Origin: an uncultured Bacilli bacterium
GTDB taxonomy: Bacteria; Bacillota_I; Bacilli_A; RF39; UBA660
Direction of reading: 5' to 3'
DNA: 32,000 nt
Assembly: GCA_947629205.1 (NCBI GenBank)
Contig: CANRCV010000005.1
Location: 24,193 to 56,192, forward strand
Shown: one piece after another, positions 1-32,000 of the stretch
Position numbering within the stretch: the first letter of the stretch is position 1
Layout of the letters: each line of letters opens with the position of its first letter
Made by a program: the position numbers and the translations under genes
The notes under the pieces: generated by a model
The model's database searches: none
What the model saw: the letters and a program-made list of their open reading frames with translations, nothing else
Told to the model about the DNA's origin: nothing

Positions 1-228
1 ATGTGTAATAATCAAAATAACAACACAGAAAATACAAGTTGCATTGCTGAAATACTAAATGTTATTTTAGTTCTTCAACAAAATGCTTGTCCAGATAGTT
101 GTTTAGATTCTTGCGACAGACCAATGCTTGGTGGTGGACCAAATTGTCTTATTTGCAATACTAGACCAATAATGCTATATACTTGCTGTGGTAATGGAAC
201 TCCATGCCTTTGTACAGGAACAAGGTAA
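1..228 (+). CDS. CotZ/CotY/ExsY-family spore coat/exosporium protein, N-terminal half (gene interrupted by insertion)
   Basis: The product is Cys-rich and has the family N-terminal layout (SCIAEILNVILVLQ ... CPDSCLDSC ... NTRPIMLY). The ORF stops one codon after the AAGGT core at 222..226. Its C-terminal half is found at 7272..7505. Confidence 0.8.
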   Translation: MCNNQNNNTENTSCIAEILNVILVLQQNACPDSCLDSCDRPMLGGGPNCLICNTRPIMLYTCCGNGTPCLCTGTR

Positions 229-367
229 AATTATAGTTTTTTTAAAATTGCACTTTAACACAATTTAAGTTTTTAATAATAGATAGAATAAAAAGTATAG
301 TGTGAATAATAGCCATAGCTTAAAAAGGGCTATTTTATATTTTATAGAAAGGAATAAGTGTAATTTT

Positions 368-937
368 ATGGAACAAAGAAATTGTATAAAAAAATTAAAA
401 ACATATAATAAGAGAGTATCTTATGGTAAACTATTAGAAAAAAGGATTATATATTTGAATGGTAAGATTGATGATATACTAGCAGGAGATATAATATATC
501 TGCTTTTTAAATTTGATATGGAAAATCATAAAGACATAACAATGTTTATTAATTCTATAGGAGGTTCAGTAAGTAGTGGACTTGCTATATATGATGCTAT
601 GAATTTAATAAAAAGTAATATTGTAACAATCGGTATTGGAAGGTGTACTAGTATGGCGAGTATTTTATTAATTAATGGTACAAAGGGAAAAAGGTGTTTA
701 ATGCCAAATGCAGAGGTTATGATACATGAAATATCTTATCATACTGGTGGGACAATTACTGATATATATGAGTCTTTAGAGCATTCTAAAAAAGTAAATG
801 AAAGGCTTCTTCATATTATAGCCAATAAAACGAAAAAAAGTTTAGGACAAATAAGAAGAGAAATTGAAGGTAAAGATGTATGGATAAATGCAGATATGGC
901 CTTAAAATACGGCTTTGTTGATAAAGTGTTAAGATAA
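368..937 (+). CDS. ClpP-family serine protease paralog
   Basis: The product shows the ClpP pattern RIIYLNGKIDD ... INSIGGSV ... GRCTSMAS (Ser) ... MIHE (His) ... GKDVWINADMALKYGFVD (Asp). The start is uncertain: a GTG at 302 is possible, but the ATG at 368 gives a typical ClpP N-terminal length. Confidence 0.85.
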   Translation: MEQRNCIKKLKTYNKRVSYGKLLEKRIIYLNGKIDDILAGDIIYLLFKFDMENHKDITMFINSIGGSVSSGLAIYDAMNLIKSNIVTIGIGRCTSMASILLINGTKGKRCLMPNAEVMIHEISYHTGGTITDIYESLEHSKKVNERLLHIIANKTKKSLGQIRREIEGKDVWINADMALKYGFVDKVLR

Positions 938-956
938 TACAAGGGAGTGGTAGTAC

Positions 957-1274
957 ATGAAAAATGAAATAAACGATATTATAAAAATGATTGACAAACA
1001 CTTTAAAAAAGTAGTATGGAATTCTGAACCACCAGTTCATGAAACTGATATGAATTTACTAGTATTAGCAACTAAAATAATTGCTATGCGTGATACTATA
1101 GAAACTATTGATATAAAAAAATCAGTAGATAAATTACTTGCAGACATGCAAAAAACATTTCATATGCCTTATTATAGTAATGAAATTCAACAATGGTTAG
1201 ATAAAGACATAATGAGACATTCTTTAATATTAAAAATATATGAGAAGATAGGAGCCCTTCGTTATTACTATTAA
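957..1274 (+). CDS. hypothetical protein, likely co-transcribed with the ClpP paralog
   Basis: A GGGAGTGG ribosome-binding site lies 7 nt upstream of the ATG, and the gap from the clpP-like stop is 19 nt. I recognise no motif in the product. Confidence 0.6.
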   Translation: MKNEINDIIKMIDKHFKKVVWNSEPPVHETDMNLLVLATKIIAMRDTIETIDIKKSVDKLLADMQKTFHMPYYSNEIQQWLDKDIMRHSLILKIYEKIGALRYYY

Positions 1275-1307
1275 AAATTAATTTCTAGGCGAATTTCTTT
1301 CATTTAG

Positions 1308-1329
1308 TATAATTGGGTTATAATTGGGT
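1308..1329. repeat. perfect tandem duplication of TATAATTGGGT (2 x 11 bp)
   Basis: The copies were read directly at 1308..1318 and 1319..1329, in the intergenic region upstream of the XRE gene. Each copy contains a TATAAT hexamer. Confidence 0.6.
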
Positions 1330-1438
1330 TAAAATGTCTGAAAACGTATAAAAATACATAAATTAAGCAAACTTATAGGCGACATACAAATTTCAATTTA
1401 TTTGTCATAATAATCACAAGGAATGTGGTGAGGCTATT

Positions 1439-1675
1439 TTGAATATTTATGATAAGAATACGTTATCTCATTTAGTAAGAAAGAATATTCGTAAGTATCG
1501 TAAAATGAGAGGATATACTATGCAAGAATTAGCAGACAAAACAGGTCTTACACACCAATATATTAGAGATTTAGAATGTTTAAATGTAGATAAAACACCA
1601 ACACTTGAAAGTTTGGGAAAATTTGCAAATGCTTTAGAAATAGACATAAGACAATTATTTGATGATATAGATTAA
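1439..1675 (+). CDS. XRE-family helix-turn-helix transcriptional regulator
   Basis: The product has an HTH_3 pattern (IRKYRKMRGYTMQELADKTGLTHQYIRDLE). The start is TTG, 6 nt after a GGTGAGG ribosome-binding site. Confidence 0.85.
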   Translation: MNIYDKNTLSHLVRKNIRKYRKMRGYTMQELADKTGLTHQYIRDLECLNVDKTPTLESLGKFANALEIDIRQLFDDID

Positions 1676-1679
1676 AATG

Positions 1680-2462
1680 TTATTCAGTAATTGTTAAACT
1701 ATCTAAATAGATATTTTCGTTAGACATTGTAAAAGTAAGCAAATAAGTATTAAATAAATCTTGATTTTTGGTTGCAATTTTATCAAAATCACACTCTAAA
1801 AAATCATAGTAATCATAGGAGCAAAATTCATTTTTTGATAACTTTGTTATGATTGGATTAGTTTGATTTTGAGCATCTTCGATAGTTTTATATAATTCTT
1901 TAGGTTCTTCCCCTGTATCTAAATATGCAGTATACATTCTAGTAAAATAGACTAATACTTTATCTTCTTTTTTTGTGGCTTTGATTACGGTATTATAACT
2001 ATTAAGGTCGCCTACACCATGACCATAAGGAGATTGAACAAAAGATTCGGTTTTAGCATTGTAAGAGTATAGTATATCGTTATCGTAAGGTGAATATAAA
2101 TTTTCCATATCAATAGTAGCATTTTCACCAAAATATTTTTGAGTAATCATTAATAGATTTTCTTTTGTTAATGACAATTTTGAACCATCTCCCATATACT
2201 CATTATTAGATATAATATTGAATATAATTTGTAATTTTTGTTGATTATCTAGGTCATTGAATGAGAAATTTTCTAAACTATATGGAATACTACTCAATAA
2301 TAAATTGATTTTATTTGTTTCGTTATCGCTTAATGTATATTCTTCTTCCACTATTTCGTGAGTTTCATTAGTAGTATCAACGTTATTGTTAGACATTTCT
2401 TTAGTATTACAGCCAGTTAAACAAATAATACAGATAAATAAACTTATAAATTTTTTTAACAT
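1680..2462 (-). CDS. lipoprotein, function unknown
   Basis: The signal peptide has a lipobox (MLKKFISLFICIICLTGC). A GGTGA ribosome-binding site precedes the ATG at 2462. The ORF track starts 4 codons earlier. Confidence 0.75.
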   Translation of the reverse strand: MLKKFISLFICIICLTGCNTKEMSNNNVDTTNETHEIVEEEYTLSDNETNKINLLLSSIPYSLENFSFNDLDNQQKLQIIFNIISNNEYMGDGSKLSLTKENLLMITQKYFGENATIDMENLYSPYDNDILYSYNAKTESFVQSPYGHGVGDLNSYNTVIKATKKEDKVLVYFTRMYTAYLDTGEEPKELYKTIEDAQNQTNPIITKLSKNEFCSYDYYDFLECDFDKIATKNQDLFNTYLLTFTMSNENIYLDSLTITE

Positions 2463-2556
2463 AATTATCACCATTTCCTATTACAATTATTGCATAATTA
2501 TTTTTTAGGAGCAAGGGGAATGATAGTTTAATATGTAAAAAAATGTCGCCTGGCGG

Positions 2557-2585
2557 TTGAAATGCAAAATGGTTTATGCTAAAAT
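2557..2585 (+). promoter_or_regulatory. sigma-A-type promoter candidate for the membrane-protein genes
   Basis: TTGAAA (2557..2562), a 17-nt spacer, then TAAAAT (2580..2585). Confidence 0.4.
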
Positions 2586-2613
2586 CTTTATAAGAAGGAA
2601 GTGAGAAAATAAT

Positions 2614-2967
2614 ATGGCGTTAATTAAATGTAGCGAATGTGGAAACGAGATAAGTGATGAGGCGGCAATATGCCCTCAGTGTGGACATGATTTGTATTCT
2701 AATCAAAAAGTGAATGATGATGAAAGTAAAAAAGGTACGTATGGTTTAGTGGGAATGATATTAGGATTGTGTTCGATTATAGCATGGATTATTCCTCTTT
2801 TTGGATATCCATGTACGATTGTTGGAATTGTATTTAGTGCAAAAGGTTTAGAATCAAAAAATAAAAATAAAGCAATAACAGGATTAGTTTTATGTATTAT
2901 ATTTTTAATATTTACTTTAATTAATTCTATAGTTGGTGCTGCAATAAGCACTGAAGGTTATTATTAA
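2614..2967 (+). CDS. zinc-ribbon protein with DUF4190-like transmembrane region
   Basis: The N-terminus has a CxxC...CxxC ribbon (CSECGNEISDEAAICPQCG), followed by two hydrophobic helices of the DUF4190 type. Confidence 0.75.
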   Translation: MALIKCSECGNEISDEAAICPQCGHDLYSNQKVNDDESKKGTYGLVGMILGLCSIIAWIIPLFGYPCTIVGIVFSAKGLESKNKNKAITGLVLCIIFLIFTLINSIVGAAISTEGYY

Positions 2968-2985
2968 CAAAAGGAGTGAAAAAAT

Positions 2986-3246
2986 ATGAAAGAAAATAAT
3001 AAAGGATTAGCAATCGCGGGACTTGTAATTAGTATCGTTAGTATATTTATATTTCCAATACTTGGTATTTTGTCAATTATTTTTGGAGCGATTGTAATTA
3101 ATACTAATGAAAATAAAGAACCATGGTTTAAACCAGTTTGGAAATATAAAAATAAGACTTTAGGATATGGTAGATATTCTTTATTAGTTGGAATTATTGA
3201 TATTGTATGGGTTGTAATCAATTATTTTATTTTAATGGCAATGTAA
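2986..3246 (+). CDS. small DUF4190-like membrane protein
   Basis: A GGAGTGA ribosome-binding site is present. The hydrophobic core GLAIAGLVISIVSIFIFPILGILSIIFGAIV is typical of the family. Confidence 0.7.
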   Translation: MKENNKGLAIAGLVISIVSIFIFPILGILSIIFGAIVINTNENKEPWFKPVWKYKNKTLGYGRYSLLVGIIDIVWVVINYFILMAM

Positions 3247-3324
3247 TTTTTAGTTTATCTAAATATTAGTTTATTAAATATTTGAAAATATAACAAATAA
3301 AAGGATTTTTAGAGGAAAAAATTT

Positions 3325-3771
3325 ATGAAAAAAGGAATAATTGCATTAGTTATAGTTTTATCTATAATTACTATTGGAATAGTGGTATTTTATAAATCCC
3401 AAAATAGTTATCTTGGTTCTTATGTTTCAGAAAATGGTTCTATAATAGTTTTAAAAGAAAATGGAAAATGTGAGATTACAGTTGTAAATACAGTAGTATA
3501 TACCAATAGTAATACTTGTACTACTGGGAAATGTTCTCAACTTGTAGGTGGTTCAAATTATCACCCTGGTCTTCCAAGTAATTATGTTTCTAAACGTAAT
3601 GAAACTAGTAAAGCAACTAGTTGTACTTATGAGTTTTATAAAGATTATATATTACTTACTCATAATATTGATTATGTTCAAACCAATAAATATAACTTTT
3701 CCGAACATTATAAATATCTAACATGGGAAGGGCAAGGAAAATTATATAAAAAAGACAATACTAAAAAATAG
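3325..3771 (+). CDS. membrane-anchored or secreted hypothetical protein
   Basis: An N-terminal TM/signal segment (MKKGIIALVIVLSIITIGIVVF) is present, and a GAGGAAAA ribosome-binding site lies upstream. Confidence 0.65.
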   Translation: MKKGIIALVIVLSIITIGIVVFYKSQNSYLGSYVSENGSIIVLKENGKCEITVVNTVVYTNSNTCTTGKCSQLVGGSNYHPGLPSNYVSKRNETSKATSCTYEFYKDYILLTHNIDYVQTNKYNFSEHYKYLTWEGQGKLYKKDNTKK

Positions 3772-3807
3772 TATAATTATTTGAGATACCATTATATTTA
3801 ACGTTAA

Positions 3808-3844
3808 AAAGATATAAAAATAAAGATTTTATATCTTTTTTTTT
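3808..3844 (+). terminator. intrinsic terminator
   Basis: A perfect 12-bp stem (aaagatataaaa / ttttatatcttt) with a 7-nt loop is followed by a T-run. Confidence 0.7.
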
Positions 3845-4187
3845 ACAAAAAATTATGTATTGCTAAAAGTTAGCCATAGTAAAACCATATAATGTAATAG
3901 AGAGCTTAAAAGAAAAATTAAAAATGTTTTAAATATTTAATGAAATAAGCTTTAATGATGATTAAAAAATGTAAAAAAAGTGTCAAAAAATGTCGATTTT
4001 TCAAAAAAAATAAACATTTTGTAATTAGAAAATATAAAAGTACGCTTTTCGAACCATATAGTTATAATAGGACAAGGATGAAATTGTCTTTAACTATTCA
4101 TAAAAGCAAAAATATCTTTTGTGAATATATAGGAGGTGATATACATGTAATCGTGAAGATACCCAAGGATAACAAGGAATAACTCAA

Positions 4188-5090
4188 TAAGCTAAGACTA
4201 CTCATTTGTAATCATAGTGAGGTGGAATGCGTCCTTGCGATGTCCTATACCCCAGCAACTTAGATGACAAAAATAGAAATAAGGTACATTTGATTTTGGT
4301 ACTACTTGCATAAGCGAAACGCAGACAACACAGATGCCAAGACTTAATACTGTTTACCAGTAGTGGAACCCGAAGCTTCAGAGGACTGCACTTGTGAAGC
4401 ACCTAGTAGGAGCCCTGTTAGTAGAAAACTAATAATACTTACTAGAGTACCAAGTAGTGGGCGGAAACACCAGCTCCCAGATACCGTGTCGTGGCGTTGA
4501 CGGTGGAGAGTGCAGGGATAAAGAACCATAGACGACAAAAAATATTACTATAATGAAGACTTATTAAAATTCTTATTAGACTATTTCCATTTATTCCGCT
4601 ATTTCCATTTATTAGTAGACTTCCATTTCTATTTTGAGGAAGATTTAAAATTTGAAGAGGAGATAGCAAAAAAGGAAGAGGAGATAGCACAAATTAATTT
4701 TATTAAGCTAATAGAATGTTAAAACTATTAGCACCAGTTGTGGGGGGATAAAGTAATAGCACCCCTACTAGGGTACAGTTTAACTTTAGATTATTTATTT
4801 ACATAGCAACTCAAAGCGATTTATCGGATTGTAGCACACATTATTTAATTTATAAGCTAATAGCATGCTAAAACTATTAGCACCGGCAGTAATATAATCT
4901 TATAGTCATTCTTGACTTGAGATACTGAGGTACAGTTGAGCAATAGTAATTATCTTTATAAGTTGATAGAATGCTAAAACTATCAACACCAGCAGTAGTA
5001 AAGTCAAGCAAACATAACTGTCTTGACATACTGGGGTACAGTTCAGCTAAAGTTTATTAAACAGGAGAGTGGATACTCCTAAGAATAAAC
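4188..5090 (+). ncRNA. large structured RNA candidate, class unassigned (GOLLD/ROOL-like in size and context)
   Basis: The block has no credible ORF and is much richer in G+C than its flanks (4190..4545). It contains many local helices. A long helix with U-G pairs works only on the + strand. Three tandem modules show stem covariation. A hairpin (gtttatt/aataaac) closes the block at 5052..5090. Confidence 0.5.
4704..5043 (+). repeat. three tandem structured modules (4704..4780, 4853..4937, 4959..5043)
   Basis: Each module starts TAAGYT. It then has an 8-bp hairpin with the conserved loop AATGYTAAAA or CATGCTAAAA, followed by CACC(A/G)G, a variable long hairpin (CAGTA...TACTG) and a terminal GGTACAGTT. 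Confidence 0.7.
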
Positions 5091-5513
5091 ATATCCAAAC
5101 AATTTGATTCATTAATTATATTGAATCACTAACTATAGTTGCTAAATCTTATGATAATTTGATTAAGAATATTCTAAATTTATTTCCATGGAATAGATTA
5201 TTCTTATATCATAAAGTGACTATTAAATTATTTAACTTTAAACAATAAAAAATTTACTAACAGTACAACAGGATACTCTAGTAAAATTAAATTGTTTGAT
5301 AGTTTATATTATGATAGACATAGACCAGTTGTGTAGAAATGTATACAGCTATGCAACTGGTAGTATCTATCATTAATTTTATTAAATGTACAAAATATAA
5401 ATTTGAATCTAAAAAGCAAAAATAAATTATAAATCCGCAAAAAATAAAAAATAAAAATCATAAAAGTGATTTTTGCTTTACACATTCAATAAAATTAAAT
5501 AGGAGATGAGGAT

Positions 5514-5630
5514 ATGTTAATAAAAAATTACTACTGTGTGAACGGTAAAACGTTCCAAGAGATTATGGAAGAATTCTTTATTCAATACTGTAATAGAAAA
5601 ATAAATACGGATATTGTGAAATATGCTTAA
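5514..5630 (+). CDS. small ORF (38 aa) immediately upstream of the recombinase gene
   Basis: An AGGAGATGAGG ribosome-binding site precedes the ATG. The product is MLIKNYYCVNGKTFQEIMEEFFIQYCNRKINTDIVKYA. I recognise no family. Confidence 0.35.
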   Translation: MLIKNYYCVNGKTFQEIMEEFFIQYCNRKINTDIVKYA

Positions 5631-5680
5631 AAACGTTATAATAGTAATTGTTAAAGTGCAATTATCTATGAGGAGGTATA

Positions 5681-7234
5681 ATGAGAGATAATAGCATATT
5701 TAATGTAGGTCTGTACTTGCGTTTATCTAGGGAAGATGAAAATACAATTGAAAGTGAAAGTATTAGCCATCAAAGACTTTTATTAGAAGATTATGTCAAA
5801 GTCAATCGTTTTAATCTAGTTGATGAATATGTTGATGATGGATATACTGGAACAAATTTCACTAGACCAGATTTTAATCGTTTAATTAGAGATATCGAGG
5901 CTGGTAAAATTAATTGTGTAATTACTAAAGATATGTCTAGATTAGGTAGAGATTATATCTCTACAGGTTGGTATTTAGAAAAATACTTTCCTGAGCATAA
6001 TGTCCGCTTTATATCAATAAATGATAACATTGATACTATTACTGGACAATTAGATGATGTAGCACCTTTTAAAGCCGTAATCAATGATTATTATGCTAAA
6101 GATATATCAAATAAAGTTAGAACATCTATTACCGCTATGAAAAAACGAGGAAAATTTCTTGGAGGTATTCCACCATATGGTTATAAGTTTGCAAGTGAAA
6201 AAAATCACCAACAATTAGTTATTGATGAGGTAGTTGCTCCAGTAGTTCGTAGAATGTTTCAAATGTATGCTAATGGAAAAAGCCTTTATGAAATAGCAGA
6301 TACTTTTAATCAAGAAAAAATTCCCATTCCAAGCATCTATAAAAACATAAAACGTAAAAAATCAGAGGCTTATGGTTTATGGCAAACAAGAACTATTGAT
6401 GAAATTCTAAAAAATCCTACATATATAGGTAATTTAACCCAAGGTAGAAGAAGAAAAGTTAACTATAAAAGTAAAAAAATTGTTAGACTACCTAAAGAAG
6501 AATGGATTGTTGTAGAAAATACTCATAAACCAATTATTGACAAAGAAACTTTTGATAAAGTTCAAAGCATTTATGAAAAGAATAAAAATAGAAAATGTAC
6601 TAAAAACAATGTTCTATTTGGAGGCTTTTTATATTGTAAAGAATGTGGACATAAAATCGGTATAAATAAGACACATGAAAAATATTACTGTTGTTGTAAT
6701 TACTACAAAAGATTTTCAAAACAAGGTTTATGTACACCTCATTCTATTCCTTATGATTTATTAGAAAAGGAGTTATTAACAGAAATTCGTAAAGAATGTA
6801 AGAAAAGTGTTCGAGAAGAAAAGTTTCCAGAACTATTAAAAAACAATAACAAGAAAAAACAAGCCATTGATAATATTACCAAATTAATTGCTAAAAAGAA
6901 CTTAGAGATAGAGCAAAATAATAAAGCAGTGGATGATTTATATATTGCTAAATTAAAACAAGAATTAGATAACGACAGGTATAAAAGTATTTATAACAGG
7001 TTAAATGAAGAATTAAATAAATTAAAAAATGAACTACACATTTTAAAAAACGATTACAACAAGTTAGCAAATGAAGAAAACGAAAGTAATCAAATAGCCG
7101 ATATGACAATGATTAAAGAGTTCTTAGAATTAAAAGAACCATCTAGAGAATTAATGGCTAATTTAATAGACAAAATTGTAATTGATGAAGATAAACATAT
7201 TAGTATTTATTACAAAATTAGAAGGTATAGTTAA
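5681..7234 (+). CDS. large serine recombinase (SpoIVCA/TndX-like)
   Basis: The product has a resolvase catalytic domain (GLYLRLSREDE ... DDGYTGTNFTRPDFNRLI ... VITKDMSRLGRD), a recombinase domain, a Cys-rich zinc ribbon (CKECGHKIG...CCCNYY...C) and a long coiled-coil C-terminus. A GAGGAGG ribosome-binding site is present. Confidence 0.95.
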   Translation: MRDNSIFNVGLYLRLSREDENTIESESISHQRLLLEDYVKVNRFNLVDEYVDDGYTGTNFTRPDFNRLIRDIEAGKINCVITKDMSRLGRDYISTGWYLEKYFPEHNVRFISINDNIDTITGQLDDVAPFKAVINDYYAKDISNKVRTSITAMKKRGKFLGGIPPYGYKFASEKNHQQLVIDEVVAPVVRRMFQMYANGKSLYEIADTFNQEKIPIPSIYKNIKRKKSEAYGLWQTRTIDEILKNPTYIGNLTQGRRRKVNYKSKKIVRLPKEEWIVVENTHKPIIDKETFDKVQSIYEKNKNRKCTKNNVLFGGFLYCKECGHKIGINKTHEKYYCCCNYYKRFSKQGLCTPHSIPYDLLEKELLTEIRKECKKSVREEKFPELLKNNNKKKQAIDNITKLIAKKNLEIEQNNKAVDDLYIAKLKQELDNDRYKSIYNRLNEELNKLKNELHILKNDYNKLANEENESNQIADMTMIKEFLELKEPSRELMANLIDKIVIDEDKHISIYYKIRRYS

Positions 7235-7271
7235 GTTAAATGTTTATCTTGTTTAGTAACAAAGGTGGAGT

Positions 7272-7505
7272 ATGCCAACTACAAAAGATTCAACAGCAAC
7301 TTGTAGTGAAGCAAGTACAACTTGTTCTAATGTATTTAGAGTAGAAAAAGTGGATGGAAATTGTTGCACTTGTCGTGTTCTTGCAGATAATCCAGATACC
7401 ACTAGCTTAAATCCATACATTGCTACAAATTCATTTTTTACAATTAGTTTAGATTGCATTTGTGCTATTCGTTGTTTAACCGATACATTTGTAGAATGTG
7501 TATAA
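7272..7505 (+). CDS. CotZ/CotY/ExsY-family protein, C-terminal half (coding frame is open from 7266 after joining)
   Basis: Family C-terminal motifs are present (NVFRVEKVDGNCCTCRVL and FFTISLDCICAIRCL). The frame is continuous with 1..225 if the element is removed. Confidence 0.8.
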   Translation: MPTTKDSTATCSEASTTCSNVFRVEKVDGNCCTCRVLADNPDTTSLNPYIATNSFFTISLDCICAIRCLTDTFVECV

Positions 7506-7528
7506 AGACCGATTGGTCTTTTTCTTTT
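7505..7528 (+). terminator. intrinsic terminator of the cotZ-like gene
   Basis: The hairpin aagacc-gatt-ggtctt is followed by a T-rich run. Confidence 0.7.
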
Positions 7529-7645
7529 GCTTCTTTATAATTGAATAGAAATAATTTGAGAGAATAAAAGGGTTATATGATTTTCAAAAGTAATCTTTTT
7601 AAAAGAGGTTTGTAATTGTATAATTTTAGAGTATAGGGTATATAA

Positions 7646-7852
7646 CTATCCATTTTTATAATACGTAACCATTATTTTTTCTTGTTCATAAAAAGCATGA
7701 ATTAACGTATCTTCTATTTCTTGTTGTTGTTCTAAAGATAAAACTGGTTTTTTAATTTTATTTTTTTCTTTTAAAATAGAATCAATAACGGTTTTATTGG
7801 AAACTAAACTTTCAAAAGGAAGCCATTTTATAATTCCTCGATCTTTATTCAT
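7646..7852 (-). CDS. YolD-like protein
   Basis: It has the IKWLPFESL motif, is small, and overlaps the stop of the upstream Y-family polymerase gene by 8 nt. This is the arrangement known from yolD-uvrX type operons. Confidence 0.75.
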   Translation of the reverse strand: MNKDRGIIKWLPFESLVSNKTVIDSILKEKNKIKKPVLSLEQQQEIEDTLIHAFYEQEKIMVTYYKNG

Positions 7853-9098
7853 GATGTCCCCCTATTTTTTGATTTCTTTCTTTGATAGTGGAATCATCTA
7901 ATAAACTAGAAGCTTTTAATAAACTATTTTTTCCATATTTTTCTTTTAAAGTATCTACTGTTTTATGCATTTGTTGCTGTTTTTGAAGTTGTTCAAAATC
8001 TTCAAACAAATTTAGTTGTATCCCTTCTTTTTTACTTAGTTTCCCTAAACATATAGTAATTTTTCGAATGGGTAAATCTTCATAGTAACGATCAAAAAGT
8101 AAGAAAATGTTTTTTAAAAGAAGAGATTCATCATCCGTTGCTATTTCTAATCGAGTATGATGATAAAAACCATCTCCAATGGTTTTAGAATACCCAATTC
8201 CTAAAGCAACAGAGGATGTCTCAAAATGATGAGCACGCAAACGAGTAGTTAAAACACCTAACATTTCTTCAATAATTAATTTAGCATTTTCAGCATAGTA
8301 ATCTTTAAAAAGAACTTGACTATGACTAAAAGATTGTTCTTTTTTAATAGAATCAAAATCACTTATTTTAGAGGTATCTATTCCATTAGCATGATTCCAT
8401 AATTCTTCTCCCATGACTCCAAATTTATCTTTTAGTTTATTCATATCATACTTGGCTAAATCTCCTACTGAAAATAAATTTAAATCATTTAAATGTTTTT
8501 CCATACGAGAACCAATTCCCCACATCTTCGAAAGGGGAGTAATACTCCATAATTTGGTTTTAATATCCTTTTTGGTCCACTTAGCAATATTTTTGGGCAT
8601 GTGTTTCGCTTCAATATCCATAGAGACTTTTGCAAGTAGCATATTAGGGCCTATACCACAAGTTGCTGTAAGACCGGTTTTTTCTTCAATCGTTTTTAAA
8701 ATATCGATAGCAAGTTCTACATCCGTTTTTTGATATAGTTTTAAATAATGCGTAACATCTAAAAAACATTCATCAATGGAATAAATATGTAAATCTTCTT
8801 TAGCTACATAATCTAAATAAATACTGACTACTTCTTTTGATTTTTCTAAATAAAGTTTCATACGAGGAGGAGCAATGGTATAATGAATTGATTTTGGAAT
8901 TTCATAAAGGCGAGTTCTTCCTTTGATACCTTGCTTTTTTAAATAAGGACTTACTGCTAAAGTAATGGCTCCATTTCCTTGAGTAGGATTAGCAACTACT
9001 AAAGGAGTGGTAAAAGGATCTAAATGACGAGCAATACATTCAACAGATGCAAAAAAACTTTTTAAATCAATACATAAAAAATGTCTTTCTTTTTCCAT
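7845..9098 (-). CDS. Y-family (UmuC/DinB-like) translesion DNA polymerase
   Basis: The product has the N-terminus FLCIDLKSFFASVE, the motif YSIDECFLDVT, and the palm and little-finger layout. The start was moved to the ATG at 9098, which has a GGAGGAAAAAT ribosome-binding site. The ORF track starts 20 codons earlier. Confidence 0.9.
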   Translation of the reverse strand: MEKERHFLCIDLKSFFASVECIARHLDPFTTPLVVANPTQGNGAITLAVSPYLKKQGIKGRTRLYEIPKSIHYTIAPPRMKLYLEKSKEVVSIYLDYVAKEDLHIYSIDECFLDVTHYLKLYQKTDVELAIDILKTIEEKTGLTATCGIGPNMLLAKVSMDIEAKHMPKNIAKWTKKDIKTKLWSITPLSKMWGIGSRMEKHLNDLNLFSVGDLAKYDMNKLKDKFGVMGEELWNHANGIDTSKISDFDSIKKEQSFSHSQVLFKDYYAENAKLIIEEMLGVLTTRLRAHHFETSSVALGIGYSKTIGDGFYHHTRLEIATDDESLLLKNIFLLFDRYYEDLPIRKITICLGKLSKKEGIQLNLFEDFEQLQKQQQMHKTVDTLKEKYGKNSLLKASSLLDDSTIKERNQKIGGHHE

Positions 9099-9222
9099 AT
9101 TTTTCCTCCAAATATTTGTTCGTATTTTCATTATAAGAAAAAGATAGAAAAACTGCAACTGGTAAGATTTAACAAATGTATTTTTTATTGAAAAAATAAA
9201 TAAATTATTATATAATCAAAAC

Positions 9223-9300
9223 GTAAGTGTTACCGAATTGGTAACGCTCACTTGAGTTTGCGTTATATCATAAGAATTCTTATGATATGGCGTTTTTTTT
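9223..9300 (+). ncRNA. small RNA candidate (possible type I antitoxin)
   Basis: A consensus promoter is present: TTGAAA (9188..9193), 17 nt, TATAAT (9211..9216). The transcript has two hairpins. The second is a perfect palindrome (tatcataagaa/ttcttatgata) followed by an 8-T run. It is convergent with the 29-codon ORF. Confidence 0.35.
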
Positions 9301-9388
9301 ATGTTAAACGTAGTATTATTACGAATAACATAGCTATAACAACGAGTAGAATAACATCAAACAACAAGTGCAGTGTTTCTTTCGTCAT
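9299..9388 (-). CDS. 29-aa hydrophobic peptide, candidate type I toxin
   Basis: The product is MTKETLHLLFDVILLVVIAMLFVIILRLT, a single TM helix with charged ends. On the minus strand, TTGAAA-16-TATAAT lies upstream (plus-strand coordinates 9507..9534), giving a 5-prime UTR of about 110 nt. Confidence 0.4.
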   Translation of the reverse strand: MTKETLHLLFDVILLVVIAMLFVIILRLT

Positions 9389-9639
9389 AACTACCAACCC
9401 TTTCCCTTTATAGATTTTTGAGAAATGTATACAACCAAAACCCCCCAAAAACATAAAAAGATAAAAATTGTTAGTAAACGCCACCTTTTCTCGGTAACGG
9501 TGAGTTATTATAAATCATTTTTTTTCATTTTCAAGCGTTTCGACAAAACAAGTCAAAATTAACAAAAAAAATAAATCCCTTGTTTCTCTTTGTTTAATAA
9601 GTTACAATAAAAGTAATAAAATAAAGTGTGGGGAATGTT

Positions 9640-10527
9640 ATGGAAAAAAGAAAGAATTCTTTTATGGGAGAAATAAAAACCGATGTTGATTTAAAGAATT
9701 ATTCAACATTTAAAGTTTCTTGTATTGCTAAATATTTTTGTATTCCTAAAGATGAAGAAGATTTAATTCTTTTATTAAAAAGTTTAAAAAAAATAAATAA
9801 GCGTTATGTTTTATTAGGAAATGGATCGAATGTTTTATTTGCATCTTCTGTATTTGATGGAGTGATTATTTCTTTAGAAAAGTTAAATACACTCGAAATT
9901 CAAGATGACTTTGTTTATGCGGGAGCTGGACTTTCTTTAATTGGTTTTAGTACCTCTTTATCTTTAAAAGGGTATAAAAATTTTGAGTTTTTAACAGGAA
10001 TTCCTGGTAGTGTAGGAGCTTCTGTTTGTATGAATGTGGGAGCCCATCAACAAGAAATTTCATCTCTTCTTTCTAAAGTAAAAGTCTTGACTCACGATTT
10101 TAAAATTCAGTATTATAAACCAGAAGAACTTTCTTTTTCTTATCGAAATTCTTTTTTTAAACAACATAAAGATTTTATTTGTTTAGGAGCTCAGTTTAAA
10201 TTAGAAAAAGGAAATGTAGAAGACATTCAAAAAAGAATACAAGAGTACAAAGAAAGAAGACAAAGAACCCAACCTTTAGAATTTCCATCCGCTGGTAGTG
10301 TATTTCAAAATCCAGAAGGGTATACTAGTGGAAAACTCATTGAACAGTTAGGATTTAAAAAATACAAAGTTGGAGATGCTGAGGTGAGTGAAAAACATGC
10401 CAATTTTATTATTAATCGAGGAAATGCTACCGGGCATGATATAGAAACGTTAATTCAAATGATTCAAAAAGCAGTCAAAAAAGAATATGGAATGGATTTA
10501 AAGTTAGAAATTGAAATTATAAAGTAA
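9640..10527 (+). CDS. murB: UDP-N-acetylenolpyruvoylglucosamine reductase
   Basis: The product has an FAD-binding MurB pattern (LGNGSNVLF, GIPGSVGA) and a C-terminal MurB domain (SAGSVFQNP ... AEVSEKHANFIIN). The start could be 9628 or 9640. Confidence 0.9.
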   Translation: MEKRKNSFMGEIKTDVDLKNYSTFKVSCIAKYFCIPKDEEDLILLLKSLKKINKRYVLLGNGSNVLFASSVFDGVIISLEKLNTLEIQDDFVYAGAGLSLIGFSTSLSLKGYKNFEFLTGIPGSVGASVCMNVGAHQQEISSLLSKVKVLTHDFKIQYYKPEELSFSYRNSFFKQHKDFICLGAQFKLEKGNVEDIQKRIQEYKERRQRTQPLEFPSAGSVFQNPEGYTSGKLIEQLGFKKYKVGDAEVSEKHANFIINRGNATGHDIETLIQMIQKAVKKEYGMDLKLEIEIIK

Positions 10528-10541
10528 GTTAGGTGTTTCGT

Positions 10542-11276
10542 ATGGAATTAAAGCAACAACAATGGAGTAAAGATAAATATCAAGAATATGTAAAATATTT
10601 AGAAAGTTTACAAGATATCTCTTATAAAGAGTTTCATAGTAAATTAACAACTACTAAGTATGAAATTATAGGTATACGTGTTCCTATACAAAGAAAGATA
10701 GCTAAAGAAATTTGTAAAGGAGATGTCTTTTCTTTTTTAAAAGAATGTAAAGAAAACTATTATGAAGAGGTTTTAATCAAAGGTTTTGTAATTGCCCATA
10801 TAAAAGAAAAAGAAGCCTTTTTATCTTATTTTTCTTCTTATCTTCCTCTTATCGATAACTGGGCGATTTGTGATGGTTTTTGTAATTGTTTAGAACTAGT
10901 AAAAGAACATCCAGAAGAATTGTTTACCTATTTTTTATCTCTTTTACAAGCAAAAGAGGTTTTTACGATTCGAGTAGGAATAGTCGTTTTATTAACCTTT
11001 TATATTCAAAAAGAGTATTTAGAAGATATTTTTAAAGCTATAGATCAAATCCAAGTTGATTCTTATTATGTCAATATGGCTATTGCTTGGTTATTGTGTT
11101 CTTGTTTTATTAAATACCGAGAAAAAACTTTACTCTATTTAGAAAAAAGTCACATAAATACATTTACTTTTAACAAAACAATCAGTAAAATAAGAGATAG
11201 TTATTGTGTTTCTTTGGAAGAAAAAGAATTTGTTCAAAGTTTACGCAGAAAGGAGGAAAAACATGAAAAAAAGTAA
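10542..11276 (+). CDS. DNA alkylation repair protein (AlkD-like HEAT-repeat family)
   Basis: The pattern YKEFHSKLTTTKYEIIGIRVPIQRKIAKEI ... DNWAICD is typical of the family. An AGGTG ribosome-binding site precedes the ATG at 10542. Confidence 0.8.
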   Translation: MELKQQQWSKDKYQEYVKYLESLQDISYKEFHSKLTTTKYEIIGIRVPIQRKIAKEICKGDVFSFLKECKENYYEEVLIKGFVIAHIKEKEAFLSYFSSYLPLIDNWAICDGFCNCLELVKEHPEELFTYFLSLLQAKEVFTIRVGIVVLLTFYIQKEYLEDIFKAIDQIQVDSYYVNMAIAWLLCSCFIKYREKTLLYLEKSHINTFTFNKTISKIRDSYCVSLEEKEFVQSLRRKEEKHEKK

Positions 11277-11883
11277 AATACTTTTCATTATTGGTTTATT
11301 GTTTCTTATAACGGGTTGTGGAAAAGAAAGTTTAGGAGAGGTAACAGAGTATGATACAATAACCTATCAAACAACTAATAAAAAGACCAATAATGTGGTA
11401 ATTGAATTAGAACAAGAGAAAAAAATAATCGTAGAGTTGTATCCAGAGGTAGCTCCTATTACGGTGACGAATTTTAAAAAATTAGTACAAAAAGATTTTT
11501 ATAATGATACGATCTTTCATAGAGTAATTAAAGATTTTGTTATTCAAGGAGGAGATGGAACAACTCTTGGAAGAAATACAAATACGATTAAAGGGGAATT
11601 TGCATCGAATGGTGTATCCAATTCTTTAAAACATGAACGAGGGGTTTTATCCATGGCTAGAGCATCTAGTATGGATAGTGCGAGTTCTCAGTTTTTTATC
11701 GTTTTAGAAAATAATCAAACAACACAAGCTTTAGATGGAGAATATGCAGCGTTTGGACGTGTCATTGCTGGTATGTCTGTTGTTGATGAAATTGCTTCTG
11801 TTGTAACAGATCGTAATGATAAACCTCTTAAAGATATAAAAATTAAAAATATGGAATTTGTGAAGGTGATAGAAAATGAATAG
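11263..11883 (+). CDS. cyclophilin-type peptidyl-prolyl isomerase, lipoprotein
   Basis: A lipobox (LFLITGC) and the cyclophilin core (FHRVIKDFVIQGGD ... SQFFIV) are present. An AGGAGG ribosome-binding site lies at 11251. Confidence 0.9.
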   Translation: MKKSKILFIIGLLFLITGCGKESLGEVTEYDTITYQTTNKKTNNVVIELEQEKKIIVELYPEVAPITVTNFKKLVQKDFYNDTIFHRVIKDFVIQGGDGTTLGRNTNTIKGEFASNGVSNSLKHERGVLSMARASSMDSASSQFFIVLENNQTTQALDGEYAAFGRVIAGMSVVDEIASVVTDRNDKPLKDIKIKNMEFVKVIENE

Positions 11884-13525
11884 AGAAGATTTAGCTAATC
11901 TAATATTTCCAACAATTACAAAAACAATTGCAGATTATGAAAAAATGTATCCAGAAAGAAATTTAGAAAATGAGGCCAAAGTGACGCGATTTGCTCCAAG
12001 TCCAACAGGATTTATGCATATAGGTCATTTTATGCCTACTTTAATTAATTATGTTTTAGCGAAACAAAGTAATGGTATCTTTTATCTTCGTAATGAAGAT
12101 ACGGATTCTTCAAGAGAGGTGGATGGAGCTGTTTCTTATATTCGTCATGTCTTTTCTCATTATCATATAAAACCAGATGAGTATGAATACAAAGATTTAA
12201 ACGAAACAAAAGGATTATATGCTCCTTATATTCAAAGTGAAAGAAAAGAGATTTATCAAACATTCATTAAATATTTAATTCAAGAAGGAAAAGCTTATCC
12301 TTGTTTTTTAACACCAGAAGAAATCGATAGTATTCGTGAAGGACAAGCAAAAGATAAAAGAAGAATTGGAATTTATGGACGTTATGCTAAATATAGAGAT
12401 TTACCTGTAGAAGAAGCAATGAAACGTATTAAAAAGGGAGAGGTCTATACCATTCGTTTAAAAAGTAGTGGAGATTTTAATCGTAAGTTTAAATTTAATG
12501 ATTTAGCTTTTGGAGAAATGGAATTACCAGAAAATGATTTAGATATCCCGATTATGAAAAGTAAAGATGGTCTTCCAACTTACCACTTTGCTCATTTAGT
12601 GGATGATCATTTAATGCATACCACTCATGTTGTTCGTGGACAAGAATGGCTTAGTTCTGTTCCTATTCATTATGAATTATTTAAAACATTTGGTTTTAAA
12701 ATGCCTAAATACATACATATTCCTCTTATTTTAAAAAAAGATGGAGAAAGTATTCGTAAAATTTCTAAACGATTAGATCCGGAAGCTAAAATGAGTTACT
12801 ATGAAGAAAAGGGGTATCCTTATCTTGCTGTTATTGAAGCGGTTATGACCATTGCCAATTCCAATTATGAAGCATGGAGAGAAGGACATCCAACAGAACC
12901 TTATACCAATTTTCCTTTTTCTCCTAAAAAGATGAGTGCAAGTGGTGCTTTATTTGACTTAGATAAATTAGATAATATTTCTAAAAATATTATCAGCCGT
13001 ATGACCAAAGAAGAGGTTTATGAAGGTGTTTTAAATTGGAGTAAAGAATATGATATAGAATTTTATAATCTGTTAATAAAATACAAAGACTATTCCATGC
13101 TTATCTATAATATAGAAAGAGAACAAAAAAAGCCTCGTAAAGATTATACGTACTATAGTGAAATAAAAGAAAAAACTTGGTATATGTACGATGAATATTT
13201 TAAAGATGCAACCATTACTTTTGCAAGTCCAATACAACAAGTAAAAACAATTTTAGAAGAATATAAAACTATTTATCAAGAAGAAGATTTACAAGAACAA
13301 TGGTTTACAAAAATAAAAGAACTTTGTACAAAATTGAATTATGCAACGGATATGAAAGCGTATAAAGAAAATCCAGAAAAGTATTTAGGAAGTATTGTAG
13401 ATGTTACCAATATTATTCGAGTTGCTCTAACTAGTTTAACAACAACTCCGGATTTATATAGTATTATGAAAATTTTAGGAAAAGAGAAAGTTTTAGCAAG
13501 AATCGAGAAAATACTTGTAAAATAA
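11876..13525 (+). CDS. gltX: glutamate--tRNA ligase
   Basis: It has the class I signature RFAPSPTGFMHIGH and a KMSKS-like KISKR motif, with GltX-like overall colinearity. Confidence 0.9.
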   Translation: MNREDLANLIFPTITKTIADYEKMYPERNLENEAKVTRFAPSPTGFMHIGHFMPTLINYVLAKQSNGIFYLRNEDTDSSREVDGAVSYIRHVFSHYHIKPDEYEYKDLNETKGLYAPYIQSERKEIYQTFIKYLIQEGKAYPCFLTPEEIDSIREGQAKDKRRIGIYGRYAKYRDLPVEEAMKRIKKGEVYTIRLKSSGDFNRKFKFNDLAFGEMELPENDLDIPIMKSKDGLPTYHFAHLVDDHLMHTTHVVRGQEWLSSVPIHYELFKTFGFKMPKYIHIPLILKKDGESIRKISKRLDPEAKMSYYEEKGYPYLAVIEAVMTIANSNYEAWREGHPTEPYTNFPFSPKKMSASGALFDLDKLDNISKNIISRMTKEEVYEGVLNWSKEYDIEFYNLLIKYKDYSMLIYNIEREQKKPRKDYTYYSEIKEKTWYMYDEYFKDATITFASPIQQVKTILEEYKTIYQEEDLQEQWFTKIKELCTKLNYATDMKAYKENPEKYLGSIVDVTNIIRVALTSLTTTPDLYSIMKILGKEKVLARIEKILVK

Positions 13526-13571
13526 CTTTCTTTTTTTTATAATACTAAATAAGTAAAGTGGGTGTAGGAAT

Positions 13572-14768
13572 GTGAATCAAAAGGCTAAAAAGAAAAAGAA
13601 AACGAAAAAGAAAAAAACGAATACAGCAAAAAGAAAAACAACAACCAAAACAACCAGAACCCCAGCCAAGAAAAAGAAAACAACCAATAAAGCCAAACCA
13701 ATCCTGAAAGAAGAAACGAGTAAAAAAACGGTAGAAAAACCAGTAAAAAAAATTGTTTCTACGAAAAAAGTAGAAGGAACAAATGTAACTACCCCTGAAA
13801 AAAACATTTTAGGAAAACAAAAAGCGTTTTTTGAACAACTCATGGAATTTTTTAAAAAAGAAAAAGATCTTTTAGAGAAGAAATTAAATAAAAAGAAAAA
13901 AACCAAAAAGAAAAAGAAAAAGAAAACGAAAAAAAAGAAGAAAAATTCTTCATGGAAAGAAAAATTTGCTCTTTTCCATTTAAAAAGTACAACCAAACGA
14001 AAATGTCTTTTTATGGCTATCTTCTTTCTAATACTGGCTTTACTATTAAGTCTTCCTTATAAACTAAGCCGTTATAATTCTCCCGCTTCTAATGTTTCTT
14101 TAGCAGTACCTAGATTTTCTAAGTTAAAAGAAGAGTGTTGTAATTATAATGCTACTTTTGTAACACCAAGAAATAGTTTTACAATTCAAAAAGAGTTAGA
14201 AAAAATGGTTCAAAAATATAAAACCATTGATTGTGATGGAAAGATGTATTATTACAATGAAGAAGATAATTATACGATTGCAGAATATGGTGTGAAAAGA
14301 GGATGGTTTTTAAATGAATTTTATATTCTTTATGGACCAGGAAATTCTTGTGCTATTGATACCAAGTTTAAAAAATTAGAATTATTACCAGAGAATTTTT
14401 CTTTAGAAGATGCAAAAAAAGATGGTAATTATGTTATAGAGCAAGATAAAGTATATAATCAAGAGGCTTATACGACTTTTATAGAACAAGTAAATCGAAA
14501 AATACCAAGTTCTCTTCGTATTGTCACAACGAATAAAGAAGGGGATGTATTAATTACAGATTTAGAATATTTAAGTGATGGTAAGTATAAGGTTTCTTAT
14601 GATGGAACAAGAGATCGTATGGTTAAAAACAATCATAGTATTATTGCTTATAAATTTGAACATTTAACCGTTTCCAATCATAAATTATATGCCTATAACG
14701 GAGAAGAATTAAAAATTAAAAAAGCGAAGAAATATGAAACTTATTATTTACTCGATGTAGAAGAGTAA
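13572..14768 (+). CDS. membrane protein with Lys-rich N-terminus and DUF4362-like C-terminal domain
   Basis: Two poly-K/T tracts are followed by one TM helix. The C-terminal pattern (DGNYVIEQDKVYN ... LRIVTTNKEGDVLITDLEY..DGKY) resembles DUF4362. Confidence 0.65.
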   Translation: MNQKAKKKKKTKKKKTNTAKRKTTTKTTRTPAKKKKTTNKAKPILKEETSKKTVEKPVKKIVSTKKVEGTNVTTPEKNILGKQKAFFEQLMEFFKKEKDLLEKKLNKKKKTKKKKKKKTKKKKKNSSWKEKFALFHLKSTTKRKCLFMAIFFLILALLLSLPYKLSRYNSPASNVSLAVPRFSKLKEECCNYNATFVTPRNSFTIQKELEKMVQKYKTIDCDGKMYYYNEEDNYTIAEYGVKRGWFLNEFYILYGPGNSCAIDTKFKKLELLPENFSLEDAKKDGNYVIEQDKVYNQEAYTTFIEQVNRKIPSSLRIVTTNKEGDVLITDLEYLSDGKYKVSYDGTRDRMVKNNHSIIAYKFEHLTVSNHKLYAYNGEELKIKKAKKYETYYLLDVEE

Positions 14769-14835
14769 AAATAAGTTTTTTTTGTATATTTTTTTCTTTT
14801 TAAAGATATACTAAAGTAGTAGAAAGGGGATAGTT

Positions 14836-15243
14836 ATGTATTTTCCAAGAAGAAATGATTTTGATGTTTTTGATTTTTTTCCAGATACTTTTTTTCAAAA
14901 AGAACAACAACGAATGAAAACGGATATTGAAGAATTAGAAGATAAGTATATTCTTACAGTGGATATACCAGGGGTTCAAAAAGAAAATATAAAAATGGAA
15001 ATGGAAGGTGGTTATTTAACAATCCAAGTTAAAGAGGAAAAAAACACGAGTTCCATTCAAGAACATTATGTGAAAAAAGAAAGATTTTCAGGAGAATGTT
15101 TTAGAAGTTTTTATATTGGAGAAGAAGTTCATCAAGAAGAGATTAAAGCTAGATACACCAATGGTACTCTTATTATTGAAATCCCTAAAAAAGAAAACAA
15201 AGGGGATAACAAAACGAAAAAAATGATTGCTATAGAAGATTAA
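14836..15243 (+). CDS. Hsp20/alpha-crystallin small heat-shock protein
   Basis: An alpha-crystallin domain is present (DIEELEDKYILTVDIPGV ... YTNGTLIIEIPK). Confidence 0.9.
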   Translation: MYFPRRNDFDVFDFFPDTFFQKEQQRMKTDIEELEDKYILTVDIPGVQKENIKMEMEGGYLTIQVKEEKNTSSIQEHYVKKERFSGECFRSFYIGEEVHQEEIKARYTNGTLIIEIPKKENKGDNKTKKMIAIED

Positions 15244-15270
15244 TATCTCACCAAAAGAGATATTTTTTTT
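15243..15270 (+). terminator. intrinsic terminator
   Basis: The 7-bp stem atatctc/gagatat is followed by a T-run. Confidence 0.7.
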
Positions 15271-15341
15271 CTAAAATATTTGTCAAATGCATAAATCTTT
15301 AGTACAATAGAAAAAAGATATGATAAAGTGAGTGATTATTC

Positions 15342-16637
15342 ATGAATTCTTATAAAAAAGTACGATTATGCATATTACTAACCAGTATATTGCTTCCTAT
15401 TTTTTTTGTTGGTATTGTCATTGGTTTTCATAGTCATGAACTTATTTTAAAACCAATTCATTATATTTTCTTTATCCTCTTTTTTCTTTCTTTAACTTTA
15501 TTTGATGTAGGAATTATTTTAATTTTAAAAAAAAGAGTTCAAAAAAAAGAAAGTGATCGTTTCAGTATTGTTAAAAAAATTATACTTTCTATTTTTCTAT
15601 CTTTAGAAATTTTAGGAGCAACTACTTTTTTATTTTTAATGTATGGACCAATAAAAAGTTTTCGTGAATTTTTAATTTCTTCGGCGATGACTACGATGTC
15701 TCATCGTTATTTAGCTACTTGGTTTTATAGTGAAAAGGAAATTCAAAAAGTATTAGAGGAAAATAAAATTATTGAAATTGAAGAAGAAACAGATCCAGCT
15801 TTAATTGAATTTCGTAAAAATTTTAATCGTGATGAGTATGAAAATGAATATGAAAGAGAAATCTTTACTTTAGAAGATATCAATGCTCCTTATAAAATTA
15901 TTCCTATAGTAGGAAAAAATTATGAAGGATATATGGCAGTCGTGTATGATCCAGCCAGAGTAACGGTTGGAGTTACAAAGTATTTAAATCGATATGGCCA
16001 ATATGTTACGGAAATGGCTTCACAAGAAAATGCACTATTAGGAGTCAATGGGGGAGGTTTTTCCGATCCTAATAAAGTAGGAACAGGAGGAACACCAGAA
16101 GGCATTTTAATTAAAGATGGAAAAGTATTAGCAGATAAAAGTTTTTCTCGTTCTGGTGGTTTGATTGGTATTACGAATGATAATAAATTAATTTTAGGTA
16201 AAATGACAAGTAAAGAGGCTATAAATAGAGGAGTACGTGATGCGGTAACCTTTGGACCATTCTTAATTGTAAATGGTAAAAGATCCTTTATTAAAGGAAA
16301 TGGAGGATGGGGAAATGCTCCAAGAACAGCGATAGGACAAAGACAAGATGGTATTATTTTACTTTTAGTATTGGATGGGAGAAAAGCAACTGTTCCAGGA
16401 GCTACTATGTTAGATTTAACGAATGTAATGGCTAATTATGGTGCTTATAATGCAGCAAACTTAGATGGTGGTACATCAACTGTTATGGTTTTACCAGCGG
16501 AAGAGGCTAGTAAATATATTACAGAAAAGGAAATGAAGAGTCACTGTTTAAAGAACTATTGTTATATTAATGATATTGTCAATGGTAGTGGTGCTCATGT
16601 AACCAGACCAGTTGTAAGTTCTATTATTGTCAAATAA
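15342..16637 (+). CDS. phosphodiester glycosidase family (DUF2233/NAGPA-like) membrane protein
   Basis: N-terminal TM helices are followed by the motifs GVNGGGF ... PRTAIGQRQDG ... LVLDGR ... ANLDGGTST. Confidence 0.85.
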   Translation: MNSYKKVRLCILLTSILLPIFFVGIVIGFHSHELILKPIHYIFFILFFLSLTLFDVGIILILKKRVQKKESDRFSIVKKIILSIFLSLEILGATTFLFLMYGPIKSFREFLISSAMTTMSHRYLATWFYSEKEIQKVLEENKIIEIEEETDPALIEFRKNFNRDEYENEYEREIFTLEDINAPYKIIPIVGKNYEGYMAVVYDPARVTVGVTKYLNRYGQYVTEMASQENALLGVNGGGFSDPNKVGTGGTPEGILIKDGKVLADKSFSRSGGLIGITNDNKLILGKMTSKEAINRGVRDAVTFGPFLIVNGKRSFIKGNGGWGNAPRTAIGQRQDGIILLLVLDGRKATVPGATMLDLTNVMANYGAYNAANLDGGTSTVMVLPAEEASKYITEKEMKSHCLKNYCYINDIVNGSGAHVTRPVVSSIIVK

Positions 16638-16656
16638 AGTATTTTATGATAGACTA

Positions 16657-16685
16657 AAGGTGTTTATAAAAAAACACCTTATTTA
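16657..16685 (+). terminator. terminator-like hairpin
   Basis: A perfect 9-bp stem (aaggtgttt/aaacacctt) is present, but the trailing T-run is weak. Confidence 0.5.
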
Positions 16686-16686
16686 T

Positions 16687-16763
16687 GGCCTGTTGGTGAA
16701 GGGGTTTAACACGCCACCCTCTCAAGGTGGTATTCACGGGTTCGAAACCCGTACAGGCTACCA
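16687..16763 (+). tRNA. tRNA-Glu, anticodon CUC, CCA encoded
   Basis: A manual cloverleaf gives acceptor ggcctgt/acaggct (G1-U72), anticodon stem ccacc/ggtgg, loop c-t-CTC-a-a, and T arm acggg-ttcgaaa-cccgt. The sequence is near-colinear with the Bacillus tRNA-Glu sequence as I recall it. Confidence 0.85.
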
Positions 16764-16774
16764 ATGATGTTTAA

Positions 16775-16801
16775 AAATCTCTTGTTAAAAGGGATTTTTT
16801 A
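16775..16801 (+). terminator. intrinsic terminator after the tRNA
   Basis: The stem aaatctctt/aagggattt (one G-U pair) has a gtta loop and is followed by a T-run. Confidence 0.65.
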
Positions 16802-17259
16802 TTGTTTAATATTAGAAAATCAAATTATTTTTACATAGAAGGTGGATACATTTTTATTACACCTTCATAGGATAATAAAAATAGGTTATAAAATTCAAAA
16901 AAAGGTTAATTTAAGTTAGGAAATCCCGAATGGAAATCCCGTTTTAGAAAATAAAAGGAAAATGTATTAAATTTTATTGACAATAGGAACCCAATGATAT
17001 GATTTATACGGCTTGCAAACAGCCAATATAATAAGCCGTTTGCTAATAAGCCTATCATATCATTGCCTATAATCAATAAAATTGGTTTAAAAATAATTAA
17101 GAAAAACACTTTCGGGATATCCTAATTTAAATTTATACTTATTCGGGATTTCATTATTTTAATTAACAAAAATTCAAAAAAAGTAGAACTTTTTAATCCT
17201 CTATAGTATAATGAAATTGGGTGTATAGAAGAGGGATAAAAACGAAACAGGAGGTAAAT

Positions 17260-17757
17260 ATGGAAAAGGGAATTTTTGATGCGCGAGAATTAGCAAATTA
17301 TATAATTCAATATAGTAATACGAAATTTAAACAAGAAATTTCTCCTTTAAAATTACAAAAAGCATTGTATTTTTGTTTTGCTTACTGGGGAGGTTTTATG
17401 CATAATAGTAATTCTGTTCATTCTCATAAAGAAATTGATTTAGATTATAATGAATTTTTATTTGGAAATAAAATTGAAGCTTGGGTTTATGGACCTGTCA
17501 TACCAGATGTGTATCATGAAGAACATTTAGAATCTTTTAAAAAAGAAAATTTATTTAAAAATATGAACTATTTACAAGAATATATTAATAATGTTTTAGA
17601 TGATATTTTACTTGTTAACGATTTTAAACTAGTAGAAATTTCTCATGAAGATGAGTGTTGGAAAAAACACTTTAAAAAGAATCATTTTTTTCATAATATA
17701 GAAATACCAAAAGAGGATATTATTAAGGAATATGCCAAAAATATCAGTAACAGCTAG
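17260..17757 (+). CDS. Panacea/SocA (DUF4065) domain protein, candidate antitoxin
   Basis: The product has LKLQKALYFCFAYWGG ... AWVYGPVIPDVYHE. An AGGAGGTAAAT ribosome-binding site precedes the ATG at 17260. Confidence 0.8.
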   Translation: MEKGIFDARELANYIIQYSNTKFKQEISPLKLQKALYFCFAYWGGFMHNSNSVHSHKEIDLDYNEFLFGNKIEAWVYGPVIPDVYHEEHLESFKKENLFKNMNYLQEYINNVLDDILLVNDFKLVEISHEDECWKKHFKKNHFFHNIEIPKEDIIKEYAKNISNS

Positions 17758-18307
17758 AAAAAATCGTTTTGGAAATTATACTGATGAAACACATGAATAT
17801 GAAAATTTTACTTTTGAAGGTTCACTAAAATCATTTCAAGATGATTTGCTTTTTTTTACTAATTTTGTAAAGACGAAAAATAATCAAAGTTATTTATTAG
17901 TGGAAAAATATTTAAAGGATTGTAATCAAAAAAATTTTTCATTTTTAAAAAAAGATTTTTCACCACTTTTGGATATCAAATATACAGAACCTGCTGCCAA
18001 AAGACTTTTAGAAATCATGAATAAGGGTTATAATCATAATTTTAAACCGAAAGATTTACAACAAATATTTGAATTAAAACATAAGAATCAAGAAAAATTT
18101 CGTATTTTTATTTTTAATCATCATCAAATGTTACAAGTTATTTTAATTGATTTTTTTCATTTAGGTATAAATGCTGATAAAATTATTAATGGGCATAGAA
18201 AGAAAATTCATTTAAAAGATGCATATAACAAAGTAAAAGACAATCATTTTGATTTACAAGAATTAAGTTATTTAATTCCTAATCAATCTATGATAGAATA
18301 CCAATAG
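17732..18307 (+). CDS. hypothetical protein overlapping the DUF4065 gene by 26 nt (candidate toxin partner)
   Basis: This is a long ORF with host-like composition. The only in-frame ATG near its 5-prime end is 17732. The segment IFELKHKNQEKFRIFIFNHHQMLQVILIDFFH loosely resembles the RelE/ParE-type core motif. Confidence 0.6.
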   Translation: MPKISVTARKNRFGNYTDETHEYENFTFEGSLKSFQDDLLFFTNFVKTKNNQSYLLVEKYLKDCNQKNFSFLKKDFSPLLDIKYTEPAAKRLLEIMNKGYNHNFKPKDLQQIFELKHKNQEKFRIFIFNHHQMLQVILIDFFHLGINADKIINGHRKKIHLKDAYNKVKDNHFDLQELSYLIPNQSMIEYQ

Positions 18308-18316
18308 GTGAAGCAT

Positions 18317-19522
18317 ATGAAAAAGCATAAAAAAGTTATTGTAGGAATTCTTGTCTTTTGTGCTTTTTTATTGCTTACTTTTTTATTTATTTTTCTAGTA
18401 AACTTTAATTTAAAATTTTCTCTTATTGGAAATGACAAAATAGAATTAAACTATCAAAGTGAATATGAAGAATATGGTGTAGAAGCAAGTATTTTTAAAA
18501 AAGATATAACGGATAAAGTTAAAATAACCAATTTAATTCAAAATCAAGAATTAGGAACTTATCAAGTTGAATATAAATTAAATATTCTTGGTGTTTCTCA
18601 TACTTTGATTCGAATGGTCCAAATTGTTGATTATGAAAAACCTCAAATTACTTTAAAAGGTAAAGAAGAAATCACTTTAGTAGTAGGAGATGAATATCAA
18701 GAAGAAGGGGCAAGTGCTTTTGATAATGTTGATGGAGATATAAGTACGAAAATAGAAATTGAAAATCAAGTGGATACAAAAAAAGTTGGTGAATATCAAG
18801 TAATTTATAAAGTAAAAGATTCTTCGAATAATGAAAGTGTTGTTACTCGAAAAGTACTTGTTACTAAAAAAACACAAAATATTGATATTCATAATCCTAT
18901 GGTTAAATACATTGTTGATCATCATTATGATATTAGTTTTGGCTATTATAATTTAAAAACTAAAAAAAGTTATTTTTATAATGAAAATAAAGTATATTTT
19001 GCTGCTAGTTTAATTAAAATTGTAGAGACTTTATACTTATATGATCATGATATGGTAAATGCAGATACAAAACCATATATAGAAAAGATTATTACGCGTA
19101 GTGATAATCCCTCTCATCATTATTTACAAGCTTTAATTGGTCAAGATAATTTAAAAAAGTATGGTGCTAGTTTAGGAGCTAAGTATGTTTTATCTGGTGG
19201 TGGGGTTTGTGGAAATACAACCGTAAATGATGAAATGATTTTTTTAAAAAGATTATATGAAATTACCAAAGATGGTCAAAATGAAGAATTAAAATCATGG
19301 TTTATTAATGATTATGGAAATCATTTGACTTTTGATCCTTCTATTCCCGTTATGCATAAGTATGGGCTTTATAATCAAGTTTATCATGATATTGGAATTG
19401 TTTTAGATGATGATACACCTTATCTCGTAGTTATTTTAACAGGGATTCCAGATGGATACGCTCCCATAGTAGAAGAGTTATCTAAGATTATTTATGAATA
19501 TCATACAAGCTTAAAAAATTAA
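18317..19522 (+). CDS. membrane-anchored class A beta-lactamase-like serine hydrolase with Ig-like (DUF5011-type) domain
   Basis: It has a TM anchor and the Ig-like pattern GASAFDNVDGDIS...VGEYQVIYKVKDSSNN. Active-site motifs are SxxK (ASLIK), SDN (RSDNP) and a KTG-like KYG. Confidence 0.75.
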   Translation: MKKHKKVIVGILVFCAFLLLTFLFIFLVNFNLKFSLIGNDKIELNYQSEYEEYGVEASIFKKDITDKVKITNLIQNQELGTYQVEYKLNILGVSHTLIRMVQIVDYEKPQITLKGKEEITLVVGDEYQEEGASAFDNVDGDISTKIEIENQVDTKKVGEYQVIYKVKDSSNNESVVTRKVLVTKKTQNIDIHNPMVKYIVDHHYDISFGYYNLKTKKSYFYNENKVYFAASLIKIVETLYLYDHDMVNADTKPYIEKIITRSDNPSHHYLQALIGQDNLKKYGASLGAKYVLSGGGVCGNTTVNDEMIFLKRLYEITKDGQNEELKSWFINDYGNHLTFDPSIPVMHKYGLYNQVYHDIGIVLDDDTPYLVVILTGIPDGYAPIVEELSKIIYEYHTSLKN

Positions 19523-20184
19523 AGATTAATTAAGTGAGAAGAAGAACTATATTGGTCATATAAAAGAGTAATTCTTTTGCCTTTTATTTCAATAAAACCT
19601 TCTTCTTTTAAATGTTTTAATTCTCTAGACATAGCACAACGATCTACAGCTAGGTAATCCGCAAGATCAGTAAAATTATAAGGAAGATAAATAAATTTGG
19701 AACTATGTTTTTTACTCATTAAAGTAAAATATTCGAGTAATTTATTACGAATGGTTTTTTGAATCAATATTTCAATACGTTCATTTTTTTCTTGCATTTT
19801 TTCATTGGTAATTTCTAATAAATTTCTAATAAATTGTGTGTAGTATTCTTTATTAAAATCTTCCCACTGTAAAACATTATCATAACTAATTAAAATTAAA
19901 TCGGTATCTTCTTTGGTATAAAAATCATAATCATTCGAATTAGAAGAAAAAAGATTGGTTGTAAACGTTTCACCATCAAAAAATTCATCAATTAAAGTAC
20001 GATTGGCATTAGAATCCGTCTTAATAATTTGTATGTAGCCTTTCACAATATACCCGATACTATTATCTTTTTGAATCATTGAAAATAGAGAGGTATTTTT
20101 GGAAATGTGTAAAGGATGTGTCTCAAACATTTTTAATAATTTTTCTTCATTTTTAGGAAGAATGCCCGTAAATAAACTCTTCAT
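19519..20184 (-). CDS. Crp/Fnr-family transcriptional regulator
   Basis: A cNMP-binding-like N-terminal domain is joined to a C-terminal HTH (FTDLADYLAVDRCAMSRELKHLKEEGFI). An AGAGGTG ribosome-binding site is present. Confidence 0.85.
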   Translation of the reverse strand: MKSLFTGILPKNEEKLLKMFETHPLHISKNTSLFSMIQKDNSIGYIVKGYIQIIKTDSNANRTLIDEFFDGETFTTNLFSSNSNDYDFYTKEDTDLILISYDNVLQWEDFNKEYYTQFIRNLLEITNEKMQEKNERIEILIQKTIRNKLLEYFTLMSKKHSSKFIYLPYNFTDLADYLAVDRCAMSRELKHLKEEGFIEIKGKRITLLYDQYSSSSHLINL

Positions 20185-20220
20185 TTTACACCTCTTAAAT
20201 TTATTATATAAAAAAATGTA

Positions 20221-20242
20221 AAATGTTGCAAGTGCAACATTT
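20221..20242. promoter_or_regulatory. 9-4-9 perfect palindrome, candidate Crp/Fnr-type operator in the crp-like/nrdD divergent region
   Basis: The palindrome is aaatgttgc-aagt-gcaacattt. Its centre lies about 42 nt upstream of the start point predicted from an extended -10 (TGtTATACT, hexamer at 20262..20267). Confidence 0.4.
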
Positions 20243-20296
20243 AGTTTATTTTGAAAGGTGTTATACTTTGGTTAAGGTAGAGAAAGTGGGAGTGTT

Positions 20297-22459
20297 ATGA
20301 AAATAATTAAAAGAGACGGACATATGGTTGACTATAGTCCAGAAAAAATTGAAAATGCTATTTTAAAAGCAAATATGGAGGTAGAGGAAGAAGACCAAGC
20401 AAGTTCCACTCAAATACGTAATATTATTAAGTATATTGAAGGCTTGGGTAAAAAAAGAATGCTTGTAGAAGACATTCAAGATATTATTGAAAAAAAATTA
20501 ATGTCTATTGGAAAATATGAACTAGCAAAAAAATACATTACGTATCGTTATACAAGAGAATTAGTAAGAAAAAGTAATACGACGGATTTAGCTATAAAAG
20601 AATTAATTGATGGTGAAAATGAATATTGGAATACTGAAAATTCAAATAAAAATGCCAAAGTCGTGACAACCCAAAGAGATTATTTAGCGGGGATTACCAG
20701 TACCGATATTACAAGAAGATTTTTACTACCAGAAGATATCGTTCGAGCTCATGATGAAGGAATTATTCATTTCCATGATGCCGATTATTTTGCACAAAAT
20801 GCTTTACATAACTGTGATTTAATTGATTTAGAAGATATGTTACAAAATGGAACGAATATTAATGGGGTCATGATAGAAAAACCACATCGTTTCTTAACGG
20901 CGATGACCATTGCTACCCAATTAATTACTGCAGTGAACTCTAGTCAATATGGTGGATGTACGATTACTTTAACTCATTTAGCACCCTTTGTAAGAGATAG
21001 TTACAATAAATATTTAGAAAAATATAAAGCACGTAATTTTTCAAAAGAAGATTGTGAAAAATATGCCAAAGAAGATTTAGCAAGAGAAATAAAAGATGGT
21101 GTTCAAACCTTCCAATATCAAATTAACTCTATGACCACAACCAATGGGCAAGCACCATTCTTAAGTGTTTGTATGTATTTAGGAGAAACCGAAGAATATA
21201 AAGAAGAGCTTGCGATGGTTATTGAAGAGGTTTTAAAACAAAGAATTGAAGGAATGAAAAATGAAAAAGGTGTTTATATTACACCAGCATTTCCAAAACT
21301 TCTTTATGTACTTGAAGAAGACAATATTCATGAAGATAGTAAATATTGGTATTTAACAGAACTTGCTGCTAAGTGTACTGCCAAAAGAATGGTACCGGAT
21401 TATATTTCGGAAAAAGTTATGAAACAATTAAAAATTGATAAAAATGGTAATGGAAATTGCTACCCTTGTATGGGATGTAGAAGTTTCTTAACACCATATG
21501 TAGATGAAAATGGAAAACCAAAATACTATGGACGTTTCAACCAAGGGGTTGTTACCATTAACTTAGTGGATGTTGCTTTAACCAGTGATAAAGATAAAGA
21601 CCTATTTTGGAAAATCATGGATGAAAGACTAGAACTTTGCCACCGTGCTTTACAAGTACGTCATAAAAGACTTTCGAAAGCAACAAGTGATGTAGCACCA
21701 ATTCTATGGCAATATGGAGCCCTTGCTAGACTTAAAAAAGGAGAATCAATCCACGATTTATTACACCATGGTTATTCAACGATTTCTTTAGGGTATGCAG
21801 GACTTTATGAATGTGTTAAATTTATGACCGGACATAGTCATACGGATAATGGAGAAGGGAAAGAATTTGGTTTAGAGGTCATGCGTCATTTAAACGATGC
21901 TTGTAACAAATGGAAAGAAGAAGAAGACATCGATTACAGTGTTTATGGAACCCCTATTGAATCAACAACGTATAAATTTGCCAAAGCTTTAAGAGAACGT
22001 TTTGGAGTTATTAAAGGTATCACTGATCGTGATTATATTACGAATAGTTATCATGTACCTGTGTTTGAAGAAATCGATGCTTTCACCAAATTAAAATTAG
22101 AAAGTGAATTTCAAAAATTAAGTCCAGGTGGAGCTATTTCGTATATTGAAACACCAAACTTAACCAATAACTTAGATGCCGTTATTGAAGTCATTAAATT
22201 TATTTATGATAACATTATGTATGCAGAATTAAATACAAAGAGTGATTATTGTCATGAATGTGGTTATACGGGAGAAATTCTAATTGATGATAATTTAGAG
22301 TGGTATTGTCCAAACTGTGGAAATAGAGACCATGATAAAATGAATGTAGCAAGACGTACTTGTGGTTATATTGGAGCGAATTTCTGGAATAAAGGAAGAA
22401 CACAAGAAATTAAAGAAAGAGTTATTCATATTGATAATAAAGATTTAGAGGAAGCCTAA
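20297..22459 (+). CDS. nrdD: anaerobic ribonucleoside-triphosphate reductase
   Basis: It has an N-terminal ATP-cone (IIKRDGHMVDYSPEKI), a C-terminal zinc site (CHECGY...CPNCG) and the glycyl-radical motif RRTCGYIG. Confidence 0.95.
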   Translation: MKIIKRDGHMVDYSPEKIENAILKANMEVEEEDQASSTQIRNIIKYIEGLGKKRMLVEDIQDIIEKKLMSIGKYELAKKYITYRYTRELVRKSNTTDLAIKELIDGENEYWNTENSNKNAKVVTTQRDYLAGITSTDITRRFLLPEDIVRAHDEGIIHFHDADYFAQNALHNCDLIDLEDMLQNGTNINGVMIEKPHRFLTAMTIATQLITAVNSSQYGGCTITLTHLAPFVRDSYNKYLEKYKARNFSKEDCEKYAKEDLAREIKDGVQTFQYQINSMTTTNGQAPFLSVCMYLGETEEYKEELAMVIEEVLKQRIEGMKNEKGVYITPAFPKLLYVLEEDNIHEDSKYWYLTELAAKCTAKRMVPDYISEKVMKQLKIDKNGNGNCYPCMGCRSFLTPYVDENGKPKYYGRFNQGVVTINLVDVALTSDKDKDLFWKIMDERLELCHRALQVRHKRLSKATSDVAPILWQYGALARLKKGESIHDLLHHGYSTISLGYAGLYECVKFMTGHSHTDNGEGKEFGLEVMRHLNDACNKWKEEEDIDYSVYGTPIESTTYKFAKALRERFGVIKGITDRDYITNSYHVPVFEEIDAFTKLKLESEFQKLSPGGAISYIETPNLTNNLDAVIEVIKFIYDNIMYAELNTKSDYCHECGYTGEILIDDNLEWYCPNCGNRDHDKMNVARRTCGYIGANFWNKGRTQEIKERVIHIDNKDLEEA

Positions 22460-22968
22460 TGCGATATAATAAAATAAGAAAGATGGATATTTCTAATGGT
22501 CCAGGAGTACGCGTTTCTATCTTTATGCAAGGTTGTGCCTTTCATTGTAAAAATTGTTTTAATCCAGAAACACATGATTTTAATGGAGGAAAAGAGTTTA
22601 CAGAAGAAACAATTCATAAAGTTTTAGAACTTTGTAAAGAAGATTACATTGTAGGTTTATCCATACTTGGAGGAGAACCCATGCATCCTAGTAATATAGA
22701 AGGAACAACAAAACTTGCTCGTGCTTTTAAAGAAAAATATCCAGAAAAAACATTATGGGTATGGAGTGGTTTTCTATTTGATCGTGACTTAAAAGATAAA
22801 GATGTCTTAAAGTATGTAGATGTTTTAGTTGATGGACAATATGTAGATGAATTACATAATCCAACATTAGATTGGAGAGGTTCATCTAATCAAAGAGTGA
22901 TTGATGTAGCAAAAAGTTTAAAAGCCAATCAAGTTGTGTTATATGAAAAAGAACTTCAAACAATATGA
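22459..22968 (+). CDS. nrdG: anaerobic ribonucleotide reductase activating protein (radical SAM)
   Basis: It has the CxxxCxxC cluster (CAFHCKNC) and its start overlaps the nrdD stop. Confidence 0.9.
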   Translation: MRYNKIRKMDISNGPGVRVSIFMQGCAFHCKNCFNPETHDFNGGKEFTEETIHKVLELCKEDYIVGLSILGGEPMHPSNIEGTTKLARAFKEKYPEKTLWVWSGFLFDRDLKDKDVLKYVDVLVDGQYVDELHNPTLDWRGSSNQRVIDVAKSLKANQVVLYEKELQTI

Positions 22969-22979
22969 AGTTCTTTTTT
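22951..22979 (+). terminator. intrinsic terminator of nrdDG
   Basis: The 8-bp stem gaacttca/tgaagttc overlaps the stop codon and is followed by a T-run. Confidence 0.7.
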
Positions 22980-23050
22980 AAAAGAAATTTTTATGAATTT
23001 TTTAATTGTTAGAGTTGACTTTTTTCTTTCTAATATGATATAAGTGTATT

Positions 23051-23190
23051 GACAGATAATGCTGTTATCACTCGAGGCCGGTGGTAATCCACGCTGGTGG
23101 ACATTAATATCCAGCATTGTGACGCAGGCTGTCGTCCTATACAGTCCAGGTTTTAAAATGATAGTATAGTCCTTTGATAGGACTTTTTTT
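23051..23190 (+). ncRNA. unassigned structured RNA ending in an intrinsic terminator (cis-leader or sRNA)
   Basis: The promoter is TTGACT (23015..23020), 18 nt, then an extended -10 TGaTATAAG. A core richer in G+C than its surroundings contains several hairpins. The terminator is agtcct-ttgat-aggact plus a T-run (23168..23190). Confidence 0.4.
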
Positions 23191-23321
23191 AATTATGGAT
23201 AAAATATATTTGTCATAAGAGATTTTGTTAGAATAAAAAAACTAGAAAAATAATTTGAAATGTTCGTATAAACCAAAGAAAAAATATGATAGAATAAAAC
23301 CATAAGAAAAGAAGTGACTTT

Positions 23322-24152
23322 ATGGAAAAATTTCAAGAAATTGAAAGAAGTATTATTAAAACGTATCGTAAAGAAATTTGGAGTCGTTTTATTAAAGTGA
23401 TTAAAGATTATGAACTGATAGAAGAAAATGATAAAATTATGGTTTGTATTAGTGGGGGAAAAGATTCTTTTTTACTTGCTAAATGTATGCAAGAGTTAAA
23501 AAAACATGGTAAGATTCATTTTGATGTTCATTTTGTGGTTATGAATCCTGGTTACAACGAAGAAAATAAAAAACGTATTCTAAAAAATGCGAAACTTTTA
23601 AATGTTCCCATTGAACTATTTGAAACGGATATTTTTGATGTTGTAAGTTCCTTAACAGAAGGAAATCCTTGTTATTTGTGTGCTCGAATGCGTAGAGGAC
23701 ATCTTTATAACAAAGCGCAAGAATTAGGTTGTAATAAAATAGCTTTAGGACATCACTTTGATGATGTGATTGAAACAACTCTTCTTTCGATGTTTTATGG
23801 AGCTGAGGTTAAAACAATGTTACCAAAATTACATAGTGATAACTTTGAAGGTTTAGAACTGATTCGCCCTATGTATTTAGTAAAAGAAAGTGCTATTTTG
23901 TCTTGGGCAAAACATAATGATTTAAAATTTATTAATTGTGCTTGTCGTTTTACAGAAAATTGTTCTATAAATGATGATGGAACAAGTAAACGACTTGCCA
24001 TGAAAAAATTAATTAATACACTACGTCAAGAAGGAAAAGATATTGATGATAATATTTTTAAAAGTATGAGTAATATTAATTTAAATTGTGTTTTAGGATA
24101 TCGAGTAGAAAATGAAAAACACTCCTTTTTAGAGGAGTATCCTAAAAAATAA
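23322..24152 (+). CDS. PP-loop ATPase, TtcA-like tRNA thiolation family
   Basis: It has the PP-loop SGGKDS plus the Cys motifs CYLCARMRRG and CACRF. Confidence 0.8.
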   Translation: MEKFQEIERSIIKTYRKEIWSRFIKVIKDYELIEENDKIMVCISGGKDSFLLAKCMQELKKHGKIHFDVHFVVMNPGYNEENKKRILKNAKLLNVPIELFETDIFDVVSSLTEGNPCYLCARMRRGHLYNKAQELGCNKIALGHHFDDVIETTLLSMFYGAEVKTMLPKLHSDNFEGLELIRPMYLVKESAILSWAKHNDLKFINCACRFTENCSINDDGTSKRLAMKKLINTLRQEGKDIDDNIFKSMSNINLNCVLGYRVENEKHSFLEEYPKK

Positions 24153-24154
24153 TT

Positions 24155-24955
24155 TTAACTTAATTTTACTTGTACTTTTCTTTTTAATTCTACTATTTCT
24201 TCTGTAAAATAAGCATCCGGTATATAATCTTCTTCTCTTACTTTTTTATTTTCTAAAAGAGAAAAACTTTTAAAAATCCAGTTTTCCATCTCTTTAGGAG
24301 GATGACAACTTAATAAAATTTTAGCAAAATCATAATATCCATAAAGATTGATATAATGAGAAAAATCTTCTTCTAAGAAAAAGAAATAACTTTCTAAATA
24401 AAGTTTGATTAAATCGGTATAGGTACTTTTCTTTTTCTTTTCTTGTTTTGTAATATAATATTTACAAGGACTTTTACTTTTGGTATTTGGTTTTTGATAG
24501 GAATCCAAATCATATAAATAGGCTTTATGTTCATGAATAAACATATTATCTCCATGAATATCCCCTAAAACAATATAGTGATGAATATGGTGTAAAGCTT
24601 GAAACATTTGTTGTATATAATGTACTTTTTCAGGATAAGAAAGGTGAGATGAATAGCATTCACAGAATGTTTTAGCATTCATTTTATAAGACATTACATA
24701 CCCACTTTTATAAGGACAAGAATCCTCGAATAAAACGATATCTTCTATAGGTAGGATGTTTTTATGAAAGGGGATATTTTTTAAATAAAGTAAAGAGGCA
24801 CTTATATCTTTTAAAAACAATTTATAAACTTTATCTTCATGTAAAAATAAAGTACCACTTGTATTTAAGGTATGTGGTTTCATTTTTAATTTAGAAAAAT
24901 TGTTTAACTCTTCATTTGTTAAGTACCTCATATAAAACACACTCTTTAAATTCAT
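24155..24955 (-). CDS. CotS/APH-like kinase-fold protein
   Basis: The catalytic-loop pattern LGDIHGDNMFI is followed by YLYDLDSY. The start is uncertain (24955 or 24931). The longer ORF-track start would overlap the cse60 ribosome-binding site and start. Confidence 0.65.
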   Translation of the reverse strand: MNLKSVFYMRYLTNEELNNFSKLKMKPHTLNTSGTLFLHEDKVYKLFLKDISASLLYLKNIPFHKNILPIEDIVLFEDSCPYKSGYVMSYKMNAKTFCECYSSHLSYPEKVHYIQQMFQALHHIHHYIVLGDIHGDNMFIHEHKAYLYDLDSYQKPNTKSKSPCKYYITKQEKKKKSTYTDLIKLYLESYFFFLEEDFSHYINLYGYYDFAKILLSCHPPKEMENWIFKSFSLLENKKVREEDYIPDAYFTEEIVELKRKVQVKLS

Positions 24956-25042
24956 CTTATCGAGTATTATTCTGTTTGTCAATGAAAACAAAATTCGTCT
25001 TTTTTTTCTTTTTTCTTTGCTATAGTAAAGAGGGTGATTTTT

Positions 25043-25222
25043 ATGAAAGTAAAAGTCTTTGATGAAGGGCATGAAAAAGATTTAGAATACGCAATAAATG
25101 CTTTTCTAAGTACTATAAATGGTGATATAATAGATATCAAGTACAGCACATCGATTGCTGTTTGTGGGGAAGAACAAATTTATTGTTTTTCAGCTTTAAT
25201 TTTTTATAATCCCCAAGATTGA
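25043..25222 (+). CDS. Cse60-like small sporulation protein
   Basis: The product MKVKVFDEGHEKDLEYAINAFL ... IDIKYSTS ... EQIYCFSALIFY matches my recollection of the Cse60 family pattern. An AGAGGGTG ribosome-binding site is present. Confidence 0.7.
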   Translation: MKVKVFDEGHEKDLEYAINAFLSTINGDIIDIKYSTSIAVCGEEQIYCFSALIFYNPQD

Positions 25223-25230
25223 GTGATGTT

Positions 25231-26874
25231 ATGAAAAAAAGTTCTTTTATTGAAGGGACAGTTATTGCCACTTTAGCGATTATTATCACAAAATTTTTAG
25301 GAATGGTTTATGTCATTCCTTTTTATGCTATGGTTGGAGAAAAGGGAAGTGCTTTATATGCCTATGCGTATAATATTTATATTATTTTTTTAGATATTTC
25401 GAGTGCTGGACTTCCTATTGCTATGTCTAAAATTATTAAAGAGTTAAATACATTAAATTTATATGAAGCTAAGAAAAGAGCTTACCAAATTGGTAAAAAG
25501 ATGGTTTTAGCTATTTCGATTGTTATTTTTTTACTTTTGTTTTGTTTTGCCAAAACACTTGCTACTTTAATACTTGGTAATTTAAGTGGAGGAAATACGA
25601 TTCAAGATGTTACATTTGTCATTCGTTGTGTTTCTTTTGCTATTCTAGTCATTCCTTTTTTAGGGGTTTCTAGAGGATATTTACAAGGTCATAATATCTT
25701 TAAAAGTTCTTCTTTTAGTCAAGTTATAGAACAAATTGTCCGTATTGCTGTTATTTTAGGAGGATCTTCTCTTGCTTTATATGTCTTTCGCTTGTCTTTA
25801 AAAAGTACAATAGGAATTGCTGTTTTTGGAGCTTGTGCAGGAGGTATAGCATCTCTTAGTTATATTCTTTATAAAATAAAAAAGAATAAAAAGGAATTAG
25901 GTTTAGTAGAAATAAAACAAAAGGATACGATAACGAATAAAGAAATTGGTAAAAAAATTATTACGTATGCCATACCTTTTATAGTCATTGCCATTGCTGC
26001 ATCAATTAATGACTTTTTAGATATGGTGATGCTCATGCGTACTCTTTTTTTCTTAAAAATAGATACAGCTCAAGTGGAATTTGCAACAACAGCAATTACA
26101 ACTTGGAGTACTAAAATCTGTATGATTGTCAATTCGATTGCCGTAGGAATGACGACTAGTTTAATTCCTACTATCGTTGGTGCTTATACCTTAAAAGATT
26201 GGGGTGAGGTAGAAGATAAATTAAATAAAGCTTTGCAACTGATTTTATTTATATGTATTCCTATGTGTGTTGGTTTATCTATGCTTTCTAAAAGTGTATG
26301 GAGTCTATTTTATGGTGTCAATGAAATGGGCTTTACCATTTTTTCTATTCGTATCTTTGTTTCTTTATTTATTAATCTTTATATGGTTACCAATTCAACT
26401 TTACAAGGATTAAATAAGTTTAAAACGGTTTATAAAAGTACGATTATTGGTTTTATTACCAATATGTGTTTAAATATTCCTTTTATGCTTTTATTCCACT
26501 ATTTACATCTTGGTGCTCATCTAGGAGCTATATTTGCTACAGCCATTGGTTATTCTACAGCCTTTTTAATTGCGATTCATACGTTAAAAAAAGAACACCA
26601 TTTAAAATTCCAATCTACATTAAAAGAACTGGTAAGAATTATAATTCCTACAGTAGGAATGTTTGTTGTAGTTTATCTTTGTAAAATGATCATTCCAGTA
26701 AATCTTTATAGTAAAATTTCTTGTATTTTCTATACAGGGTTTATTAGTGTAATTGGTGCTATAACCTACTTTGTTATTTCTTATAAAATGGGTATTTTAA
26801 CGCGTATAGTAGGAAAACCTTATTTAAATAAAATCATAAAAAAACTCACCTTTGGTAAGTTGAGTTTCCATTAG
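25231..26874 (+). CDS. MOP-superfamily flippase (MurJ/SpoVB-type polysaccharide biosynthesis protein)
   Basis: It is a polytopic membrane protein with about 14 hydrophobic segments. The N-terminal pattern GTVIATLAIIITKFLGMVYVIPF is typical of SpoVB/MurJ-like proteins. Confidence 0.8.
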   Translation: MKKSSFIEGTVIATLAIIITKFLGMVYVIPFYAMVGEKGSALYAYAYNIYIIFLDISSAGLPIAMSKIIKELNTLNLYEAKKRAYQIGKKMVLAISIVIFLLLFCFAKTLATLILGNLSGGNTIQDVTFVIRCVSFAILVIPFLGVSRGYLQGHNIFKSSSFSQVIEQIVRIAVILGGSSLALYVFRLSLKSTIGIAVFGACAGGIASLSYILYKIKKNKKELGLVEIKQKDTITNKEIGKKIITYAIPFIVIAIAASINDFLDMVMLMRTLFFLKIDTAQVEFATTAITTWSTKICMIVNSIAVGMTTSLIPTIVGAYTLKDWGEVEDKLNKALQLILFICIPMCVGLSMLSKSVWSLFYGVNEMGFTIFSIRIFVSLFINLYMVTNSTLQGLNKFKTVYKSTIIGFITNMCLNIPFMLLFHYLHLGAHLGAIFATAIGYSTAFLIAIHTLKKEHHLKFQSTLKELVRIIIPTVGMFVVVYLCKMIIPVNLYSKISCIFYTGFISVIGAITYFVISYKMGILTRIVGKPYLNKIIKKLTFGKLSFH

Positions 26875-27191
26875 AGCATATACATATTGGTGGTGTTTTC
26901 ATAATTGTCTGTTGAAACAAGTCCTTTGGTTTCTAGTTTACTAATTCTGGCATCTAAACGATTTAGTTGGCGTTCTATTTTCGCAAGTCGAGATTCTAAA
27001 TCACTAAAATCATTGTTCGGTGTATTTAATATAGGTTGATTGTAGGGAATTGGTCCAGAATAAAAACTTTGACTTGCTTGTGCTCCTCCATAAGAAGCAT
27101 TGTTTACTCCCATGGGATTGGGCATACCCATATAGCTTGATTGTGAGAAATTCGCCTCATTAAAAAAGGCATTACGGTCTTTTTTCATCAA
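26871..27191 (-). CDS. hypothetical protein with low-complexity N-terminal half and C-terminal coiled coil
   Basis: The ORF is 106 aa. Its heptad-like segment is LESRLAKIERQLNRLDARISKLE. I recognise no family. Confidence 0.55.
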   Translation of the reverse strand: MMKKDRNAFFNEANFSQSSYMGMPNPMGVNNASYGGAQASQSFYSGPIPYNQPILNTPNNDFSDLESRLAKIERQLNRLDARISKLETKGLVSTDNYENTTNMYML

Positions 27192-27244
27192 AACACTTCC
27201 TTATGTTTTTATTATATGTAATTTATAGAAAGTAGTGATAAAAG

Positions 27245-27874
27245 TTGAGACTTCGAAACGTAAAAAATGCAAAAGAAAGAATAGAAAAGAGTGAATTTGT
27301 TATACATAATCCAGTAGAATACAAACACCATTTTCAAAAATTATTTTTAAATTCCAATCCCATTCATATAGAAATTGGTACGGGTAAAGGGCAATTTCTA
27401 TATGAAATGGCTAGGAAATACTCTACTATCAATTTTATTGGTATTGAAAAGTATGAAAGTATACTCATTCGAGCTATTGAAAAAGTAGAAAAAAATCCAT
27501 TACCGAATTTAAAATTTATTTGTATGGACGCTAAAAATATAGATACGGTTTTTGAAAAAGAAATTTCTTGTATCTATTTAAATTTTTCGGATCCGTGGCC
27601 TAAAAAAAGACACGCCAATCGTCGTCTTACAAGTCCTATTTTTTTAAACCTTTATGAAAATTTGTTTGCTCGAGAAAAAAGAATTATTCAAAAAACCGAT
27701 AATCCTATTTTATTTGAAAGTAGTCTTTTACATTTTAGTCAATTTGGTTATACGTTTTTAGAACTTTCTTTTGATTTAGAACATACTACGATTGAAAATA
27801 TTGAAACCGAATACGAACAAAAATTTAAACAAAAGGGAATGAATATTTACTATGTCAATGTTTATAAAAAGTAG
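27245..27874 (+). CDS. trmB: tRNA (guanine-N7)-methyltransferase
   Basis: The family N-terminus MRLRNVKNA follows a TTG start. The SAM-binding motif EIGTGKGQF and the motif NFSDPWPKKRH are present. Confidence 0.9.
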   Translation: MRLRNVKNAKERIEKSEFVIHNPVEYKHHFQKLFLNSNPIHIEIGTGKGQFLYEMARKYSTINFIGIEKYESILIRAIEKVEKNPLPNLKFICMDAKNIDTVFEKEISCIYLNFSDPWPKKRHANRRLTSPIFLNLYENLFAREKRIIQKTDNPILFESSLLHFSQFGYTFLELSFDLEHTTIENIETEYEQKFKQKGMNIYYVNVYKK

Positions 27875-27945
27875 ACAATAATTTGACATCTTTTAAATTT
27901 TAAAAAACTTTGTTATAATAAATCTACATGATAGGAGTGATTCCT

Positions 27946-28581
27946 ATGAAAAAAGGAATTTATTTACTACTAATCCTTTGTTTTGTTACGGGATGTCGTA
28001 ATGTCAAAACGAGTAGTTATGAAGAAATTATCGCTGCAGCTCTATACGAAAACAAAGTAAATTTTCCCAATAAAACCTCACAAGGATATAGTTATTATTT
28101 ACCAAAGGGATTGATTGTAGAAGAAGATTTAAATAACAATGTAACATTAAAAAGTGAAAAATATAATATGTATCTTTATATTGATCTAATTAGTTACTAC
28201 AATAAAATAGAAGATACATATAAAGAAAATAAAACAAGTTTTTATTCTAAATCAATCAAAAAGGATGACAAATTTGGGTATTTGGAAATAAATTTACAAG
28301 AAAATAACAAATATTTAATTGAAATTATGTATAATTATGCTAAAATAGAAGTGATAGTAAATAGTAAGGACATTAAAGAAATGCTTTCTTATGCTATATC
28401 CTTATTAAGTTCTATTTCCTATAAAGATAGTATTATTGCCAATATGGTTGGAGAAGATATTTTAAATTATAATGAAAATGAATATAACATCTTTGAAACG
28501 GTTGGACAAGAAAATACGCATTATGAATCTGGTACAAAAGAAGATACGATTGATGTACCCGATACAGATTTAATTAATTAA
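27946..28581 (+). CDS. lipoprotein, function unknown
   Basis: It has a lipobox signal peptide (MKKGIYLLLILCFVTGC) and an AGGAGTGA ribosome-binding site. Confidence 0.75.
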   Translation: MKKGIYLLLILCFVTGCRNVKTSSYEEIIAAALYENKVNFPNKTSQGYSYYLPKGLIVEEDLNNNVTLKSEKYNMYLYIDLISYYNKIEDTYKENKTSFYSKSIKKDDKFGYLEINLQENNKYLIEIMYNYAKIEVIVNSKDIKEMLSYAISLLSSISYKDSIIANMVGEDILNYNENEYNIFETVGQENTHYESGTKEDTIDVPDTDLIN

Positions 28582-28594
28582 GAAGGTGAAAAAA

Positions 28595-29479
28595 ATGGGA
28601 TTATTTAATAAATTAAAAAATGCCTTATTTGAAGATGAAGAATTGGTAGTAGAAGATTTACCAGAAATCAAAAAAGAAGAAGAAAAACCAGTTGTAGAAC
28701 CAAAAAAAGAAGAAAAGAAAAGTAAAAATGTCTTATTAGAGGATGAAGAAAATGAAAGGGATTTATTTAAAGCAGAAAATACATTTAAATTCCCAGAATT
28801 TGATGAAGAAGAGTTTCAAACCAATTATAAGACTTTATTAGAAAAAGAAGAGGAAGAGAAAAAAGAAGAGGTTAAATTAACACCAAAAGAAAGTTTTGAT
28901 CGTGTCAAACCAATTACGTATGAATATGAAAAACCAGTTACGCTTCGCAAAGAACCAAAAAAAGAAAGTCCAAAAACCGAAGAGAAAAAAACATTTAAAC
29001 CTTCTCCAGTCATATCTCCTGTGTATGGAATTTTAGATAAGAATTATAAAAAAGAAGATTTAATTGTTAAAGAAGAAGCACCAAAACCTAAGAAAAAAAT
29101 AGATGTAGATGCCATTCGTAAAAAAGCTTTTGGTACTTTAGAAGATGATATTGAAAGTACGTTTGAACAACCTAAAAAAGAGTTCTATGAAGAGAATAAA
29201 AGAAAAGAAGATTTACTCGAAAAAACGATAGAAGAAAAAATAGAGATTGATGATACGACTCCAACAACTAGAGAAGCCAGAAATGAAAAAAGAAGAGATC
29301 ACTCTGTTATCGTTGATTATGAAGAGGAAGAAAAACCAAACTATGAAGAATATGAAGAAACAAAAGAATTAAAAACAATTGATCCAGAAAAGAAACCTGA
29401 TTATGAAGAAGCTACTTTAGAAAATGATTTATTTGATTTAATTGATTCAATGTATGATAATAGAGAGGATGACGAGTGA
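28595..29479 (+). CDS. Glu/Lys-rich acidic protein with N-terminal amphipathic helix
   Basis: An AAGGTG ribosome-binding site lies 6 nt before the ATG. The N-terminus is MGLFNKLKNALF and the rest of the protein is low-complexity E/K-rich. Confidence 0.6.
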   Translation: MGLFNKLKNALFEDEELVVEDLPEIKKEEEKPVVEPKKEEKKSKNVLLEDEENERDLFKAENTFKFPEFDEEEFQTNYKTLLEKEEEEKKEEVKLTPKESFDRVKPITYEYEKPVTLRKEPKKESPKTEEKKTFKPSPVISPVYGILDKNYKKEDLIVKEEAPKPKKKIDVDAIRKKAFGTLEDDIESTFEQPKKEFYEENKRKEDLLEKTIEEKIEIDDTTPTTREARNEKRRDHSVIVDYEEEEKPNYEEYEETKELKTIDPEKKPDYEEATLENDLFDLIDSMYDNREDDE

Positions 29480-29784
29480 TGCAATTTTTAGCGGAATTTT
29501 TGCCAATTGTTATATATTTTTTATTAATAATTTTCTTAGTCATTGGCATACTATTAGGTATAAGGTTTATTATAACTTTAAATAAGTTAGATAAAGTGGT
29601 AGAAGATGTCAATCAAAAAGTACAAACGTTAAATGGATTTTTTCATATTATTGATTATACAACAGATAAACTTGTCCTAGCGACGGATAAAGTTGTAGAA
29701 GGAATTACAGCATTGTTTAAAAAAGTAGTCTTTAGTAAAAAGAAAAAAAACCTAAAAAAAGAAAGAGGGATTGAAAATGAATAA
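29476..29784 (+). CDS. DUF948-like membrane protein
   Basis: A single N-terminal TM helix is followed by a helical region. It lies directly upstream of a YtxH-like gene, which is a common pairing. Confidence 0.65.
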   Translation: MMQFLAEFLPIVIYFLLIIFLVIGILLGIRFIITLNKLDKVVEDVNQKVQTLNGFFHIIDYTTDKLVLATDKVVEGITALFKKVVFSKKKKNLKKERGIENE

Positions 29785-30226
29785 AAAAGGAATTGGAAAA
29801 TTTATTTGTGGTGCAGCAATTGGAGCAGGATTAGGAATTTTATTTGCTCCTAAAAAAGGTAGTGAAACCAGAAAAGAGTTAAAAGAAAAAACCGAAAAAT
29901 TAGCCAAAGACGTTAAAAATATGGATAAAAAAGATATTAAAAATAAATTAGAAAAGAAAGTAAAAGAACTTAAAAAAGAATTAGAAAATCTAGATAAAGA
30001 AACGGTTACAGAAACAATTAAAGAAAAAGGAAATGCGCTTCTTAAAAAAGCCGATGAATTACTGATTCTTGCGAAAGAAAAAAGTGCTCCAGTTGCTATG
30101 CAAGCAGCAGAAGATATAAAAGCAAAAACAGTTGTTCTTTTACAAAAAGCAATTGATAAATTAGAAGAAACACCAAAGAAAAAGACAACAAAGAAAGCAA
30201 AAACAACTAAGAAAAAAGCATCTTAG
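29777..30226 (+). CDS. YtxH-like general stress protein
   Basis: The motif GAAIGAGLGILFAPKKGSETRKELKEK is followed by a K/E-rich helical region. An AGAGGG ribosome-binding site lies 7 nt before the ATG at 29777. Confidence 0.8.
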   Translation: MNKKGIGKFICGAAIGAGLGILFAPKKGSETRKELKEKTEKLAKDVKNMDKKDIKNKLEKKVKELKKELENLDKETVTETIKEKGNALLKKADELLILAKEKSAPVAMQAAEDIKAKTVVLLQKAIDKLEETPKKKTTKKAKTTKKKAS

Positions 30227-30236
30227 TTGTTTTTTC
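30203..30236 (+). terminator. intrinsic terminator
   Basis: The 9-bp stem acaactaag/cttagttgt is followed by a T-run. Confidence 0.7.
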
Positions 30237-30269
30237 TTGCCAAATAAGTATTTATTATGTTAAAGTAAA

Positions 30270-30490
30270 GGTAGAAAAGGGAATGAAGAAAAATGTTTAG
30301 TAGTTTTCTTTTTTGGTCAAAAGAGATTTTGTGGTGGCTGAAAACAAAACAAGAAAAAGAAAATGAAATACCCATTTGGAGTTTCCTTATGGTAACGCAA
30401 TATAGTTTTTAAGTGCATGATTTTTTCATGAATTAAGGTGGTACCGCGATTATTTCGTCCTTATGGGTGTTTTATCGCGTTTTTATTTTT
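30270..30490 (+). promoter_or_regulatory. T-box riboswitch leader of tyrS
   Basis: The conserved T-box sequence AAGGTGGTACCGCG lies at 30435..30448 and overlaps the terminator stem (cgcgat ... atcgcg plus a T-run, 30445..30490). An AGAGA box and a stem III hairpin (catga/tcatg) are present. A UAC Tyr codon at 30368..30370 sits where the specifier is expected. Confidence 0.8.
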
Positions 30491-30512
30491 AAGAAGAAAG
30501 GATTTGATTTTT

Positions 30513-31739
30513 ATGACACTATTTGAAGATTTAAAATGGAGAGGATTAATTAAAGATATTACATCTCCAGATTTAGAAGAAAAACTAAATAAGGGAGGAA
30601 TGACTTTTTATATTGGAACCGATCCAACTGCAGATTCAATGCATTTAGGACACTTATCTAGTTTCTTAATTTCCAAAAGATTAAAAGAAGGAGGACATAA
30701 TCCCATTTTATTAATTGGTGGTGCAACAGGAAGAATTGGAGATCCAAGACCTACCAGTGAAAGAGAAATGAAACCCATTGCAGAAATTGAACACAATATT
30801 GAATGTTTAACCAAACAAGCTAAAGATTTATTTGGTTTTGAGGTTGTGAATAACTTTGATTGGTCAAAAGATATTAATTTTATTGATTTTTTAAGAGACT
30901 ATGGAAAATATTTTAATGTCAATTATATGTTAGATAAAGATATTATAAGAAGAAGATTAGAAACAGGTATTACATACACAGAATTTTCTTATATGATTAT
31001 GCAAGCTTTAGATTTCCTTCATTTATTTGAAACCAAAAATTGTACTTTACAAGTAGCAGGAAGTGATCAATGGGGCAATATCACCGCTGGAGTTGATTTA
31101 ATCAAGAAGAAATTAGGGGCGGATGCTTATGCCTTTACTATGCCTCTTGTTTTAGATAAATATGGTAATAAATTTGGTAAAAGTGAAGGAAATGCTTTAT
31201 GGCTTGATAAAACAAAAACCTCTCCTTATGAAATCTATCAATACTTAATTAATAGTGATGATGGAATGGTGATTGATTACTTAAAAGTCTTTACCTTCTT
31301 ATCACGCGAAGAAATTGAACGATTAGAAGAAAGTAATAAAGTACATCCAGAACTTAGAGAAGCTCATAAAGCCCTTGCTCGTGAGGTAATTACATTCTTA
31401 CATGGAGAAGAAGAATACAAGCGCGCTTTAGAAATGAGTGAATCTTTATTTAGTGAAGATATTACAAAACTGAGTGCTAGTGATATTATAGCGAGTCTTA
31501 AAGATATTCCAACATTTGAAATCAAGAAAGATACTTTACTGGTTGATTTACTTGTCGAATCTTTGATTTGTTCAAGTAAACGTGAAGCAAGAGAAATGAT
31601 TTTAAGTGGTGCTATTTCCATTAACAACAAAAAAGAAACAAATTTAGAAAAAATTGTTACCAAAAATGATTTAATTGATAATCAAGTTATCATTATCAAA
31701 AAGGGAAAGAAAAAATATTATTTGGGCTTTTATAAGTAA
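30513..31739 (+). CDS. tyrS: tyrosine--tRNA ligase
   Basis: It has the HIGH-type motif (DSMHLGHL), the KMSKS-type motif KFGKS and a C-terminal S4 domain. The start was moved to the ATG at 30513, because the ORF-track start lies inside the T-box terminator. Confidence 0.95.
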   Translation: MTLFEDLKWRGLIKDITSPDLEEKLNKGGMTFYIGTDPTADSMHLGHLSSFLISKRLKEGGHNPILLIGGATGRIGDPRPTSEREMKPIAEIEHNIECLTKQAKDLFGFEVVNNFDWSKDINFIDFLRDYGKYFNVNYMLDKDIIRRRLETGITYTEFSYMIMQALDFLHLFETKNCTLQVAGSDQWGNITAGVDLIKKKLGADAYAFTMPLVLDKYGNKFGKSEGNALWLDKTKTSPYEIYQYLINSDDGMVIDYLKVFTFLSREEIERLEESNKVHPELREAHKALAREVITFLHGEEEYKRALEMSESLFSEDITKLSASDIIASLKDIPTFEIKKDTLLVDLLVESLICSSKREAREMILSGAISINNKKETNLEKIVTKNDLIDNQVIIIKKGKKKYYLGFYK

Positions 31740-31742
31740 CAA

Positions 31743-31784
31743 AATCCTTCCTTCTCATATTCTAAAGTGAGAGGAGGATTTTTT
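31743..31784 (+). terminator. imperfect terminator hairpin overlapping the next gene's ribosome-binding site
   Basis: The arms aatccttccttctca and tgagaggaggatt are followed by a T-run. Confidence 0.45.
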
Positions 31785-32000
31785 ATGTATCCAAATGCTT
31801 ATGTTTATCAAAATGGAGATCGCCAATTCTTTTTTCCCTTTTTAACTGGAGCTTTAGTAGGAGGAGCAGCAGTAGGTCTTACAAGACCTAGACCTATTTA
31901 TAATGTAGCTCCACAAGGAGGTTACTATCCTCCAATGGGAAATGGACCTTATGGGAATTATTCTTATAGTTATTATTATCCTTATCCTTATGGAAGATAA
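31785..32000 (+). CDS. small Gly/Tyr/Pro-rich protein
   Basis: A GAGGAGG ribosome-binding site lies 7 nt upstream of the ATG. The product has a hydrophobic segment followed by a Y/G/P-rich tail (GGYYPPMGNGPYGNYSYSYYYPYPYG). Confidence 0.55.
   Translation: MYPNAYVYQNGDRQFFFPFLTGALVGGAAVGLTRPRPIYNVAPQGGYYPPMGNGPYGNYSYSYYYPYPYGR

Follow-up and report, generated by a model that had tools for sequence, protein, structure and literature searches.

Genes and features at the locus

We analysed a 32,000-nt stretch of DNA (the window) from an uncultured Bacilli bacterium, at the left end of which two ORFs, 1..228 and 7272..7505, are separated by an element of about 7 kb (Table 1). The initial annotation had taken these ORFs for CotZ-type halves, and they are indeed two parts of one CotZ-family gene, each matching the Pfam family PF10612 (Spore-coat_CotZ; cut-off 24 bits) by itself. 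The first ORF (75 aa) matched at 24.8 bits over profile positions 3-64, and the second (77 aa) matched at 27.5 bits and reached profile position 159. The annotated 77-aa ORF begins at an internal Met within the 3' part of the gene, while in the integrated state the 5' frame enters the element for 21 nt and stops at 226..228. The source record lists each of the two fragments as a gene of its own.

By far the most cotZ homologues carry no interruption. More than 1,300 of them (142-157 aa) were colinear with the two halves and showed the junction GTP-WSMP (...CCGNGTP-WSMP...), which places the split between codons Pro68 and Trp69. At the DNA level, two intact alleles (L001 and L002) read CCT TGG AGT/AGC ATG CC.

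Table 1. Features of the split cotZ gene and of the element inside it.
Feature	Positions	Strand	Remarks
5' part of CotZ-family gene	1..206	+	codons 1-68 (...CCGNGTP) and TG of the Trp69 codon
Crossover TG, left junction (attL)	205..206	+	sole bases common to both junctions
Left arm, P' half of attP	207..236	+	CCTTTGTACAGGAACAAGGTAAAATTATAG; inverted symmetry with 7236..7265
Left-end motif	246..260	+	AATTGCACTTTAACA; reverse complement of recombinase leader motif
ClpP-like serine protease	302..937	+	PF00574, 169 bits; ATG at 368 possible alternative start
105-aa protein	957..1274	+	without family match
XRE/HTH_3 transcription regulator	1439..1675	+	
Putative lipoprotein, 264 aa	1680..2474	-	no family above cut-off
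Three small membrane/secreted proteins	2614..3771	+	2614..2967, zinc-ribbon membrane protein; 2986..3246; 3325..3771
ORF-poor stretch	4185..5060		G+C island, then tandem modules
38-aa ORF	5514..5630	+	conserved directly upstream of recombinase gene; candidate directionality factor
Sigma-A-like promoter	5614..5642	+	TTGTGA-17-TATAAT, for recombinase gene
Recombinase leader motif	5649..5663	+	TGTTAAAGTGCAATT; between -10 box and ribosome-binding site; complementary to 246..260
Large serine recombinase, 517 aa	5681..7234	+	Pfam domains
Right arm, P half of attP	7236..7265	+	TTAAATGTTTATCTTGTTTAGTAACAAAGG
Crossover TG, right junction (attR)	7266..7267	+	shared with left junction
3' part of CotZ-family gene	7266..7505	+	Trp69 to stop codon
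Terminator-like hairpin	7504..7521	+	3' of cotZ stop codon

The gene at the right end of the element had been read as a large serine recombinase (LSR), and the domain search agreed: Resolvase (PF00239, 75.6 bits, residues 11-158), Recombinase (PF07508, 99.2 bits) and Zn_ribbon_recom (PF13408, 36.5 bits) were all found. The ORF is full length and keeps all family-invariant residues; the catalytic Ser16 of the RLSRED motif is invariant in sets of 18 and 19 relatives, and the zinc-ribbon residues C319, C322, C339 and C351 are invariant in relatives. The AlphaFold2 model of the protein, only moderate overall (pLDDT 67.9), contained long helices at 391-425 and 431-463 (pLDDT 84-91) after beta strands at 317-339, suggesting that a coiled-coil motif follows the zinc-ribbon strands. 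The closest solved relatives were TnpX, whose catalytic domain (2mhc) matched at 117.6 bits, and SprA, the closest full-length one, whose 52.8 bits denote a distant sequence similarity. Judged from its domains and the form of its att sites, the protein is classed as a large serine recombinase of the serine integrase type.

In the PHROGs search, the only matches in the element were the ClpP-like protease, which also matched head-maturation protease families, an HTH repressor-type protein and the integrase. No virion, packaging or lysis genes were detected in the element by this search, and its cargo is not that of a prophage or defective prophage. The ORF-poor stretch consists of an island of 40-44% G+C (about 4190-4540) followed by three tandem modules of 105-150 nt starting at 4697, 4846 and 4952; positions 4100-5100 had no DNA match among 50,697 phage records.

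Crossover site and rebuilt protein

The crossover was located at a TG dinucleotide; no other bases are both shared by the two junctions and compatible with the intact alleles. From its two positions the excised unit is 7,061 bp. The arms of the element are symmetric about TG at 20 of 30 positions (random expectation 8.9 +/- 2.6, P ~ 6e-5), and the ends thus form an attP-like inverted repeat with TG at its centre, as in the attP of serine integrases. Recombination of attL with attR at TG gives, as derived from the sequence, GGAACTCCA-TG-GAGTATGCC.

Precise excision in silico restores the cotZ ORF, and the element brings its own site-specific recombinase gene. The rebuilt protein has 147 aa and is colinear with the intact homologues. 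It scored 283.7 bits against an HMM built from 120 intact homologues, and its Pfam match (52.6 bits) was a single stretch over profile positions 3-159 of 159. No NCBIfam model matched it, and no solved relative was found by sequence.

In the initial annotation, recombination had been placed in a 5-bp direct repeat, AAGGT (222..226 and 7262..7266), with removal of 7,040 bp, a 154-aa product and a stop at 226..228 made by the first element bases after the core. This repeat is present, and joining at it keeps the frame, but the true left junction lies 21 bp further left, and the stop falls wholly within the element. The 154-aa version would keep seven extra residues (CLCTGTR), which were absent from all 14 aligned intact homologues; none of the 120 best homologue matches had an insertion at the split point. 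It scored lower against the same HMM (266.3 bits), and in Pfam (49.4 bits) its best stretch halted at profile position 109. The arms are asymmetric about the AAGGT core (11/30), and the repeat is missing from the other eight elements in cotZ described below, all of which share TG. With 39 copies of AAGGT on the window's + strand, the pair is taken as a chance match. Serine recombinases carry out strand exchange at a central 2-bp overlap. We rejected the AAGGT junction as extremely unlikely. The architecture and the class assigned to the locus were borne out, while the 5-bp core and the size and product derived from it were wrong.

Related elements

Elements were found at the same cotZ codon in nine loci (the window and, from other genomes, L003, L005, L009, L087, L089, L091, L255 and L256), with sizes of 2.5-9.1 kb and TG at both junctions in every case. 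The recombinases of the seven cotZ elements compared were 48-73% identical. The reading frames of the gene halves were intact in all nine, with no frameshift or stop codon. The cargo was wholly different between elements, that of the others including a replication-type AAA_25 ATPase, a reverse transcriptase, toxin-antitoxin genes, Fic and metabolic genes. Minimal elements of 2.5-3.0 kb had no transfer or replication functions. Recombinase divergence did not track CotZ divergence (rho 0.12), which, together with the different cargo, is equally compatible with a mobile element and with a domesticated switch.

More distant recombinase relatives (about 40% identity) split spoIVA, both halves of which were found in L053, and others adjoin a 3' part of dpaA. 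Intact spoIVA and dpaA are needed for a viable spore. Further relatives adjoin 3' fragments of an FtsW/RodA/SpoVE-family gene and of LysM genes, and some target a non-sporulation gene, that of a ZIP transporter.

All recovered copies of the window's element were integrated: three of three other metagenome contigs of the window's strain carry the integrated attR. Neither attB nor attR of the window's allele was found in the metagenome collection, and the exact 147-aa protein was not in a collection of 15 billion proteins. In related hosts, Peptidase_M23 and Peptidase_M50 genes lie just upstream of rplU, which we take to be the position of spoIVFA-spoIVFB in B. subtilis. GerAC, a spore germination permease and a Hydrolase_2 (SleB-type) gene were also present in related hosts. 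From the gene content of the host and its relatives, we infer that this uncultured host can sporulate.

Small ORF, promoters and leader motif

The 38-aa ORF noted earlier is present, and an ORF of 34-38 aa occupies the same place across elements. With an HMM of this small ORF, 35 of 35 significant matches lay -7 to 100 nt upstream of the LSR start on the same strand, and none elsewhere in the fetched loci. The small ORF had no match in Pfam, PHROGs or NCBIfam. It is a candidate recombination directionality factor. It may, however, be unneeded, because TnpX, the closest solved relative of the recombinase, excises without such a factor.

The sigma-A-like promoter of the recombinase gene, also reported initially, is conserved in related elements: L003 has TTGAAA-17-TACAAT, and -10 boxes occur at the same place in L087, L091, L255 and L256. 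A scan of 27 related elements found no strict sigma-E or sigma-K consensus before the small ORF; only a relaxed pattern (ATA-N16-18-CATA) was enriched there (7 of the 27, with 2.5 +/- 1.5 expected), and given six tests this enrichment is marginal. As to cotZ itself, a sigma-K consensus (AC-N16/17-CATAnnnTA) preceded the start codon by 54-57 nt in 5 of 8 homologue loci; shuffles gave about 0.1 such matches per 27 regions. The window does not reach the promoter of its own cotZ copy.

The complementarity between the left-end motif and the recombinase leader (12-17 nt) was found in seven of the nine cotZ elements and in one spoIVA element. It occurred in three sequence versions with concerted (covarying) changes and is a candidate timing signal for excision.

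Interpretation of the element

We consider it probable that the 7,061-bp unit is a non-prophage cotZ-intervening element, inserted by its LSR into a late coat or crust gene of mother-cell type and excised to rebuild cotZ. In the proposed mechanism, the recombinase would be produced from the sigma-A-like promoter, and the 38-aa protein encoded just upstream would act as its directionality factor. If this factor is made in the sporulating mother cell, the two proteins would release the element as a circle and so restore cotZ, which would then be expressed from its sigma-K-type promoter. The element would be kept in the forespore chromosome and thus inherited. Excision during sporulation, and specifically in the mother cell, is inferred; indirect support comes from the sigma-K-type promoter before cotZ homologues, the site shared by nine elements, the small ORF conserved ahead of the recombinase gene and the recombinase relatives that interrupt spoIVA or adjoin a 3' dpaA fragment. 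CotZ would then be an added target among the genes rebuilt by DNA excision in spore formation.

Another possibility, to which we give less credence, is an ordinary integrative mobile element whose attB happens to lie in a conserved part of cotZ. Its integration and excision would then depend on its own life cycle, through stress or transfer, and not on sporulation; carriers would lack the coat protein, which is perhaps dispensable in the gut. The highly variable cargo, the absence of co-divergence between recombinase and host CotZ and the use of the ZIP-transporter gene by relatives agree with this explanation, as do the sigma-A-like promoter before the recombinase gene, the small ORF without a strict sporulation promoter and the predominance of uninterrupted cotZ homologues. 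It is weakened by the intact gene halves, which persist in all nine elements despite the divergence of the recombinases, and by the minimal elements. The recombinase had no close relative among IMG/VR viral contigs, the best being 45% identical, and the wider family repeatedly adjoins or splits mother-cell sporulation genes, including spoIVA, the permanent loss of which would abolish sporulation.

A dead insertion, in which the element is no longer excisable and the cotZ fragments are pseudogene remnants, is very unlikely. Only integrated copies were recovered for the window's strain, and the separate annotation of the fragments would agree with it. Against it, the recombinase ORF is complete with all its invariant residues, the att arms are symmetric and well preserved, the gene halves of the window and the eight other elements are undisturbed, and conservation extends to the small ORF and the leader motif.

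The excisable cotZ element could also be part of a wider radiation, though we regard this extension as doubtful. In uncultured gut Bacillota, the unit of recombinase and small ORF would have spread over a range of mother-cell sporulation genes, and the promoter of the interrupted gene would time each element through pairing of a left-end RNA with the recombinase leader. Transcripts from the host-gene promoter would run into the left end and, being complementary to the recombinase mRNA in its 5' leader, would pair with it beside the ribosome-binding site; this pairing would switch recombinase expression, and hence excision, when the host gene is needed. The antisense timing is proposed because of the complementarity shared by the cotZ elements and the spoIVA element.

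Comparison with known systems

The cotZ element is filed in the class of skin, SPbeta, vfbin, gin and yin, with a new target gene. In the searchable literature we found no report of a cotZ-family gene as the target of an intervening element.

The recombinase falls into the same clostridial-type LSR subgroup as TnpX of Tn4451 (Clostridium perfringens), which is excised in circular form. As a transposon, Tn4451 chooses its targets loosely, at GA dinucleotides, whereas the cotZ-element family is strictly site-specific at TG in one cotZ codon and has a conserved small partner ORF.

The skin element of sigK is excised by SpoIVCA with Skr, and Clostridioides difficile has skinCd (PMC5025042). The proposed logic is the same: an LSR acts in a mother cell that has differentiated terminally, and the element stays in the germ line. 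However, the target there is a sigma factor and not a structural coat gene, the cotZ element is much smaller, and no sigma-E-type promoter was identified in it.

In SPbeta, which interrupts spsM, the SprA-SprB unit is arranged as attL-rdf-int-attR (PMC4191935, PMC5499854, PMC6957869), and the developmentally regulated part is the directionality factor gene sprB, not the integrase gene (PMC6957869). A sigma-A-like recombinase promoter in the cotZ element is compatible with such a system, where the developmental switch lies in the directionality factor. The two also share a small gene immediately upstream of the integrase gene and a spore-surface target gene. SPbeta is an active phage of 134 kb, in contrast to the 7-kb cotZ element without virion genes.

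The gin element of gerE in Bacillus cereus ATCC 10987 encodes the recombinase GirC and GirX, a directionality factor of 42 aa (PMC5595907). Like the cotZ element, it is a non-prophage element in a small mother-cell sporulation gene; its ORF is rebuilt by an LSR with a very small partner, as is proposed for cotZ. The 38-aa ORF resembles the 42-aa GirX in size. The gerE product is a transcription factor, whereas the CotZ family is structural, and gin has three recombinases against one in the cotZ element. The host of the latter is an uncultured gut Bacillota, where excision is predicted from sequence.

The yin element of yabG in Clostridium botulinum is prophage-like (PMC10747680). It, too, is an LSR element; its target is a coat-related gene that depends on sigma-K, and it has a putative directionality factor of small size. 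Only one strain was found to carry yin, whereas the cotZ family has at least nine diverged members.

Boundaries of the element and the rebuilt gene

The two halves of the CotZ-family gene matched PF10612 separately, consistent with the split gene proposed in the initial annotation. That annotation had placed the crossover at a repeated pentamer, AAGGT (222..226 and 7262..7266), giving a joined protein of 154 aa. A search with this protein retrieved 1,367 homologues, essentially all 142-157 aa long and all carrying PF10612, the best of them 88-92% identical. When they were aligned, every intact protein read ...CCGNGTP-WSMPTTKD..., and the seven residues CLCTGTR were an insertion unique to the AAGGT-joined construct; none of the 120 best homologues had any insertion at the junction.

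The same was seen at the DNA level. Uninterrupted alleles do exist in relatives (loci L001 and L002), and their sequence, ...CCT TGG AGT/AGC ATG CC..., fits a junction at TG and not at AAGGT. The window reads ...ACTCCA TG CCTTTG... at the left junction and ...CAAAGG TG GAGTATGCC... at the right, and TG (205..206 and 7266..7267) is all that both junctions share with the intact sequence. Joining at TG in silico removed 7,061 bp and gave GGA ACT CCA TGG AGT ATG CCA (G T P W S M P) within a protein of 147 aa. The attB predicted after this excision is GGTAATGGAACTCCATGGAGTATGCCAACTAC and the predicted attP is TTTAGTAACAAAGGTGCCTTTGTACAGGAAC, whereas the AAGGT-based junction would read ...GGAACAAGGTGGAGT....

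A hidden Markov model (HMM) built from the 120 homologues scored the 147-aa protein at 283.7 bits and the 154-aa version at 266.3. Against Pfam, the 147-aa protein aligned colinearly in one stretch over profile positions 3-159 of 159 (52.6 bits), whereas the best stretch of the 154-aa version ended at position 109 (49.4 bits). In the reconstructed attP, ...TTTAGTAACAAAGG-TG-CCTTTGTACAGGAAC..., the arms showed 20/30 inverted-repeat matches about TG, against 8.9 +/- 2.6 for random window pairs (P about 6e-5) and 11/30 about the AAGGT core. The + strand of the window has 39 copies of AAGGT, and the left copy of the pair falls within the P' arm. The AAGGT core was rejected on the unique insertion, the lower profile scores and the lower arm symmetry. 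Three independent lines, namely the profile scores, the arm symmetry and the presence of the same TG in eight other elements described below, therefore make it almost certain that the element is bounded by TG and that its removal restores the 147-aa frame precisely. The exact 75-aa and 77-aa fragment proteins were found as separate gene products of the NCBI source contig.

Features of the cotZ-intervening element and its flanks
Feature	Position	Strand	Description
cotZ 5' ORF	1..228	+	encodes MCNN...CCGNGTPCLCTGTR-stop; PF10612 (Spore-coat_CotZ) match alone, profile positions 3-64
ClpP-like protease	302..937	+	
XRE-type HTH protein	1439..1675	+	
Putative lipoprotein	1680..2474	-	
Small membrane proteins	2614..3771	+	
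ORF-poor stretch	about 3800-5500		
38-aa ORF	5514..5630	+	
Large serine recombinase, 517 aa	5681..7234	+	Resolvase, Recombinase, Zn_ribbon_recom domains
cotZ 3' ORF	7272..7505	+	encodes MPTTKD...FVECV-stop; PF10612 match alone, up to profile position 159

The remaining window (28% G+C overall) is ordinary chromosome with dinB and a yolD-like gene, murB, gltX, nrdDG, tyrS and others; the closest relatives of its glutamyl-tRNA synthetase are 82% identical. Inside the element, which has 24% G+C, lies an island of 40-44% G+C without ORFs (4185..4545). A structured RNA at this island was rejected, as Rfam gave no match either at the gathering threshold or at E<=1 and the folding z-scores (-1.2 and -1.0) were not significant. 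The region 4100..5100, which spans the island, had no similarity to phage records or to any fetched locus. Three tandem modules of 105-150 nt, starting at 4697, 4846 and 4952, were noticed at 4697-5060, each running from AAGCTAATAGMATGYTAAAACTATTAGCACCRG through a variable hairpin-like part to ACTGRGGTACAGTT.

Recombinase unit

Judged by its sequence, the 517-aa protein shows all hallmarks of a large serine recombinase. Ser16 in an RLSRED motif and the four zinc-ribbon cysteines were invariant among its relatives, and an AlphaFold2 model (pLDDT 67.9) contained two long helices at 391-425 and 431-463. The nearest solved relatives were the catalytic domain of TnpX (117.6 bits) and, as a full-length protein, SprA from SPbeta (52.8 bits).

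The 38-aa ORF upstream of it is conserved as protein (consensus MNINxYYNENGKTFQEIMEEFLI...) and variable as DNA. Six copies were used to build an HMM, with which all stop-to-stop ORFs in 254 loci and the window were screened. All 35 matches (E<=1e-3) lay on the strand of a recombinase gene and -7 to 100 nt upstream of its start, and none lay elsewhere; the paired recombinases were 42-100% identical to the query. The ORF matched nothing in Pfam, PHROGs or NCBIfam. From its position and conservation, we regard it as a candidate recombination directionality factor. The sigma-A-like TTGTGA-17-TATAAT at 5614..5642, pointed out in the initial annotation, indeed had the highest sigma-70-type score in the region (10/12), and it is conserved in position in five other elements (L003, L087, L091, L255 and L256).

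Nine elements at one site of cotZ

A 56,267-bp NCBI contig carries an identical copy of the recombinase, and relatives of 54-71% identity came from ENA and Logan assemblies. A split cotZ surrounded each of these relatives with readable context (P0122, P0129, P0130, P0131, P0135, P0137 and P0140), as well as a 48%-identical relative from the genome collection (L009). Counting the window, there are nine such elements, between 2,537 and 9,100 bp long. Each shows an N-terminal match up to residue 68 and a C-terminal match from Trp69 onwards, has TG at its two junctions, and gives a rebuilt frame that reads LYTCCGNG(T/I)PW(S/C/T)MP. Most of the elements share an arm motif, AAAGTGATAAA / TTTATCACTTT, located about +/-13-24 nt away from the crossover. 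Members of the close recombinase clade were reached solely by exact-protein look-up, in contigs from ENA, Logan and NCBI; in profile scans, the identity of relatives did not exceed 45% (IMG/VR), 50% (metagenome collection) or 53% (genome collection).

The cargo is unrelated between elements (AAA_25 ATPase, reverse transcriptase, RelB/YafQ, Fic, a metabolic gene block), and the 2.5-kb and 3.0-kb elements carry almost nothing besides the recombinase unit. A RelB/YafQ toxin-antitoxin pair, a Fic protein and a reverse transcriptase (RVT_1) were located in sister elements at L255:11652-12238, L256:11575-12288 and L087:3552-4838. The RelB/YafQ pair and the Fic protein sit between the recombinase gene and the right end, so the recombinase gene is not always the last gene of the element. 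The chromosomal contexts of the elements also differ. Among seven elements compared, identity was 48-73% for the recombinase and 60-77% for CotZ, and the two were uncorrelated (rho 0.12). Since the two proteins do not co-diverge, the recombinase unit seems to be mobile and not strictly inherited together with CotZ.

On the - strand of the L087 contig (L087:16250-19036) lies a second gene for a large serine recombinase, of 537 aa, with a 31-aa ORF upstream and a LysM gene directly downstream. As this contig also has a cotZ-splitting element, a single genome may contain two or more such elements.

Complementarity between the left end and the recombinase leader

Within the element, 41 nt from the left junction, AATTGCACTTTAACA (246..260) forms a perfect reverse complement to TGTTAAAGTGCAATT (5649..5663). 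The second copy sits in the leader of the recombinase gene, after the -10 box and before the ribosome-binding site. The same arrangement was present in L003, L009, L087 and L091. It was then predicted beforehand for the later-fetched L255 and L256, and was confirmed there by exact matches of 15 and 13 nt; among the nine cotZ elements it was absent from L005 and L089. The motif differs between elements (TGTTAAAGTGCAA versus GTYAATATRTGTKTT), with both copies changing together, and an element splitting spoIVA (L053) has a third version, TTCACTTTATTAGTT near the left end and AACTAATAAAGTGAA right after the -10 box. The left end and the leader are thus linked by an inverted repeat of 12-17 nt, which is element-specific and occurs in three sequence types.

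RNAalifold on the seven elements gave a 12-bp helix with 83/84 cells paired and two-sided changes in 6 pairs, which mostly derive from one split between two sequence types and so represent few independent events. The pairing (98.8% of cells) exceeded that of shuffled controls (88.5 +/- 2.0%; 0/500) and of controls in which the partner was slid (21-55%). These observations fit a recombinase leader that pairs with RNA, either read-through RNA from the promoter of the interrupted gene or, once the element is circular, the 3' end of the recombinase mRNA. They also fit two inverted operator copies for one DNA-binding protein.

Other genes next to related recombinases

Relatives of 36-47% identity were found directly upstream of recurring 3' gene fragments. 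In L053, residues 1-122 of spoIVA, an essential coat-morphogenesis ATPase gene, are encoded at 1071..1436 and the remainder from 11635, with about 10.2 kb between them and a 40%-identical recombinase at 10001-11548. The junction, TPW|YDE, is again at a TGG codon, and GTGATACC is inverted in the two arms. L050, L054 and L055 are further loci of this spoIVA group, and both halves of the gene were found in L053. In L201, L204 and L235, the 3' part of dpaA/spoVFA directly follows the recombinase stop (NCBIfam PRK08306, 139 bits, positions 179-291 of 297); this fragment suggests a dpaA-splitting element.

Further recombinase relatives were directly followed by the C-terminus of an FtsW/RodA/SpoVE-family protein (L212, L241, L246, L247 and L249), by LysM-domain genes (a cluster of 27 loci including L038-L043, L051, L052 and L056) and by a protein with TPSLNKSFKFQSxWP and no assigned family (L028, L036 and L060). 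Others preceded a short Cys/His-rich fragment (HVCPxxTRIINHH...) with no family match (L012, L027, L029 and L197) or a 3' fragment of a ZIP zinc transporter, which is not a sporulation gene (L024 and L026).

Relation to sporulation and state of the element

B. subtilis cotY and cotZ are crust genes dependent on sigma-K. The window begins at the cotZ ATG and the promoter of its own copy is therefore outside the view. The exact B. subtilis sigma-K consensus, AC-N16/17-CATAnnnTA, was present 54-57 nt upstream of the cotZ start in five of eight related loci (L001, L002, L005, L009 and L089), and the other three had AATA instead of CATA at the same position; shuffled controls gave about 0.1 strict matches for every 27 regions. 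The longer "MRIHERVND..." N-termini of some database CotZ proteins are the translated 5' leader with the sigma-K-type promoter. Related contigs also carry Peptidase_M23 and Peptidase_M50 genes immediately upstream of rplU, which is the position of spoIVFA-spoIVFB in B. subtilis, and genes for a CtpB-like protease, a Hydrolase_2 (SleB-type) protein and a spore germination permease together with GerAC. In 27 non-identical elements, the sequence upstream of the small ORF contained no strict sigma-K, sigma-E or sigma-A pattern, and 7/27 had a relaxed sigma-E-like ATA-N16-18-CATA (expected 2.5 +/- 1.5; marginal after six tests).

Neither rebuilt protein (147 aa or 154 aa) was present exactly in a collection of 15 billion proteins, the exact 29-mer of the right half-site had no match in metagenome contigs, and no attB or attP form of the window element was found in either source. 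Contigs from three other metagenome assemblies were 99.9-100% identical to the window over the recombinase gene and the attR junction. These contigs rule out an assembly artefact, and all copies of the window strain so far represent the integrated state. On the sequence level, the locus fits a large serine recombinase intervening element in a mother-cell gene in every respect that can be tested there, and we lean towards excision being coupled to sporulation.

Comparison with known elements

To our knowledge, only sigK, spoVFB, spoVR, spsM, gerE and yabG have been reported as sporulation genes rebuilt by excision, all in cultured Bacillus, Geobacillus and Clostridium/Clostridioides. By function, the window locus groups with skin, SPbeta/spsM, vfbin, vrin, gin and yin; the mechanism class is already known, and the target gene, the host lineage and the family size are new. 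The initial annotation was aware of no cotZ-family target, and our literature searches likewise found no report of cotZ or spoIVA as an interrupted gene. In being small and non-viral, the element is most like gin in gerE, whose directionality factor GirX (42 aa) is near the size of the 38-aa ORF (PMC5595907). In having the small gene ahead of the integrase gene, it is most like SPbeta, whose "SSR unit" attL-rdf-int-attR has the same layout (PMC6957869).

These results add a structural coat/crust gene to the targets, in an uncultured gut lineage and with a family of nine diverged elements at one codon-precise site. Together with the relatives that split spoIVA or abut 3' dpaA and other fragments, they suggest that culture-based work greatly underestimates how common such rearrangements are in gut spore-formers. 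When sporulation capacity is surveyed in metagenome-assembled genomes, split genes of this kind would be miscounted as missing or as pseudogenes. The family also provides compact, naturally diversified sets of integrase, att sites and small partner with defined sites, which makes it attractive for genome engineering.

According to a COG-based survey of complete genomes (bioRxiv 10.1101/2022.02.25.481979), CotY and CotZ do not occur beyond Bacillaceae-type bacilli. More than 1,300 PF10612 proteins came from uncultured assemblies, and the CotZ family is therefore wider than that survey saw. The few named records among them read "Bacilli bacterium"; the labels on the loci of related recombinases are Bacilli, Tenericutes or Erysipelotrichaceae.

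Follow-up and report, generated by a model that had tools for sequence, protein, structure and literature searches.

A G+C-rich non-coding block within the element that interrupts a cotZ-like gene: a candidate orphan RNA

Introduction

The stretch of DNA analyzed here (32 kb in all, hereafter the window) comes from an uncultured Bacilli bacterium and contains, at positions 4190-4545, an island of unusually high G+C content that carries no credible gene. The question raised by this locus is whether the block is the core of a large non-coding RNA (ncRNA), as its composition might suggest, or whether it is a protein-coding region, an intron, a site acting at the DNA level or merely foreign DNA without function. 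The large ornate RNAs GOLLD and ROOL occur on prophage-like elements (PMC5737381, PMC12286853), and the block is like them in being an ORF-free, G+C-enriched island of several hundred nt, of unknown function, on a mobile element of an AT-rich Firmicute.

Results

The block is cargo of an element that splits a cotZ-like gene

The preliminary description of this DNA placed the block within an intervening element, and our analysis bears this out. An element of ~7.0 kb separates the two halves of a CotZ-like spore-coat gene (N-terminal half, 1-228; C-terminal half, 7272-7505), and the core AAGGT occurs at both junctions (222-226 and 7262-7266). Judged from the sequence, joining the halves at AAGGT would restore the reading frame (...T-R-W-S-M-P-T...). 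The right end of the element carries a large serine recombinase, whose homologs (61-71% identity) lie between CotZ halves in other assemblies. Since the CotZ gene is split, the AAGGT junction is in frame, a serine recombinase is present and relatives of the element also lie between CotZ halves, we assign the element, by its sequence features, to the sporulation gene-intervening elements and predict that it is excised. To our knowledge, no long non-coding cargo of the kind discussed here has been reported for the published members of this class. These include skin in sigK, SPbeta in spsM, gin in gerE and yin in yabG (PMC5595907, PMC4191935, PMC10747680), with which the present element has in common a split sporulation gene, a large serine recombinase at the element end and halves that join in frame; it differs in that the interrupted gene is CotZ-like.

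Using the recombinase homologs, we obtained 12 related loci, which have nothing in common beyond the CotZ halves, the recombinase and an ORF of 38 aa. The cargo differs, and in sister elements consists of an AAA_25 protein, a reverse transcriptase or RelB/ParE toxin-antitoxin pairs. The 38-aa ORF, located directly upstream of the recombinase, is kept in all related elements (a gene of 37-38 aa is called there in most of the loci) and may be a recombination directionality factor or a regulator; searches with PHROGs and PADLOC gave no match for it. Among the cargo of the element studied here are a ClpP-family protease (302-937, + strand; Pfam E = 1e-49) and an XRE regulator (1439-1675), together with several small proteins of the membrane or zinc-ribbon type. 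PADLOC recognized only the XRE regulator in the element, and no cargo gene matched a known defence system. In one sister element (L009, 2899-4978; also L010 and L011), a 428-aa reverse transcriptase (RVT_1) is accompanied by an ORF of 59 aa and a gap of ~560 nt devoid of genes, a locus that is possibly a retron or a defence reverse transcriptase with an ncRNA of its own.

Table 1. Coordinates of the block, the sequences around it and the element that carries them (positions in the window).
Feature	Position	Strand	Basis
Intervening element, ~7.0 kb	227..7266	.	Flanking CotZ-like halves, serine recombinase, related loci
Inverted repeat, left arm, 22 nt	4103..4124	.	Pair 86% complementary
Perfect Shine-Dalgarno GGAGGTGAT (4132-4140), ATG (4145-4147), TAA (4148-4150)	4132..4150	+	Read from sequence
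G+C-rich ORF-free block	4190..4545	+ (strand tentative)	Composition, no coding signal, no Rfam match
ORFs crossing the block, 64-82 aa	4202-4402, 4344-4538, 4442-4690	-	
Predicted multi-branch domain, containing hairpins 4374-4400 and 4403-4444	4292..4458	+	MFE fold
GTG ORF crossing the block, 45 aa	4363-4500	+	
Long imperfect hairpin	4573..4688	+	Direct repeats, folding energy
Module 1	4700..4786	+	91.7 bits (model R1)
Module 2, architecture as module 1	4849..4943	+	110.4 bits
Module 3, architecture as module 1	4955..5049	+	114.7 bits
Strong hairpin followed by T-rich stretch, possible 3' end of unit	5311..5373	+	Folding energy
Inverted repeat, right arm, 22 nt	5458..5479	.	Pair with 4103..4124
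38-aa ORF directly upstream of recombinase	5514..5630	+	tblastn, E = 1e-5 to 3e-6
Large serine recombinase, right end of element	5681..7234	+	PF00239, PF07508, PF13408 on homologs

The block is the most G+C-rich segment of the window and is non-coding

The compositional shift that first drew attention to the block is real: at 43.3% G+C, it has the highest value in the 32 kb. Across 350-nt segments of the window, the mean was 27.9% G+C with a standard deviation of 3.6%, the maximum started at position 4191, and the island thus stands ~4.5 standard deviations above the mean. Structured RNAs usually have more A than U and more G than C, and the + strand of the block contains 121 A, 83 G, 81 T and 71 C (i.e., A>T and G>C).

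The region from 3772 to 5680 contains no credible gene. The block had been described as crossed by minus-strand ORFs only; three overlapping ORFs on this strand do cross it, but a GTG-initiated ORF on the + strand had been overlooked (Table 1). None of the ORFs crossing the block matched Pfam, no ORF in the region exceeds 82 aa, every frame contains stops, and G+C content by codon position is flat (0.40-0.46 in all frames). When the stop-free frame segments (at least 28 residues) of the block and modules were compared with 5.8 billion proteins, a search that would also reveal spurious ORF calls over homologous loci, nothing was found at E<=10. The block thus has neither the phase bias nor the protein homologs of a gene or pseudogene, and a tblastn search of it for remnants of sister-element cargo genes was negative. 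By all of the tests run, the block is non-coding.

That unrecognized small proteins are nevertheless encoded in or across the block seems to us very improbable. ORFs of 45-82 aa do exist, and a 75-aa ORF (3955-4182) is on record as a predicted protein (NCBI; the sole match in an exact ORF look-up), its 3' end crossing the Shine-Dalgarno (SD)/ATG-TAA site described below and stopping at the left edge of the block. Long open runs on the minus strand are, however, expected by our estimate from the T-rich composition of that strand, the candidates match nothing in Pfam, PHROGs or the protein databases and lack a codon-phase G+C signal, and translations of the modules are altered at every compensatory substitution.

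The block matches no known RNA family and shows no unusual folding energy

The preliminary description could name no RNA class for the block and called for an Rfam scan, and such scans likewise give it none. With Rfam 15 at gathering thresholds, the sole match in the 32-kb window was a tRNA at 16687, and ARAGORN, which searches for tRNA and tmRNA, identified only this tRNA-Glu (16687-16763) in the window and none in the region of the block. Relaxing the threshold to E<=10 on three segments (3700-5500, 4120-4580 and 4560-5100) returned spurious miRNA matches or nothing. In particular, no Rfam match to GOLLD, ROOL, OLE, raiA, HEARO or group I introns was found in the block. Despite its general likeness to GOLLD and ROOL, the block therefore differs from both in that their covariance models do not detect it, even at E<=10; it also differs in that no tRNA genes adjoin it (the only one in the window being that at 16687) and in its lack of homologs and thus of a demonstrable conserved ornate structure, its folding energy being ordinary. 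If it is an RNA, the block would represent a new class within a known kind, the large ncRNAs of mobile elements, and would be neither GOLLD nor ROOL.

The two helices named in the preliminary description are present, one formed by GCTTCA (4374-4379) with TGAAGC (4395-4400) and the other by ACCGT (4483-4487) with ACGGT (4500-4504). The description of the block as dense in helices did not hold, however: after correction for the choice of window, it does not fold better than shuffled sequence. The whole block had folding z-scores of -1.1 (+ strand) and -0.7 (minus strand), and 150-nt windows sliding across it ranged from -1.6 to +1.1. The best 170-nt window had z = -2.29, a value that 2 of 16 dinucleotide-shuffled blocks equalled or surpassed. 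The minimum free energy fold of the + strand predicts a multi-branch domain (4292-4458) whose closing stem would pair UUGGUACU (4296-4303) with AGUACCAA (4447-4454). This domain has an MFE of -43.5 kcal/mol and z = -2.72 on the + strand versus -0.62 on the minus strand, values to be read with the fact that its boundaries were picked after the fold had been viewed and that the corrected test is not significant. The strand asymmetry of this domain hints at the strand of a putative transcript but proves nothing. Folding energies of the kind expected for a structured RNA were found at 4573-4688 and 5296-5392 and not in the block, so the claim that the block itself is a structured RNA is unsupported: its folding energy is ordinary. 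The more general lesson is that G+C enrichment by itself does not demonstrate RNA structure.

No relatives of the block were found

Homologs of the block were sought in several ways. blastn in distant mode found no DNA match in phage and plasmid collections, three seeds from the block gave only chance matches in IMG/VR, none of which extended, and the 12 related elements contain nothing resembling the block or the modules. When the ClpP-like cargo protein was used as an anchor in IMG/VR, no relatives were recovered. Because no homolog of the block was found in the collections searched, a covariation test cannot be applied to it. An adjacent cargo protein of 148 aa had a single match, at 99% identity, among 5.8 billion proteins. 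The source of this match is a 1.2-kb contig (ENA sample ERZ27249148, L043) that corresponds to window positions ~2614-3850 and ends before the block. The cargo is thus rare, yet not confined to one assembly.

Since the cargo of the element is so rare, as illustrated by the one protein match of the 148-aa neighbour, the block could be drifting DNA. It would then be a fragment of a G+C-richer donor or a decayed gene, without function and not yet drifted to the AT-rich composition of its surroundings. Although doubtful in its own right, such an origin as inert foreign DNA is nearly as likely as an ncRNA. It is consistent with the absence of detectable conservation in any searched collection, with the ordinary folding energy of the block and with the highly variable, mosaic cargo of related elements; the cargo genes that neighbour the block are orphans as well. 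Less easily accommodated are the lack of any frame remnant (phase G+C is flat and all frames contain stops), of protein similarity at E<=10 and of sister-cargo remnants. In addition, the unique SD sequence, RNA-like modules and bracketing repeat around the block, all described below, look organized rather than random.

A strong Shine-Dalgarno sequence precedes the block

At 50 nt 5' of the block lies GGAGGTGAT, the strongest SD match in the 32 kb and present there as a single exact copy. An ATG sits at ideal spacing from it and is followed directly by TAA, giving a start-stop of one codon. STAB-SD elements stabilize cry mRNAs from the 5' side. In B. subtilis, ribosomes that initiate at a strong SD block RNase J1 (PMC5737220; hbs), and for the STAB-SD of cry mRNAs we point to a review of cry gene expression (PMC4113751). 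The site described here resembles those of hbs and cry in being a near-perfect complement of the anti-SD located 5' of a putative long RNA and not serving to make a real protein; in contrast to them, it is followed by an AUG-UAA mini-ORF and non-coding sequence, and a stabilizing role is only putative.

A translation start broken by a stop also raised the prospect that the block is a group I-like self-splicing intron, inserted between the SD and AUG (4132-4147) and a start-less frame at 4522-4719. The block is comparable to group I introns of phages and Firmicutes in its length of ~400 nt, in being G+C-richer than its surroundings and in having a translation start on one side and an open frame on the other. 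It also has, by eye, an R-like motif, UUCAGAGGACUGCAC, and a possible pseudoknot of P3/P7-like topology (4296-4303 with 4447-4454; 4388-4393 with 4510-4515). The frame that follows it on the + strand is free of stops for 66 codons, and its internal repeats (18 and 21 nt) are multiples of three. An open run of 66 codons is, however, expected about once by chance here, according to our estimate, and searches of 1.84 billion representative proteins and of PHROGs found no homolog of the peptide of this supposed second exon; neither supposed exon has homologs. For the 5' exon, there is no suitable P1/guide pairing that includes a U-G wobble, the only pairing available being CAUG with CGUG (4144-4147 with 4152-4155), which has a 4-nt loop and places the wobble inside the start codon. 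Moreover, RF00028 finds nothing at E<=10 on 4120-4580, and the block lacks AAGAUAUAGUC, the J8/7-P7 element that mainly carries the RF00028 score of our positive control.

This control was the group I intron in the lysin gene of S. thermophilus phage DT1, presumably of subgroup IA2, which was detected by RF00028 at 29.3 bits (E = 3.5e-5). Since RF00028 was silent on the block while the control was detected, we rejected the group I intron, to which we now attach hardly any probability. The control intron (L175, 4365-4499; positions 22364-22498 of the record) scores far below the RF00028 gathering score of 50, so sub-threshold searches are needed for such introns. A broader search, of 2.5 kb at E<=0.01, did not list it, and it emerged only when a narrower region was searched at E<=10.

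Three tandem modules and a long hairpin follow the block

Downstream of the block, the long imperfect hairpin at 4573-4688 is built from direct repeats: its pyrimidine-rich arm has 18-nt repeats (two clear copies and one degenerate) and its purine-rich arm two 21-nt repeats with GGAG motifs. This hairpin folds with -31.3 kcal/mol (z = -3.4) on the + strand and -22.9 kcal/mol (z = -1.7) on the minus strand. The three downstream modules noticed earlier were confirmed by their repeats, shared architecture and covariance model scores (Table 1). Each consists of an 8-bp hairpin, P1, with a conserved 10-nt loop (NAUGYUAAAA); P1 leads into ACC, after which come a variable hairpin, GGU and the conserved tail ACAGUU. 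Over the three copies, standard pairs occupy 97.9% of the cells, and 3 of 16 pairs are compensatory versus none with slid partners; in module 3, P1 has two compensatory changes (C-G to U-A and A-U to G-C). The module hairpins are real single-strand hairpins, of RNA or possibly of single-stranded DNA.

The word TAAGCT had been reported to open the block and all three modules. It does so for the block (4188-4193) and for two modules (4704-4709 and 4853-4858), whereas the third module has TAAGTT. All four + strand copies of TAAGCT in the 32 kb lie within 3946-4858, a clustering that is weakly suggestive. No sequence similarity was found between the block and modules, and the earlier proposal that they form one RNA of ~900 nt is unsupported.

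A covariance model of the module found only the three copies in the window, and module patterns based on invariant positions, exact or gapped, gave chance matches without P1 pairing in IMG/VR, GTDB species genomes and JGI metagenomes. Within the window, there was no enrichment of targets for the module loop or tail. Chance matches to the module pattern include two related metagenome contigs (L032, 1175-1244; L041, 12-81). These contigs have in common a conserved, hairpin-rich stretch (...GCAAAUCCUCAAGGCUG...) that looks like another structured RNA, unrelated to the block.

Small RNAs and RNA repeats can occur in tandem or multiple copies, for example LhrC1-5 of Listeria, Qrr and the ToxI antitoxin repeats. 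The modules are similar to these in forming three head-to-tail units of ~100 nt with a conserved and a variable hairpin and conserved single-stranded motifs, but they match no family, lack a terminator per unit and a convincing promoter, and have no toxN-like gene downstream. A type III toxin-antitoxin locus of the ToxI kind, in which such repeats would directly precede a ToxN/AbiQ-type toxin gene, was considered and rejected, as no + strand ORF of at least 40 aa is present in 5058-5514 and the next gene is the conserved 38-aa ORF.

Further 3', the region 5296-5392 folds with -27.6 kcal/mol on the + strand and -22.7 kcal/mol on the minus strand (z = -4.0 on both), and the hairpin within it, like that at 4573-4688, is more stable on the + strand, by 5-8 kcal/mol. 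Folding of the unit as a whole is nearly balanced between strands (-304 versus -300 kcal/mol), and a scan of it for promoter and terminator consensus sequences gave nothing beyond chance. The SD, block, hairpin and modules are bracketed by a 22-nt inverted repeat, whose 19 of 22 matches were equalled in 1 of 40 shuffles. Its arms could pair as the closing stem of an RNA, mark the two ends of an inserted element or serve as inversion sites. The repeat lies ~200 nt from the recombinase gene, and the motif AAAAGCAAAAATA recurs at 5412-5424.

These features could also belong to a site that acts as DNA, such as an origin of replication, a region serving as operator or for partition, or a segment that can be inverted, in which the repeats, palindromes and inverted repeats would be bound by proteins or recombined and the block would be a spacer or part of the site. 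The 18-nt and 21-nt direct repeats are iteron-like and palindromes are numerous, the AT-rich 3' part folds equally on both strands (z of -3 to -4.7) as DNA palindromes do, the 22-nt inverted repeats are close to the serine recombinase gene and an AAA_25 family protein occupies the equivalent position in sister elements. Nevertheless, the element has no Rep, Par or additional recombinase gene, and the compensatory changes in the module stems, together with the G-U-dependent strand asymmetry of the long hairpin, indicate single-strand folding. The G+C richness of the block would also be left unexplained, and we regard such a DNA-level site as improbable.

Discussion

The block lies in an organized non-coding unit, other parts of which behave like RNA structure of the + strand. 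The explanation we tentatively prefer, at somewhat less than even confidence, makes the block the G+C-rich core of an ncRNA, itself an orphan, that is transcribed from the + strand and belongs to the cargo of the element splitting the cotZ-like gene. Counted in its favor are the G+C island, the absence of a coding signal, the base skew of the + strand, the unique SD, the RNA-like neighbours, the z-scores of the domain 4292-4458 on the two strands and the bracketing repeat. Counted against it are the absence of homologs, ordinary folding, the lack of promoter or terminator consensus matches beyond chance, the dissimilarity of block and modules, nearly balanced strand energies and the rarity of the cargo. 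Transcription, strand, unity of block and modules, and function are all points that we infer, and the strand cues, though weak, favor the + strand.

If the block is indeed the core of such an RNA, transcription would enter from the AT-rich region upstream of ~4130. The perfect SD and AUG-UAA would recruit an initiating ribosome, with the result that no protein would be made but the 5' end would be shielded, in a manner modelled on the strong SD sequences that stabilize Bacillus RNAs. The segment 4190-4545 would then fold into a compact multi-helix core, and the transcript would run on through the hairpin at 4573-4688 and the three tandem two-hairpin modules. Since each module displays the conserved 10-nt loop and ACAGUU tail, the modules would offer a single partner, protein or RNA, several copies of one docking site. 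Finally, the 22-nt inverted repeats could pair, thereby closing or processing a unit of ~1.4 kb.

A more ambitious version of this proposal, that the whole of ~4103-5479 is a single new large ncRNA of the mobile element, 1.3-1.4 kb in length, we consider unlikely. Such an RNA would have a ribosome-capped 5' end, a structured, G+C-rich core and three tandem display modules that might titrate a host factor. Given that excision of the host element is predicted to take place in the sporulating mother cell, the RNA might have a role in sporulation or in maintaining the element.

At present, the block is an orphan of a single genome, and its value is that of a flagged candidate. We know of no earlier large ncRNA inside a sporulation gene-intervening element, and the block, if an RNA, would be the first. 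Should it prove to be a real RNA, it would add an unclassified member to the few large ncRNAs known on mobile elements, and the combination of an SD start-stop cap with tandem hairpin modules would, if correct, offer a design that is accessible to experiment.

Follow-up and report, generated by a model that had tools for sequence, protein, structure and literature searches.

In the type III antitoxin RNAs ToxI and CptI, tandem structured repeats are carried on mobile elements, and each unit folds and binds one protein. The ToxI unit is a pseudoknot, and orphan arrays, such as the pseudo-ToxI mimics of phages, can act as decoys. These repeats are near-identical, organized head-to-tail, about 34-45 nt long and located directly before a toxin endoribonuclease gene. 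In the case of the put antiterminator RNA of HK022, sequences of about 70-85 nt form two adjacent stem-loops and are present in multiple differing copies upstream of terminators. Tandem diverged paralogues with conserved loops and variable parts are also found in LhrC1-5 of Listeria and in Qrr, which are independent genes, each with its own promoter and intrinsic terminator. GOLLD and ROOL, in turn, are large ornate RNAs, frequent in prophages; they are non-coding cargo of phage-like or mobile Bacillota DNA, G+C-richer than their surroundings and conserved across many genomes (PMC12286853).

In this work, we describe three modules from a 32-kb stretch of DNA (hereafter the window) of an uncultured low-G+C Bacillota genome. 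Like LhrC1-5 and Qrr, they are tandem diverged paralogues with conserved loops and variable parts, but they have neither a U tract nor a consistent promoter. Like GOLLD and ROOL, they are non-coding cargo of mobile DNA and G+C-richer than their surroundings, but they are an orphan. A possible likeness to put consists of two abutting stems, more than one differing copy and terminator-like hairpins downstream; the modules differ in that relatives of their carrier element manage without them. Unlike the ToxI/CptI repeats, they measure 85-106 nt, are 76-91% identical and irregularly spaced, and no toxin gene comes after them. A type III toxin-antitoxin system was rejected, since the downstream ORFs encode 26-38 aa and are followed by a recombinase, with no PADLOC or Pfam toxin match.

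Organization and Conservation of the Modules

All three modules are on the plus strand and follow one common plan, at 4704-4780, 4853-4937 and 4959-5043, exactly where the first-pass annotation had placed them and with every feature that it described present in the sequence. Each starts with TAAGYT (TAAGCT at 4704 and 4853, TAAGTT at 4959), followed by an 8-bp hairpin with a near-invariant 10-nt loop, the junction CACCRG (CACCAG in modules 1 and 3, CACCGG in module 2), a variable hairpin closed by ACC/GGU and, at the end, GGTACAGTT. Module 1, which spans 4704-4784 when a candidate pseudoknot (see below) is included, has TAAG at 4704-4707, stem 1 at 4707-4714/4725-4732 and the loop AATGTTAAAA at 4715-4724; ACC (4733-4735) and GGT (4772-4774) enclose its variable hairpin, and GGTACAGTT lies at 4772-4780. 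In module 2 (4853-4941 with the candidate pseudoknot), stem 1 occupies 4856-4863/4874-4881 around the loop CATGCTAAAA (4864-4873), and the second arm runs from ACC 4882-4884 to GGT 4929-4931, with CAGTA/TACTG and an inner hairpin between them and GGTACAGTT at 4929-4937. Module 3 (4959-5047, counted in the same way) is the compensated copy, with stem 1 at 4962-4969/4980-4987, the loop AATGCTAAAA at 4970-4979, ACC at 4988-4990, GGT at 5035-5037 and GGTACAGTT at 5035-5043. The arms of stem 1 read GCTAATAG/CTATTAGC in modules 1 and 2 and GTTGATAG/CTATCAAC in module 3, and the second hairpin is closed by CAGTA/TACTG in modules 2 and 3 and by AGT/ACT in module 1.

The length of 77-85 nt first given for the modules holds for these coordinates, but not for the full repeat unit, which extends about 6 nt further on the 5' side (TTTATW) and about 15-20 nt further on the 3' side (GTTNARCWWWAG.TTAT), so that modules 2 and 3 abut with a 106-nt period. 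The gaps between the modules (72 and 21 nt) contain no ORF. Spacings of 149 and 106 nt, between-copy identities of 76-91%, variable parts that are themselves hairpins and the lack of a cas gene all speak against a CRISPR array, as had been argued earlier; a Cas domain was absent from every ORF of at least 80 aa in the 32-kb window. GGTACAGTT occurs exactly three times in 32 kb, at the module ends only, and the 18-nt core ATAGNATGYTAAAACTAT was likewise found three times in the window with no mismatches, only in the modules. As regards dispersed repeats of the REP/BIME, BOX or MITE-like type, there were no further module copies within the 32-kb window, and extra degenerate modules up- or downstream were rejected (local alignments, p of 0.1 or more).

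Conservation along the modules is mosaic, with about 57% identity between the inner arms of modules 2 and 3 and a near-invariant loop and tails. Compared with the stems, the loop and the single-stranded tails have changed less, which is the signature of a folded single strand and not of a duplex protein-binding site.

Predicted Secondary Structure

When folding was computed, the two-hairpin plan with ACC/GGU paired, as first proposed, was the minimum-energy structure of every module, with the adjacent stems abutting and no unpaired base between them. Compared with dinucleotide shuffles, z-scores were -2.5, -3.1 and -3.25 for modules 1, 2 and 3 (-23.6 kcal/mol for module 1), and the module folds persisted in a single fold of 4556-5110 (z -5.4). 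Every variable inner arm still folds when the hairpins are taken separately; the second hairpin of module 2 alone had z -2.9 on the plus strand and -1.5 on the minus strand.

The claim that the hairpins were kept through compensatory changes was borne out: two pairs of stem 1 and one of stem 2 are altered on both sides and still paired. RNAalifold and pair counting gave 16 pairs with 97.9% of the cells paired and three pairs changed on both sides, none of which survived a sliding control in which the partner columns were moved by 1 to 3. With four random substitutions simulated in the 16 positions of stem 1, the probability that all eight Watson-Crick pairs were kept was 0.0017; with transitions only it was 0.015, or 0.145 with G·U counted as paired. 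The stem-1 compensation exceeds chance, but it depends on a single diverged copy, the source of two of the three compensated pairs. Compensation or correlated change is present in three separate helices. Pairing extends to the other variable positions within the conserved blocks, alignment columns 39 and 82 always holding A·G or G·A. Moreover, a covariance model of the three copies found only the modules in the 32-kb window, at 97, 116 and 120 bits for modules 1, 2 and 3, the next best match reaching 14 bits. A preserved structure whose unpaired parts are constrained in sequence argues for a folded strand that would be read by sequence where it is unpaired.

The loop GYUAAA is also complementary to the tail UUNARC, which provides a candidate pseudoknot with one further covarying pair (loop Y with tail R, as U-A or C-G). 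On the plus strand, GTTAAA 4718-4723 would pair with TTTAAC 4779-4784 in module 1, GCTAAA 4867-4872 with TTGAGC 4936-4941 in module 2 (five of six pairs) and GCTAAA 4973-4978 with TTCAGC 5042-5047 in module 3 (again five of six). The candidate is just 6 bp long, consists largely of A and U, contains one mismatch in modules 2 and 3 and was spotted after the fact. Such a pairing may form an H-type pseudoknot into which the variable arm is inserted. If it is real, the strand order of the modules resembles P1/P2/P4 of HDV-like ribozymes, that is, stem 5' strand, second-helix 5' strand, stem 3' strand, variable hairpin, short linker with a C and second-helix 3' strand. Nevertheless, the nested double pseudoknot of HDV-like ribozymes, with P3/L3 and P1.1 forming the active site, was not recovered: no equivalent of P3/L3 or P1.1 and no Rfam match were found; the single nucleotide (A) between the second-helix 5' strand and the stem-1 3' strand leaves no room for P3/L3. 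In the pistol ribozyme, a hairpin loop likewise forms a 6-bp pseudoknot, but its partner lies inside the P2-P3 internal loop, unlike that of the modules, and there was no Rfam match.

Strand and Candidate Transcription Signals

For the region 4556-5110, z-scores were -5.4 as plus-strand RNA, -4.0 as minus-strand RNA and -3.05 as plus-strand single-stranded DNA, and G·U pairs are present on the plus strand only. In these models, G·U pairs and folding energies slightly favour plus-strand RNA, and RNA appears only weakly preferred over single-stranded DNA. A minus-strand small RNA was rejected for its poorer folding and the lack of a U tract. Directly 5' of module 1, a long imperfect hairpin (4573-4690, plus strand) is made up of three 18-nt repeats (..GCTATTTCCAT..) that pair with two 21-nt repeats (..GAGGAGATAGC..). 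Its energy is -31.3 kcal/mol (z -3.4) on the plus strand and -22.9 kcal/mol (z -1.7) on the minus strand, a gap that results from G·U pairs existing on the plus strand alone.

Further upstream, at 4131-4150 of the plus strand, AGGAGGTGA is followed after 5 nt by a start-stop, ATG-TAA. This is the strongest Shine-Dalgarno match in the window, with a 16S 3'-end duplex of -17.1 kcal/mol compared with -6 to -13 for the genes of the window. STAB-SD offers a precedent for a Shine-Dalgarno sequence as stabiliser of the 5' end of a transcript (PMC4113751), and by analogy the unused one at this site may stabilise a non-coding transcript at its 5' end. It is followed by a segment (4150-4545) with 37-49% G+C, compared with 27% in the window, in which the ORF list holds no credible ORF and folding has a z of about 0; an Rfam scan of 4100-4560 found nothing at E up to 10. 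The folding stability of this G+C-richer segment is ordinary, which gives no support to one long ornate RNA. Long-range pairings of the segment with the modules (I7 and I8) were rejected, the 9-bp match being at chance level for 2 kb, and so were antisense targets in the window (short-word BLAST, E of 0.1 or more).

Downstream of the modules, terminator-like hairpins were found at 5052-5090 and 5308-5390. In the latter, a 23-bp hairpin on the plus strand (z -3.9) is followed by TTAATTTTATT, the U-rich tract being on the plus strand alone; ACCAGTTGTG recurs here and in module 1, and the covariance model matches the hairpin weakly (12.6 bits, E 0.46). With its terminator-like form, this hairpin may close the proposed plus-strand unit. 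Upstream of the modules, promoter prediction gave no sigma-70-type site on the plus strand. Each module is preceded by a -10-like TATAAG/TATTAAG hexamer, but a consistent -35 is absent and a start 7 nt after TATAAG would cut into stem 1, so the idea of one promoter per module was abandoned. A promoter-like site lies just 5' of the recombinase gene (5614-5642).

A Predicted Mobile Element in a cotZ-like Gene

The modules belong to an element of about 7 kb (227-7266, plus strand) with an AAGGT core common to both ends (222-226 and 7262-7266). Judged from its sequence, this carrier owes its mobility to a large serine recombinase and interrupts a cotZ-like spore-coat gene, whose halves lie at 37-204 and 7272-7505. 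When they are joined at the AAGGT core the frame is restored (..TGTRWSMPTTK..), and the junction motif WSMP is also found in a related locus, L013. Pfam identified a ClpP-like gene (302-937) and a gene for a 78-aa XRE-type HTH protein (HTH_3; 1439-1675); a lipoprotein gene lies on the minus strand (1680-2474), and the element holds membrane-protein genes as well. The modules are located in an ORF-free stretch of about 1.9 kb (3772-5513), followed on the plus strand by a conserved 38-aa ORF (5514-5630) and by the recombinase gene (5681-7234), with the Pfam domains Resolvase, Recombinase and Zn_ribbon_recom.

The end-placed large serine recombinase gene, the split sporulation gene and the frame-restoring cores place the carrier among sporulation gene-intervening elements. 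According to the abstracts on skin, SPbeta and gin, these features are common to those elements, in which excision restores the reading frame as is predicted here from sequence, but the target of the carrier, a cotZ-like gene, is different (PMC5595907, PMC4191935, PMC5025042). The same abstracts report no tandem structured repeats.

Related elements occupy the same cotZ-like gene with other cargo and without the modules. In the relatives fetched, the recognisable cargo consists of protein genes (toxin-antitoxin pairs, a reverse transcriptase, a replication-type ATPase), and around the modules only 5490-5680 is shared with them. Since relatives at the same site lack the modules and hold other accessory cargo, the modules are best regarded as cargo and not as core machinery, and they are probably not part of the recombination machinery. 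With Pfam and PADLOC we found no candidate RNA-binding protein encoded in the element, and PADLOC returned nothing for its proteins. A decayed AAA_25 or other gene of the relatives in the ORF-free stretch was rejected, as tblastn matched the 38-aa ORF alone. An RNA-guided recombinase was also rejected, since neither att region is significantly identical or complementary to the variable arms.

Comparison with Known Families and Search for Relatives

The first-pass annotation named no described family for this layout, and none was matched by Rfam or ARAGORN. With the 4227 covariance models of Rfam 15, a gathering-threshold scan of the window found only a tRNA-Glu at 16687, a permissive scan of 3700-5750 gave miRNA-like chance matches only (E of 0.2 or more) and a scan of 4690-5060 gave nothing at E up to 10. 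The GOLLD, ROOL and OLE models had no match at E up to 10 in these two regions or in 4100-4560. ARAGORN found the tRNA-Glu (16687-16763) only; the module ends are unpaired, so there is no tRNA or tmRNA acceptor stem. Integron attC sites have a complementary R'' (RYYYAAC) and R' (GTTRRRY), one gene cassette between sites and an IntI tyrosine recombinase. They were rejected because GTT after GGTACA fits GTTRRRY in one of three copies, the 5' ends (TTTATAAG) lack complementarity with the 3' ends, no gene cassette ORF occupies the gaps and the sole recombinase is of the serine type.

Distant-mode BLAST of 4100-5100 against phages and plasmids gave no match. Pattern scans with free stems produced 10 matches in IMG/VR, none of them paired, 29 in 185,579 species genomes, all chance or repeats within coding sequence with at most six of eight pairs, and 116 in JGI metagenomes, none with eight of eight pairs or the 3' motif. 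A scan of IMG/VR with the 3'-half pattern showed chance matches only among the matches listed. In 16 loci of recombinase relatives (13 at the cotZ-like site and 3 from IMG/VR), the covariance model reached 18.9 bits at best, with many broken pairs. Additionally, a 911-aa six-frame chimera of all open segments of 4130-5060, designed to catch spurious ORFs over homologous DNA, found nothing at E up to 10 among 5.8 billion proteins. For the neighbouring 148-aa protein, the sole match was a fragment with 99% identity, from a contig of 1.2 kb that ends before the modules. The same strain appears in the gut metagenome ERZ27249148. As no homologue was found in any collection, all the evidence comes from three paralogues in one genome; the modules are real and unclassified, but weakly supported.

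Possible Roles of the Modules

The reading that we prefer, and only tentatively, is that a plus-strand non-coding RNA is carried as cargo and that the modules are its paralogous folded domains, probably serving for docking or assembly. Each module would combine an 8-bp stem that needs pairing only, a sequence-constrained loop, an ACC/GGU arm with a freely varying inner hairpin and an invariant tail. The transcript would then present three near-equivalent docking or assembly units, either to one sequence-specific RNA-binding partner or for self-association, and the cargo RNA may act in trans as a multivalent scaffold or decoy, a role akin to that of the other accessory cargo of this element family (toxin-antitoxin pairs, reverse transcriptase). 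The suggestion of the first-pass annotation that the copies are binding sites for one protein, or units that form multimers, is a reasonable guess. Transcription of the modules, their strand, pseudoknot, partner and role are what we infer here.

It is also possible, if doubtful, that the modules are a decaying lineage-specific tandem duplication without function, in which changes that preserve the hairpins arose through quasi-palindrome correction or by chance. Such an origin would fit an orphan with no counterpart in Rfam, in phages or plasmids, in three large collections scanned by pattern or in any of the 16 related-recombinase loci fetched, and located in a segment that is not common to the relatives; there are only three copies, and the transitions-only null model is permissive. 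Nevertheless, it does not sit well with mosaic conservation, in which loop and tails are near-invariant compared with the inner arm at about 57%, nor with variable arms that all fold and compensation or correlated change in three separate helices. Quasi-palindrome correction, moreover, leaves the conserved unpaired loop and the loop-tail complementarity unexplained.

Cis-acting DNA sites that work as single-stranded-DNA hairpins, for example as the origin of replication or transfer, or as a priming signal, of the excised element, with an enzyme that binds the hairpins and acts on the adjacent GGTACAGTT, seem unlikely. In substrates of HUH enzymes, the nick site is usually formed by a hairpin and an adjoining invariant single-stranded motif, and the modules have this layout. 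They are found in a mobile element and immediately preceded by iteron-like direct repeats (4573-4688). The relatives have an AAA_25 replication-type gene and 45-50-nt direct repeats at the equivalent place, and Watson-Crick compensation is strand-neutral. However, no Rep, relaxase, HUH or primase gene is present in the element or window, and three tandem origins would be unusual. As DNA, the plus-strand G·U pairs become G·T mismatches, the fold is weaker (z -3.05 compared with -5.4) and the centroid structure loses parts of the modules.

We consider it rather improbable that the modules are the repeated core of an undescribed pseudoknotted RNA class, the non-coding cargo of sporulation gene-intervening elements, whether as a multivalent decoy or scaffold for a protein of the host or a phage or as self-processing, ribozyme-like units that would release unit-length RNAs from the transcript by cutting at the invariant TAAG/ACAGUU junctions. 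There is a slender chance that they form a put-like cis-regulatory leader of the excision genes, which would modify the polymerase or recruit a factor and so allow read-through into the 38-aa ORF and the recombinase. The order from modules to terminator-like hairpins, 38-aa ORF and recombinase, all on the plus strand, would suit such a leader, and the two stems abut, put likewise having two adjacent stem-loops. On the other hand, relatives keep the same unit of 38-aa ORF and recombinase without modules, 5490-5680 alone being shared, the promoter-like site at 5614-5642 lies just upstream of the recombinase gene, and three copies would be redundant.

Very improbable, in our view, is a duplex-DNA operator in which hairpin 1, as GCTAATAG-N10-CTATTAGC, is the target of a dimeric repressor, for instance the 78-aa HTH protein, in the manner of phage-like tandem operators. 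The perfect 8-bp inverted repeats in three tandem copies, the HTH_3 protein encoded in the element and the -10-like TATAAG/TATTAAG before each repeat would be expected of operators, but conservation is higher in the spacer than in the half-sites, the reverse of what operators show, and the half-sites of module 3 are altered with compensation. The 18-bp centre-to-centre distance is out of helical phase, the conserved unit reaches about 60 nt past the repeat and includes a second structured arm, and there is neither a consistent -35 nor a plus-strand promoter called at this place. Tiny peptides with a leader or signalling role, read from the ATG in the hairpin-1 loop (MLKLLAPVVGG, MLKLLAPAVI and a 29-aa product), are hardly credible in spite of the in-frame ATG in all three copies and the synonymous differences outside the stems (TTA/CTA, CCA/CCG, GTG/GTA), given the lack of a Shine-Dalgarno sequence (duplex energies of 0.2, 0.4 and -2.8 kcal/mol compared with -6 to -13 for genes), products of 11, 10 and 29 aa with different C-termini, stem-compensating changes that are non-synonymous (L to S, A to T) and loop and junction differences that pairing explains equally well.

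Coming back to a cargo RNA with folded domains, the modules are at present a single-genome orphan, and their main value is as a seed for covariance-model searches of gut metagenome assemblies. If functional, they would provide a compact RNA (about 85 nt) amenable to testing, in which the loop is defined, one arm varies freely and a pseudoknot may form. They would also represent a new structured-RNA family and, more broadly, an example of non-coding RNA serving as the accessory cargo when small recombinase-borne elements interrupt sporulation genes.

Structure of the Modules

The three modules lie on the plus strand at 4704–4780, 4853–4937 and 4959–5043, as the first-pass annotation had placed them, and start with TAAGCT (modules 1 and 2) or TAAGTT (module 3). 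Only their limits had been drawn too narrowly: the repeated unit gains about 6 nt on its 5′ side and about 15–20 nt on its 3′ side, and therefore modules 2 and 3 abut, with a period of 106 nt. The offset between modules 1 and 2 is 149 nt. The remaining description was borne out by the sequence: an 8-bp first stem in every module (GCTAATAG/CTATTAGC in two copies, GTTGATAG/CTATCAAC in one) bearing a near-constant 10-nt loop (AATGTTAAAA, CATGCTAAAA, AATGCTAAAA), followed by CACCRG, a second hairpin closed by ACC/GGT and the tail GGTACAGTT. Both GGTACAGTT and an 18-nt core, ATAGNATGYTAAAACTAT, are confined to the modules, with exactly three occurrences each in the 32 kb.

Each module alone folds into the two adjacent hairpins that had been proposed (z = −2.5, −3.1 and −3.25), and these folds are retained when positions 4556–5110 are folded in one piece. 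The three-way alignment contains 16 pairs, 97.9% paired. The compensatory changes claimed earlier are found as two-sided changes at two pairs of stem 1 in module 3, and a third such pair lies in the second helix of module 1. When partner columns were slid by 1 to 3 positions as a control, pairing was lost and no double change was left. In simulations, four random substitutions in stem 1 leave eight Watson–Crick pairs with a probability of 0.0017 (0.015 when substitutions are restricted to transitions). The compensation signal is real but small.

The loop motif GYUAAA finds a complement in UUNARC, a motif that overlaps the 3′ end of the invariant tail (candidate pairings 4718–4723 with 4779–4784, 4867–4872 with 4936–4941 and 4973–4978 with 5042–5047, in modules 1 to 3). 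The loop Y varies in step with the tail R, giving U-A in module 1 and C-G in modules 2 and 3, and one central pair is unbroken in module 1 only. In the loop, three nucleotides precede the candidate strand and one follows it. Such a pairing would give an H-type pseudoknot topology with hairpin 2 as an insertion, which we keep as a hypothesis because it was spotted post hoc and is short and A/U-rich. Opposite the R of CACCRG stands another purine, and in every module the combination is A·G or G·A; with this and the loop–tail pairs, pairing would account for almost every variable position of the conserved blocks.

Surroundings of the Modules

The modules lie within a 1.9-kb stretch (3772–5513) without a credible ORF, which starts after the terminator hairpin of the upstream gene (3806–3840). 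No sigma-70-type promoter was called on the plus strand upstream of the modules; a perfect TATAAT at 4063–4068 has no −35 box. No other site in the window matches the Shine-Dalgarno sequence as strongly as AGGAGGTGA (4131–4139, −17.1 kcal/mol); 5 nt further on comes an ATG-TAA start-stop, without an ORF. This feature (4131–4150) resembles a STAB-SD, a 5′ stabiliser of Bacillus transcripts (PMC4113751), or a ribosome-parking site. The next 400 nt (4150–4545) have 37–49% G+C, compared with 27% in the genome, and show no ORF, Rfam match, six-frame protein relative or excess folding stability. Downstream of the modules, a near-perfect 23-bp plus-strand hairpin (5308–5376) with a U-rich tail (to 5390) shares ACCAGTTGTG with module 1, carries a loop ATG as hairpin 1 does and matches the covariance model built from the three copies weakly (12.6 bits). 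It could serve as a terminator or represent a degenerate fourth copy of the module.

The Carrier Element and Its Relatives

A 517-aa large serine recombinase is encoded at 5681–7234, and a cotZ-like spore-coat gene is split into an N-terminal half (37–204; flank 37–228) and a C-terminal half (7272–7505; flank 7267–7505). Both ends share AAGGT (222–226 and 7262–7266). A join at this point is in frame and reads ..TGTRWSMPTTK.., so that recombination at AAGGT would restore the cotZ-like reading frame; the WSMP of the junction is likewise reconstructable in one relative. These features make the modules cargo of a gene-intervening element of about 7 kb, of the kind represented by skin, SPbeta and gin (PMC5025042, PMC4191935, PMC5595907). 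No Cas, reverse transcriptase, HUH/Rep, relaxase or toxin protein is encoded in the element or the window. A ClpP-like protein encoded at the element's left end (302–937) matches phage head-maturation protease families (phrog_94, 7.6e-37); it is the only virion gene in the element and may be a trace of a decayed prophage or satellite. Just past the right end, on the minus strand (7646–9158), a 68-aa YolD-like protein is paired with a Y-family polymerase of the UmuC/ImpB type, an arrangement that parallels the yolD-uvrX pair of SPbeta.

Relatives of the recombinase (62–71% identity) occupy the same cotZ-like gene in other metagenomes, with at least 13 such loci. Their cargo differs (AAA_25 ATPase, reverse transcriptase, HTH proteins, RelBE), DNA-level sharing is limited to window positions 5490–5680, and none of their loci contains a module. 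Directly upstream of the recombinase gene, most relatives fetched have a 37–38-aa ORF (L011 5834–5950, L013 5898–6011, L163 1134–1250, L164 3307–3423, L167 7834–7950; not called in L015–L017), which in the window spans 5514–5630 (38 aa). It has a good Shine-Dalgarno (−9.8 kcal/mol) and no Pfam or PHROG match, and it may encode a directionality factor or a leader peptide. The reverse transcriptase, of RVT_1 type and 428 aa, is neighboured by HTH and AAA_25 genes in a sister element at the same cotZ-like site (L015 899–2185, also L016 and L017), and some sister elements have RelB/ParE-YafQ toxin–antitoxin genes between the recombinase gene and their right end (L163 2913–3684, L167 9652–10238). 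Upstream of the AAA_25 gene of the sister element L011 (4336–4516), three 45–50-nt direct repeats (AGTGAAA..AGTAA.TTATTTG.TATAG..) may be iterons or a regulatory array.

Neither Rfam covariance models nor ARAGORN matched the modules. No relative was found by BLAST against phages and plasmids, by covariance-model searches of 16 related loci, by a six-frame chimera against 5.8 billion proteins or by way of the neighbouring gene. Pattern scans in which the stem sequences could vary also gave none in 185,579 species genomes and JGI metagenomes, nor among the matches listed for IMG/VR; as these scans demand that the unpaired motifs match exactly, diverged relatives would escape them. The ENA/Logan assemblies, where the lineage occurs, were reached through proteins only.

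Possible Nature of the Modules

On the reading best supported by the data, each module is a folded domain, paralogous to the other two, of a non-coding cargo RNA presumably transcribed from the plus strand. The unpaired loop and tail are constrained in sequence and the stems only to pair, with one arm free to vary. Such traits resemble iterated docking or assembly units, and we tentatively propose that the RNA acts in trans as a multivalent scaffold or decoy, a role, like its partner and transcription, that we infer from three paralogues in one genome.

Somewhat less probable is a decaying, lineage-specific duplication, which would suit repeats found in a single genome. Against it, the inner arms have diverged from copy to copy, with modules 2 and 3 about 57% identical, yet all still fold (z = −1.1, −2.9 and −2.4 on the plus strand for modules 1 to 3).

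That the modules act in cis as single-stranded DNA is unlikely. The plus strand of 4556–5110 does fold as single-stranded DNA (z = −3.05), compared with −5.4 as plus RNA and −4.0 as minus RNA. G·U pairs occur on the plus strand only, in modules 1 and 2. Directly upstream, at 4573–4690, a hairpin of about 110 nt, in which three 18-nt direct repeats pair with two of 21 nt, reaches −31.3 kcal/mol (z = −3.4) on the plus strand versus −22.9 (z = −1.7) on the minus strand. Together these data favour plus-strand RNA, although not decisively.

A put-like cis leader of excision genes is more doubtful still; the modules do resemble put RNA, and they lie upstream of the recombinase gene. Duplex operators are improbable, since the loop of hairpin 1 is conserved more than its stem. 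Tiny peptides are very improbable: the loop ATGs do open ORFs (MLKLLAPVVGG, MLKLLAPAVI and one of 29 aa), but these have no Shine-Dalgarno (0.2, 0.4 and −2.8 kcal/mol) and the stem-compensating changes are non-synonymous, so coding was rejected.

Besides put RNA, similar systems are type III antitoxin arrays, clusters of multicopy small RNAs and, in topology, HDV-like or pistol ribozymes; where the defining features of a family could be tested, the modules lack them. They are real and unclassified, and the known broader kind to which they belong is that of structured RNA repeats on mobile elements.
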